Shown here: positions 1 to 64,000 of the stretch, piece after piece
Layout of the letters: every line of letters begins with the position of its first letter
How positions within the stretch are numbered: position 1 is the stretch's first letter
Assembly: GCA_047495785.1 (NCBI GenBank)
Contig: JBLDXI010000013.1
Span: 3,906,001 to 3,970,000 of the forward strand
DNA from: Lepidodermella squamata
Lineage: Eukaryota > Animalia > Gastrotricha
Direction of reading: 5' to 3'
DNA length: 64,000 nt
Notes under the pieces: model-generated
The model's input: the letters and a program-made list of their open reading frames with translations, nothing else
What the model was told of the DNA's origin: nothing
Databases searched by the model: none
Position numbers and translations under genes: made by a program

Positions 1-59
1 TACGTATATGTTTGAAGTCGAATAAAACATCCAAAGGAAAATCAGTGTCAGGTGCACAA

Positions 60-322
60 ACAGATCGAGATGAATTTATTGCTCTTCAGTTTATGATAAC
101 ACATTGGAGATCAGGATCCTTGATATTGTAAGTCCACCCCATAATGATGCTGAAAATGCGGTTAAGAGCCCAGTTCATGAAAAGTTGAGGAAATATTTCA
201 AATTCTTGCATAACATCTTTCGAAAATGTTGCAACTAGGACAAGATGCAATTCGTAGACGAAATGTTAATATTACTTGTTGATACCTACATGAACGGGAA
301 ACGATCAGTCTGGCAAACACAG
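60..322 (+). pseudogene. Possible decayed piggyBac-like transposase fragment
   Basis: One frame reads ...HEKLRKYFKFLHNIFRKCCN*DKMQFVDEMLI...YMNGKRSVW, loosely resembling the piggyBac 'K.R.L...LN..F......S.DE.MI' block. It has an internal stop and sits at the window edge. Confidence 0.25.
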
Positions 323-714
323 GTAATCTCGTTATAAAGCAGTCGCCGGGTCACTTCTTTACTTTGACCTGAAATCTCTTCAAATTTTTGATTTCATGAT
401 GGCATATAACGCGATGGTAGAGGTCATGATAATTTTGGCACATAATTAATATTTGAATGGATTTCTATTCAATTTTGGTTCCGAATCGCAAAAATATTCT
501 CGAAATTTTGTTCTCTTTCTCTCTCTGAATATTTCACGGAATTATTGCCGGGAACATTTTTCTCGGTTAGTTTTTGGCGATCTGCAATAATTGTAACACG
601 GGGGTTGACACACCCTCGGAAATTTAGATAGGTAGTAGAAACTCGCTGTACAATTTATTTATTCAATTGAAAGAAATCACGTGAAGATTTTCAAACACTG
701 TTGCAATAACTTGT

Positions 715-730
715 GGCCCTGAAAAGGGCC
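715..730 (-). promoter_or_regulatory. Histone 3' stem-loop of H4
   Basis: Minus strand reads GGCCCTTTTCAGGGCC followed by ACAA, about 50 nt after the H4 stop. Confidence 0.97.
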
Positions 731-779
731 GGTTAGGGCTGAAGACGCTGATGTTGAGAGCAGTTGATGGATGATGATC

Positions 780-1770
<991 letters not shown>

Positions 1771-1800
1771 GCGACCAGTCTACTGAAGATCACACCGACC

Positions 1801-1816
1801 GGCCCTTTTCAGGGCC
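1801..1816 (+). promoter_or_regulatory. Histone 3' stem-loop of H3
   Basis: GGCCCTTTTCAGGGCC followed by ACAA, 30 nt after the stop. Confidence 0.97.
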
Positions 1817-2169
1817 ACAAGTTGTTGCAACAGTGTTTACATTAAATTAAAACCGTGTGAAAAATACTAATAAATAATAGACGACGGTGTATTACCGTAT
1901 CATAATATGTTCCCTGCTAGTAACGGTAGCAAACAGCTGCAGAAAATCTATGAGAACTCGAGGCTAAATGATGTTTCACTGATTCCTAGTGATAAATGGG
2001 AGCCACACTTTCAAGCTGATATCGCCGAGTCGATGCCATTCAAAAATGGTTGTAATTCCCAGTGTTTGAAATTTATCGATTTTATCTTGTGCTGGCTAAT
2101 CAAATTCCTCGCGAGGAAACACCATCAAATCTTTTTTGTAAATCTTTTAAAATCTATAACATGAGTAAA

Positions 2170-2509
2170 GGGGGTTATTTTCGAAGCCGTTTTTATGATA
2201 AACGATTAACGGGGTTTTGATCGAAAGAAAGTGCAAATTTTGAGTTTTTAAATCATTTGAATGGGTGATCCTGGCGAGCCTATTTTTTTTTCCACAGGTG
2301 GCTCTTAGGTATGGCTAACCCCAGGTAAGATTTGGCTTTTATTGGGTCGTTCATTCTTGCGTAACAAATTGCAAATTTACACTTTTCCTTCGCTTCGATC
2401 ACAGCCCTGAAAGCCGACTTTATTCATAGAGTCGACTTCATAGTGGAGACATAGCTTCGAAAATCATGTGACGTAAGTACATGTTGGCAGCATATCGAAA
2501 ATAACCCCC
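2170..2509. mobile_element. Probable MITE with 15-bp TIR
   Basis: GGGGGTTATTTTCGA (2170-2184) and its perfect reverse complement (2495-2509). No coding capacity and no convincing TSD. Confidence 0.5.
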
Positions 2510-3632
2510 ATGATTGTCGGCACATTTTACGCACTTATCTATACGCTGTTCATACGCGCGCGAGTAGTCTATTAATGGAATTTTTTTGCTTTAATGAATC
2601 GGCTTGATAACTGTTTTGAAGATCGAATTTCATTGATAAAAAGCGAAAAAACAAGCAATCATCTCCACGAAATTTCCGCCTTCAGACTTATTATCAACTT
2701 GATCCTGCAGTAAATTCCTTTTTATATCTTGTTTTCGCTGTACCGTAAGTGTAGTTATCTTTGAAAAAAACATGGTTTTCAGCTCTAGAAAATCAGGAAA
2801 AAATTATTCAAATGTGAATAGTTCAGGGCATGAAGGGGGGGGGCCACTTCCCATCCCTGTGCAAAATTTGGTAATTTTTCCATGTTACCTTGATTTTATA
2901 AAAATGGTGCGTGGTTAGACTAAATTTGGACACTTCATTAGCATACTTCTTCATAATTGTCGGGATGAATGCAGAATGCAGAACTTGAAACATTTATTGA
3001 AATTCGGAAAAAATGCGCACATGGTGCCAAGAAACTGATGGCGTCATCCAAACTCGATTCAAATTTTTTCCCGCTATTTTTAGCGCAACGCATTTATTGT
3101 TTCCAAAATTGCCCCACGTGGGCCTAATCTTTGAGCTCACCTGTAAGAAATTCCCAGCGCCAAATGTCCCATTTTTTTACAAGTCGACAGTTCATGGTGT
3201 CAACTACTGCTGGTAAATTTTTCAGAGCAATAGGCTTCCAGGTTGACCGGGAAAAAGGGGGTCCCAAATCGACGTTTTGAGACATCCCACCGTTTTATTA
3301 TAATAACAGGTAACTATCAGAAATACCTTTTATTTGGTACCGTTGGAAAGCCCGTCCTTTAAGGCACCTAGAGATTTTAATTGCAATTTTTTCAACCTCA
3401 CTGATAGAACACACTTACGCGTAGAAGTCGTTTTGTCCATATTTAGCCTGTCCAAAATTAACCAGCGTTACGGTAACGCGCTTTTTGGTGGAGAAAAGAC
3501 TTTTCTTTACAGCAAATCGACTTTTTGTCGCAGTCGCTTAATCCAACACACAATTCCCCCACAATTCCAACACAAAAAATGACACATAAATGTGTCTTCT
3601 TTAGCGGTTAACGTCTGTTTTCGTGTTCTCGC

Positions 3633-4869
3633 CAAGGGAAGGAGGCGAAACTGGATTATTTATGCACCATCTGGCGTTCAGAGATTTTTTGAAAAAGACC
3701 TCAAAAGTGTGTGCCGAAATTTCATCGATTTTTTTGATCGATTATTAGGGGATAACTATTGAAATACGAATTTCCACGACTTGATAATTTCCAGTTTACC
3801 TAAACACGTGTTTCTCATAACGATAGGCGATTTTTTGAAAATTCGACCTTGACACATGTTTTTTTGGCGCGAAATTTAAAATTTTATGGTAATTTTGCCT
3901 ACAAAGCAGAGTTGTTTATCTTTTTTTGCATGATTCATTGTAATTTGCAAAACACGTTTCACTCGGCGTTACTTATTTCGCAGGTTATTTCGCATTACAT
4001 ATTGGGAAACTCAAGAACCAACAAATTTAGGCTCTTTACATTGAAACAATAGACATCAAAATCAAAATTCGTCAAAATTATTATATTTAATATCAAATTT
4101 TTCTTCTTTTGGCGAGCCAATGTTTTTCATTCAAATAACTCAAGCCTATAGCGCCGCCCGGCGGAGGGCCTACTATAAATAAAACTAACACATGCTAATA
4201 ACTCGAAATTAACCCGATTTCTGGCGAGAGGTCCAAACATTCGACTTTTTTATTTTTAGCCCAAGTGATGTTAAGTACCGGATGCTGAACTTCTGACTTC
4301 TCCATAATAATTTTCTCGCGCCGTCGAACCATTTTTTGCAAATGCTAAATATAGTAACAAAATCTTCGATGTATAGTGATTTGCTGTAAATCTAAAGCTA
4401 AAAATAGAACATGTTGCTATTTTTGGCACTGCAAAAAATGGTTCGACGGCGCGAGAAAATTATTATGGAGATAAGTAGCTCTGCATCCGGTACTTAACAT
4501 CCCTTGATTTAGCCATAACATGAAATGAAAAACGAATGGTTTCCATAGCCAAAAATATTGAAAAAAAATAACGGAAACTTTGACAATTTGACGAAATGAA
4601 GTTTTAGGGTAATTTTCAAAAATAAATAGCCTATCGTGGTCTACTCGTTGAGACGAGTAAGAATATATTTTCAGATCGAAAATCGGAGGCCTATGTGATG
4701 AGTTATCCCCTACGATACTTTTGCATGGAAAGATGCAGGGCGATTTTTTCAATTTCAATTTTTTGCACTTTCGTAAAACACACTTTTCGATGTCTTTTTC
4801 TCGCTTCTGTGTGCTTGGACACGGATTAAAAACCATTGTTCATTAATCCAGTTTCGCCTCCTTCCCTTG
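3633..4869. mobile_element. Non-autonomous DNA transposon with 26-bp perfect TIRs and an 18-bp flanking direct repeat
   Basis: CAAGGGAAGGAGGCGAAACTGGATTA at 3633-3658 and its reverse complement at 4844-4869. Degenerate subterminal inverted blocks extend ~200 bp inward (GAAAAAGAC..AAAAGTGTGT, TAGGGGATAACT, ACGATAGGC). CTGTTTTCGTGTTCTCGC flanks it at 3615-3632 and 4870-4887. Confidence 0.88.
4262..4506. mobile_element. Foldback MITE nested inside the 3633-4869 element
   Basis: ~95-bp inverted arms including a perfect 41-bp block (CTCCATAATAATTTTCTCGCGCCGTCGAACCATTTTTTGCA). CAAG...CTTG termini; flanks TTTTAGCC / ATTTAGCC give an 8-bp TSD with one mismatch. Confidence 0.85.
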
Positions 4870-5289
4870 CTGTTTTCGTGTTCTCGCATATGCGACATGC
4901 GCAATGAAACTTTATTTCATTACACAGCCTTCATTTTCATAATTTTTTCTTCGAATCGTTGTATCTGATACTTTTATTTTAACGTGTTTTATCTGAACTT
5001 TCAATGGAAAAATTCTATTTGCCTCCACCCGCACACTATTTGTCTCCATGGTTAAAGTATCCTAGCAATCATAGCCCTAGTTATTAGAGTTAATTCAGCT
5101 AGTTAAACAGCCTTCCCTGGTCTTCGACTCTGCGGGCGTTCTATACTATTCTATCGCGCGTAGAACCGTTTCGCTTCATTGTTGCCAATCGAAAAGATTA
5201 AGGAAAATGTAGTTCTTTGCAGTATTGGCGGTTATCTTCAGAATATTTTTATTAGATACATATTTCATTCTTCACTCACCTGTGTCGTG

Positions 5290-6574
5290 ATGTCTGCAAA
5301 AAAGGTAATTTCGATTATCGGAGCAACCGGCAAGCAAGGCGGGGCTCTTCTTCGTGCAATTATCAATGAGGGTGCTTCGAGTGAATTTGCTCCTCGAGCT
5401 ATTACTCATGACACAGCCTCTGAAAAAGTTAGTTGTTAGTTTTTTTGCGACCCACTTTTCCAACATCTGCTGGGATTTTAGTATTGACAAGTTGATGAAA
5501 CGCTTAAGTATATTTTTAGCCGAAATCGTGGATAAATATTTTGAGCCAACCGGTCACATTTTCCGTATCAAACTATTCTTCGTACTTCGTACTAACTTTC
5601 CGTTTTTTCAACTTGAAGGCACAAGAATTGAAGAATCTCGGTGTTGAATTGGCTCAAGCCGATGCCAATGATATACCTGCTCTGACCAATGTCATCAAAG
5701 GCTCTTATGGCGTGTTTGTGGTCTCAGTGGTTGACTGCTTCGGAGATCCTGAGAAGGAGATTGCGGAGGCAAAGAACATGGCCGAGGCAGTGCGGTAACA
5801 ATATGAACAATTAATCTCCTAAAATTGTGAAAAATACTTGTATGAAGAAATGCCGGGGTCGAACACGTGATCTGGTCGACGATCGAGGATACGCGAAAAC
5901 AGTATCCTTTGGAAAGCACCTTTTTACCGACCTTACGTGGCCGGTTCAAGGTCCCCCATATGGACTCAAAGGGCGAATCGGACGCTTTTTTCGCTGACCT
6001 GCCAACAACCTATTTGCTGACCGCAATTTATTGGGAACATTTTCTTCCCGACGGGTGTGCCACTCCATGTAAATTCCATGGCAAGCTTTGCATCATTCTG
6101 CCTGGTTTCGATGACAAGAAATTGCCTGGAATTTCGACTGAAGATATTGGCAAATGCGCGTTGGGTATTTTCAAACGCCCTGAACTTATCAACAAGCGCA
6201 TCGCCATTGCCAGCGATCACGTGACCAAAGCTGAAATAGCGGCGGTTTATAAGAAGGTTCTCAACGTCGACGCCATTCCTCGCAACGTTACCTTTGACGA
6301 TTTCCGCAAGCTGGGCTTCAACGGTGCCGAAGACCTCGGCAGCATGTTCCAGTATATGCAAGATTCGCCGGATTATTGTCAAGTGCGTAGCGTCGAAGAG
6401 ACGAGAAAACTGAACCCGGAACTGCTGTCTTTTGAGCAATGGGTCGTCAAAAACAAGGACGGCTTCAAGTTTGCTGATGAGTTGAGTGACAATGCGCCCC
6501 TGACCCCATCCAGCAATGACGGGAACGTTGTCATTCCGGATTGGATTTTTATGAACCCATTTTATGATGTTTAA
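5290..6574 (+). CDS. NmrA/HSCARG-family atypical SDR (3 exons: 5290-5427, 5619-~5794, ~5847-6574)
   Basis: IIGATGKQGG Rossmann motif, KVPHMDSKGE (HFDxK-like), EDIG and LNPEL motifs. GT-AG introns join in frame; TACTAAC branch point in intron 1. Confidence 0.9.
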
Positions 6575-8046
6575 GAGACGACCGAAATGTATCTGACTCA
6601 ATTTATTTTATCCTTTTGTAGGTATTTATACTTCAGTATGAATAGATAATGTTAATGGTGTCGGTTACACGGTCAACAAGTTAAGCGTCGGTTTCATGGT
6701 TGAATAAGATTAATGCGCGTATGTCGCGCCGGTTGAACTCATAATATCAAAGAGCAAATTGCATACTCAATAGCGTGCAACATCATGTTACTCATAGAAA
6801 AGGATGGTAAATAGATTTACCATTAACCGTAACGGGTCCAAACTTTGAACAAAACATCGTTTTTTTGTTACAAATTATCTTTTCGTCTGTTTAAATTTGA
6901 AAAATGTGGAACCTTGCGGCGAAGATTCTGGATCGACGAGTAAATTTTGGGAAATTTTGAGAAACTTCGGGATTTTTAGAAATAGGTGAAGAAACTACTT
7001 CTGTTCTCTATTGGATCGGTGTAGTCGCACTTGAATAACTACGCGTTTCGTACTTAACAGGGTTCCAGTAGCAGATGATTGAAAGTCCAACAATGAAACG
7101 GATTATAAGACTCGTACTTTAGCCGGTTGAATTTTTTAGTTTTGCTCGATTCATCAAATCGGGTAGAAAGGTCCTTTTCTAAAACCTTTCTAAACCTGGC
7201 CTTTCTAAAAGATTCCACTCATTCCCAAAACGCAGGTCTGCAATGTGCTTAAATCCTTAATCAATCTAATGGATTCACTGCATTTCTTCCAAATCGATGA
7301 TTGTTGATGCTTGGATATTATCTTCAGTGAAATTGGAACGGGATTTATCATTTCGCCTAATCATTTCGCCCCTGTCAATTCAAAATAGGCCATAGTTTGG
7401 CTTTTTTAGTTTCGACAACTTTTGGGTCGCTTCCTAGCTTCGATTTTTAAGGTATTTCAGGACAAGAGCTTTGAAGGTTCAAGATCCCTATTCTAAACTT
7501 GAGATCGAGCCAAATGAAAATGAGCGCTAATAAGTTGGCTATTTGACAAGGCCGAATTTCTCCTTCCAACGAGGTGAAATGTGAAATAGGAGTCGTACTT
7601 ACGTTTTGAATGTAGAATATTGTGAGCGAAACCTTTCAATCAGCCACTATTCGGAACCGTTTTGAAGTGCGGCTATCCACTGCGTAAATTTTCAGGCTTT
7701 GAATCTGCTTTATTTACTGGTAATATGATGTGTTGGCATTAATGAATCGATGGTGTGTCAACGGAACAACGCACTCAAATTTCAGCCATAATTCAAACTT
7801 TTTATTTCACCGCCATCGTTCAAAGTCAACGTAAACATTATATATGATAAAGCTTAAAACACATGATGTCATGAATGTAATTGAAGAACGCAAAAGCCAG
7901 GTGAAAAATCATTTCGCTCTCATCCGTATAATATCATACAATTTTCAATACTTTTTTAGCAGTCTCATTTACCAGTATAAATTTTGCACCAGAACTTCCA
8001 TTATAATAATATGTAATAATATAATTGCGATCAAATTAATTGATTA

Positions 8047-10542
8047 TTAAATTTCGATTGCCACAACTAGAAGATTTTTCACAGCTAGCAAGTTGATAAT
8101 ATTTTTTCAAGGCAAAGACACGGTTTTCGAGGCGTCGAAGTCAGGATCGCGGAAATGCTGGCCCTTGTTAACTGCGACGATAAAATTGGCGTAAAAAAGG
8201 CGATTATAGATATAAAATTCCGATATTTAGCGACTTGGAACAAGTCCGTGTAAGCAGATTTATTTCTAGCAGCAAGCATGGCAACCATCAAATTTTGTCG
8301 TCACGCATCAGCTGCTGAAAAAAAAGAATTCGGAAAATGATATTTGCAAGCAAATGCGATTTTCGCAAGCGATTTGCGAAAAAATATTCAATTTGTATTT
8401 AAACGTACTTGTATGCTCGTTAACAAGTGCCTCCTGGTCATCGGAGTGGTTTTTGCACGGTTGGCAAGTCGCGAGGTTCTTCGTCATTTTCCATGTGATA
8501 ATGCCGTTGTAGATGAAAATTCCGGCCGTCAAAATTACGAAACCAACAGGCTGTTAGAAAAATGAAATAATTACAAATAATTTTGCAATAAATTGAAAAA
8601 ATTAGAAAGAAACCCGTAAATCATTCAAAATTGAAAATTCATTTTTTCAAAAAATATTCTACTGCATTTTTTAAATTTCTATTTCTTTAAATTTTTAAAT
8701 TTTTGATCTTTAGTATCAGAATCATATATTTTTTAAGATGGGTTAACATATTTTTTTTCTTAAATTTTCCTAATTTTACCTGAAGATATTGAAAACTTTG
8801 CCAGCCGAAAATCAGCGAGCCGACCCAAACAACCAAGGTACGGCAGGAATCGAGCACCATTCTGGTGGTAGCTGATAGCTCTTTCGTCACAGAAATGCCG
8901 GCCCAGTTGAAGAACGCAATGCTGAGAACCATGCCGACGAGGGCTACTGTCACCTGCCAGCTGTTTTGCATCATCGCAAAGGCATCAGGGACGTCTTCGA
9001 GGCGGAACTCGGGCGAATTGCTGAACTGCGAACCGACGTGGATCCAGTAGAATGGAATGCAGAGCAGGCCGAGAACTGTGAAGCCGTAAAGACCCTCGAG
9101 GCCAACGGCTAGCAACTAGAAAATTTGCACAAAAAACCCATTAAAATCTCAGTTAAAAATAATAGAAAGCATCAAGACCAGACTGGTGATCGTCTTTAGC
9201 TGATCAAAATTTCTTTTATATTCGCTCGTCGCTCTTCTTATGTTTTGCGAATTGAAGAAGAAGTTACGTGTTTCGTGTTTGCGCATTTTTTTACGGGGAT
9301 GAGGTGAATTTCGCCAATGTAGCTGGTGATACTCAAGGCGTGCGTAAACTGATCATTTTCCAGGCCTACATCACGAATCATCACGAATTATATGTAAAAT
9401 TACTCAAATTCAGCGGGATTTCTCCAATTTTTCTACGCTATCAACCATATTTTTGGGCATTGAGATCGAATTCATCGAACCGCAGATCTACCTTAAGGTT
9501 TATATTTACTGGTTTTTGCTAATTGGTACTTGTCAAATTTGATGGCAAAATCTGGAGTTTCTCCCTATTTTCATCAAGTTGGATCTAAGGTTCAGGACCT
9601 TTTAGGTTTCCTGAGCTTTCCAACCCTAATTTCATGTATGCAAATTTGACAAGTCCAAGTTATCTCAGTTTCCTGGGTGAGATATGATTCTTACTCAGTT
9701 TTAAAAGCTGAATATTATGGTCGAAAAATTTCGAATATTACGTAAGCGGAAAGCTGCTTAAGTACGAATATCAAATAAAGCGTACTTATTTAAGTATGAA
9801 TATCAAAAAACGCGTACTTATTTAAGTACGAATATCCACTCCGATTGTTTTAATGTTACTACGCAAAACTTACCGGGTTAACGTCGAGGCTGCCCAAAAA
9901 GCGTTCTTCGTAGACCATTTGCGTGGCGGCGATGATTTGCGCAATCAAAATCAGCTCATCACCGGTGATGACGGCATTCAACGGCAAAGTCGATGGGTTG
10001 AATAGAAAATCCGAAAGACCGACTACAATGAGGCCGACTAGTACCAAGAAGATACCGCACCACATAGGCACTTCGATTTTACGGCCAAGAAACGTCACGG
10101 ACAACAGGGCCGTGAAAATGATAACAGCGCCTCGCAACATTTGGTAAGAAGACGGTGAGGTGTAGTTGAGACCGATAAACATCAACGAAGTTCCGGTTAC
10201 ATCGCACATGGCCGGCGGGAAAAATACCAAAAACGACCGGGCGAGGCCGCCTTTTTCGGTGAAAATCTCTTTGAGGTTGAAGGTGACCTTTCCAAGGGAG
10301 GCGCTCGGCGGGACGCCCTGGCGTTTTTTGTAGAGGACTAGGCAGATGAAGGCGGCGCCGCACAGCATTTCGCCGATGAACATGCAGACGGCTTGGAAGA
10401 ACGGATGGTTGAATGGGCGGACCGGGTAGCCTGGGGTGCCCATAACCTCCTGCTCGTCGGCCCATTTGCCGAACAGGGTGTTCATAGAGCCTGTCGACAA
10501 CATGACCAGGGCCAACATAATTCGATAAGGTGTCCACTGCAT
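8047..10542 (-). CDS. SLC35F6: Nucleotide-sugar transporter-like SLC35F6 (exons 10542-9874, 9115-8780, ~8550-8408, probable short last exon ending 8047)
   Basis: TGSMNTLFGKWAD, FNHPFFQAVCMFIGEMLC, PPAMCD, SSYQMLRGAVIIFT, SIAFFNWAGISVTKELSATTRMVLDS. The 3' end is uncertain (alternative stop at 8308). Confidence 0.9.
9757..9836. repeat. ~31-bp tandem repeat, ~2.5 copies, intronic
   Basis: TTAAGTAYGAATATCAAA...GCGTACTTAT repeated. Confidence 0.8.
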
Positions 10543-11333
10543 TTTTTATAGTCTTAAAAAGCTCTAAAAATTGATATTAAAATCAATCAAGCGAGTTGAA
10601 TCGAATTATTAAATTTGAATTTTCCAAGATTTTTAGCAAATCTTCAGTACTAAGCGCTCACATTGATGGATTTGAAAAACCAAAAAAATGTAGGTTTAAA
10701 TGGATTTGAAATTTTTAATTGAATTAAACTTTAACAAATTGAACTATTTAAATTATTTTTCAACGTGAAAACAATTTCTTGCGAAAATCATTCAATTCCT
10801 GAATCTATTGTCTGGGTTTTCTGAGCAAAATCTCGATACTAATGGAACTCAAAATTCAGAATTTCAAACAAAAAATATTTCCCAGTAACTGTGGTCAAAT
10901 TTTGTATCCGTGGGGATCTGCTCTTATAAAATTTCGAATTTCGGATTATAGCCCACTTCATGTCATAGTAAACAAAACTATTCGATATCAAAATTTCAGC
11001 GCCAAAAATGTTTTATTTCCTCTTCAGAAATAGAAAAGAAAAACAACTGCTATACAAGAGGAGTTGCAATAATAATAATATATTGTGCATGGTCTTGTTA
11101 TTTTTCTTTGTTTTCCGTAAAAATTGGACACGGGGGACACGAAACGAAAAAAAACTCGAGGTTCTACCGCGAAAGACACTGAAAAACCTTCGCTCAAAGA
11201 TTTAACAGCTCATTTTTGTTAACAATTAAGTGAAGTCATTTTTTATGGCATAATTCAAGAAATAATTATACAGAATAATAATAATATATATGATATATGA
11301 GATGGCTGGCCGGGAGATTTCATCTGCCCCGCA

Positions 11334-13173
11334 TCACTTTTGCGCCGTCGATCCGCCGAGCGAGAAAGCGAGCCGTGGCCTTGCACTCTTGTTTTTATTG
11401 AGAATTCGCTCCTGTTCGGATTTCATGCGCTGCCGCTGGTCTTCCTCGAGTCTTTGACGCTCCTCCAACGCGAGGCGCTGTTTCTCGACAAGACGCAGCT
11501 GTTCTTCGGCCTTAAAATCGGATTTTTCGACATTTTACGAATTTATTGCGAAAATTCAGCAACTCACCAATTTCTGCTGAGCTTCTTCGATTTTACGATT
11601 ATTTTCAGCAGTGATGCGTTCTAATTCTATGCGCCTCCGCTCTTCCTCTTCCTAAACGCGGTTATCGAACAACCGAGAGAGGAGAGAAGAGCAAAAAAAC
11701 ACAAGTTTAAATACCGGTCAATGACATCGACCCCAATCATAATGTATAAAAAGCAGTGGTTAAAAAGGAGTTCTTCATATCAAATAAGAGCAACTTGTGC
11801 GAAAGACATTAATTGTTTATATAATCATTATCAATATAAACTAAGAAACAAAAAACGGGTTCGAGCTGTTCTTGTCCCGTTCGAATCCGGCCAGCTTACG
11901 CGAGTCGAAATTTATCCGCGATCGACGACTTGAGCTGTGAAATTCGGCGCCGCCAAACGTCTTTCCTGGATTTAGTCTCTAACAACAATGGGTTCGAAAA
12001 TTCCGAAATTTCCGACACCTCTTCTACATCACCGTGCATGGTTATTATGGCAACAAATGAAAACAGGAATTTGTGCGAAGAAAATAAATAATATGACATG
12101 AAAGCAAATAAAAAATTGACGATTATTGTCACAAGCTATACAATCAAAGTTGTTGGTTTTTTATAATTGAGTTGCGATCATGATCTTCTACTGAGAGGTA
12201 ATAGAAAATAACAAAAAATGGAGACCTCTTTCCGCTTCAATTCCGCCAGTTTGCTCTCCCGTTGCCGCTCAACTTCGGCCACCAGTTCTTTCTCCATTTG
12301 ATCTTTCGCTGCTTGAACCCGTCTCATAACCTTGAAAAAACATTAAAAAATTCTTCAAAAATTGAACAACATATTTCAAAATTAGGGACACTTTTTTATG
12401 TTTCATTTTACTTACAGGCTGAATTTTCGAGGACTTCTAGAAATTACTCGTACATTTCAATTCAAGTCATCTCAGGGTATTTTTCTTGAAATTTTTCTCA
12501 CCTCTTGTTCAATCTCGAAGCGCTTATGGACTAGATAATCTTCGACCCGTTTGTTAATAATTTCCTCGATCCTCCGATGTAGCTCCTCTTCAATCGTTCT
12601 TTCTTCATTCTCCGCCAATTTTCTGATAAATAAATAAATAAAAATCAAATATTTTCTTTGAAAAATTTAGTCAGCTTACGGATATTTTTGCTTTTCAAGT
12701 TCTTCTAACCGCCGCCGTTCAGCTTCGCGTTCTCTTTTGGCAAGCACCCGGGCAAAAATTTCATCCTCATCGGCATCACTCGGCGGGTCATTGGTCACCT
12801 TGTTAGCAATAGCACCACCATTCCCATTTTCTTCGGCCTTGACTCGACCATTTTTCGGCGTTTTCGACCGACTTCGAGATCGGTGCCTATAATTCCAATA
12901 ATTTTATTATATAATCAAATATGTCCTGAATATTGAATCATACTTTTTGCGTTTTCGAGATTTATCATCGGAAGGACTGCGTTTACTGCGGCTGTAGGAC
13001 GGAGATTTTCGATCCCGAGATTCGCGATCACGCCTCGACCGGTCTCTATCCCGATCTCGATCTCGGTCCCTATCACGGTCCCGGTCTCGATCTCTGCGGT
13101 CACGTGACCTCGACCTGGTCCGCCGGTTATTATTCGAAGGCGATCTTGATCTAGACCTCGAATTAGGCGCCAT
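11334..13173 (-). CDS. ARGLU1: Arginine and glutamate-rich protein 1 (6 exons)
   Basis: RS/RD-rich N-terminus. Spliced exons give IEEELHRRIEEIINKRVE, VMRRVQAAKDQMEKEL, EEEERRRIELERITAENNRKIEEAQQKL|AEEQLRLVE and ILNKNKSARPRLAFSL. Confidence 0.92.
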
Positions 13174-13502
13174 AATTCATTCAGAAAATTTCTAAACAAA
13201 TCAATGTATAAAAATTATAAAAAAGTATTGTTTATGTCAGAAAATTTCAAGAATAAATTACGTACTTAGCAATCACGTTTCTTTAATAGCAATAAAAAGA
13301 CTTCGTTTTTTGTAACACCTCGACTCTATTGATAAAATTAGTAATAAAGTAAGAATAATACGTCTCTATCATCACAATATCTTTTCCTTGGTCTGAAATC
13401 GAAACTATATCTCAAGCGCAACTTTTCTTAAAAGCAGCTTGGTTTTTCTGAAAGCGTCATAACGATTGGAAAAATCAGCACAAATTTTTCGTGTTTTTTT
13501 CT

Positions 13503-16500
13503 TTATAATTTCGACGAAGTGACTGTGTGGAGACCCAGCGAGAGAACAGTCGGCGGCAAACCGTCCGTCAGCAATTGCAGCCTTTCGAGGTAATGACGAC
13601 TGATTTGACTGCCCTCCTCGCTATCTCGATCGACAACCCTCGGCACTTTCGGCAGCTGGGCGAAGACAACACTCGCCGCAGCTGAATTAGACCTCATCAA
13701 CGCGTTCAATTCCGTGATGGCCGATGTCGGAATTCGCAGGAAAGTCGACGCATCGTGTTGGCCTGATGTGCCATCCGCCTTCAAATTCGTACTAGACCGG
13801 GTATTTCGAGTTGAAACAACCTCAACTGAGCCGGCAATTCGAAGCTCGGCCAGTTGCTTCTTCACGCTTTCGATGACCCGGCCCGAGTCGTAAGTTTCTG
13901 CGTCGCTGAACCGAAATCCTTCGACTAGGAAGAAGCGCAGTTGCGATTTGCTTCGCCAGCCGCGCACCATATGTAGCACACAGGCGATTTGAAGCAAGAA
14001 CATCGATGAAGTTCCGCTGATGTCGATGCTGTCCGAATTGAACGGGTCGATTGGCCACACGTCGATGAGCAGTTTCGACTTTCCGCTTCCTTCGTACAGC
14101 GGCAGTTTGTTAAAGGCCGCAAAATTCCTAAAAAAATATAAAATGTATAGAAATCGAAAAACCTTTCGCAAATTGAAAAATAGCTGTTGTAAAATTTGAT
14201 AATTTTAGGCATTCGATAAGCTTGCAAAAAAGGTCTCTTATACAAAAATCTACTTTTGATGGTCTACTCTGGGGATGACTATTATCTGCGACTCCGCAGG
14301 CTTTCGAATTACTGGAAAATGTACAATTTTTGCGAAACAACAAATCCACTACTCTAACAACAGGGAAATACACGCTCAGCCCGATAATAGTACCTGTCTT
14401 TTTCAGTAAATCGAGCTAATGTGTAACTTACCGGCAAATTACAAGATTTTTGTTCATTTTCACAACATCGCACAGCATCGAAACGTATTCGAAATGGCTA
14501 ACGCGGTGATTTCTCTCACGAAGAGGCGGCAGCGAAGAAAGCGCCGAATCAAGCTCAGTCGTTTGCTGGTTTGCGTGGTTATTCCTCGAAAATGGCGACC
14601 CTAAAAACCGTAAGAAAAACACATTAAATCCATCGAATTTCCACCTCCAACCCATAAAATCGTCCCACAATTCTTAAAGCGCATCCATTTAGAAGGAATA
14701 AAGAACCCCAACCTGTCACTCTTTCTGGCAATGGCATAAAGGACGGGGCAGCTACCAAAAGCAACGAAAAAATAGCAAGTTTGAAAAAAAATCGGGAAAA
14801 TAATAGAGATAAATCTCACCTCGAGCGGTCAAAAACTTGGGTAGAAAAGTGCGCGGCGGGCTTGATTGCGGGACAATTTGAGCCGGAGCATCATCGTCGT
14901 AGAAGCCGAAAACCACAGTGTTAGGTTTCATTCCGCCGAGGCCGGAAATTCGAACCAAATGCCGGAGACCTTCGCGAACAGTCGATGCCATGGTGATTTC
15001 GATGAAAGCTTTCACGTTCATGCATTTTACAACGCTGCTCCAATCTGAGAAAAAAGTTGTTAAAAAAACCTCCTTAAAATTGAGAATTTTGAAAAGCTTA
15101 CGATGCTGTTGCTTCGAAATCGGATCGAGGTCATGCTTGTCCCAATCGTCGATCATCACGTGACCCAACACGTATAGACCAGATTTTTTCAAATCATTCA
15201 CGAAATCGATGAGTTTACACGCCGATCGCGGATTAGCTACCATTAGCAAAATTTGAGGTCTCCAAAACTAAAAATTCAAATATTTCTCAATGTATTAGAA
15301 ATTTCATGAATAAATTACCTTGACATGGTCACGCCTCGGGTCCAGCATGAGCAGATATTTTCGGACCTGGTGGAAAATGATAGCCTGGCTAATCGAGCCC
15401 CAATGGTCGGAGAAATTGCGAAATTGCAGTAGAATAAGTAAGGCTAGAAAGATGACGATGGCAATCGCGGCGTAGAGTGGATTGACAACGAAACACATAA
15501 CTAGACAGCCTACGAGACCCAGTGTACACGTGTGCCAGCTAAAATAGCGGAAAGTCGGGCGGAAATTCGGCGCTGAGGCTACTTCCAACGCGAGACAAGC
15601 CAAATTTGTTCCTACAAATTCACAAAAAAATCATTTCAAATTCTCAACTAAAATCTCAAAAATTCCCAAATTAATGAAATATTTAAAACTAAGCTGAAAT
15701 AAACCTAAAAAATATAGAAAATTAAGGCTAAATTTACCTGTATACATGAGAAGGTAGCAGACAGTTACCAGTCTCGCAATTTGATTCAGCGTATTGATAA
15801 TCGCAACAGCTTGAACCAAAACGTAAGAAACAACCACGGCTACCCACGGATTTCCCTTGTAACGAATCCGGCCGAAGCGAAGTAACCCCCAGAAAATTTC
15901 ATCATCAGCCAGCGCTTCAAGGTACCGACTCGCGCCGATCAAATTGCCAGCCGCAGCAGAAAAAGTCGCGAAAAACGACCCGACAATAACGAACCAAGGC
16001 ACGACGTTGACGTATTGCATGAAATGGAAATTACTGATCAACAAGTCGCGAGACGAAGTCCAGGATGTCAGAAATACGATGATTGTGTAGGTCACAAATG
16101 TGAAGAGAATTGCGTACAGCGTTCCACGGGGAATGGCATAGCCCGGTTTCTTCAACTCACCGGACATGTTCGCGCCATTCATAATACCAGTAACACTGGA
16201 GAACAAAACGGCGAAAACCACGCCGAAATTTGCTGCACCAGCATCAGGTTGCGTGTAATCAACGCTCCAATTCGGAAGGAGGTTGTTCGAAAAAGTCTCC
16301 GTGCTATATCCGGTGTAATTCGAGCAATTACCCGGGTAGTGCGCGATAGTATTGTCTCGCGGGGTTGCGATGCATTCTTCCTTCTTGATAAATGTGCTGA
16401 CTATGACAGAAATCGCACAGACTGTCACAACCAGAAGGGTTACGGACGACACCCTCGAAAACACCGCCCCGCCCAGAATGCAAATGATGAAAATGAAAAA

Positions 16501-17217
16501 CAGGAAAATCGACGAGTATAAATATTGCCACCATTGCGAAATTCCAGGTAGAAACGGTGCAAGACCTAGTATTTGAAAATATTAAGTAGGACATTTTTAA
16601 CAAAGTTTGTCGACTAACCACCAGGGCCGAACGTATCTACAACCAACTCGACAGTACCGGAAATGTATAACGCACAAGAAAAGATATTAGCCCAAAAAAA
16701 GAGCATCCCCAGTGCTCCGCCGAATTCGGGACCGAGCGCGCGGCTTATCATATCTATTAAATAGATAAGTAGGTAAAAAAACGTTATCTTCAGCCGGTCA
16801 AAACTCACAATACGCTCCGCCACCAGCGATAGCACCGTTAGTTGAAATGGCACAAATTGACAGAGTAGTCAGTACAAGCAATAAGTAGGCAAGAACTAGT
16901 TGGACGAGAGTTAACAGAAGCCCCGATTCCCCGACCAAATAACCTGAATAACAAATCGATATAATTGATTCAAACTTTGAACGAGTTTTTCACGTACCAA
17001 TGCGAAGAAATAGACATGCGCTGAACATAGATAGAGCAACAGGGCAAAACACGCCGAATAAAGTATTCAAATTGCGTCGAGCATCGAGAGGGTCAATATT
17101 AGATCGGTTTCCGCTTTCAGAGGATGAATCCGAGGTAATCAGAGGTGTGTCCATTGGCTGACTAACGCTGACGACGCTATCCGTCGAGGCGTTGATGAGG
17201 CCGCTGGAATTCGCCAT
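13503..17217 (-). CDS. SLC12A9: Cation-chloride cotransporter family member 9 (multi-exon)
   Basis: [94 protein letters not shown]...VTSSKL. Confidence 0.93.
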
Positions 17218-18986
17218 TGTCTGAAGAGTAACGGCGCCCGGCGAATGAACAGTGGCCAGATTTAACCAACTATTTGATGAAAAACTAAATTGAACGATTG
17301 TAATATTTTGCAAGCCATGCGTTTAGTATCATAAAAAGCAGTTTAAAGAAGGCACCAAGTGAGAATGTTGTTAGTAAGAGTATCAGAGGGCGTCTATAAA
17401 AGTTGGCAAGCAGCAGGCATTACAGCATATGGTTCAAATCGAGCATCCAGACGAAATTCATTCTCAGAAACTCAAAGTAAGCTTCTAGCTAAGAAGTTAC
17501 AACATACATACTCCATGAGTACGGGGCAATCGTGGCGATTGGTTCGAATAAACCGTAAATTAATTCTCAAGATCCCATTTAGAGCGGATCAAGGTGAGAA
17601 TAAAAAAAACGACCGTGTTTGTCGAGAACCAAATAAGACAAATATAGAATATAGAGTATAGCCGCTGAAGAAAAATCTTAGCGTGGTTGGCGGTAACATT
17701 CATTCACTTGCTGATAAATATAAATTCAAATTGGATAACATTGGATAAAATAGGTAACCGATAGGTAGCTAGCTAATGCGCTTGCAACTTTCCATTTTGA
17801 AGGGGAGGATGAAATTCCCAGTTAGCCGAACGTAAAACAATCAACATTATTATTTAGTCTCCTTCCTTCTAGTTGGCTCAAAGTTATGGTAAATGGCAGA
17901 GCTGGAGGAATCGCTCTACCGGCGGTTAAGAGTTGGACCAAAATGTGCATTAACTCACCAATTTTGCTCTACCAATTCAAATTCTATTGCTAATATGAAC
18001 TGCTTAATAGTTATGACGCTATCGAATAAATGCCTTTCTTCCAAAGATAACTGACGTGCATAAAGGTCATCTGTTACCGACGCTTAGCTTATTTGAAATA
18101 ATTACAAACATGCTGGCTGGAAAACATAAACGATATTTAACTGATGACTCTATAGTTTGCATCGAAACATCACCCGGAAAAGATCAGCAAAGCGTAAAAA
18201 AGCCAGGCCGTACGCTGTAGACTGTAGACTTGATTTGGGATTTGGGTTGTATTTGCAACGTTAATACCGAAAATTTATATCGCATTTCACATTATTGAGT
18301 CAAAAACTTGAGAATTCCATGATGTTCTTTAACTAGTTTCCTACTTCCTTTTTCTGAAAACGATCAATTCAAACTTGAGACTTGGGTTTTCATGTTACAA
18401 ACAATACACCCTGCGATATGCGCTTAGAAGAGGAAGAAATCTCAGGAATCGATTCTGCGAGAGGCCGTGATTCGATAAAAGATCGAATAACTCTAAGAAG
18501 GATGAAATAAGATGAGCTACAAACAGCAACCTAAAACAGCAACATTAATGTTCTACACTCAAGAATCAAGGTCTCAAGCCTAAACCTGAAACCTGCTAGG
18601 AACCAAAGAACCAACAAACAACTTCGCTTTTCAAAAAAGAAAACAACAAAAAAAACAGAAAGACTAAGAAAAGTGCAGGACAAACATTTGAAGATTCTAG
18701 TGAAAAATCAACTTTGAAGACAATTTGAGGACGTGGCCATATTTTCTTTGTTAATAACTGTGAAAAACAAAAAGTTCAACTTTTTTCATCGCCGGTTTTC
18801 TTCGATTTGCGGCCGGCATCCTCACATCATTTTAGCTTCAACAAGTCGCCTCGAGGACCCTCAACCCCCAACCCTCAACAACCTCCCAACCTCCAGGCCT
18901 ATGCCATACCTTTCCAGCCATGCAACAATGCTCAGTTAATGAAAAAATTTCTGTTGTTTTAGGCGCGTTTCTAATCGAGTCAGAAC

Positions 18987-19712
18987 ATGGCAACTCCTTC
19001 GATTCTATCAGAAGTCGTGCGACTCGGAACGCTCCAAAGAATGGGTGTCGCTGCTGGTAGTGCGGTCTTTGTTTTTTTCGACCCTTATCGCGATGATTTG
19101 GTTGCATCCTTGCTGGAAGTTGTTGGCTTGGATGGTTTGAAAAGGCTACGCCGTCGTGTTCTTTCTGTGCCAGAAGGGCGTCAAGTGCTTACTGAACAGC
19201 CGTTAATTTCAACTAAAACGATCTCCCTTCCTTACCTCCGAAACCTCCCAGCAAATACTTTTGGATCCAAGTATGTTGCGTGGCTTGACGCTAACCGTGT
19301 TACGCCCGATACGAGGAGACCTGTTCGTTTCATTGACGATCCTGAATTGGCCTACGTTGTTCTGCGCGTCCGCCAAACTCACGACTTTTATCACGTATTG
19401 CTTAATATGCCCACAGCTGTATCCGGCGAACTTGCTGTCAAAATTGTCGAAGCTGGTCAGTTACGTTTGCCAATGCCGTTCCTTGCCGGTGTGTTCGGGC
19501 CGCTAAGTATCATAGGAAAATCTGTCGAAAGGGACAAGTTTCTCAGCTTGTATTTACCCATTGCTCTGCAAAACATTTCGCCTAATCACAATGCGCGATT
19601 GATGTTGACTGCTTATTTTGAAAAGAGATTCGAGCAAGACATCGATGAACTCCGTAGAGAATTTAACATTATACCTTATGTTGATAAATCATCCAGTCAG
19701 GCCTCAGCTTAG
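18987..19712 (+). CDS. COQ4: Ubiquinone biosynthesis protein COQ4, intronless
   Basis: DPYRDDLVASLLE, VTPDTRRPVRFIDDPELAYV and the HDxxH...E motif (THDFYH...GE). Confidence 0.96.
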   Translation: MATPSILSEVVRLGTLQRMGVAAGSAVFVFFDPYRDDLVASLLEVVGLDGLKRLRRRVLSVPEGRQVLTEQPLISTKTISLPYLRNLPANTFGSKYVAWLDANRVTPDTRRPVRFIDDPELAYVVLRVRQTHDFYHVLLNMPTAVSGELAVKIVEAGQLRLPMPFLAGVFGPLSIIGKSVERDKFLSLYLPIALQNISPNHNARLMLTAYFEKRFEQDIDELRREFNIIPYVDKSSSQASA

Positions 19713-19786
19713 TTCAACTATTTTTCCAATGAGTAAACTTGTGCCCGATGATTCATGTCTGATCTTTATTTTTAGTTTAGAGTGTT

Positions 19787-21377
19787 ATGAAACAGGAGGT
19801 GCTACCGATGTTTCATGCTCGTCGATCCAACTTCTCAGTGGTGCAGTGGGTCTTTGCTGCCCTACTCATCGTCGTGCTAGTCTACGGCTTTTACACCGTT
19901 TATGACCTACGCCGCACTAATGAGCAGCAGCGTGAACTCATCGACAAGCTGACTCATGACGAGCAAACGCTGCGGGAGCAAATGAAAGGAATTGCAGAGG
20001 AGAAGAACAAAATGGCTAAGCTCATCGATAACGAGGGAAGTAGGCATAACAACCTAGTAGCAAGTGAGTTGAATTATTTTTTTTGGCATAGTTACTTTTC
20101 TTAATCCATCATTTATGTAGCCTTGAAAGAGGAGAAAACTGCTGTAGAGAAAAACTGTGCCAAAGACAAGCATGATCTCGAGGGGACAATCAAGGGTTTG
20201 ACCGAGAAGCATACCGAATGTAAAGGCAATCTAGCGGTCGCCCAGCGTGATAAAGATAAAATTGAGAAAGACTATAAAGATCTCAACGATAAGCTCGCTG
20301 CTGCTAACAAAAATCTCGAAGCTGCCAATGAGAAGCGGGCAGAAGAAAGCACCGCTTGTGCAGGTTTGAGTTATTCTTATTTACTTTGACCTTTTTCAAT
20401 TTTCTCATTTCTTCAGCCAAGGTTCGTGACTTGGAGGCTAAACTGGCCTCGAATAAACAGCAAGCTCCCGCTGAGACAGTCGCTGCTACTCAACAAAGTA
20501 GGTTTAATAATCTCGATTAACGTTGATAATTCAATTTTTCAAAACCAAAGCAACTATTAGATCTAGATCGCTATTAAACAAGCGTATGTTGCGATAGATT
20601 AAACGTTGTTGAAGCTTTCCGCTTGTTATTTTATTATAATCTGAAGTAATTTTATTGTTCATCGGACTTTACTCAATTTTGAAATAACGGAGTCCATGTT
20701 ACTTTTTCAGATGTTAACAAGCCAGTTCAAGTTGAAACTGCTGCTGCTGCTCAAACTCAGGCGAAAGAAACCGATACACCTGCTCATGAAATTAAGGAAG
20801 CTATTGTACCGCAAGTCGCAGCGCCGAAAAATCGCCCTCTTCCGGGTGAAGAAACTGAGCTGAAGAAAGATAACGCGTCGATGCAAGTAGAGCCGCCTCG
20901 GCCTCAGGGACAAGGTCAGGTTGCCGAGAAGCCAGACGGTGATGATATGCAGGTCGAGCCGCCGAAAATGAACGCCGGCCATGAAGCGCAGAAACCTCTA
21001 GTCGGCCATTTCAGAGGTTAGTACACAATTTTCATGCGCGTTTTATTACAAAATTTTATTACGAACTGCAAAGAACCCCGCCGCCGTAGAGGAAAACATG
21101 TTTTTCTCAAGCAGTAGGTTTAAAACTGAGCGGACATTTTATTCCTTTCGTTTTGGTTCCTGGTTAATTGATAAGAGGTGCATCAATAAATTACGAAAAT
21201 CACGATTGAATTAATTGTTTGCGGTTATATGGTGATTTATTTTTTACTCACCCCCTAATTTTTGCTAATTTCTGATTTTCCCAAAAATCCTTGTTATAAT
21301 TTCGTCCAATATTATTTTCCCCTTTTTTAATTTTAGACGCTGAGGATCAAGACAACAATGCCCGGGAAGAGTCTTAA
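19787..21377 (+). CDS. Type II Golgi membrane coiled-coil protein, GOLIM4/GPP130-like (5 exons)
   Basis: Short basic N-tail, one TM segment (WVFAALLIVVLVYGFY), long coiled coil, acidic/Pro-rich tail. GT-AG introns join in frame to TAA at 21375-21377. Confidence 0.65.
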
Positions 21378-22070
21378 AACCGAAAAGTGCAATTGCTAAT
21401 CAAGAAATCGGTAATATAAGTATTCTTCCTTCGCCTGATAATAAAAGAATGCTCCACTGCTGCTGATGATGATGATAGCAAGAAAATTGCGCGGGCGTCC
21501 TGGAGAAATTTTGTGTAAAATTGCATATTATTGTATAAATCGTTGAAAATATTCATCATTGTTGGGTGTTTGGGCCTGTATTTGTGAAAACGGGCCGTGC
21601 CTTTTTTGTTTATTATGCTAGTTCGACACGGGAAGTAAACTTTCCAGCCACAGATCTTGTTTAGCGCATTCCGCCGCATATTTATGTCATTTTTCGGGGT
21701 GATATCGTAATAATTAATTGATACAACACGATTTTTGTTTGTAAAAACCAACCGCATCCTTCTCACACCTGGCGCTTCTACGGACCACAGATTGAAAGCC
21801 CGTTGTTGTAAAAAAGAAAGTAATAACCTGAGAAATATAACAATGAATTGATTTCTTTCAATTTATTAGAAAGCTTGTAAAGCAATTTCGTTGTGACTTG
21901 CATGTTATTATTATACCCAATTCGCCTTTTCCCGACACAATATTTTGGTTTTTAATTCGCTCGACTTGTGTGTAATATGAGGCTGTTTCTATGAAATGAA
22001 AAAATATGGAATTGAAGGAAATTAAAAAATGGAACTTACTACAATTTTTATTATTGTTTAGGGTTTTAAT

Positions 22071-25000
22071 ATGAAATTGTTGATTTTTGCGATTTTTCTT
22101 GCCATTTTTGAATGTCAAGCTTACGATTTGCGGTATCTGCAATTACCCGCTCGCCAAATTCGTCGATTATTCGGATCGAATGAGACGCTGCGAAAAATTT
22201 GTTTGGATCAAGGCTCGAGTGAAGAAAACGGTTGTCCTTACTACTCCTTAGCAGAATCCCCGCGATGCTGGGGTTTCGAGAAATCTTGCCCTAAGGAGGA
22301 ACTCGAAAAAGGGAAACGGCGAATTAAATGCTCAAATCCCAAGGATGTCAACACATTTTGGAATCAAGCTGATTTCGGCTATATCAACGGATTTCAGTCG
22401 AATCTAGTCGAATATTGCAAACCGCATGATGCAACAAAGCCTGGCCAGTCGAATCTCATATGCAGTGACCATCTTCAAGTTTGCACGGGCAAAAATATAG
22501 CGATTGATTTTCGAAAAATCCCGTCTCTAACTACAAGTCGCGAGATGTACCGCGGCAACATTATAACTGGAAAGGGCGTAATTCAGGGTAATTGTAAAAT
22601 GGATTGGCCGGCGTTTGAGAAGCAAGCCGATCGGCGGAGTTTCTTATCATCGTGGGCTGAGGAGTTGATTCAATTCACCGAGTCTGAGAATGGCGAGCCG
22701 GTATTCGACGAGGCGAATCCGCGGCCTGATTGCGATCTAGTCATCGATAGGCCGGCGTTTATTGTTAAGCTGGATGCGGGTGTTAACATGTTTCACCACT
22801 ACTGTGATTTCATCAACATTTTTGCGACTCAACTCATGCTTGGGCATTTTGATAAAGATATTCAAATTGTCAACTGGCACACCTCGGCTGATACCTATTA
22901 TGAGTAAGTTCAATTTTCACTTACAAAGCGTGTCCATAAGTTTTGGATTTTTTTGAGTTCGCAATATTTGCCAAATATTTAACCCAAGAAAAGTATTTTT
23001 TATTAATTTTCCGCGATTTCACCAAGGAAATTTGAAGCTTACCTGAGGAATTTCGGAAAAAAACTCGATAGTAACTGGTTTGATAATTATCGGTATTTCA
23101 CCCGGTTGTACCCGATTACATCGATTTTTGAAAATTCGCCGAAGGGATGATTTGGTTCAGCGTTGCAAAACAAATTAGGCGTCAAAATTTTGCTATTTTC
23201 ATGCCAAGTTATCCTCGAATATCGTGAGAATTTACCAGAGTCTTCGGAAGAAGCTTTCACGATTTCCATGATTTTAGTGTTGAAACTTTATAAGAGAAAT
23301 TAGCGTCTAATAATGTTCCTTTTCATTGTAGTCCATTTTTCATGACGTGGACGGCTTTTACTTGGCATCAACCGATTCAAATAAGCGAACTGGCCCATAA
23401 GCGAGTCTGTTTTCGGAAGGCCTACTTCCCCCTCCTACCCCGCCTCTACTTCGGCCTCTACTACAACATGCCTCTAGTCAAAAACTGCGAACGCTCTTCG
23501 CTGTTCAAAGCTTTCCACGACTTGCTGATTCATCGGTTCAACACAACGCAACACGGCCCGTTGGCTGGCACGGTTCGCGTGACGCTGCTGCAGAGGAAAA
23601 CGGCTCATCGGCGCATTTTGAACGCGCAAGAACTAGTCAAAGCGGCGAGGAAACTGCCGGGAGTTTTGATACGTGAAATCACGTACGACACTACGATGCC
23701 TTTCTTAACTCAAGTCAATCACACTTACAACACGGATGTTTTCATTGGAATTCACGGCGCTGGTCTAACGCATAGCTTCTTCCTACCAGGTTTGAAATTT
23801 GAACTATTGACTATTCTAAAGATGGGAAGAAATTTGTGCGGATCTACGCCATATTAGTAGAGAAATTTCTGAACGCGAAATTTCAGAAAATTTGGAATTT
23901 TTTTATTTATGCGGCATTTTAGTATTGCATTACTCTAAAAACTCCAATTTTATTGAATATCTTCGCTTGCGTATATTTCTAGTAATACCAAGCGTCATCT
24001 CCAAAGCCAAGCATTACAAAAGTTTCATCAGAGTTATCAATAATTAGATTGTCAACAAGATGACGCATGACAGGGGACCAGATTTCCAGACTTTCAATTC
24101 AGAGCCGTTATATCAAATACCACTACCATATCAGAAAAATTGCTTTGACACCTAGTGGCTAGCTTTCCAAAACACGCTGACTTATGAACAAGGCCTAAAC
24201 TGTAACTTGGATCAGGCACCAGGTACCAGGTACCAATTGCTGTCGTAACGCTTTTACCCGAGCCCCGCGATCATTTCGATGTCTCCAGAAAATCAATGTC
24301 CCCAGTTGTCACGTTTGCAATAATAAATCTATAAGATTGCTTTTTTTAGCATCGATTCATTGCAGTAGACCCTCTGCAATAGCAAAACCCAGGGGTAAAC
24401 CGAGTCCTGCATGGCTGTCTATATCTCAAGCATCTCTCAATTAAAATGTACCACCTCTAAGCAATATTCACGGGGAAAACATAAATAAAAGAGGGCCGCC
24501 TGTTTGACATTGCCCACGGGCCTCCCGACAGTTAATAAGGCCCTGGTTAGGATGAAATTTTTGTGAGAAATTTTAACCACATGAGAAAAAAATTGGGCGA
24601 AATTCGTCAAAAATTTGCAAGGAAAAGAGAAAGGTCAAGAGCTGAGATATACCTTGAAATAGTGTAGTGAGTACTCATGTTTTCATATACGCTGAATTCG
24701 AGCGGCCAGTTTTCCAACATCCAAGAACATCAATACAAGCCTAGACCGACATTCCAAGGGACGGCGTCAAATTGTTTATCGGCTGGCTTAGTTGGCGGTA
24801 TTAGGATGAGCCGCCTTCGAAGCTGTGACATGGCAAGAAGAGTGTAGCTGTTCTTCAAAATTTTGTCCTCATAGCTGAAATCGTCGACTTGAGAATTCGC
24901 TGTCAATGATAGGCCTCATATCGTTGACCATTTCGGCGACGTTGGGCGCTGCATCGTTGGCTTGAGTAGCGCGAGCGACAGCTCCTGGGGTAGCGCGATT

Positions 25001-26400
25001 GTATTTCAGAAGTCGGCATAGAACGAGCAGCTTCTCTGGGTCAGCTACTGGTTCATTGCAAATTTGATTTGGCAGTTGAATGAAGCAACAAATTTCCACC
25101 GGCCGCAGTTGATCGCCAGTCAATGCTTCGATTGAAAACGAACGAGGCAGCTTTCGAGTTGTGCCATCGTGAAGCCAACAACCATCGTATCGCTGATGAC
25201 GATAACGAACGGCACGATGTGTATATTTTGCATTTGTCAACAGTGACGGGCAACCAAGCCCGAAGAACCGTTTGGTACGCGGCTGTTAGTCTAATGACGC
25301 GGTTAGACCCAGTAGTTGCGTCGTCGTCGCCAACTATGCGCGGAGTCATCAGCTGATGATAGTGGTGATTTTTCAACATCTGGCCACGCGTACCTAAACC
25401 CTAAACATATAATAAATAATAATTAAGGCTAACATGAATTTTAGAATTTAGAATTAACAAACGAAACATCGCAACACTAAATCGAATTAATTACGATAAA
25501 ATTCTGCGTAATTTTCTGAATATGGGCTCATCATAACTTTAAGATCCCGGCTTATTAATTTTGGAAAATTTTCAAAAAACGACTTTTTTGCGCAAATTGA
25601 GGTCTGAGATACATAAAGGAGTTTTCATGACTTATGTTCCTCAATTTTTGGTGTGAAAAGCTAGAATAGCTGACCAGCATGTTAGTCCATTGGTTGAAAA
25701 TCAGAGGCTAAGCCTGAGCGCCTGCTGGGATTAGCTCAAAGCGCAAACAAGATTAAAGCCAAGAAATATAGGTTAATTAAAAAAAGTATGCAAAGATCTC
25801 ATCGCCAGCTGAATCATCAACAAATGCAACAAAATTAGGATCCGGAAATGTCGAACATGGGTTCGTCACGGAAGAATTCTAGTTCAGATAATCGCTACCA
25901 TGCCGCCTAGATTTATTCACATTTTTAATGCGTTCGATGTTCGTGTCAACGAGTGACATAAAAATCGAAAAACCGTGGTTTGCGGGATTTTTTTTAATAT
26001 CTGACAAGTCATATATTTTCATTGAATGGAGCTTGGAATTTTGCGAGGAGACTCGACATTTCAAAAAAATTTATTCAAATTTATTGTTGTTTCATTAGAC
26101 TGGGCAGTATTATTTGAGCTGTACAACTGCGACGACGACGATTGTTACATGAATCTGGCGAAGATGCGCGGCGTGCACTACATGACGTGGGAGAAGAAAG
26201 AACTCGTGAAGGCGTCTGGCGATGCGAAACACCCGATAACCGGCTCGGACCACGCGAAATTCACCGACTACACGTTCAACGTGGACGAATTTGTGCGGCT
26301 TGTCAAACAAGCGGCAGCGTACGTTCGCGAACATCCCGCGTATTTGAATGAGTTGCGGACGCAGAAGAAGCACAAAACTGAATTGCATGACGAGTTGTGA
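22071..26400 (+). CDS. EOGT: EGF domain-specific O-GlcNAc transferase (exons 22071-~22902, ~23332-23789, 26099-26400)
   Basis: Signal peptide, CWGFEKSC, FWNQADFGY, KLDAGVNMFHHYCDF, FIGIHGAGLTH, LP|DWAVLFELYNC and a C-terminal HDEL. Confidence 0.96.
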
Positions 26401-27325
26401 GAACTTGAACGATGATCATACATTCTCTGTCTCATTTTTTTAATTTATGCAATAATCTATGCGTATACCTATCGAACGAGTAGCAACATCGAACAGTCTG
26501 CTGAATTTTGAATTTCTAGCCAAATTTGCTGACACTGCTTGTGTTATTCTTTCATCTCATGCCAAGTTTCGGATGCCCTGCTGAATTTTTTTGAAGAATT
26601 TTTTTCTGTGGTTGTGACTTGCGTTCTTCATTCATTTCTACAACGTGTGCTACGAAGTTTTGTTGTTCAGTTCAGGAGGCTGAGTTTATTCTATCAAAAT
26701 AAAATGAAAAATGTTGCAGCGAAAATGCATTTTTTATGAAGATAAAAGAGCGTAAAAATGAAAATCTTCAATGGGTTTTAGCGAATTTTGTTGCTGATCT
26801 GTAAAATTCAGAATTGAGACATCGAGCTGTCACGAAACCCTAAGCTGATATCTCTTCAGTTAAACTTTTCAGGGTTTCAAAATACTCAGGATACAAAGCC
26901 TGAGGTAACCAATCATGCAATCTATTCCTTTTCAGGCAGTGGGACCAAACCTGCGATCAAACCAAAGAGGTGGTAACAGGTCGGGTTGACCGGTTGCTAG
27001 TTAGGTATGGGTCGACTTGTTTCCCACCGGTTGACCGGTTAACTGGGCTCATCCTCATGAAAGAAAAACATTTGCGAATTGAACGCGCCGCTGTAGGACT
27101 CCCGAGAAAAATTCTGAGTGGCACGCGTAGAAAGGAAGCTTTTATCAACAATCAGTGGCCTGCGCTAATCGATTATTGGATGTTTGGTGAAAGACATTTG
27201 TGGCTGAAAGACATTCTGAATTATAAAGAGAGCCTTTGCGTGATTAGAATGAAAAAGATTTTATTTTGATCGCGTTAACTAATTGCTTGATTCATGCTGC
27301 TTTTCTGTGGGAAACGTGCTCTGAA

Positions 27326-27430
27326 AACCGGTAAAAAAACCCGGTAAAATACGGGTAAACCGGCGTCGGTTCACCGGCTTAGGTTGCCGGTGGGTGACTT
27401 GAGAGCCGGTTGGGTCACTGGTCGGGCTGG
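27326..27430. repeat. ACCGG/CCGGT-rich degenerate repeat
   Basis: Clustered ACCGGTAAAA / CCCGGTAAAA / CGGGTAAACCGG units, with similar GTTGACCGGTT units at 26985-27040. Confidence 0.5.
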
Positions 27431-28484
27431 GTCCAGTTTTTGGATCTGTTTCCATCTCTGGATCAAACCACCAAACCATCAAACAACTTGAGTGGAACCA
27501 GCCTCTCATATCCAATTCTGAGCCGGCAAGCATAACGGCAAGGGCGGACGAATACGGTAGACTCGAGTGACAAAAACGGTCTGATAGCAACATCGAGTCA
27601 AGAATTCCGAAGCTTATTCGCGGTTGATTGTGTGTGAAGGCATATGGCGTATAAACGAAAAGCGTAAATCTGACCCATTTTACGCTCTTAATATACAAAT
27701 GAAAGACAGATGACCTCTGAAACTGCCGTTTGCGCAGTGACGAAAGTGGAGAATATTTCGATACTGACGCTTAGAACTGGATTTTACACGTAAGGATTCA
27801 TCATGAGATGTCCGTGGCTTCTCAAAAGTGGCAGAACAGTGGGGCGGCGTGCGTTTTTCGGACGATGATGAATATGTTGAGAGTTGAGAGGCCTCTGGGG
27901 TTTCGGCTCAGCGCACTTCTATAAATTTACTGTAGGTAGTTTAAATGGCTTGCGAAATTTCTGTCGCACTACTCAACATAATTATATTGTTACACTAATT
28001 GTTCAAAGTTAGCGGCCTGCGTGCTCTTTTGAAACCACAAATTTTATACAGCAGTGTATTTTCGAGTCGTTCGATCATTTCGGAAGCGTAGGAAATGTTG
28101 AAATTGTAAATTTTTATCCATTGAAAAATCGAATATCGTGATAAGATCATAACTCCTTCATAATATCACGCTAAGCTGTCTTTCACCCGGCCAGGCAGGG
28201 TCAAATCGTGCCAAATCTCGGCAATATTTGATAGGAATCGTTGTGCAATCTTATCTCGCCCGCTTTCCTTCAAATGTCAACAGAGATTGCGGAAGTTTCT
28301 CGAGCCGCGGCTGCTTATAAGCCGATCAAATAGGCACAGGTATTTCGTCATTCTCTCATTCGCACATTTTTCTGTCGCATTCTGCAATCACTTTTTGTGA
28401 GTTCTCACTAATTTTAAAAACTGGCTAAAACCCTCAAACCGATACTTGCCGACGTTGAAAAATCAACCTATAAAGACACACGCA

Positions 28485-30140
28485 ATGCTTGCTGTCATCG
28501 CCGTTGTTTCTTTTCTCATCCTCGCGAATCAAGCTGATGGCGCTCCAATGGTGGGCAATAAGCACAAAATCCTGCTGATTTCTTTCGACGGTTTCGCACA
28601 GCACTACCTGGACAATCCAGCCTACAAGTCGCTGCTGTCTAATTTCCACGCTTTCCGTCAACAAGGCGTGTTCACAGAATCGTTCCGAAACGTGTTCGCC
28701 GGCGAAACTTTTCCGAACCATTTTTCAATGGCAACTGGGATGTACCCGGAATCGCATGGCATTGTTTCGAACATTTTCTACGACCCGATTTTGAACGATA
28801 CATTTTCGTCGAAAGTCTACCACAAAAATACTCACCTGGACTCAAACTTATGGTGGACTGCTGTAAGAATTTATAAAAATATTCATAAGATTTTCGCAAA
28901 AGCATAACATTTAATTTTTTAACTTGATACCCGACTCTATTTTTGGTTTTTTTGAAATTTAATTTGAAAGTTGAAATTAATTTAAAATTTGAAATTTAAT
29001 TTGAAATTTCCGGAGGCAAATTCTGAATGTTCAAAGCGCTCAAAAATATTAGAACGCATATTAAACGGCATTTAAAAAAGCTCAAATCCTCGAGAATTTC
29101 TAATATTTTTTGAGCGCTTTGAACATTCAAAATTTGCCTCCGGACAAAAAAGTTCCCAACACAACTTCATTTTAATGAATTTTTAGGAACCGATTTGGGT
29201 AACAGCAAGGCGTTTGAATTTGGCTAAAACTGCTACGTCAATGTGGCCGGGCGATCGTGTCGAATTCACGTCAAGCAAATTGCGGGCTAATGTTTACCGG
29301 CCTGACTACAACTCGAAAATTCCCTTCGAGGAGCGAATCGATCAAGTCATCGACTGGCTGGCCTCAGACGCCGCTGATATGGCGATGGTGTTTCATTTCG
29401 AACCGGACAATGTCGGCCATTTTTCCGGCATAAAAGGCTCTCCAATCGAAGCCGAATTTGCGAAATTGAACAAGGCGATGGGCTACTTGCTTGAAAAAGT
29501 TGAAAAAGCAGGGTTATCTCTCAAAAATCGACTCAATCTTGTGATCTGTTCGGACCACGGAATGGGCGAGATAACCGGGCAAATTTTTCTCGACGAGATT
29601 CTTGATTTGAACAAAACGCTAGACCGAGTTTCCAGGTTCGGAGCGAGAACTGATTTGTGGCCTCGAGCGGGGTTTGAGGATGAAGTTTACGAAACATTGA
29701 GCAAAGCTGCGTCAAAAGGTGGCTGGTCAGTCTATCGGCGTGGCGAGTTCCCGGAACATCTTAATTATCGAAACAATAGACGAATCGCACCGATAATTTT
29801 GATGGGAAACGGCATTTTCATCGCACCGGTAAAATTCAACAATTTATTTAAAAAATTTCATAAATCATAATGACTTGATTTTCAGAATAAGTATAATGAA
29901 GCGACTGCGATTGATTATCACGGTGTACACGGATGGGATCCGGAGTTACCTATGCAGCAACCCATGTTCATGGCCCGTGGACCAGCGTTTAAATCTGGCG
30001 GCTACAATGCCACAGCGTCAACTAAGGGGATGAAAACTAAGGACATTTATGCAGTTCTTGCTCGGTTGCTGAATGCTGACTGGAATCAACTACCGGCTAA
30101 TAATGCGAGCCTCGGGGTCGTAGCCGATCTATTCGCTTGA
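28485..30140 (+). CDS. Secreted ectonucleotide pyrophosphatase/phosphodiesterase, ENPP4-7-like (3 exons)
   Basis: Signal peptide, LLISFDGF, TFPNHFSMATGMYPESHGI (Thr nucleophile), EPDNVGH, SDHGM and HGWD metal ligands. No C-terminal hydrophobic anchor. Confidence 0.93.
29009..29144. repeat. Intronic inverted repeat / small MITE
   Basis: TCCGGAGGCAAATTCTGAATGTTCAAAGCGCTCAAAAATATTAGAA and its near-perfect reverse complement within ENPP intron 1. Confidence 0.85.
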
Positions 30141-30700
30141 AAATAAATATGACTGTGCTATGATTTTAGCAAATAATTAGTTTGTTTCGATTCCTTCCAA
30201 TTACAATCATTTGTTCGATATCGCTGTTTTTTAATTGAAATTGATATGTCGTAAAAGATGAGAGCAATAGAACAGCGGCGTCTCATATATTTCAAAATTA
30301 CCCATCTTCTCAAACAATAAAACAAGACATAAAAATAGCGTGATTTTTGCGTCATTTTATCATCAGGAATGTTGGAGGTCAAAGTGATTGATTGTGATGT
30401 GATTGATATTAAAAGGTCTTATAGGTATTCACACGCCACAGCAAATCTTGATTTATTTGGATATTTAAGGATAACAAATACTATTAAAGCTTTAATAGTA
30501 GGAAAATTGGAAATCTGTGTCCCTCAACCAAGTGATTATAACCAAGGCATAACAAAACACCTAACTATAGGCTTCCAATACAGCAGGATCGATATAGATG
30601 GAAAAGAATTCCCGAGAATAACAAGTCAAGTTATGTCATTATTTCGCTAATCATTTTCATATAATTTATCCTCGCGAATTTTCTCCACCATCAGCATCAT

Positions 30701-32707
30701 TTAATTCTCAGGTAAAGCAAAGAGCAGAATGCTGGCGCCTCCAGTGCCGTAACCGATAGATGGCGAATATCGATACGTCAAATTTCTGGAGGGAAAAGAG
30801 TGAAAAAATAAGAGAACAAATACGAACTATTCTCTTACCCACTAGTACAAGTAAAACAATTCTGATTAGCATTGGCAAAATTGCTACCCGTAACACTCAT
30901 CCACCAGGCTCCGCCCAAAACCGTTGAGACAGTGAATGGCGTGTCATAGCTAAAGGAACCACTACTAGCACCGTACGGCTGGGCAATACATGTTGACGGC
31001 TGCGTGAAACGACAGAAATAAAGCGAAATTCGACATAGGCCGTAAACAAACGTTGCTATAGCTCTGCCCGCATATTCTATATTTGGCAGCTTCATTGTCG
31101 ATGAAACTGTTGTAAGAAACTGATTGGAACTGGGCGCCACACAGGATTTGAAGGACAACAAACCAACGAGCTGAGAAATCGAAGCATTATTTCAATGTGA
31201 CGACTGCTCATGCAAAATTTTATTACGCATAATTTGCGTCCAAGTCGTAAACGTGGATGTGCTTGGGACAATCGCCTGAACTGCCAAGTTCGCCGCGAGC
31301 GTACCGCTGTAGGTCCAGTATAGCAGGGGTTCCTTGCTGACAGGAGGGTTGTAAACTTCAATCACAGCTGAGCTTACGCTATCCAATCGAAACTTGAAAA
31401 ACATACACGTTAATAACAAATAGACAGGAGGTTTGGAAATTGCCTTCTTCATGTTAGGGGTGTTGCAACCGCATAGGATAAGTTTATCGCTGCTTGGATC
31501 TTTGCAAACGCAGGTCGATCGCCGAGCTATCATCAATTGGCCAGCGCGATGCGTGAAAATGGCACATTTTGCCGATGAAGTTTCGTTTTTCAAAACTAGC
31601 TGGGTCACAGACCCACTGACCATTAGTTGAACGCACCAAGTAGAAGAGACCACGAGCGCAAAATCTGCGATATTGTAATTAAATTTCACATTCCAGCATT
31701 TTCTGCATTAGGTTATTTTACCTCCGGCAGTAAGTTGGTTGGCAATGTCCAACCCGATCCATTTTGTGGCATTGGTCTTCGAAGCGAATCCTTGATGATT
31801 GGAAGAATAAATATCATAAATATCTCTGAAAAATCTTAATTTCGACCTAATTTGTAGTCTTGCAATTTTTCGCTTGCGAAATCCCAGTCGACCACAGCTA
31901 GCATAAAAGTGCATTCTTAATATATATCAGTTCAATGTGAAAGGTAGAACATTCGAGACCTAATCGACGAAAGAAGACCATACTCACTGCAAAAAATACT
32001 AGAAATATATTATTTCAATTTTAATGTTCAATTTTACGATCATTCTCGCCAATGATCTGTCTATAAAAAGCCTAGTTCAAATAATTGAGCATGCAAACGG
32101 AAAATTTACGAACCCAGATCTAAGGACATAAGTTGCATTCGGTTCTCGAAAGGCACATTCCGTGCTGAATGGCCTTGATCCGATATCCGTTTGGAAATTG
32201 TAGACACCTGGGCCTTTGCCAGTTCTTGAAGCGGTGGTGCAATCTGAAGCATGATTAAACCATCTGTGGTGAAGTTTCATCAAATCGGCAGGTTAACTCA
32301 CCGCGGTAAGTATTCGACTTGCACGGTGATGGTTCGCCGAACACACGCTGAGAGTGGAAACGAGGCATTTTGCAAATTTTGCATACTTTTCTCTAATTTC
32401 TTACCGAGTGATAGTAATACCACCCCTGCTTATATTCGATACCTTCCCACAACTCGTTTGCGTGACCGTAGTTAAGCCAACACGTGGAATTGGGCGGAAA
32501 ATACGAGAAGGAGCGACACATGCTGTAAGCAGTTTGGTCGCATAGATACGCGCATCGTTGAATGTCTATTCCAGCAATTTGTCGAAACGAATCCGAGGCG
32601 ATCAGGCGAAAATTGGTGCCACAGAACTTGGGCAAAAAATAATCACCGGCTCCGCTTGATCGAGATATCAAAGCTGCAGAGAAACAATAATAAAAAAGAA
32701 AAAGCAT
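30701..32707 (-). CDS. Secreted PAN/Apple + divergent fibrinogen-related domain protein, copy 1 (many short exons)
   Basis: Signal peptide; PAN motif CAYLC...CRSFSY...TCWL; FReD-like motifs YR|DC...GVY, WIGLDIANQLT, YNSFIDNEAAKYRI, GGAWW. Ends SILLFALPEN*. Synonymous differences against copy 2 support the reading frames. Confidence 0.75.
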
Positions 32708-33239
32708 TTTTGGACCCGAGTATCAACCCAGTATCAACGTGAAGACAGTTTTATCGGTGGTCGGGTAAGTTCGAAGGTAGCAGGTAGCCAATATTATCGC
32801 ACATTTCTTTGATTGATGGGCTTTCGGACAAAAAGCACCGAATGTTTTTGCCAAACATTTTAATTACTGTTTATGAAGGTTGGCAACGTGAGCCAGATTG
32901 TTTTTGGATACGCGGTATCGATTCAAAAACGATTTTATCACGGACACGATGATAACTTCGAATTTATGGACCGAATTATACATAAATTAGGATAATGAGC
33001 AATTTATATATTTATTTTATTATATTACATGTATATTATTTCATGTTTGGAAAATGATTTAGGAGAATTTTTCGATGCGGTCTGCAGCAATCGCGATAAG
33101 TCAATAGAGTGAAGTAGACTTTCCTGCAATTCTCGTTGGAGAACAATTAAAGCGAACAAATGATGCGAATATGCATTTTATGATTTTTTGAGAATTTCGT
33201 TCATTTTTTGAAAAATGCGTCAAATTTAGGCAATTGCTG

Positions 33240-33510
33240 ATCGCCGCTGACACTTCAGGAAACGTCTAGAGCCGATGTCAATCTGAAACGTATAATATGT
33301 ACCCGGGCCTTTGCCAGTTCTTGCGGCGGAGGTACAAACTGCAGCAAAATGATTGAAAAAACGTGAAGATAATTGATGGCGACTTCAACGGTTTGAACGG
33401 TTTGATAAATTGGACGCCATTCTCTGAATTATTAACACACTTCCCTTTTGATTTTGATGGGCCTGCGAAAAAACCAGTAATTACCGTCAAATGTTTTGTT
33501 CATTTCTGAA
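33240..33510 (-). pseudogene. Relic third copy of the PAN-FReD gene
   Basis: Reads CTSAARTGKGPGTYYTFQIDIGSRRF, against CTTASRTGKGPGVYNFQTDIGSRPF in copy 1. It lies next to the upstream motif TTGATGGGCCTGCGAA shared with copy 2 (~37016). The signal-peptide and PAN exons are missing. Confidence 0.75.
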
Positions 33511-33552
33511 GGAGAGAACTGAAGGAGAGAGAAGGAGAGAACTGAAGGAGAG
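33508..33552. repeat. Purine-rich short tandem repeat
   Basis: GAAGGAGAG(AACT) x4. Confidence 0.8.
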
Positions 33553-34893
33553 GCGGCGTTTATTCACGCTAAAATCATCCGTGAAGAATTAACCCTTTCA
33601 GGGCCAAATTATTTATCTCCGGTAGAAAAAATAGGTGAGAACATTTCTTGGGGTTATATGGGTCCCTGATCACGATTTGAAACCCGCTTGTCTCTATCCA
33701 TCACCGTTAAGGCTGTGCAAAAAGTGGTCGAAATCGCCCTATCGGCTCCCAGCTGATTTCAGCACTTGTTTCAAACACCCTAGTTTCAGCATCAGATGCT
33801 CTCAACATTGAATTTTCATGTTGACAATCTTCTCCCTTAACAGTCCCTGAAAATCTCCCTTTATTATTCCGAGGAAAGAAATCAGTTAAAACCAGTTTTC
33901 AAAAATCAGCATTTTGATCAGTATTCGCAGCGAAGTCAGCTTTTTCACACGCGGTGTTTTGAAGCCCAAAAACACGCATCTCGCCTGTATGTAACGTCTG
34001 GGCCGATGGGACGATTTCGACCGCGGTTTGATTAAACTTCAATGGTTTCGTCATTTTCGATTTCCAGTTCAAAATAATCGACACAGAGGTCAATGAGAAA
34101 TGAGACTATGGCGGACACGGTAGTATTTTTTGTTTAATCAAAAAAAGATCAGAAACCCCGTAATTTCGAATGAAAAAATCGAATGAAAAAATCGAAAAAT
34201 CGGTAGACTATTTTAAAATAGCTACCACGTCCTGACCATGCCAAATAACGGCGCGTTCGTTTGAAATTCTTATAGCCAACATCCAAAAGTAGTATTCCCC
34301 AAATAGGCGGTCAACAATCAACAATTCATCAAATTCAAATTACCTATTGTGAATTAAAGTCTAAATTCCGAAATCGTCCTTATGGCCATGAAAGGTTCAA
34401 TGAAAGAAGGGAAACTATCGGCTGCGTCGAAAAGCAACGTAATACAAATTAACGAAGTCATTACCTGCAAGATGAATTTGTTCTTTAGTTCTTTCCAGTT
34501 CATATTATCATTTTCTTTAATTAAGTTTATCTTGTCGCGTTTAGCCTGTCGCTGCTGTCCCGTTGTGCGCTGTAACGTCGCAAATAGTCATTGCGATGGC
34601 AGCCCGACGCAAGAATTTTAACCATTAGGAATGTTGGAGGTCAAAGTGAAAATAGGATGCATGTCTTACAACAAACCTTGATTTATTTGAATATTAAAGG
34701 GTGGCATAGGAAAGTTAGAAATATCTTTAAAATCCGCAATCTACAAAGTGATTAACTATAGCAAAGCAAAACACCTTTAGGCAGGATCGATAGTGATCTC
34801 TCGGGAATAACAATGTGAAGTTTTGTCATTATTTCGCAAATAGTTTTTATATAATTTGGCCTCGAGAATTTTCCCTGCCACCAGCAGCAACAT

Positions 34894-36933
34894 TTAATTC
34901 TCAGGTAAAGCAAAGAGCAGAATGCTGGCGCCTCCAGTGCCGAAACCGGATGGCCCGATGACTGGCGAATAACGATACGTCAAATTTCTGAGTAGGAATA
35001 GAGTAAAAACTAAGAGAGTACCGTTATACTAAACTATTTTCTTACCCTGTAGTACAAGTAAAGCAATTCTGGTAATTATCGGCGAAATTGCTAACCGTAA
35101 CACTCATCCACCAGGCTCCGCCCAAAGCCGTCGAGACAGTGAATGGCGTATTGTAACTGAACTGTCCGCTGTTTACTGAACTCGACTGGCCAATGCACGA
35201 CGATGGCTACGTTAAATAACCGGAATATAACTAGCAAAAAGTACAAATAAATCGTAAACATGCGTTGCTATAACTCTGCGCGCAAATTCTGTATTTGGCA
35301 GCTTCATTGTCGATGAAACTGTTGTAGGAAACAGATTGGAACAGGGCGCCACCCAGGATTTGAAGGACAACAACCCAACGTGCTGAGAAATCGAAGCATT
35401 ATTTCAACTTGACAACTGCTCATGTAATCTAATTACGCATAATTTGCGTCCATGTGGTGAACGTGGCTATGCTTGGGACAATAGCCTGAACTGCCAAGTT
35501 CGCCGTGAGCGTTCCGGTGTATGTCCAGTAGAGCAACGGTTCCGGGCTGATAGGAGGGTTGTACACTTCAATCACAGCTGAGCTTACGCCATCCAATCGA
35601 AACTTGAAAAACATATAGTTTGATTACAAAGAGAAATGAGAAATGAGGTTTGGAATTTTGCCTTCTTCAAAGTAGGGGTGTTGCAACCGCATAGGATAAG
35701 TTTATCACTGCCTGGGTCCTTGCAAACGCAGGTCGATCGCCGAGCTATCATCAATTGCCCACCGCGATGCGTGAAAATGGCGCATCTTGCCGATGAAGTT
35801 TCGTTTTTCAAAACTAGCTGGGTCATGGATCCACTGGCCATCAATTGAATGCACCAAGTTGAAGAGACCACGAGCGCAAAATCTGCGATATTGTAATTAA
35901 ATTTCCTCACATTCCCTCGTTTGTTTCATATGGTTCTTTTTTACCCCCGGCGGTAAGTTGGTTGGCAATGTCCAACCCGATCCATTTTGTAGCATTGGTC
36001 TTCGAAGCGAAACCTTTGATTGGAAGGATAAATATCATGAAAAGAATCTCTGAAAAAATCTCGATTACTAACCTAATTTGTAGTCTTGCCATTTTTCGCT
36101 TGCGAAATCCCAGTCGATGACAGCTAGCAAAAATTTCATAATAAATATTATCAATTCAATCTGAAAGGTGAAACTCTTGAGACCTAATCGACGAAAGAAC
36201 ACCATGCTCACTGCAAAAGTACTATAAATATATTATTTCATTTGTTATGTCTAATTTTACGATCTTTCTCGCCAATAATCTGCCTAAAAAAGCCATATTC
36301 AATATATATATCGAGTATGCAAAGGGAAATTTTGCGAACCCAGATCTAAGGACATAAGTTGCATTCGGTTCTCGAAAGGCACATTCAGTGCTGAATGGTC
36401 TTGATCCGATATCCGTTTGGAAATTGTAGACACCTGGGCCTTTGCCAGTTCTTGAAGCGGCGGTGCAATCTGAAGCATGATTTAACCATCTGTGGTGAAG
36501 TTTCATCAAATCGGCAGGTTAACTCACCGCGGTAAGTATTCAGCTTGCACGGTGATGGTTCGCCGAAGACTCGCTGAGAATGGAAACGAGGCGTTTTGCA
36601 AATTTTGCATACTTTTCTCTAATTTCTTACCGAGTGATAGTAATACCACCCCTGCTTATATTCGATACCTTCCCACAACTCGTTTGCGTGACCGTAGTTA
36701 AGCCAACACGTGGAATTGGGCGGAAAATACGAGAAGGAGCGACACATGCTGTAAGCAGTTTGGTCGCATATATACGCGCATCTCTGAATGTCTATCCCAG
36801 CTACTTGTCGGAACGAATCCGAGGCGATCAGGCGAAAATCACGGCCGCAATTTACTGGCAAAAAATAGTCACCACTGGCGTCTGATTGATATATCAAACC
36901 CGAGATAAAAAACGAAGTCAAAAGAGCTTGCAT
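34894..36933 (-). CDS. Secreted PAN/Apple + fibrinogen-related domain protein, copy 2
   Basis: Collinear duplicate of 30701-32707 with a different signal peptide and a 9-nt in-frame insertion in the last exon. Confidence 0.72.
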
Positions 36934-38369
36934 TTTGACCCAACATGAATGGAATGAGTTATATTTTTATTGGCTTTCGAAGCCAGTTTGCAAAAAATGG
37001 TCTCACATGATTTTGATTGATGGGCCTGCGAATAAAGGATTATACTTAAGTTTCCGTCAAACTTTGTTGTCCATGTCTGCCCATGCTCAAGTCAGGTGAT
37101 CAACGTAATCTGCCAATGTTTATAGATACGGCATTGATTTCTGTGTTAATAACGCGATAAACCTTCGTGCTAGAAGTAAGACGGATTGATTAGCTAAGCA
37201 AATCAGTAATGGCTGCACCGAAAAAATGAATTAGTTAGCTGCAAATTTTACCTCCTTTCCTCTTTCTCGTTTTCGACGGCAAGCAACAAGTTTTCCGTAG
37301 TTTTTAGTTTTATTGATTCGTCAAAGCGAACGAATGGTGGCAATGGGCGCCGTTTCATTTTTCTGGGGTCATCCTGCAATTATTGCTCATCTGAATGAAA
37401 TAAATAAAAATATAATAACACGCCGATAAGCGCAAATTTACTCCAGGATTACAAATGAGCTCAAACTTTGCATCAGGCTTAAAAACTATGAAGGAAAAAA
37501 TGAAAATTTAAAATCCGAGCTTTCAAACCGAGCTTTTTCCTCTTTTCCTGGTTTTTCCTAATCCGAGGCGCCCGCAAAACATGTTTTCGGTTGAAAAAAA
37601 CCGGAGTGCTATTTATACCTGTAGCTTAGAAAGCACGGATGGCGTGCAGAAACGTTTAGCGCCATTCAAACGAGCGGATTCGATTACTCCTGTGGCCTCG
37701 GTGACAGATTTTTTATTGGATGGCATTTTTCCTAACCTGTTACATTTTTTTTACCAGTTTATCAACACAACTTAAGGCGGTGTTTATGCTTTCATTAACC
37801 TATGCATCCACTTCCAACTGGTGCAAACTATGATTTATACTGAAAAATTCCAGCTCCCGTATTCGTTCTGCTTATTTGCGAACGAAATTCAAAAATAATG
37901 GAAAATCCTCCTTAAAATAACTCGTTTATTTGTAATTTCGACCGAGAAAGCGTCACCATTATTATTATTATTATTATTATCAGAAGTGTCTGATCACATA
38001 ACCTCAAAGGTTAACAAATGCAGGCTGTAACTAGTTTCAGAATTCGACAAGACACGGGAAAATATCGAAGCGGTTAGAAAATGGTCATCAGAAACCAAAA
38101 AACAGCAGTCGTTTCAAGCGCGGCTTTCAAAGCCAATAGTGCTGCACAATATATAGGTTGTGTAGTGGTAAGAATAATCACTCATTTTGTTAATTCACTG
38201 GTCAAAGAAGAGGCACCAAAAAAGAGAAATCACCAGAATAGGAATAATTACATTATTTTAGCATCGCGAAAACAAGGAAAAAACAAATAATTATATATGG
38301 TTCTCAGCGAAGTGGACTTTGAAAAAGCACAAAAATATTATGGTCCGAAATAACGTCTATATTCGTCAT

Positions 38370-41300
38370 TTATTTCGAAAAACGCTGTTGCATCGTGTTG
38401 AGTTGTTGCAGAATCGGCGAGGGCAGATCAATCGGCAGGTAGTCGTCGAAGAATTGGCGAGTGGCAGCCAATTCACGCTCCCAGAAGTCCTTATCCAGGC
38501 CGAAGAGAGCGTCGTAGTCGAACGACGACAGGCCAGACGTATTGAGGCCGTTTTCACGCGACGGCACGCCAAAGCCCAGCTGGTTGATTTCAGCGCACTG
38601 CTCGCCGTCGATGCGGCGGAAAATCCAGTCGAGAACGCGGCTGTTCTCGCTGAAGCCCGGCCATAGCAGACGGCCGTTGTTGTTCGTACGGAACCAGTTC
38701 ACCTCGAAGATTTTCGGGCGGTTCAGGTTCTTACGCAGGCCGAAGCTGAGCCAGTGGCGCAGGTACGTGCCGAAGTTCAGACCGAAGTACGCCCGCATGG
38801 CGAACGGGTCTTGAACCATGCGGTTGACGTCATTGTCCAGGGTGCGCATAGCGGCGCCGAGGAAGATGCCCTGGTTCCAGTCACCAGCCTCCATGACCAG
38901 CGGGATGCCGCCGGAATCAGTACGGCGGACACCGAAAACAATCGCGTCGATCACAACACCCTCGGGCTGGTCCCAGGCCGGGTCAATGGCCGGGCATTGC
39001 GCGACCGGGGTGCAGAAACGGGCGTTCGGGTGCGCCGCGGTCGTGCCATTCGAGCGAGACCACGCCTTACCACGCCAGTCCGTGATCGAAACACCGCTCG
39101 GCGGGTCTTCCAGGCCCTCCCAATAAACACCACCGTCACTGGTCTCGGCGACATTGGTGAAAATCGTGTTCTCGAAAATCATCTTCATCGCCTTGGGGTT
39201 GGTTCGGTAGTTCGTGCCGACGCAGAGACCGAAGAAGCCGGCTTCGGGGTTGATAGCCCGCAGGTTGCCCTGGTTGTCGAAACGCAGCCAGGCGGTGTCG
39301 TCGTTCAGGCACGTGATTTTGTAGCCGGGCAGGCTGGCTTCCATCATCGACAGGTGGAGACGGCCGCAGCCGGCGGTGAAGCACATGGCCATGTAGCGCT
39401 TCTTGCCGGCCGGGTTCGTCACGCCGATGATCATGATGTGTTCGGCCAAGAAACCCTGGCTGCAGGCCATCGCCGTACCGAGACGCAGGGCGAATGAGCG
39501 CTTGCTGGCCAGAGAGTTGCCGCCGTAGGCACTGCCATAAGAATGGATTTCCCAAGTCTCGGGAATGTGAGCGACAATCACACGTTCACTGAAAGAAGAA
39601 AAAGAAGAAAATTATCAAATAATTAAGGTGGGTTATTTTAATCCAATTTAAAAAATCGGCCGAAACATCTTCTAAATTAAGTCATTGTGAACGTTTTAGG
39701 ATGTTTGTGACCCTTCAAATCTAAACATTTCCACCGCGAGAATTCCTAACATATAAATAGCCACTAATAAAAACTAAGAAATAAACTACTTCGGCCCAAT
39801 TGATTTAGAATAAATCGCTTAAAAGAGTGAAGAACTTACGGATCACAAGGCCATTCACGGGTGTGGCGGTTCGGAATATTCAAAGGACCGCCGACTGAGT
39901 GAAGGCAGCGAACAAAGTTCTTCTGGCCAAGAGCGGCGAGCGCCTTATTGCCAGTTCGGGTCATGATAGTCAACGAGGCAGCGACGTAGGGCGAATCGGT
40001 CAGCTGGACACCGTAGCGGGCCATCGACGAGCCAACGGGGCCCATGCTGAACGGCAGGACGTACATGGTACGGCCAGTCATGGAATTGCGGAAGCGGTCC
40101 TCGTAGATGTGGGCGTAGTCGTCGGGCGACATCCACCGGCCGAGGTTCGACTTGACACCCGGGGCGGCGGGAGGCACGGCGTCCTCCTCGTTCGGGGTGA
40201 TGACGTAGGTCTTCTCCTCGTTCTGCATACGGCAGACGTCCTCAGGGTCAGTTCGGGCCAAATAGCAATTTCTGTACTTGGGCAACTTCCAAATCGTGCC
40301 CTGCTCCTCGGCAATGTGCAGCAGCTCGAGGCGTTCCTCGTACGAACCGTCGCAAATGTAGACCGAAGATGGGTTGCAGATCTCCATGGTATCGAGGACG
40401 AATTGACGAACCTTTGGCGGGAGGGCCTCCAGATCACCCTTGGCAATGGTGCACGGGTGAGAGTGGATGTAACGAACACCAACAACACGGCTAGGCATGT
40501 TTGTAATACGACTCTTCAGAGCATACAACTCGTTTTCAATTTCAACCGGGGTATCCATGGGCAGTTGTTCTTGGAAGAATTTCTTCAGACCACGGTATTC
40601 TTCCAGCCAGAAATCATGCGGTACTGACAAGAGCTGTTCCATATCGACAGGCGGGAGGCCGTCGACGTTGATTGAGTTGGCTGACGGGATCATGCCGATC
40701 GGGGACACGTTCGCGCAGTCTTCGCCCTCGAGACGGCGGCAGATCCAGTCGAGGACACGGCTGTTTTCACCGTAGCCAGGCCAGAGGAACTTTCCGGACT
40801 TTTGATCTTTACGGAACCAGTTGACATGGTAGATCTTGGGAAGCTTCAGACCGCGAATTTGAGCGAAGTGCAACCAATGGCGCAAATAGTGACCAAAGCT
40901 GTAGAATAAATATTAACAATTAAAAAATTGAATTTTTTAATTTAAGTTTTGAAATAAAATTTTTAAAATTTAAAATTTTGAATTTTGAATTTAACAGGCA
41001 AAAATCCGCCCTAAAAGTATTCCATTCAGCAATTTTAACAAATTTAATAATTTAGATAATCTTGATCATAATATTTGAAAATCCAATTTATATAAAAATT
41101 TATACCAAAAATTCACAAAATTTATTGAAAATAGCTCAAGACTTACTTGTAACCGAAGAAAGGCTTCATGGCGAACGGATCGCTGCGGACGACTTTAACA
41201 GCCGGGCCATCCTGGGCAGCGGCTGTGGTTTCCGAGCGGACGGTAGCACCAACGAAAACACCGTGGTTCCACGAGAAGCTCTCATAGACGAGTGGGACAC

Positions 41301-42621
41301 CCTCGGGGCGGCGGCCACCGAAGATCACCGCATCGATTGGGACACCCTTCGGGCTCTCCCAGTCTTCGTCGATAATCGGGCATTGATGGGCCGGAGCAGC
41401 GAAACGCGAGTTGGGGTGAGCAGCCGGGCGGCCACAGTCTGGCGTCCACGGCTTGCCATGCCAGTCGGTGATAGCAATGCCAGCTGGGGGCATCTCCATA
41501 CCCTCCCACCAGACACCGCCATCAGAGGTCGACGCGACATTTGTGAAGACAGTGTTTTCGAAAATCGTAGCCATAGCCATCGGGTTTGAATCCATGGAAG
41601 TACCAGGCGCGACACCGAAAAATCCAGCCTCGGGATTGATAGCGTGAAGAACGCCCTTATCATCAAATCGCATCCAGCAAATATCGTCACCGATGCAGGT
41701 AACCTTGTAGCCGGGGATGGTCGGGGTCAACATGGCCAGATTAGTTTTACCACAAGCGGATGGGAAAGCGGCCGTGATGTATTTTTTCTTGCCATTCGGC
41801 ATTTCAATGCGAGAAATCAACATGTGCTCGGCGAACCAACCTTCATCTCGAGCGATCGTGCAACCAATGCGAAGGGCGAAACACTTTTTACCGAGAAGAG
41901 AGTTGCCGCCGTAACCAGAGCCGAAAGACTTGATTTCATATTTATCGGGGAAATGGGCGACTAACACCTTCTCAGGATTGCATGGCCAGCTGTTGATGAT
42001 GGGGCGTTGAGCCGGAAGGGGGCAGCCGATAGAATGGAGACAACGGACGAAATCTCCGACACCTAGGGTGTCCAGAACACGCTCACCCATACGAGTCATA
42101 ATACGCATAGATAGCACAACATAAGCCGAGTCAGTCAGTTGGATGCCGATTTTCGACAGGGTCGAGCCGACTGGACCCATGCTGAAGGGAATAACGTACA
42201 TGGTGCGGCCCTTCATGCAACCAGGCCAGCGTTCTAGAGCTGCCTTTTCGTACTCCTCAGGCGACATCCAGATACCAAGTTCGCCCTTGACGCCCTCTTT
42301 CGGGGTGGGCACGGCCTCTTCCCTCCTTTTCGTGACAATGACGGTTTTTGATTCAACGCGAGCAACATCAGCCGGGTCGGTCAGGGCCAGGTAGCAGTTC
42401 TTGTACTTCGGCAGCGGCTTCAACGCGCCTTCTTTGACCAGAGAAGCGATCAACTTATCAGCCTCCTCTTGCGAGCCGTCGCAGATCCATAGATTGTCCG
42501 GCTTGCAAATGGCGACGTTTTCTTCGACGAAATCGCGCACTTTTCGCGATAGATGCGCCCAATCGCCGTTGATCACTGGGATCGCCAGCTGAGCCGAGCT
42601 GTCAGTGCGAGCACGGGTCAT
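38370..42621 (-). CDS. PCK: Double-domain GTP-dependent PEPCK, copy B (exons 42621-41147, 40898-39840, 39588-38370; 1250 aa)
   Basis: Two phase-2 GT-AG introns join to give GYN-FGHYL and CDP-ERV. Domain 1 has [51 protein letters not shown] and [12 protein letters not shown]. It continues without a stop into a second PEPCK fold. Confidence 0.95.
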
Positions 42622-43030
42622 TCCAGATTTAACAACACACTATACCTCCTTAATATTATCTCTCTAAAAAAAAAACAAATCAGAACATTGAAATCAAATT
42701 TATTCAAATTTTGAAATACGGATGGATTTTATAATAAGATAGCATGCAATTTCGCACCATCCAACGAAAAATTTGAAGAGAGGTGAAGATAAAATCAAGT
42801 TTTATCTAGTGCGCCAAATAAATTATCACGAGTATCTCTAGAAAATTGACTCGGAGTGAATAGTAACACGGGTTTTAATGCTAAAATTGAGAAGTATTTT
42901 GTTTCTGACAAGACTCATCCTAGTTGAACTGGACGACAAATACAAAAGCAAGAGGGCGAGACTGATGTATCACTAACCACCACATCAATTAATCGAGTCA
43001 TTCAAGTCTTTCGTTGCTTGATTTTCATGT

Positions 43031-46000
43031 TTACAACTTTCCTTGCAGGACGTTCAGTTGCTGGAGAAGAGCCGATGGCAGGTCGACTGGCAGTTGTTCG
43101 TCGAAGAACTTGCGAGTAGCAGCAAGTTCGCGCTTCCAGAAATCGCTATCAATGCCGAACAGGCCGTCGTAGTCGAACTGAGCCAGGCCGTTGGTGTTGA
43201 TACCGCCATCGCGAGCCGGGACGCCCAGGCCTAGCTTATTGACCTCGGCGCACTGTTCGCCCTCGAGGCGTCGGAAAACCCAATCGACGACGCGAGCATT
43301 TTCGCCGAAACCTGGCCAAAGGAGGCGGCCGTTGTTGTTCGTGCGGAACCAGTTGACCTGGTAGACCTTGGGCAGTTGCAGGCCTTTGCGGAGGCCAAAG
43401 CCGAGCCAGTGGCGCAGGTAGGTTCCGAAATTAACACCGAAATACGCGCGCATCGAGAACGGGTCGTGGACTACCTGGTTCGAGGCGGTGTCCAGGGTGC
43501 GCAGAGCCGCGCCCAGGAACACACCCTGGTTCCAGTCGCCGGCCTCCATGACCAGCGGCATTCCACCGGCATCGGTGCGGTGAGTTCCGAACAGGATCGC
43601 ATCGATGACAACACCCTCCTGATCGTCCCAGGCCGGGTCAGCGACCGGGCACTGAGAAATCGGGGTGCAGAAACGCGAGTTGGGCTGAGCGGCTGGGGTT
43701 CCGCTCGCACGGGTCCAGGCCTTACCGCGCCAGTCCGTGATCGAAATGCCGGTCGGAGGCTCCTCCAGACCCTCCCAGAACACGCCACCATCAGAGGTCT
43801 CGGCAACATTGGTGAAAATCGTGTTTTCGAAGACCATCTTCATGGCCTTGGGGTTGGTTTGGTAGTTCGTGCCTACGCACAGGCCGAAAATACCAGCCTC
43901 AGGGTTGACAGCGCGCAGCTGGCCGTGGTTATCGAACTGCAGCCAGGCGGTGTCGTCGTTCATGCAGGAGATCTTATAGCCGGGGAGGGCCGACTCCATC
44001 ATGGACATGTGCAGGCGACCGCAGCCGGCCGGGAAACACAGGGCGAAGTAGCGCTTCTTGCCAGCCGGGTTCGTGACACCGATGATCTTGATGCGTTCGG
44101 CCATGAAGCCCTGGCTAGCGCCCATTGCCGAGCCGAGGCGGAGAGCGAACGAGCGCTTGCTAGCAATCGAGTTGCCACCATAAGCGCTGCCATACGAGTG
44201 GATCTCCCAAGTTTCGGGAATGTGGGCGACGATGACACGGTCCCTGAACAAAACAACAAAAATGTCGGTTATAAACACTTTCTACTGCCAAATAGTATCG
44301 CGAAACTACGCATTGTTATATATTATCTAAATTGGGCGTGTTCAAAGGTCAAAAAACGCGTGGTTTGTTGATAATAAACGCCTCCTCAATTTTTCATAAT
44401 TTTGGGCGAAACTAGTGACGATCAAATGCCAAATGGTAGAATTGATTTTTCATTAATTTCGCGCTAGAGCGAGATGAGATTTTATATTCCATCTAAAACG
44501 GACCATACCCTAAAAATGGGAGAAACTATTAGGCGATCTAAAATAGCCCCGATGAAAGTAAGACAGCTAATATTCAAGGTGCCTGAAAACTAGGACAGCC
44601 TTATATTAAAGCCAAAAAATAATATAATGGGAAGTTTTGGTATATTCGACAGGTTGGAGCTAAAGTATGTTCGAGCGCGATTTTTGAGAGACTTTTTGCT
44701 TTAACTCACAGAATTCCTAACTGTGCCAAACTTCTAAAATTTACTCTATAGGTCAACTTACGGATCGCAAGGCCATTCGCGGGTATGGCGGTTGGGGACG
44801 TCGAGCGGTCCACCGACTGAATGCAGGCACTTGACGAAGTTCTTCTGACCCAGAGCAGTCAGAGCCTTGTTGCCAGTTCGAGTCATAATCGTCAGAGAAG
44901 CGGCAACATAGGGCGAATCTGTCAGCTGGACACCATAACGAGCCATGGTAGACGCAATCGGGCCCATGCTGAACGGCAGGACGTACATGGTACGGCCAGT
45001 CATCGAGTGCTTGAAGCGGTCCTGGTAGATGCCAGCGTATTCCTGCGGCGACTTCCACTTGCCGAGGATTGACTTGACACCAGCAGCCGGGGTCGGGGTA
45101 ACATCCTCCTCAAGCGGGGTGACAGTGAAAGTATTCGCTTCGGCAGCGACGCGGCCAACATCGTCCGGGTCAGTCCGGGCCAAGTAGCAATTGCGGTACT
45201 TGTTCAGCTTAACAATCGTGCCCTGGTCCTCGGCGATTTTCAGGAGCTCGAGGCGTTCCTCGTACGAGCCATCGCAGATGTAGACAGAAGCCGGGTTGCA
45301 GGTTTCAATCGTGTCCAAAACGAATTGACGCACCTTAGGCGGCAGGGCTTCCAGGTCACCCTTGGCAATGGTGCACGGGTGAGAGTGGATGTAGCGAACG
45401 CCGACAATGCGACGCGGGATGTTGGTAATACGGCTCTTCAAGGCGTACAACTCGTTTTCGATTTCAACCGGGGTATCCATCGGCAGCTGTTCCTGGAAGA
45501 ACTTCTTAATACCGCGGTATTCTTCCAGCCAGAATTCCTTCGGAACAGACAGCAATTGCTCCATGTCGATGTTGCCAGACAGGCCTTTCAGGTTGATGGA
45601 GTCGAGTTTCGGGACATAGCCGACCGGTGACAAATCGGCGCAGTCTTCGCCTTCCAAACGGCGGCAGATCCAGTCGATAACGCGGCTGTTCTCGCCGAAA
45701 CCAGGCCAGAGGAACTTGCCGGTCTTGGTGCACTTGCGGAACCAGTTGACGTGGTAGATCTTGGGCAGCTTCAGACCACGGATTTGACCGAAATGCAGCC
45801 AGTGGCGCAAGTAGTGGCCAAAGCTAAAGCAAAACAAGATTGTTAACTAATGACCCAAAATTCATCTAGATTTGAATTTTTTAATAAAACTAAAAAAAAT
45901 CCGCCTTAGAAAAAATAGTACTTATTAGCTTACTTGTAGCCGAAGAATGGCTTCATAGCGAAGGGGTCACTTCGGACGACCTTGACAGCGGGGCCATCCT

Positions 46001-47378
46001 GAGCGGCCGCGGTTGTTTCCGAGCGAACAGTCGCGCCAGCAAAAACACCGTGGTTCCACGAGAAGGTCTCGAAGACGAGTGGGACACCCTCAGGGCGACG
46101 ACCGCCGAAAATAACAGCGCTGATTGGGACACCCTTCGGGCTCTCCCAGTCCTTGTCAATGATCGGGCAGTTCTCGGCAGGGGCCGCGAAACGCGAGTTG
46201 GGGTGAGCGGCGAGGCGGCCGCAGTCTGGGGTCCACGGCTTGCCATGCCAGTCGGTGATAGCAACGCCAGCGGGGGGCATCTCCATACCCTCCCACCAGA
46301 CACCGCCATCAGAGGTCGCAGCAACGTTGGTGAAAATCGTGTTCTCGAAAATGGTAGCCATAGCCATAGGGTTCGAGTCGTTCGAAGTACCAGGCGCGAC
46401 ACCGAAAAATCCAGCCTCGGGATTGATAGCCCGCAAGACGCCCTTATCGTCGAATCGCATCCAGCAAATATCGTCACCGATGCAGGTGACCTTGTAGCCG
46501 GGGATGGTCGGGGTCAACATGGCTAGGTTAGTCTTGCCGCAGGCCGATGGGAAAGCAGCGGTGATGTAATGGGCCTTGCCATTCGGCATTTCGATGCGGG
46601 AGATCAACATGTGTTCAGCGAACCAACCTTCATCTCGAGCGATGGTGCAACCAATACGAAGGGCGAAGCACTTCTTGCCCAACAGAGCGTTACCACCATA
46701 GGCGGAGCCAAATGACTTAATCTCGTATTTATCCGGGAAGTGAGCGACTAGGACCTTCTCCGGGTTACAGGCCCAGCCGTTAGTCAGTTGGCGGGTCGTA
46801 GGCAGAGGGCAACCGACCGAGTGCAGGGCGTGGACGAAATCTCCGACGCCCAAGCAGTCCAGTACAGCTTGACCCATGCGAGTCATGACACGCATCGATA
46901 GGACGACGTACTGCGAATCGGTGAGTTCAACGCCGATTTTCGACAGGGTCGAACCGACCGGGCCCATGCTGAATGGTACCACGTACATGGTGCGGCCCTT
47001 CATGCAACCAGGCCAGCGTTCTAGAGCTGCCTTTTCGTACTCCTCAGGCGACATCCAGATACCAAGTTCGCCATTAACGCCTTGCTTCGGGGTTGGGACG
47101 GCATCTTCCCTCCGCTTGGTGACAATGACGGTCTTTGATTCGACTCGAGCGACATCGGCCGGGTCGGTCAAGGCCAAATAGCAGTTCTTGTACTTCTTCA
47201 GCGGCTTCAACAAACCTTGTTTGACCATTGATTCGGTCAAAGTTTGCGCCTCTTCGAGCGAGCCGTCGCAGATCCAGAGATTGTCAGGTTGGCAGAGGGC
47301 GACATTCTCCTCGACGAAGGCGCGAACCTTCTTCTTCAACGCATCGTAGTTACCGTGGATAACGGGAACGGATGACAT
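43031..47378 (-). CDS. PCK: Double-domain GTP-dependent PEPCK, copy A (exons 47378-45934, 45823-44762, 44243-43031; 1239 aa)
   Basis: Same architecture and intron positions as copy B. Exon lengths 1445+1062+1213 = 3720 nt, in frame. Confidence 0.95.
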
Positions 47379-47596
47379 TTTAAAATTAGGTAAAATTCAG
47401 GTTAAAATAGCACTAAAGAAACGAATTTCGAAACCGCCAAATCTTTATTGTTTCCGAATATAGCTACAGAGTTCATTCAGCGCAGTGATGAAGAGAGGAT
47501 AAGTAATGCAAAACAAGTCATCGATCATCGATTATTTTGAACTAGTAGGGTGACGGTGTTTTAAGAGCGTTAAATTATATACTACCTTTCGACGGC

Positions 47597-50508
47597 TTAA
47601 CTTTGCTTTGGCTGTTCAGGCAGCGGGATATCGACGCGGTTCGAAGCCCAGGAAGGCTCCGCCTTTTCCAGGCGGTGGTCAGGGAAGCTTTCCCAAGGGG
47701 TGTTCAGCTCGAATTTACGGTACTCCTGAGCCAATTCGACTGGCTCAATAACGACGCGCTAAAAATGAACAAGTTATAGAGCAAATCTAATTTATATAAA
47801 ACAACACTGGGATGGAAATTTTGAGGTTTAGTCGCTAGATTTTCTATACAGAGCTGGAAATGCGTCTGTGCGTATATGAAATAAACACATTAAATATACG
47901 CCGGCGATGCAGGGAGGGGGGCGTACTCATCGAAGCGCGCTGTTCTGAGCTATCCTAGATTCAGACAGCAATTTTACGCGAAAATTATCGATTGAGCGAA
48001 GCCGCAAAGAGCACTGAATGCTGAATATAATAATACTATGTTGTTTATGAGCCTTGAAGACGTCGAGCGCGGTTTTTTCTCTACTTTTTTTCCTTATACT
48101 TATCAAACGCCAAGCTCTCTACATCGCGATTACGACAACATGCAGTCCTATTATATTAGTAGCTTCTGAGCACCGTAAAAAGCAATATACATATATTCAA
48201 AACAACACTATCGGCTTGCGTTTTTTCATGTACTAACCCAGCCACACCAACAAATAATAAAATGCGTCGTAGTTTTATCCTACAGCAGCTGAACGTGCGC
48301 CGGTTTCAGACAAGGACATTTTTCGCAGTAAATACGTTGGCTTGAACAAATAATGATAATAATAATAATAAATGTATAACATTGTAGTGCGAGACTGGAA
48401 AACGAACTTGGGCATAATGAGGTTAATACTACGAGATAGCATTCTTCACGTATTGCAGCCAACGTAACTCACGAAAAGGATTACAATGGACGGGAAACAA
48501 CAAAAGGGCGTGGCCGAGAAGCGTGAGTAATCCCAGATACGTTTACACTGGAAATGATACCTCGAATGCCCATATGCATTGAGCTCTCAATTACCAGTGT
48601 GATCTAATACATCAAACCGCGCGGTTCAAATCATACCACGGTAGGTTTTGTTTGGATAAAATCAACACGAAATGCAAATTAAGCTGCTATATAACAAAGG
48701 TCACGCTTTTGAAATAGAAAGCTAACGAATGCTAAAGCAGCCACGCCGGCTAATTTTTTGCTATGGGTAAACACGCGACTTAACAGGGGGTTAGGGTTCA
48801 ACCGCAAAAAATCGTCAATTATGACCGAGCGGTTGTAAACAGCATGCCTTATATGACAGGCTGAATTGCGCAATAACAATGGTCAGAAAAAAATAAGATG
48901 CACCACACTTCGTGAAAAATATAGCCACGTGGCGTATTTGCACTATGCTTGGACAATGGCCAGCCAAGATTGATAGCTAACATTGTTGCCAGGAAAACAA
49001 CACGAGCCTATGGGCGCACGCCTAGTTTCAGACACAATTTTCACTGCCAAGCCAGATGTTTCAAATTTAACACTAAACCTGATTACAGACATAAATTTCG
49101 ATTGCTATACTATTTCAACCTCAGAAGTGGGACGCATTTCCAGCTTGTATTTGCGGAGTTCAAGCCCATTCAAAACATTTCGTATTCGTCTGCGAATCGC
49201 GAACATTTTTTTCAACAACGCAACCAGGGTTAACTTTGAAAAAAGTTTTTCGTTATACCCATAAATCTGAAATCTTAACTGTAGGTAAGCAATGTAATTC
49301 CGAATTATTCTGCCAAATTTTGCCAATTTTAAATTGATTCTAGAAACTTAAAACGTGTTGGTTCAACTGGCAATTAGAGGGCTATATTGGTTGCTCGTTT
49401 GGATGCTCAACGGCATCGCGAGTTTCAAAATTAGCCTGTGAAATTGTGGTCGAAATTTGAATAAAATTATTGAGACGGATTAGCAGGTTTTTTATTCACG
49501 TTTTTAATCAAAGATTATCTTCATGCCTAATCTCACCGAATTTAGTCTTCCTTCGACCTCAGAAAGTAAAGGTAACAGATTACCCGCGCCAAATCTTATT
49601 AAAAATTTATTACATAGATATTACAAGGGATCCCAGAACGACTTCGGAAGCCTCCTGTTCTCAGCTTTTTCATAAAGTAACTTGGCAAGAAATCCCTTTT
49701 CTAATCTTCAAACCTGAAAATCTCCTGTGAAGCCTTAAATACCCAAGGCAATCCAAATTTGCCCGTCGTCAGGGTTAAACGAGAATGTGATATTGTAAAC
49801 GTGAATTATGGGGCTGGTTTAAGAATGGAAATTAATACAAACCTTGTGCTCATCATCGTAGCGAACTTCGGTGTAACCAGTAAGCGGGAAGTCCTTGCGG
49901 AAAGGATGGCCTTCAAACCCGTAATCGGTTAGAATTCGGCGCAAATCCGGGTGATTGCGGAAGAAAACGCCATACATATCGTAGACTTCACGTTCGTACC
50001 AATTCGCACCAGCAAAAACTGACACAGCCGAGTCAATAGGCGTCACCTCGTCCGTATAGGTTTTCACCCGAATTCGGCTATTGAATCGCAGTGATAGCAA
50101 ATTATAGACGACTTCAAATCGATATTGACGCGATGGCATATCAACGCCAGCAATATCGGCAATGTTGAGGTATTGGGCGTTGTGGTGGTCTTTCAGGAAA
50201 GCCAGGACCGGAAGAACACCATCCGGGTGGATGAGGATCTCCAGCTCATCGCCATGGCTGACTTGCGCCTTTTGAACGTACTTAGGCAGGCACTCGGCGA
50301 CATAGCGGCCAAATGCAACCAGGGTATCTGTTGTTTCAGCGGGCACCTGGCGAACTGAAGGTCCGCGAGGAGCTTTCGGCTTTGGCGGGGGCGGAGGCGG
50401 TGGGGCTGTTGACAGAGGGGCGATGAAAAACTTGTTTGTTGCCACCGGCATCAGCCTGACAGCACTGCGCATGAACACAGTCGACAAGCGGTTGAGCGCC
50501 AATGACAT
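47597..50508 (-). CDS. NDUFS3: NADH dehydrogenase Fe-S protein 3 (exons 50508-49843, 47758-47597; 275 aa)
   Basis: Transit-peptide-like N-terminus and [40 protein letters not shown] second exon, absent from the ORF track, reads [26 protein letters not shown] after a 2084-nt intron. Confidence 0.97.
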
Positions 50509-50669
50509 TATATATAACGTGTATCCAAAACACTATAAAACAACAAGAGAAAAACAAGATGTAGCTGAATTTTTTTCATCTCCAATATTTCTCAAAAGAC
50601 TACATTACAAATGACACCGAAACGTGTAAAGAAAGAGCGCTTTATTTATTCAATTTTTTTTGCCCGACT

Positions 50670-53600
50670 TCAAAAGTGAGCAGTTACAGCCTGAACTTCG
50701 GCGAGGTCAGAGTACAACTGGTCGACGGTGGTACCCATTCGCCGGGCGAGTTCAGCCTGTTGCCGGTAGCCGAGCCATACGTATTGATAGACTAGATCGC
50801 CGTCGATGATTGATCGAAGTTGGTTATACAGAGGACGTTGTGATGACCGGTACAGACGATAGGCAGACGGGTTCAAGCCGGCGAGATGAGGCAAATTTGC
50901 CACAAGCAGTTTCTAGATTAAAAAAAGCATAAAATGGTAACAATTCATGGTACAATTACGCTAATAATTGAATTTTACGAATGAAAAACAAAAATACGGT
51001 GACTAAAGCAGGGTTTTTCGATGGACTATAAACGGAGACTTAAAATATCAGATAATTTGAGTCAATATCGGTGTCATTTGAAAGTCAACAAGAAATAATT
51101 TACTGTGCTGAAGTCAATTACCCCATCTTAACGCAATGCAACCTCACAGAACAGGTAATATAGTGCAAAATGGTCCATAAGTGGGATTTAGCTTCCGGGG
51201 GACCATTGATAAATGACAGCAATGATCGTTGCGAGAAGTCAGTCAATCGCCATGGTCGAAATCAATTTTAGCTCATGGCACTAGCCCGTAAGAGATATAT
51301 TTTACCATTCCAATTCTAACAGTAAATCGAACTTTAAAGACGAATTTGGTAATATTCAATTTATGAAAAATTCGTATCCTGTGTTTCACTTTTAGCTCTC
51401 ATCATTGGCCTGAAAGGAATTATCACTTGAACCACTTTCCATTAGTCATTTTTCGAACTAAAAGCAACCTAAAACACTTACTTGCAACATGAGAAGACGT
51501 CGATATAGCTGTTCTTTGACCGGCAGAAGCATTCCGATACCACCGTCAAGCGTCGGGAGATAGGTCACGTGACGATGGTCATATTGCAGGAAAAATCGCG
51601 GGTCTTTTCGAAGCGGGCCAAGTCGACATCTGACTCGAACCATAGACGCAACACGACTTCCCAAGTTCATATCAGCTCGAGGTATCAAACGCTGGCCGCC
51701 GTAACTCTCACGCGACTCGGGCTGATGTGTGAAAACGATGAGGTTATTGTCAATATCAGTTGCGATGAAACCGAGCTGCGTGTTATCGACTAGAAAATCA
51801 ACGGTCATAAGGGGCATCGGGCGGAAATCGCGGGCGATCAACGATAGAATTTTATGATCGTCTTGATACCGCACCAACGCGACTGATTTTTGAATATCAC
51901 CAAGCAACGCGAAGTTTTTCAACCCACACGAGGCAATGTTGTACAACCGCGAGTCGATGAAAGAAACTGGTAGAATGTCGGAGTCTTTCAGGGTGAACAT
52001 GTACACACGCTGGCCAACTGAGACGAGTAAAGACCCAGAAACGACGCACATCGAAGTGACAGGACCTTTCTCTTCACGAACGCAGATCTTCTTCAACCGG
52101 TAACGCGTCAAAGGCTGACCAGGTTCAGGGACTACATCCGCGATTTCGAAGATCAGGATTCGTCCACGACTCAAAACATCCTCGCCGTAAGAAAAATTTG
52201 TTCCGATAGCGATCAATTCGGGTGAGGCGACCTGGCTATCACCCTTTAGCTTTGAAACTCGCATGCAGGTAACTTGTTCCCAGTCATCGAATTCGAATTT
52301 ACCAGCCGGGGCCGCTTCCCAACTCGCGCTGGTATACAGCTGTAACGTGTACTTTTTCGCATTCGGCCAAATGAAGCGATTATCACGTTCGAGAGGGACT
52401 AGTTGGCGTTCCTCGGTCTCCCAATGCACCAATTTCGTCAATTTTTCAGTGCTTTCGGAGTAAGTGACGGCGAATAGCTGTTGGCTGGGAACGTAGTTGA
52501 CAAAGTGGGGCGTTGCTTTGAGGGGCACGCGGCGGGTAGGCCAGACGTCGGTGTAATCGACGTGGGTGGGTAGGACTGCGATTCGAAGTTCGCCCTCGAC
52601 GTTGTAGTAGACGAAACCACGCTCGCAGTTCGGGTTGTGGAATTCGGCGAGACAAGACACGCTACCTTCAACGACCATAGGATGGCACCTCAAGAATGGT
52701 CGACTGAAAAGAGACAAAAATTCGATTAAAATAAAAATAAAATTATATTTGTTGATATTTTCATTCAAATCTTGAAATTCGTAACAGCTATTTCTCACAA
52801 TTTTCCACCACCCAAAACATAATATCAATCAGAACCTTGAGATTCAAGCTGATATATCAAATATTGTTGATCATGACTGATCGCGTTGAAAAATACAGAA
52901 TTTGATAGATCTGAACGAAAAAAATGTATTTGATTATCTCGTCATTTGCCAAAATTTGTCAAAATTTCCAGATCAAGCTACTTTTCAAGAAACTCACAGT
53001 TTGTTCGTCATCAACCAGTGCGGGCGAGGGCCACAAACCACAACTCCACAGTAGCCAGCAATGTTCTCAAACGGCCGGAAAATTGCTGGTCTCTTGCTTA
53101 TATGCAGTTTATTCGCACCTTGCTGCGGCGTTTCCTGGTCTTCAACGCGGCTATTCACCACCCCCAAGCTTTGATGCTGAGCAGCCGCTGGTTGCCAAAC
53201 CGAGGTGCGGCGAACTCGTTGCAGATCGACTTGGATCGTTTCGTTCGGAATTCGAGCAAAACGCGACGCGTCTTGGGCCAAGCCGAAACGATACGCTTCA
53301 TAAACGTAAATTCGATTCCCGGCGGTCGCAGCGAATAGGTACAAATGTTTGCGGCATGAATCAACGTTAACAAAGCACAACTCAGAAATCGTAGGCAGGG
53401 AAATATCATCCGTCTTCTGATCAACGTCCACAAATAGTGTATGCGTCAAAACCTGAGGCCCATCCGCGAAATTGCCGCAACGAAAAACAAGCTCAACTTC
53501 GGGTAGAACGTATAGCTCCAAACAGCCGTTTGACCTGACAAAGGCCATGTATTGGCGAGAGGTCATCGGAATGTCCTCTTTTTTTACTTCAGGAACGGTA

Positions 53601-55867
53601 GATTGGGTCGGAGGAGCAGCGGCAGAATCACCATAGAGCAATAAATCCTCATCATCAGCATCAGTAGGTAGGTTACTGATAGATGAAGCCGACGGTCTGT
53701 TGGGGGTAGCTTGGGTCGGAACCGCGAAACCGGTCTCAGTCTTGTAATCCCGCATCGATAAAAGCGACACGATGCCTGATTTATCGATGAAACAAGTCAC
53801 CGCAGTCGCGTCTGATGCCAATTTTTCAAGCCTGGTCAAGCTCAGCTGCGAATCTTGGTTCAACTCAAGTAGCATGACCGTCCCATCTGAGGTTAGTAGA
53901 GTGACAAACGGGTCGGAACAAGCGGCTTGCACAACAGTTTTATCACCGAAAGAAACTGTATGCACCTCACGTTGGCCGTCATGTAGAAGAGCGCAGGTCG
54001 ACGTTACTTGAACAATGAAACGCCCCTGGCCGAGACTTGCGGCTAAAACCGTTGAAAAAATTGTTGAAAAGCCCCTCGTGTCTTCCACCTCAGCAATTTC
54101 TTGCCCGGTTTCTAAAATTAAGGTGGAGTCGGAACGGCTGACTATGAGGAACGAATGCATCTCCGGCGACTGTTCCGCGCCGGCGGGGCGATAGGCACAG
54201 GCCACAGTCCACATATCAACGCAACCAGGTAGCGAAAACCCGGTAACGATTTGGGGGCGGATATGACGTTGCATCATACAAACCGCCCCGTTCCTACCAT
54301 GCCCGGCTGTTACGATGAGTTCAAGCTCAGGCTCCTGTCGTTGCCCGCAAAATTCCTCCGATAAACCACTCGCTTGAGCAATAACAGCTTGTGAGCAAGG
54401 TCCGGTAGTGGTTAAACTTGAGCAAACTTCGAATTGGTAAGCAGTAGTATCAGCGATATTATTCGCCGAGTCCGCGTCTTTATCCTCCAACAACAAATCA
54501 AGATCATCATTATTTTGAGCACTAGCCAAGTCCAATTTCCGTCGTTTATAGTCCGGCTGAAATTCGCGAACACCGTCGGAAGGTTCGATAACTCGGTAGC
54601 GTAAAAGCAGTGAATTGCCAAGCCTCGATCCCAAAAACACGATATTCGGCTTCAAAACAGAAAGACACGTCGATAGAACGGAAGAGCCGGCTTTATCGAA
54701 TCGGAATGTTCGCATAAATCGCATCGAATCAGCAAAAAGGGACAAAATGTACAAATCGCCGTTAGATAGCGAAACTAAAATTGTTCGATCATCTTTCGGG
54801 CCGATGAAAGACGCCTGGCAGCAGTCGAGCGAAATCGTCAAATCAGGCTGGTTGAAACTTGGTTTCACAGCAGCTAGTCCCGTAGTCCGCTCTCCCAGGC
54901 TATTCACTGCAACGCCGAAAAGTGGGACACTTTGATTCAGGTAGAGTAGCGAATTATTGCAGAAAAGTAACGCGCCGCCAATTGGGCGTGGAATTGACAG
55001 TAATTTGAAAGAGTCAAATGGCAACCCTTCGACGTACCAAATCACAGGAGGCATCAGCGGTTGACCAGGATGGGCGTTATTCGAAGCCGCATCTTCTAAA
55101 TCCGCAGTTAAAGAAACAGCTGCGACGACGCAGCTATCGATTCGACAAGCTAAACGACCAACCCAGTTACGATGACTTTCGCCTAGAATGAGCAAAGTCG
55201 GCTCAAAATAGCCGTGTAGAAACTGAATGTCATGGACGTGAATCATCGGAACGTTCGGCAGTTTCGTGACATCAATCGTGTAAGATGATAAGCGGCTATC
55301 GATAGCCATCGGATGCGAATTCGCACCACCAACACTCAGCGAAAACGCCTTTCCAATATCCATACTTTCCTCCAAAAATGAAGACCGCCTTTGCTTGCTG
55401 AATTCATATCGCAGTGGGATAATAGCGATTAAACGGCCATAGAAAAGGCCGCTGATGCACCGATGTTGAGGATCGACCCGAATCTGAGGAACAAATGCGT
55501 TTCTCACAGCACCAGATGCGTGATCTTGGTCTTCGAAATAATTGAGCGCTAACGTTTTCAAGTCATGCGTATCTTCGTCGTAACGAACAATTGAGACTTT
55601 TGCGTCGGGAAAAGCTAGGGCTAGGCAATCTCGATCATTCACGCCCGCAAAGCGGACACATTGCATAGAACAGACATTTCCAGAAAATCGAAAAGTTTGA
55701 CAATGGTCGAACACAACGGCCTTATTCTCATTTTCGACGATTCGATAAACGTCCAGGTAATTAACTGAAGACACTAGCAAATTCTCTTCATTATTGTGGT
55801 AGAAATGACACACCAAACTGTTTTCCACGCCAGTATGCCGGTGCACCTGCTTGAATATCGCATACAT
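50670..55867 (-). CDS. CPSF1: Cleavage and polyadenylation specificity factor subunit 1 (3 exons)
   Basis: MYAIFKQVH, THDLKTL, DIQFLHGYFEPTLLIL, FLGSRLGNSLLLRY, GHGRNGA, DVVPEPGQPLT, TLDGGIG, LPHLAGLNP. Confidence 0.97.
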
Positions 55868-56226
55868 TTATAACACCTAGTTTTGAGAACAAAAACGCAA
55901 AATTATTTTAAGGTTTTTATTACTTTTCACCAAAATATTATTATGCAATTTTCCCTCATTTACCATTTTTCTTGTTAAAATAAAATCATTCACATGGAAC
56001 ATTCGCAATTATTTTTAATCGGTTTGATATCTTGGATTATCTGCGTTAAGAATCAGCAAAATAATTATTCAATTTTAGTATTTACATTCATGATGTTAAT
56101 CACACATACTAATAATTAAGTGTAAATTAGTGTCAGATGTTCAGATCATCACCGACTGACGAACAAGCATTTTTAATTTATAAAGAGCCATAAATAACGA
56201 AAATGTGCTATTAGGATTATCCTCGA

Positions 56227-57801
<1,575 letters not shown>

Positions 57802-59510
57802 TCAAAAAAATAACATTCATCTCTAGAAATGATCATGAACGTCAGTGATTTTCCAATCATCAATTATAAGTGATAAAGGTCAAAATGGTGACAGTCATAA
57901 CACTATGCAAGCCGTGTATTTTACATTTATTTTAAGAATTCTTTCAGCGCCGGCCACGGCTGGGCTTGGGCGCATTTTCAATGATCAATGACATTCATAT
58001 GAATGAGGGTGAAGTGTTATACTGTAGAACAGAAGATCAAAGCCTTACGGATTTTTAAAGTTAAAAACGCTGATAAATAACCATCAACATTTTTTCAAAG
58101 ATCGAAGATTTCAGAGACTTGCAGTCTTAGTGAAGGCTATCTTTAAGCAGGGACAAGAGTCAGCAGCCCATATGAGACTTGGCAAGCCCCATCTCTATCT
58201 TCGCTGTTGTTTGAAAAGGCAACAGCTGACGCATCATCAATATTGCACAACACGCAATTTTCAAATGACTGCGAATACATAGACAGGGCCGAAATCGCTT
58301 GCCATGTCTCATATTTGCTGTTGGCGGCTGGCCGTCGACGCACTTTTGGCGCAGGTGACGTGTGACTGATGAGTGAATCGGGCAGACTTTTTCGATTGAT
58401 TATCATTTTCAAAAATACATGCTATTTGGTTTTGTCATATAATAAACATTATATAATGTATTTCTTTTTTAACATAATATCATTCCCGAAAATCAAATGG
58501 ATCCAATAAAATTATTCTGATAGTTTCTAGGGTGATAGGGGGTAGCTGGGTTCTGGTTCGGGGAAACCGGCTTATTCTTGAAAACTTTTTCGCCTTTGAC
58601 TTGCGACTCCTGGCTTCTCATTGCTCACACGTCTTGAAAAAAGAACCTAGAACTTGGAAAGTTTGCAGCAAAATAAGACGTGGAAATTGATTCTTCACTC
58701 GTGATAGTTGGCTTATTCCTCTGAATTCTCTGGCCTTGTGCAAAAAAAAGGAGGCGAAAAATGGCTGTTTCGCTTTTAGATTTCGTAGGGCAGACGGCAG
58801 ACGAGGGCTGTTGGCTCTCCAATATCCTTCTCCATGTAATCTTAACAAGTATCAAGGTCATACCTATTGCACGTCTGCTCCTTCAGACGGGTGAGGGGCG
58901 GAGATACGATGTCACTATGAGAGTGCACGGTGGACGTATACTCTACCGTTCAACCCGGCGCCCGGTGGCATCTTTGGCCTCATACTCCGATTTCACGCGT
59001 CTGCGCCCTGGTTCTAGGTTCTAGCATGACTTGGTTAAATTTTAATCTACAAGGGAAGAGTAAACTAGAGAAACTCATAGCATTGTATATTGTAGTTTCC
59101 AGTCTGCCCCGACTTGTCATTGTCTGCGGCGTTTCAATGTTGATGAATTATCTTATTTCTGGAATGGTGTAGCTATTTAGACCTAGCTCTTATTGAAACA
59201 TTATGCAGTCACATGAGCCATTATAGTTCACCTTATGGAGTCGAACATAGCTCATGAAGCCCATATTGCATAAGGTTTCGACATCTGGTTCAGGTCGAGT
59301 CTTTTTACTCAAGCTAATTTCTATGCCTATCTCATTATCTATTCTTGATAGTCGATAGTTCACGTATCCCTCGTTGTTGCTAATTTATTTTGCATGGAAT
59401 GTTCCCCTATTTGAAGCAATCAAGGTGCAGTCGAAGGGCAACATTTGCTACATGTTTAATGTTAATTTTTCAATTGCCTGTAGATAAAATTAAGCTTTGG
59501 ATTGAACAGC

Positions 59511-60194
59511 ATGACAGAATACTGGAAATCCCAAGCCAAGAAGTATTGCGAATTTTGTCAATGCTGGATCACCGACGACAAAGCTACTCGAGATATACAC
59601 GAGAAAGGACTGCGCCATATAGCCAACGTGCAGAAAAAGATCGATGAGGTGAAGAAAAAAACCGTTGAAAACCAGCGGGATAAAGACAAATTGGCATATG
59701 ATTTATCTGAGATTGAGAAGAAAGCGTATGTTGCTTTTCAAAAAGACGTGTTGCAAAGTGTTAGTGCCATAGTGCAGTCTGGGTCGACACCGGAATCTCA
59801 AGCAGTGGCAGAAAGTCTGCATGCTAAAATCCAACTTCAAGAGGCGAAGAAATCCGAGGACGACAAGAAAAAGAGCATACCGAGCAGTGCTACCTCAATA
59901 GATGAATTTTGGGAACAGCGTGTGTCACCCGAAGGTTACATCTATTATTATAATACGAAAACGAAGCAGCGGCAATGGGACAAGCCGGATTGTTTGAAGA
60001 AACCTGCTGCATCGGCATCATCATCTTCCACACCCGCCCAAGACCAGCAAGTCAAACAAGCAGAAAAACGGAGTGCACCCGACTCTCAAGCGGAAGAAGC
60101 GGAATCCAAGCCTGATTTAGGCCCCGGTAAAATTAAACTTCGCCCCGGTATAACCAGCTTATTGCCGAAAAAGGCGAAAGTTGACAATAAGTAA
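59511..60194 (+). CDS. WBP4: WW domain-binding protein 4 (FBP21)-like, short form
   Basis: MTEYWKSQAKKYCEFCQCWI...H...H matrin-type zinc finger and a single WW domain (WEQRVSPEGYIYYYNTKTKQRQWDKP). True ATG at 59511. Confidence 0.9.
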   Translation: MTEYWKSQAKKYCEFCQCWITDDKATRDIHEKGLRHIANVQKKIDEVKKKTVENQRDKDKLAYDLSEIEKKAYVAFQKDVLQSVSAIVQSGSTPESQAVAESLHAKIQLQEAKKSEDDKKKSIPSSATSIDEFWEQRVSPEGYIYYYNTKTKQRQWDKPDCLKKPAASASSSSTPAQDQQVKQAEKRSAPDSQAEEAESKPDLGPGKIKLRPGITSLLPKKAKVDNK

Positions 60195-60292
60195 CTCGTT
60201 GTTTTTCACTATTTCATTTTTGCCATTTGTCATAAACAAATATCATTGACTCTCCCCTCATTTCTGTTAGATTTTTTGAAAGAGTATTTTTC

Positions 60293-62392
60293 ATGTGGAC
60301 AATAACTCCTGTGACTCAATCTCAACAGTCACTTGGCGTAATTCGCCTTCTAGCCGGAAAACTATGCAACGTCGGTCGACGGAAAGCCGATTCAGATATT
60401 TGCCTCAGCGATGAGACGATCAGTAAAAGCCATGCTGTTCTACGAGTCGATGAGAATAGTTACGACATTTCAGACCCATCTCATCGCCCGAAATTGGTCG
60501 TCCGAGATCTCAAATCAACGTGCGGAACTCTTATACGAGGTAAAAAGATAACACCCGAGTCCGACGTTCCAGTTGAAGATGACGTTGAAATTCAATTTGG
60601 GAAACGCGTTACATTTCGAGTTTCGTACGATCCGATGGTTTTCGCGGTCTCATGCAACCTGTCTCGGCCAGATTTTAATAAGGTCTCATCATCAGCCCGA
60701 TCTCTGGGTGCTCATTGCCTGCCTCAGCTCACTCAACATTCCGTTATTACAAGTGATATCACTGTTTTATTGGTCGAGGATGTTATTACCCAGATAACGC
60801 CTGGTATTTTGAGTTCTTTGGTCTACGAATGCCCCATGGCGACTTTGAAATACGTTGCGGCGTTGGAGGAAGCTGCAGCAGTGAAGGGCACGCCTGTTCC
60901 TAGTGTTTCGAGTTACCCACCGAAAGTCTCGCGCGAATTATCGTCGTTTTTACGTCTCGATCGTCAAAACAGGAGGCGTTTATTTGCTGGTGTAACGTTT
61001 CACCTTTTGGCGCGAGGTCATTCCGACGCGGAGGCGAACGGACTGAAGGAGTTGATCACGCAAGCGGGCGGGGTGGCTTGCATAGTGACGAGTGAAGCAG
61101 ATTTACCGGCTAGTGCTGAGAGCAGAGTTGTGTCTCTGCTGAGCAGCGTCGGTGCGCCTGTGAAGCGTGCGTTGAGTAAAAACGGCTGTCGTGTTATAGC
61201 GCCTTGCGAAATTTGCATGGCTGTTGCGTGCGCTTCATCCAGCGACTACACTAATCCGCATTCGCTGAAGCCAGCTAGTTGTTTTATACACCACAATGGC
61301 ACTGGTTGCATCCTGGTTAGCGACGCATGTACGCCTGATGTACAAGTAGAACAAGAACAAGAACATGACGATTCTGCGTCGACTATAAATTGCGATGACG
61401 ATGATGAAAATATGGCCGACCCGGAGTGTACGTGTGCTGAAATAAAAGATGAACCTATTTTTACCTCAACACAGCGGCTCGATGCGCAGCAAGAAACAGT
61501 GCCACTAGCACCACCGCCACGAATACTGCCTGAGAACCGCACATTGGCGCGCGGTCGCGACCTTGCGCCAACAAATAAAACAGGGCCCTTACCTCCTCAA
61601 CCACCTCCGCCAATGATATCGTCGTCTAATAATAATAATAACGCATTAACAAACACTCGTAGGCGGCCTATCGACAGCGGCGAAAGTCGCGGCGACAACG
61701 CGACGGAAAAGCGGCGCCGAGTGGAGGATATCTCCGTTGACCTAACTGGCAACCACGAACGGCCGGCTAGTTCTAAATCCACTACCTTAACTCCACCTGC
61801 CCCGCCCGGCTCGTGGATTTCTACGTCGAAAAAGCACACCGGTGGTGTTAATTCAACAGCTATTAGTGTCAATTTAACGTCAGTCAAGAAAGAAGAGGGC
61901 GAAGACCCTGACAATCCGGTGCAGAGTCTTGTAGTTGTCAAGTACGCTGACAATTTGTTCGATCCCAATTGCAGTTTGCGGGATTTGCGCATAAGTGACG
62001 ACCCTTTATCGCCGCCTCAGCGCAGCTTTGTGTCAAATGCGAGTCGTGCTGCTATGTCAACAACAACTAACACCACACAACGCCGCTCCATGCTCGCTGG
62101 TAATGGGCAAAAAATCTTCAAAAAAGTCTGGCCGCTTCACATGGTCAACAACGAGCAGTGCATCAGAAAAGACCAGTTAGTCCCGGCAGCAGAACTCGAA
62201 AAATCCCGCCGATCTAAACGCGACTCGTCAGTTTTGGAAGGTGAAGAAGAAATTGCCGAGGAGGAAGCAACTACTTCCAGAGTCAACCCGGTGTTCAATC
62301 GAAGCGAATTGGAGGTCGTACATGACAGCGTCATGGACGATGCGGGGCCCAGTCAGCGCCAAAACGTCTTTCGAAACTTTCTCAAACGCTGA
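60293..62392 (+). CDS. NBN: Nibrin/NBS1-like protein, intronless
   Basis: N-terminal FHA (VGRRK.SDI...TISKSHA...DLKSTCGT), BRCT-like region (RRRLFAGVTF), low-complexity linker, and KIFKKV matching the Mre11-binding KNFKK motif. Confidence 0.85.
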   Translation: MWTITPVTQSQQSLGVIRLLAGKLCNVGRRKADSDICLSDETISKSHAVLRVDENSYDISDPSHRPKLVVRDLKSTCGTLIRGKKITPESDVPVEDDVEIQFGKRVTFRVSYDPMVFAVSCNLSRPDFNKVSSSARSLGAHCLPQLTQHSVITSDITVLLVEDVITQITPGILSSLVYECPMATLKYVAALEEAAAVKGTPVPSVSSYPPKVSRELSSFLRLDRQNRRRLFAGVTFHLLARGHSDAEANGLKELITQAGGVACIVTSEADLPASAESRVVSLLSSVGAPVKRALSKNGCRVIAPCEICMAVACASSSDYTNPHSLKPASCFIHHNGTGCILVSDACTPDVQVEQEQEHDDSASTINCDDDDENMADPECTCAEIKDEPIFTSTQRLDAQQETVPLAPPPRILPENRTLARGRDLAPTNKTGPLPPQPPPPMISSSNNNNNALTNTRRRPIDSGESRGDNATEKRRRVEDISVDLTGNHERPASSKSTTLTPPAPPGSWISTSKKHTGGVNSTAISVNLTSVKKEEGEDPDNPVQSLVVVKYADNLFDPNCSLRDLRISDDPLSPPQRSFVSNASRAAMSTTTNTTQRRSMLAGNGQKIFKKVWPLHMVNNEQCIRKDQLVPAAELEKSRRSKRDSSVLEGEEEIAEEEATTSRVNPVFNRSELEVVHDSVMDDAGPSQRQNVFRNFLKR

Positions 62393-62594
62393 AAAACGGA
62401 CCGATTTTGTGATTTGCAACTTAATTTCCTGCTGATTTTACGTTGAAATTCGAGAAAAATTCGCTAATTTCAGGGAGGCATTTTCACTCTCGGAAATTTC
62501 TTAGATTTTTGCTCAAATCGTTTTGTTTTTAATCTTCACAACAATATTTCTACTTCAGCTAATTTTCTTCATTTTATGTAGATTTATTTAAATA

Positions 62595-63071
62595 ATGGGT
62601 GTTAAAATTTATCGATTAAAAGAAGCTGCTTTGCGGTTTTTGTCACGAAAAAGCAAGCGGTCTTCGACTTCCACCGCTTCTTCGCCGGAGTCTATGCCTG
62701 GGAATTTCACCATTTCCTCCTCAATTTTCAGCGGCAGTTGCGGTAAGGGCGGAGTGATTGGCGGCGGAAGACCGGCTTCGGTTGACGCGGCGGATGAATT
62801 GGCGGATTACGTCGTAGCGTTGGAACAGAAAGTTTTCGAGGCGGAGACTAGTAAACACGCGGCTGATATGACGATCGCTCAACTTCGCCGGCAACTAGTC
62901 GACCTCGAGCAGCAACGCTCGATTCTCGGGTCGGAATTGCGACGCCTCGAGTCGGAAAATTCGCACCTGCAATCGGCGATACAGGATGTTAGCAGTTGGA
63001 TCGCGAGAAGCGCCGACTCCCTTCTATCGCCCCCGGTCTCGGTCGCTTGCCGAGAGACTCAAACCGACTGA
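62595..63071 (+). CDS. Uncharacterised Ser-rich / coiled-coil protein
   Basis: 158-aa GC-rich ORF with a heptad region (YVVALEQKV...LESENSHLQ) and an upstream acceptor-like site. Confidence 0.6.
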   Translation: MGVKIYRLKEAALRFLSRKSKRSSTSTASSPESMPGNFTISSSIFSGSCGKGGVIGGGRPASVDAADELADYVVALEQKVFEAETSKHAADMTIAQLRRQLVDLEQQRSILGSELRRLESENSHLQSAIQDVSSWIARSADSLLSPPVSVACRETQTD

Positions 63072-64000
63072 ACAAAAAAAACGCGAAAAAAATCTGAATT
63101 AAAGCGGAAATCTTTTATTTTTCTTTGGGCTTTCTTAAGAGTAAAATTTACATTTTTTTCTGCTCATCATTCTTGAATGCAAGTACTCGATACTGCTGAT
63201 TTAAGATTCGTCTACCTCTTATATGCAACGGAAATTGTAAATATTTTTTTCTCCCGTACTTCCTGTTCTCTTCTTTTGACCGTTCTTGCCTTGCCTTACC
63301 TTGATTGCCGTGTGATTTATTCGAGGAAATAAACATTCCCATTCTGCTTTTATTTCGAGGTTAAAAAATGATGAGTTGTAAAATCAGCGTGTTATTATTA
63401 TTATATTGATGAAAATTTATACTTCGTTAAAGGTGCGCAATCTTTTTGTAAAAAATTTATTCGGGACCTTCATTCCAGCTGTTTATTTGCCAAACCAAAC
63501 GACTTTATTTACAACCATTCTAAGGGATTTGTAGATTTTATATCAGTGAAAGGTTGTGTAATGGCGACTTCAGAGAATAAACCTGTATTCTTTTGTTGTG
63601 GCTTCGCTTGAACGGTGCAAAAGAATGCTATATATAAAATATTGATTGATCAAAAATGCTAAAGAAATATTATATATATGTATATAAAGATATATAATTA
63701 TGTTATGAAATCAGTGGATTGTTTTTAAACAATAATTGTAGAAAACCCAGTAAAAGTCGTAATAGTGCTCACATGGTCTGCGCGTTTTGTTTACGAAAGT
63801 TACTTATTTTGCCGTATAGGTTTTTAATTACGTTCTTATTTTCATTATTAAGGGAATATTTTATAATTGTGCTTTCAGCAGAGCTTGTCCGAATGAAAAC
63901 AAAGCAGAAGAGAAGAAGAAGACACGCTCTTGAATCGGATTGCTGATTTTCACGCGCGGAATATAAGCCTACGTGACCGGCCATTATAGAATTTCTTAGG

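Follow-up and report, generated by a model that had tools for sequence, protein, structure and literature searches.

Two genes of Lepidodermella squamata, each encoding a PEPCK fused to a strongly selected dead PEPCK, would offer a natural system for asking if the PEPCK fold is capable of ligand sensing or intramolecular regulation. GTP-PEPCK, familiar from textbooks, is viewed as a monomer whose control is mainly transcriptional, and the known animal enzymes have a single domain and ~620 aa. To our knowledge, the monomer has been considered unregulated as a protein, without classical allosteric regulation.

Two tandem fusion genes

At the gene scale, two copies are arranged in tandem on the minus strand of the window (the whole stretch of 64,000 nucleotides analyzed here), each with three exons and two GT..AG phase-2 introns according to the list of open reading frames and the reading of splice sites.

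43031-47378, minus strand: gene B, upstream copy (exons 47378-45934, 45823-44762, 44243-43031), 1239-aa PEPCK-pseudoPEPCK fusion
38370-42621, minus strand: gene A, downstream copy (exons 42621-41147, 40898-39840, 39588-38370), 1250-aa PEPCK-pseudoPEPCK fusion
42664-42704, minus strand: B-to-A operon-type junction (AATAAA 42704-42699, poly(A) addition at 42688, T-tract and AG acceptor 42665-42664)

The protein lengths of 1239 and 1250 aa proposed in the first-pass annotation were recovered from the exon models, and the divergence between the introns of the two copies that it described is apparent from their lengths (248/251 nt in gene A vs 110/518 nt in gene B). Gene A evolves slower and gene B faster in a relative-rate test. 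Both proteins have the domain order PEPCK_N-PEPCK_GTP-PEPCK_N-PEPCK_GTP in one open frame, the Pfam pair PEPCK_N and PEPCK_GTP being found twice per protein (E = 1e-37 to 1e-123). Of the four introns, two are confirmed by RNA contigs, namely intron 2 of gene B (44244-44761), spliced out in contigs of runs X1, X2, and X4, and intron 1 of gene A (40899-41146), spliced out in an X4 contig. The poly(A) site of gene B, detected through loose ends in runs X1 and X4, is located 22 nt before a gene A acceptor bearing a non-genomic leader, and two runs from different studies have an identical 23-nt non-genomic sequence attached at 42665. This leader sequence is absent from the window, and a search of the literature on it found nothing relevant. 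An upstream poly(A) site followed by a close AG acceptor with a non-genomic leader is the arrangement of a spliced-leader operon, and B and A form an operon-type pair in a trans-splicing animal. Altogether, the genes are paralogous and operon-linked, and each gives one polypeptide of ~138 kDa, as predicted from the open reading frames and RNA contigs.

The first PEPCK domain (D1) is connected to the second (D2) within exon 2 of both genes, where an 11-residue D1 end continues through a 15-aa segment into a 17-residue D2 start without a stop. This uninterrupted passage had been claimed from the letters and is present in both gene models.

40451-40495, minus strand: gene A D1-D2 junction, aa 627-641 (15 residues), equivalent to the N-terminal tail of D2
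45373-45417, minus strand: gene B D1-D2 junction, aa 618-632 (15 residues)

Both genes are real fusions, as had been claimed: besides the window, a DNA run and three independent metagenome contigs show the structure, the contigs coming from a relative that is syntenic and has the same fusion with the same invariant junction. The fusion is older than the duplication that gave A and B and older than the split from the metagenomic relative.

A canonical first domain and an altered second domain

Residue numbers are those of rat cytosolic PEPCK (cPEPCK), fixed by HMMER alignment to PDB chains. D1 matches the GTP-PEPCK fold (PF17297 and PF00821) and its catalytic signature, with Pfam E-values of 2e-90 and 2e-111 in exon 1 and the remainder of PEPCK_GTP in exon 2. 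The intactness of D1 noted earlier holds for all 22 catalytic or ligand positions checked in A and B, including R87, Y235, K243, K244, H264, the P-loop SACGKTN, D310, D311, N403, R405, R436, and the guanine pocket W516/F517/F525/F530/N533; F530 is a Tyr in gene A, a variant also found in other active PEPCKs. The D1 lid has its full length of 18 residues. From its sequence, D1 is predicted to be a complete GTP-PEPCK, with all checked catalytic residues intact.

41740-41766, minus strand: gene A D1, canonical P-loop FPSACGKTN (gene B equivalent 46527-46553), from residue alignment
39354-39380, minus strand: gene A D2, degenerate P-loop FTAGCGRLH, from residue alignment; GCGRLH also in the relative
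44009-44035, minus strand: gene B D2, degenerate P-loop FPAGCGRLH, from residue alignment
39492-39512, minus strand: gene A D2, LASKRSF, Mn ligand K244 to Arg (gene B equivalent 44147-44167), from alignment
44087-44101, minus strand: gene B D2, AERIK, Mn ligand H264 to Arg (His kept in gene A D2, 39432-39446), from alignment
38811-38843, minus strand: gene A D2, lid remnant of 11 residues (D1, 18 residues, 41182-41235; gene B D2, 43466-43498), from alignment

The D2 fold is also complete, with PEPCK_GTP positions 1-357 of 357 aligned at E 3e-123, PEPCK_N at E 3e-59, and the last exon matching rat cPEPCK chains at E 5e-152. The motif changes that had been reported for D2 are all present in the alignment. 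The P-loop PSACGKTN has become (T/P)AGCGRLH (S286A, A287G, K290R, T291L, N292H), so that the G-K-T signature (K290, T291) and S286 are lost in A, B, and the relative; GKKCF has become SKRSF in both copies (K244R); GDD has become NDD (G309N), with D310 and D311 kept; and the lid between the conserved R and DPF has 11 residues instead of 18, seven fewer, for a normal length of 16-18. The metagenomic relative, with saturated synonymous sites, has the same D2 substitutions. One further Mn-ligand change, H264 to Arg in gene B, was absent from the earlier list. In the PDB, D2 is matched best by the rat cPEPCK chains 4gno/4gmz/4gmm, which miss 8-10 residues exactly at the lid. Among 197 universally invariant PEPCK columns, 36 are changed in D2, clustered at active-site loops, most of them with the same residue in A, B, and the relative. 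The substrate Arg residues and much of the guanine pocket were said to be retained, and this is the case: R87, Y235, K243, N403, R405, R436, W516, F517, F530, and N533 are kept, with F525 replaced by L, as are C288, G289, and, in copy A, H264. The replacement of K290/T291 by Arg-Leu, K244R (with H264R in B), S286A, and the reduction of the lid from 18 to 11 residues lead to the prediction that D2 cannot perform PEPCK chemistry as known. Given that D310, D311, C288, G289, and copy A H264 are kept, it may have a residual or altered activity.

Selection on the second domain and its possible role

Purifying selection has been as strong on D2 as on D1, and the residues that replace the usual active-site ones in D2 are conserved in their turn. 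Between A and B, dN/dS is 0.139 for D2 and 0.097 for D1, with dS ~1; the first-pass annotation had proposed a selected D2 and named a value near neutrality as the contrary outcome. Compared with the metagenomic relative, pN is 0.058 in the D2 core, which is 91% identical, and 0.115 in D1, with pS saturated at ~0.76. The 40 listed strain differences, of which 29 lie in D2, are without exception synonymous.

D1 is probably, although far from certainly, the catalyst, with D2 as a non-catalytic, ligand-binding partner that regulates or stabilizes D1 in the same chain. The most likely role of D2, by analogy with hexokinase I, is regulatory or structural, without catalysis. It keeps the Arg, Tyr, and Asn that contact oxaloacetate/PEP and most of the guanine pocket. 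Under such a mechanism, D1 would carry out catalysis; D2 would still bind a substrate, product, or guanine nucleotide as its anionic ligand, in a pocket that is remodeled, metal-free, and more cationic; and this binding would regulate or stabilize D1 within one chain. The evolutionary route would be duplication and fusion, as for hexokinase I and eukaryotic PFK-1.

D1 and D2 could be produced apart, as two mRNAs or two proteins, by spliced-leader trans-splicing within the gene or by translation starting at the junction, in keeping with the trans-splicing machinery that places a leader at the gene A acceptor, 22 nt past the gene B poly(A) site, and with a Met codon inside the gene A junction. 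However, neither gene B nor the relative has this Met, all three genes keep an open frame through the junction, and inspection of the sequence found no stop codon, AATAAA, or T-tract acceptor at the junctions. Transcripts ending or trans-spliced at the linker had been named as evidence against a fusion; in the RNA contigs of four runs, which are short assembled contigs rather than reads, none of those listed bridging the junction and rare trans-spliced or cleaved forms being able to escape, no loose end, poly(A), leader, or joint was reported at either junction. The places where contigs break there match a 38-nt stretch that A and B share without a difference. Separate products are considered very improbable. 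It could also be hypothesized that the fusion is a polyprotein, processed at the junction into a 70-kDa PEPCK and a free 70-kDa pseudo-PEPCK, since an 11-residue junction peptide is invariant in A, B, and the relative despite saturated synonymous sites, which is unusual for a passive linker. Processing of this kind is nevertheless quite improbable: the junction segment aligns with the ordinary PEPCK N-terminal tail and contains no added spacer, protist multi-PEPCK domains abut directly too, and no known cleavage motif is marked in the junction sequence.

Other explanations concern D2 itself. That it is a decaying duplicate yet to acquire a stop, or that the fusion is an assembly artifact, has a practically negligible probability; the D2 stem branch is long (1.02 vs 0.41 for D1 in the tree), but dN/dS is 0.14, every listed difference is synonymous, the D2 core stays 91% identical to that of the relative at saturated synonymous sites, and the same structure is found in independent assemblies and a DNA run. 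Decay of the duplicate is refuted by the selection data (the dN/dS and the strain differences). We consider it unlikely, although less so than a polyprotein, that D2 is a neo-enzyme whose pocket (Arg 244 and 290, His 292, short lid) would catalyze a different reaction in a bifunctional fusion, for example, metal-independent oxo-acid decarboxylation or isomerization, or a reaction on another phosphoryl compound. In favor of this are substituted active-site residues that are strictly conserved rather than drifting, the retention of D310, D311, C288, R87, Y235, R405, and R436, and purifying selection in the D2 core at least equal to that in D1. Conversely, the P-loop Lys/Thr pair and one to two of the three Mn ligands are gone; the lid is shortened, and a paper in the reference list of PMC12529880 reports by its title, 'The omega-loop lid domain of PEPCK is essential for catalytic function', that the lid is needed for catalysis; and comparison with PDB chains found no known PEPCK-fold enzyme with a D2-like active site. 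The loss of H264 in copy B and the faster evolution of this copy are more in line with a binding module than with a precise catalytic site.

Comparison with other multi-PEPCK proteins and paired enzymes

Tandem PEPCK proteins with 2-4 domains are present in public databases for Amoebozoa (Pyxidicula, Thecamoeba, Soliformovum, and Vermamoeba, up to 2430 aa), chytrid fungi (Cladochytrium replicatum, 1813 aa; Nowakowskiella), and the red alga Porphyridium (P. purpureum, 1858 aa). Like the genes described here, they carry their units head to tail without a spacer, and many have one degenerate unit resembling D2, with K244 lost, H264R (shared with copy B D2), and a lid of 9-10 residues. However, the degenerate protist units keep the P-loop G-K-T where D2 has G-R-L, they come first or last whereas the degenerate unit here is the second, and chytrid and red-algal units, unlike D2, are mostly all canonical. 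In the tree, D1 and D2 of the window fall inside the metazoan clade (100/99), apart from the protist multi-PEPCK domains, which group in a clade of their own (100/99); the fusions therefore have independent origins. Common descent with the protist, fungal, and red-algal multi-PEPCK lineage is thus rejected, and the fusion arose within Metazoa.

No paper describing a tandem PEPCK protein of an animal, amoebozoan, chytrid, or red alga was found in the literature, and to this extent the first-pass annotation, which knew of no description of the architecture, was right; the database entries show that the architecture itself is not unique. The selected pseudoenzyme that it proposed likewise stands in part, with residues required for PEPCK chemistry lost under strong purifying selection, but not as an arrangement unique to this animal. 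It might be speculated, although this is doubtful, that an active PEPCK tethered to a lid-shortened, Mn-ligand-deficient pseudoenzyme evolved at least twice, once among animals in the present lineage and once in Amoebozoa, both having convergently lost K244, changed H264 to Arg, and shortened the lid. If true, this would point to an overlooked general control of the PEP-oxaloacetate node by an enzyme-derived intramolecular sensor or clamp, comparable to hexokinase I. The parallel with amoebozoan proteins, which databases contain but which apparently have not been described, gives the question a comparative side.

Among structures, rat cPEPCK (PDB 2QEW and others) shares the full PEPCK_N and PEPCK_GTP fold with D1 and D2, but it is monomeric, whereas the proteins of the window have two PEPCKs per chain, the second without K244, S286, K290, T291, N292, and a full lid. 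The chains 4GNO, 4GMZ, and 4GMM, which we take to be engineered lid-deletion variants of rat cPEPCK, resemble D2 in missing residues at the lid; they are laboratory mutants that are otherwise intact, whereas D2 is natural and selected, and its P-loop and Mn site are changed as well. Mammalian hexokinase I and eukaryotic PFK-1 are products of duplicated and fused enzyme genes, in which the dead half has a demonstrated regulatory role. As in these enzymes, each fusion here has two homologous halves, one intact and one deficient in catalytic residues, with ligand-binding residues kept and purifying selection acting on it; the folds are unrelated, and the regulatory role demonstrated there is proposed for D2. 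Receptor tyrosine phosphatases (D1-D2) and JAK kinases (JH1-JH2) also tether a dead paralogous domain to an active sibling, but these are signaling proteins without homology to PEPCK, a central-metabolism enzyme. The Lepidodermella genes would add a case from central metabolism to the short list of duplication-fusion pseudoenzyme pairs.

Gene models and the two PEPCK units

Between 37.5 and 48.5 kb, the minus strand holds six long ORFs, grouped as two triplets. Gene models were obtained by reading the gaps between these ORFs for splice sites and joining the exons by script:

Gene A, minus strand: exons 42621-41147, 40898-39840 and 39588-38370; 1250 aa; GT..AG introns, phase 2
Gene B, minus strand: exons 47378-45934, 45823-44762 and 44243-43031; 1239 aa; GT..AG introns, phase 2

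Pfam detects PEPCK_N plus PEPCK_GTP twice in each protein, and exon 2 reads in a single frame from the last part of the first PEPCK_GTP into the beginning of the second PEPCK_N. The 15-residue stretch separating the units (aa 627-641 in A; aa 618-632 in B) aligns with the N-terminal tail of ordinary PEPCK, so the units, hereafter D1 and D2, follow each other head to tail with no inserted spacer. The protein lengths, motif changes and shortened lid reported in the first-pass annotation all proved correct once the exons were joined and the motifs checked residue by residue. All four introns (41147/40898 and 39840/39588 in A; 45934/45823 and 44762/44243 in B) start with GTAAG right after AA or CC, so that any of them, if retained, would give an in-frame TAA directly past the exon.

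Residues were numbered as in rat cPEPCK by HMMER alignment of the last exon of D2 to PDB chains. D1 is canonical at 22 of 22 key positions in both genes. D2 carries K244R, S286A, A287G, K290R, T291L, N292H, G309N and F525L in both copies, with an additional H264R in gene B only, and its lid has 11 residues vs 18 in D1. It retains R87, Y235, K243, C288, G289, D310, D311, N403, R405, R436, W516, F517, F530 and N533. In PEPCK, K290 and T291 bind the second metal along with the nucleotide phosphates, Mn is held by K244, H264 and D311, and catalysis needs lid closure; PMC12529880 describes the loops. As predicted from these residues, D1 is catalytically complete and D2 lacks residues needed for phosphoryl transfer and Mn binding. 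The top PDB matches of D2 are rat cPEPCK chains without residues at the lid (4gno, 4gmz, 4gmm).

Transcripts and the junction between genes

Contigs assembled from four sequencing runs were placed on 39830-45829, which includes both D1-D2 junctions and the intergenic gap. RNA-type runs skip intron 1 of A (40899-41146) and intron 2 of B (44244-44761) exactly as modelled, and a DNA-type run covers the introns. Neither D1-D2 junction showed a joint, a poly(A) or foreign sequence in the contigs of the four runs, and none of the listed RNA contigs bridges a junction. The RNA contigs break at 40429/40501, the location of a 38-nt stretch identical in A and B (40434-40471), where the assembler would break whatever the transcript structure. 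These contigs fit one uninterrupted mRNA across D1-D2. The loose end that run X4 shows at 40544 was rejected as a transcript end near the junction, as it carries T7-adaptor sequence without poly(A) and is a library artefact. In run X1, an RNA contig joins 42953 to the reverse complement of ~42846-42878, in the gene B 3' UTR (42846-42953), apparently a fold-back or strand-switch chimera.

Between the genes, the following features were recognized:

42688, minus strand: poly(A) addition of gene B, 11 nt past AATAAA at 42704-42699; contig ends
42665-42664, minus strand: AG, leader acceptor of gene A, after a T-tract and 22 nt past the gene B poly(A) site

At the acceptor, two runs from different studies carry an identical 23-nt non-genomic sequence, TCTGCGAATTTGATTTGTGTCTA in mRNA sense, possibly ending ...AG. 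It is absent from the whole 64-kb window, was not found in published papers by literature search, and to our knowledge matches no other spliced leader. With poly(A) site and acceptor 22 nt apart and the leader non-genomic, B and A appear to be successive cistrons of one spliced-leader operon. Directly 5' of the gene B ATG (47405-47449), AATAAA (47449-47444) is followed ~30 nt on by tttctttAG, with the same spacing as at the B-to-A junction, which suggests that another cistron may end here and that gene B may also be trans-spliced. Because the organism trans-splices, it is informative, if weakly so, that no leader appears at the D1-D2 junction.

Selection on D2 and origin of the fusion

Between A and B, dS is ~0.9-1.0 and dN/dS is 0.097 for D1 and 0.139 for D2. 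The same fusion occurs on three ENA metagenome contigs of a related organism, with an invariant 11-residue junction peptide and the same D2 motifs (SKRSF, GCGRLH, NDD). Compared with either A or B, the relative is saturated at synonymous sites (pS 0.68-0.76, vs 0.52-0.56 between A and B), indicating that the A/B duplication followed the split from the relative and that the fusion is older than both. In the same comparison, pN is 0.058 in the D2 core, below 0.115 in D1, and amino-acid identity to the relative is 91% in the D2 core vs 85% in D1. All 40 listed differences between the window and the run contigs are synonymous, 29 of them in D2 of gene B. These substitution patterns show D2, substituted residues included, to be strongly constrained at the sequence level. 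Among 197 columns invariant in canonical PEPCKs (29-sequence alignment), 36 are changed in D2, and they cluster at 234-245, 258-266, 283-298, 309-312, 335-337, 462-463, 484-488 and 525, which are active-site loops. At most changed columns A, B and the relative agree in their residue, and the D2 pocket has been remodelled and then frozen, rather than eroding.

A relative-rate test gave 46 unique changes in B vs 18 in A for D1, and 42 vs 9 for D2; gene B is the faster copy in both domains. The D2 tree topology joining A with the relative, (B,(A,Rel)), at 94/89, was not accepted, since synonymous distances, like the D1 tree, date the A/B duplication later than the split; it is attributed to the faster rate of B.

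Beyond the window, D2 was sampled from a single close relative and a single distant fragment. The latter, a 256-aa soil metatranscriptome sequence, is 60% identical to the D2 C-terminus, with a lid of 11 residues as in D2, a likeness indicating that D2-type domains exist in more distant relatives. When representatives were searched exhaustively with D2, none of full length and D2 type came up; the top match was an ordinary PEPCK (54% identity), and the sole D2-like match was a 183-aa soil fragment. A JGI metagenome scan using an exon 2 alignment and generic PEPCK peptide patterns returned ordinary single-domain PEPCKs only and no further relatives.

Upstream gene order in the relative is PI4-kinase, SF3B3-like, NDUFS3-like, PEPCK. 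Its contig L001 (105-7357) holds NDUFS3-like, SF3B3/RSE1-like and PI4-kinase genes in an order corresponding to window minus-strand ORFs of 229, 456+957 and 524 aa (49819-57801), and the cluster upstream of the PEPCK pair, predicted ORFs in the window, looks syntenic. Intron 2 has shifted or turned over between these close relatives: in the relative (L002:3807-3845) it is ~40 nt long and follows ...GQKNF, ~25 codons upstream of its window position (39589-39839; 44244-44761), where it follows ...WPCDP.

A tandem search, using as queries a fragment from the first search and then a 1256-aa protein, long enough for the length filter to exclude ordinary PEPCKs, found proteins with 2, 3 or 4 PEPCK units in other eukaryotes (P0151-P0158, P0270-P0286, P0502-P0515), several annotated simply as PEPCK.

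Sources of multi-PEPCK proteins
Amoebozoa: Pyxidicula, Thecamoeba, Soliformovum, Vermamoeba; up to 2430 aa
Chytrid fungi: Cladochytrium replicatum, Nowakowskiella
Red alga: Porphyridium purpureum
Environmental: many environmental contigs or environmental eukaryotes

The tandem architecture is therefore not new as such, and no publication on tandem or pseudo-PEPCKs turned up in literature searches. Many of these proteins include a single degenerate unit in which K244 is replaced, H264 is Arg and the lid has 9-10 residues, with G-K-T of the P-loop kept; this unit is placed first (P0284, P0285, P0155) or last (P0151, P0270, P0002). Both trees place D1 and D2 within the metazoan PEPCK clade (100/99 in the careful tree) and gather all protist units in a clade of their own, so that the animal fusion is independent and the shared features of degenerate units are convergent. 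The metazoan clade is a polytomy, with which both D1 itself and an older animal paralogue fit as the source of D2. A stand-alone PEPCK-like protein from a Logan assembly (P0009, 635 aa, Met start) sits on a long branch in the animal clade; with its degenerate active site (R87S, Y235F, K243S, H264N, P-loop PGVEKTS, 9-residue lid), it may be a free-standing pseudo-PEPCK of another organism.

Proposed working of the fusion

One reading frame encodes two PEPCK folds, and the comparisons show the origin of the fusion to be ancient and independent. Decay of D2 or an artefact is effectively refuted, with the whole fusion recurring in the relative and D2 constrained. Separate expression of D1 and D2 by internal trans-splicing would suit an organism that trans-splices, but no leader was reported at the D1-D2 junction in the run contigs, and we regard it as very improbable. 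Post-translational cleavage would act at the junction, whose peptide is invariant in the relative, and is a minor prospect. New catalytic activity of D2, to be set beside a pocket that is remodelled and frozen and lacks residues needed for PEPCK chemistry, is somewhat less remote and still unlikely.

The reading we favour, by a little over an even chance, is that D1 would be the enzyme and D2 a non-catalytic, ligand-binding partner that influences it. D2 keeps the Arg, Tyr and Asn residues that contact substrate, as well as most of the guanine pocket, and has gained Arg at 244 and 290, which suggests a metal-free cationic pocket that may still bind an anionic metabolite or guanine nucleotide. 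Ligand-bound D2 would then influence D1 in the same chain. This regulatory role, for which hexokinase I and PFK-1 offer a model, as a dead half acts on an active half in one chain, is far less secure than the fusion, the loss of PEPCK chemistry and the selection.
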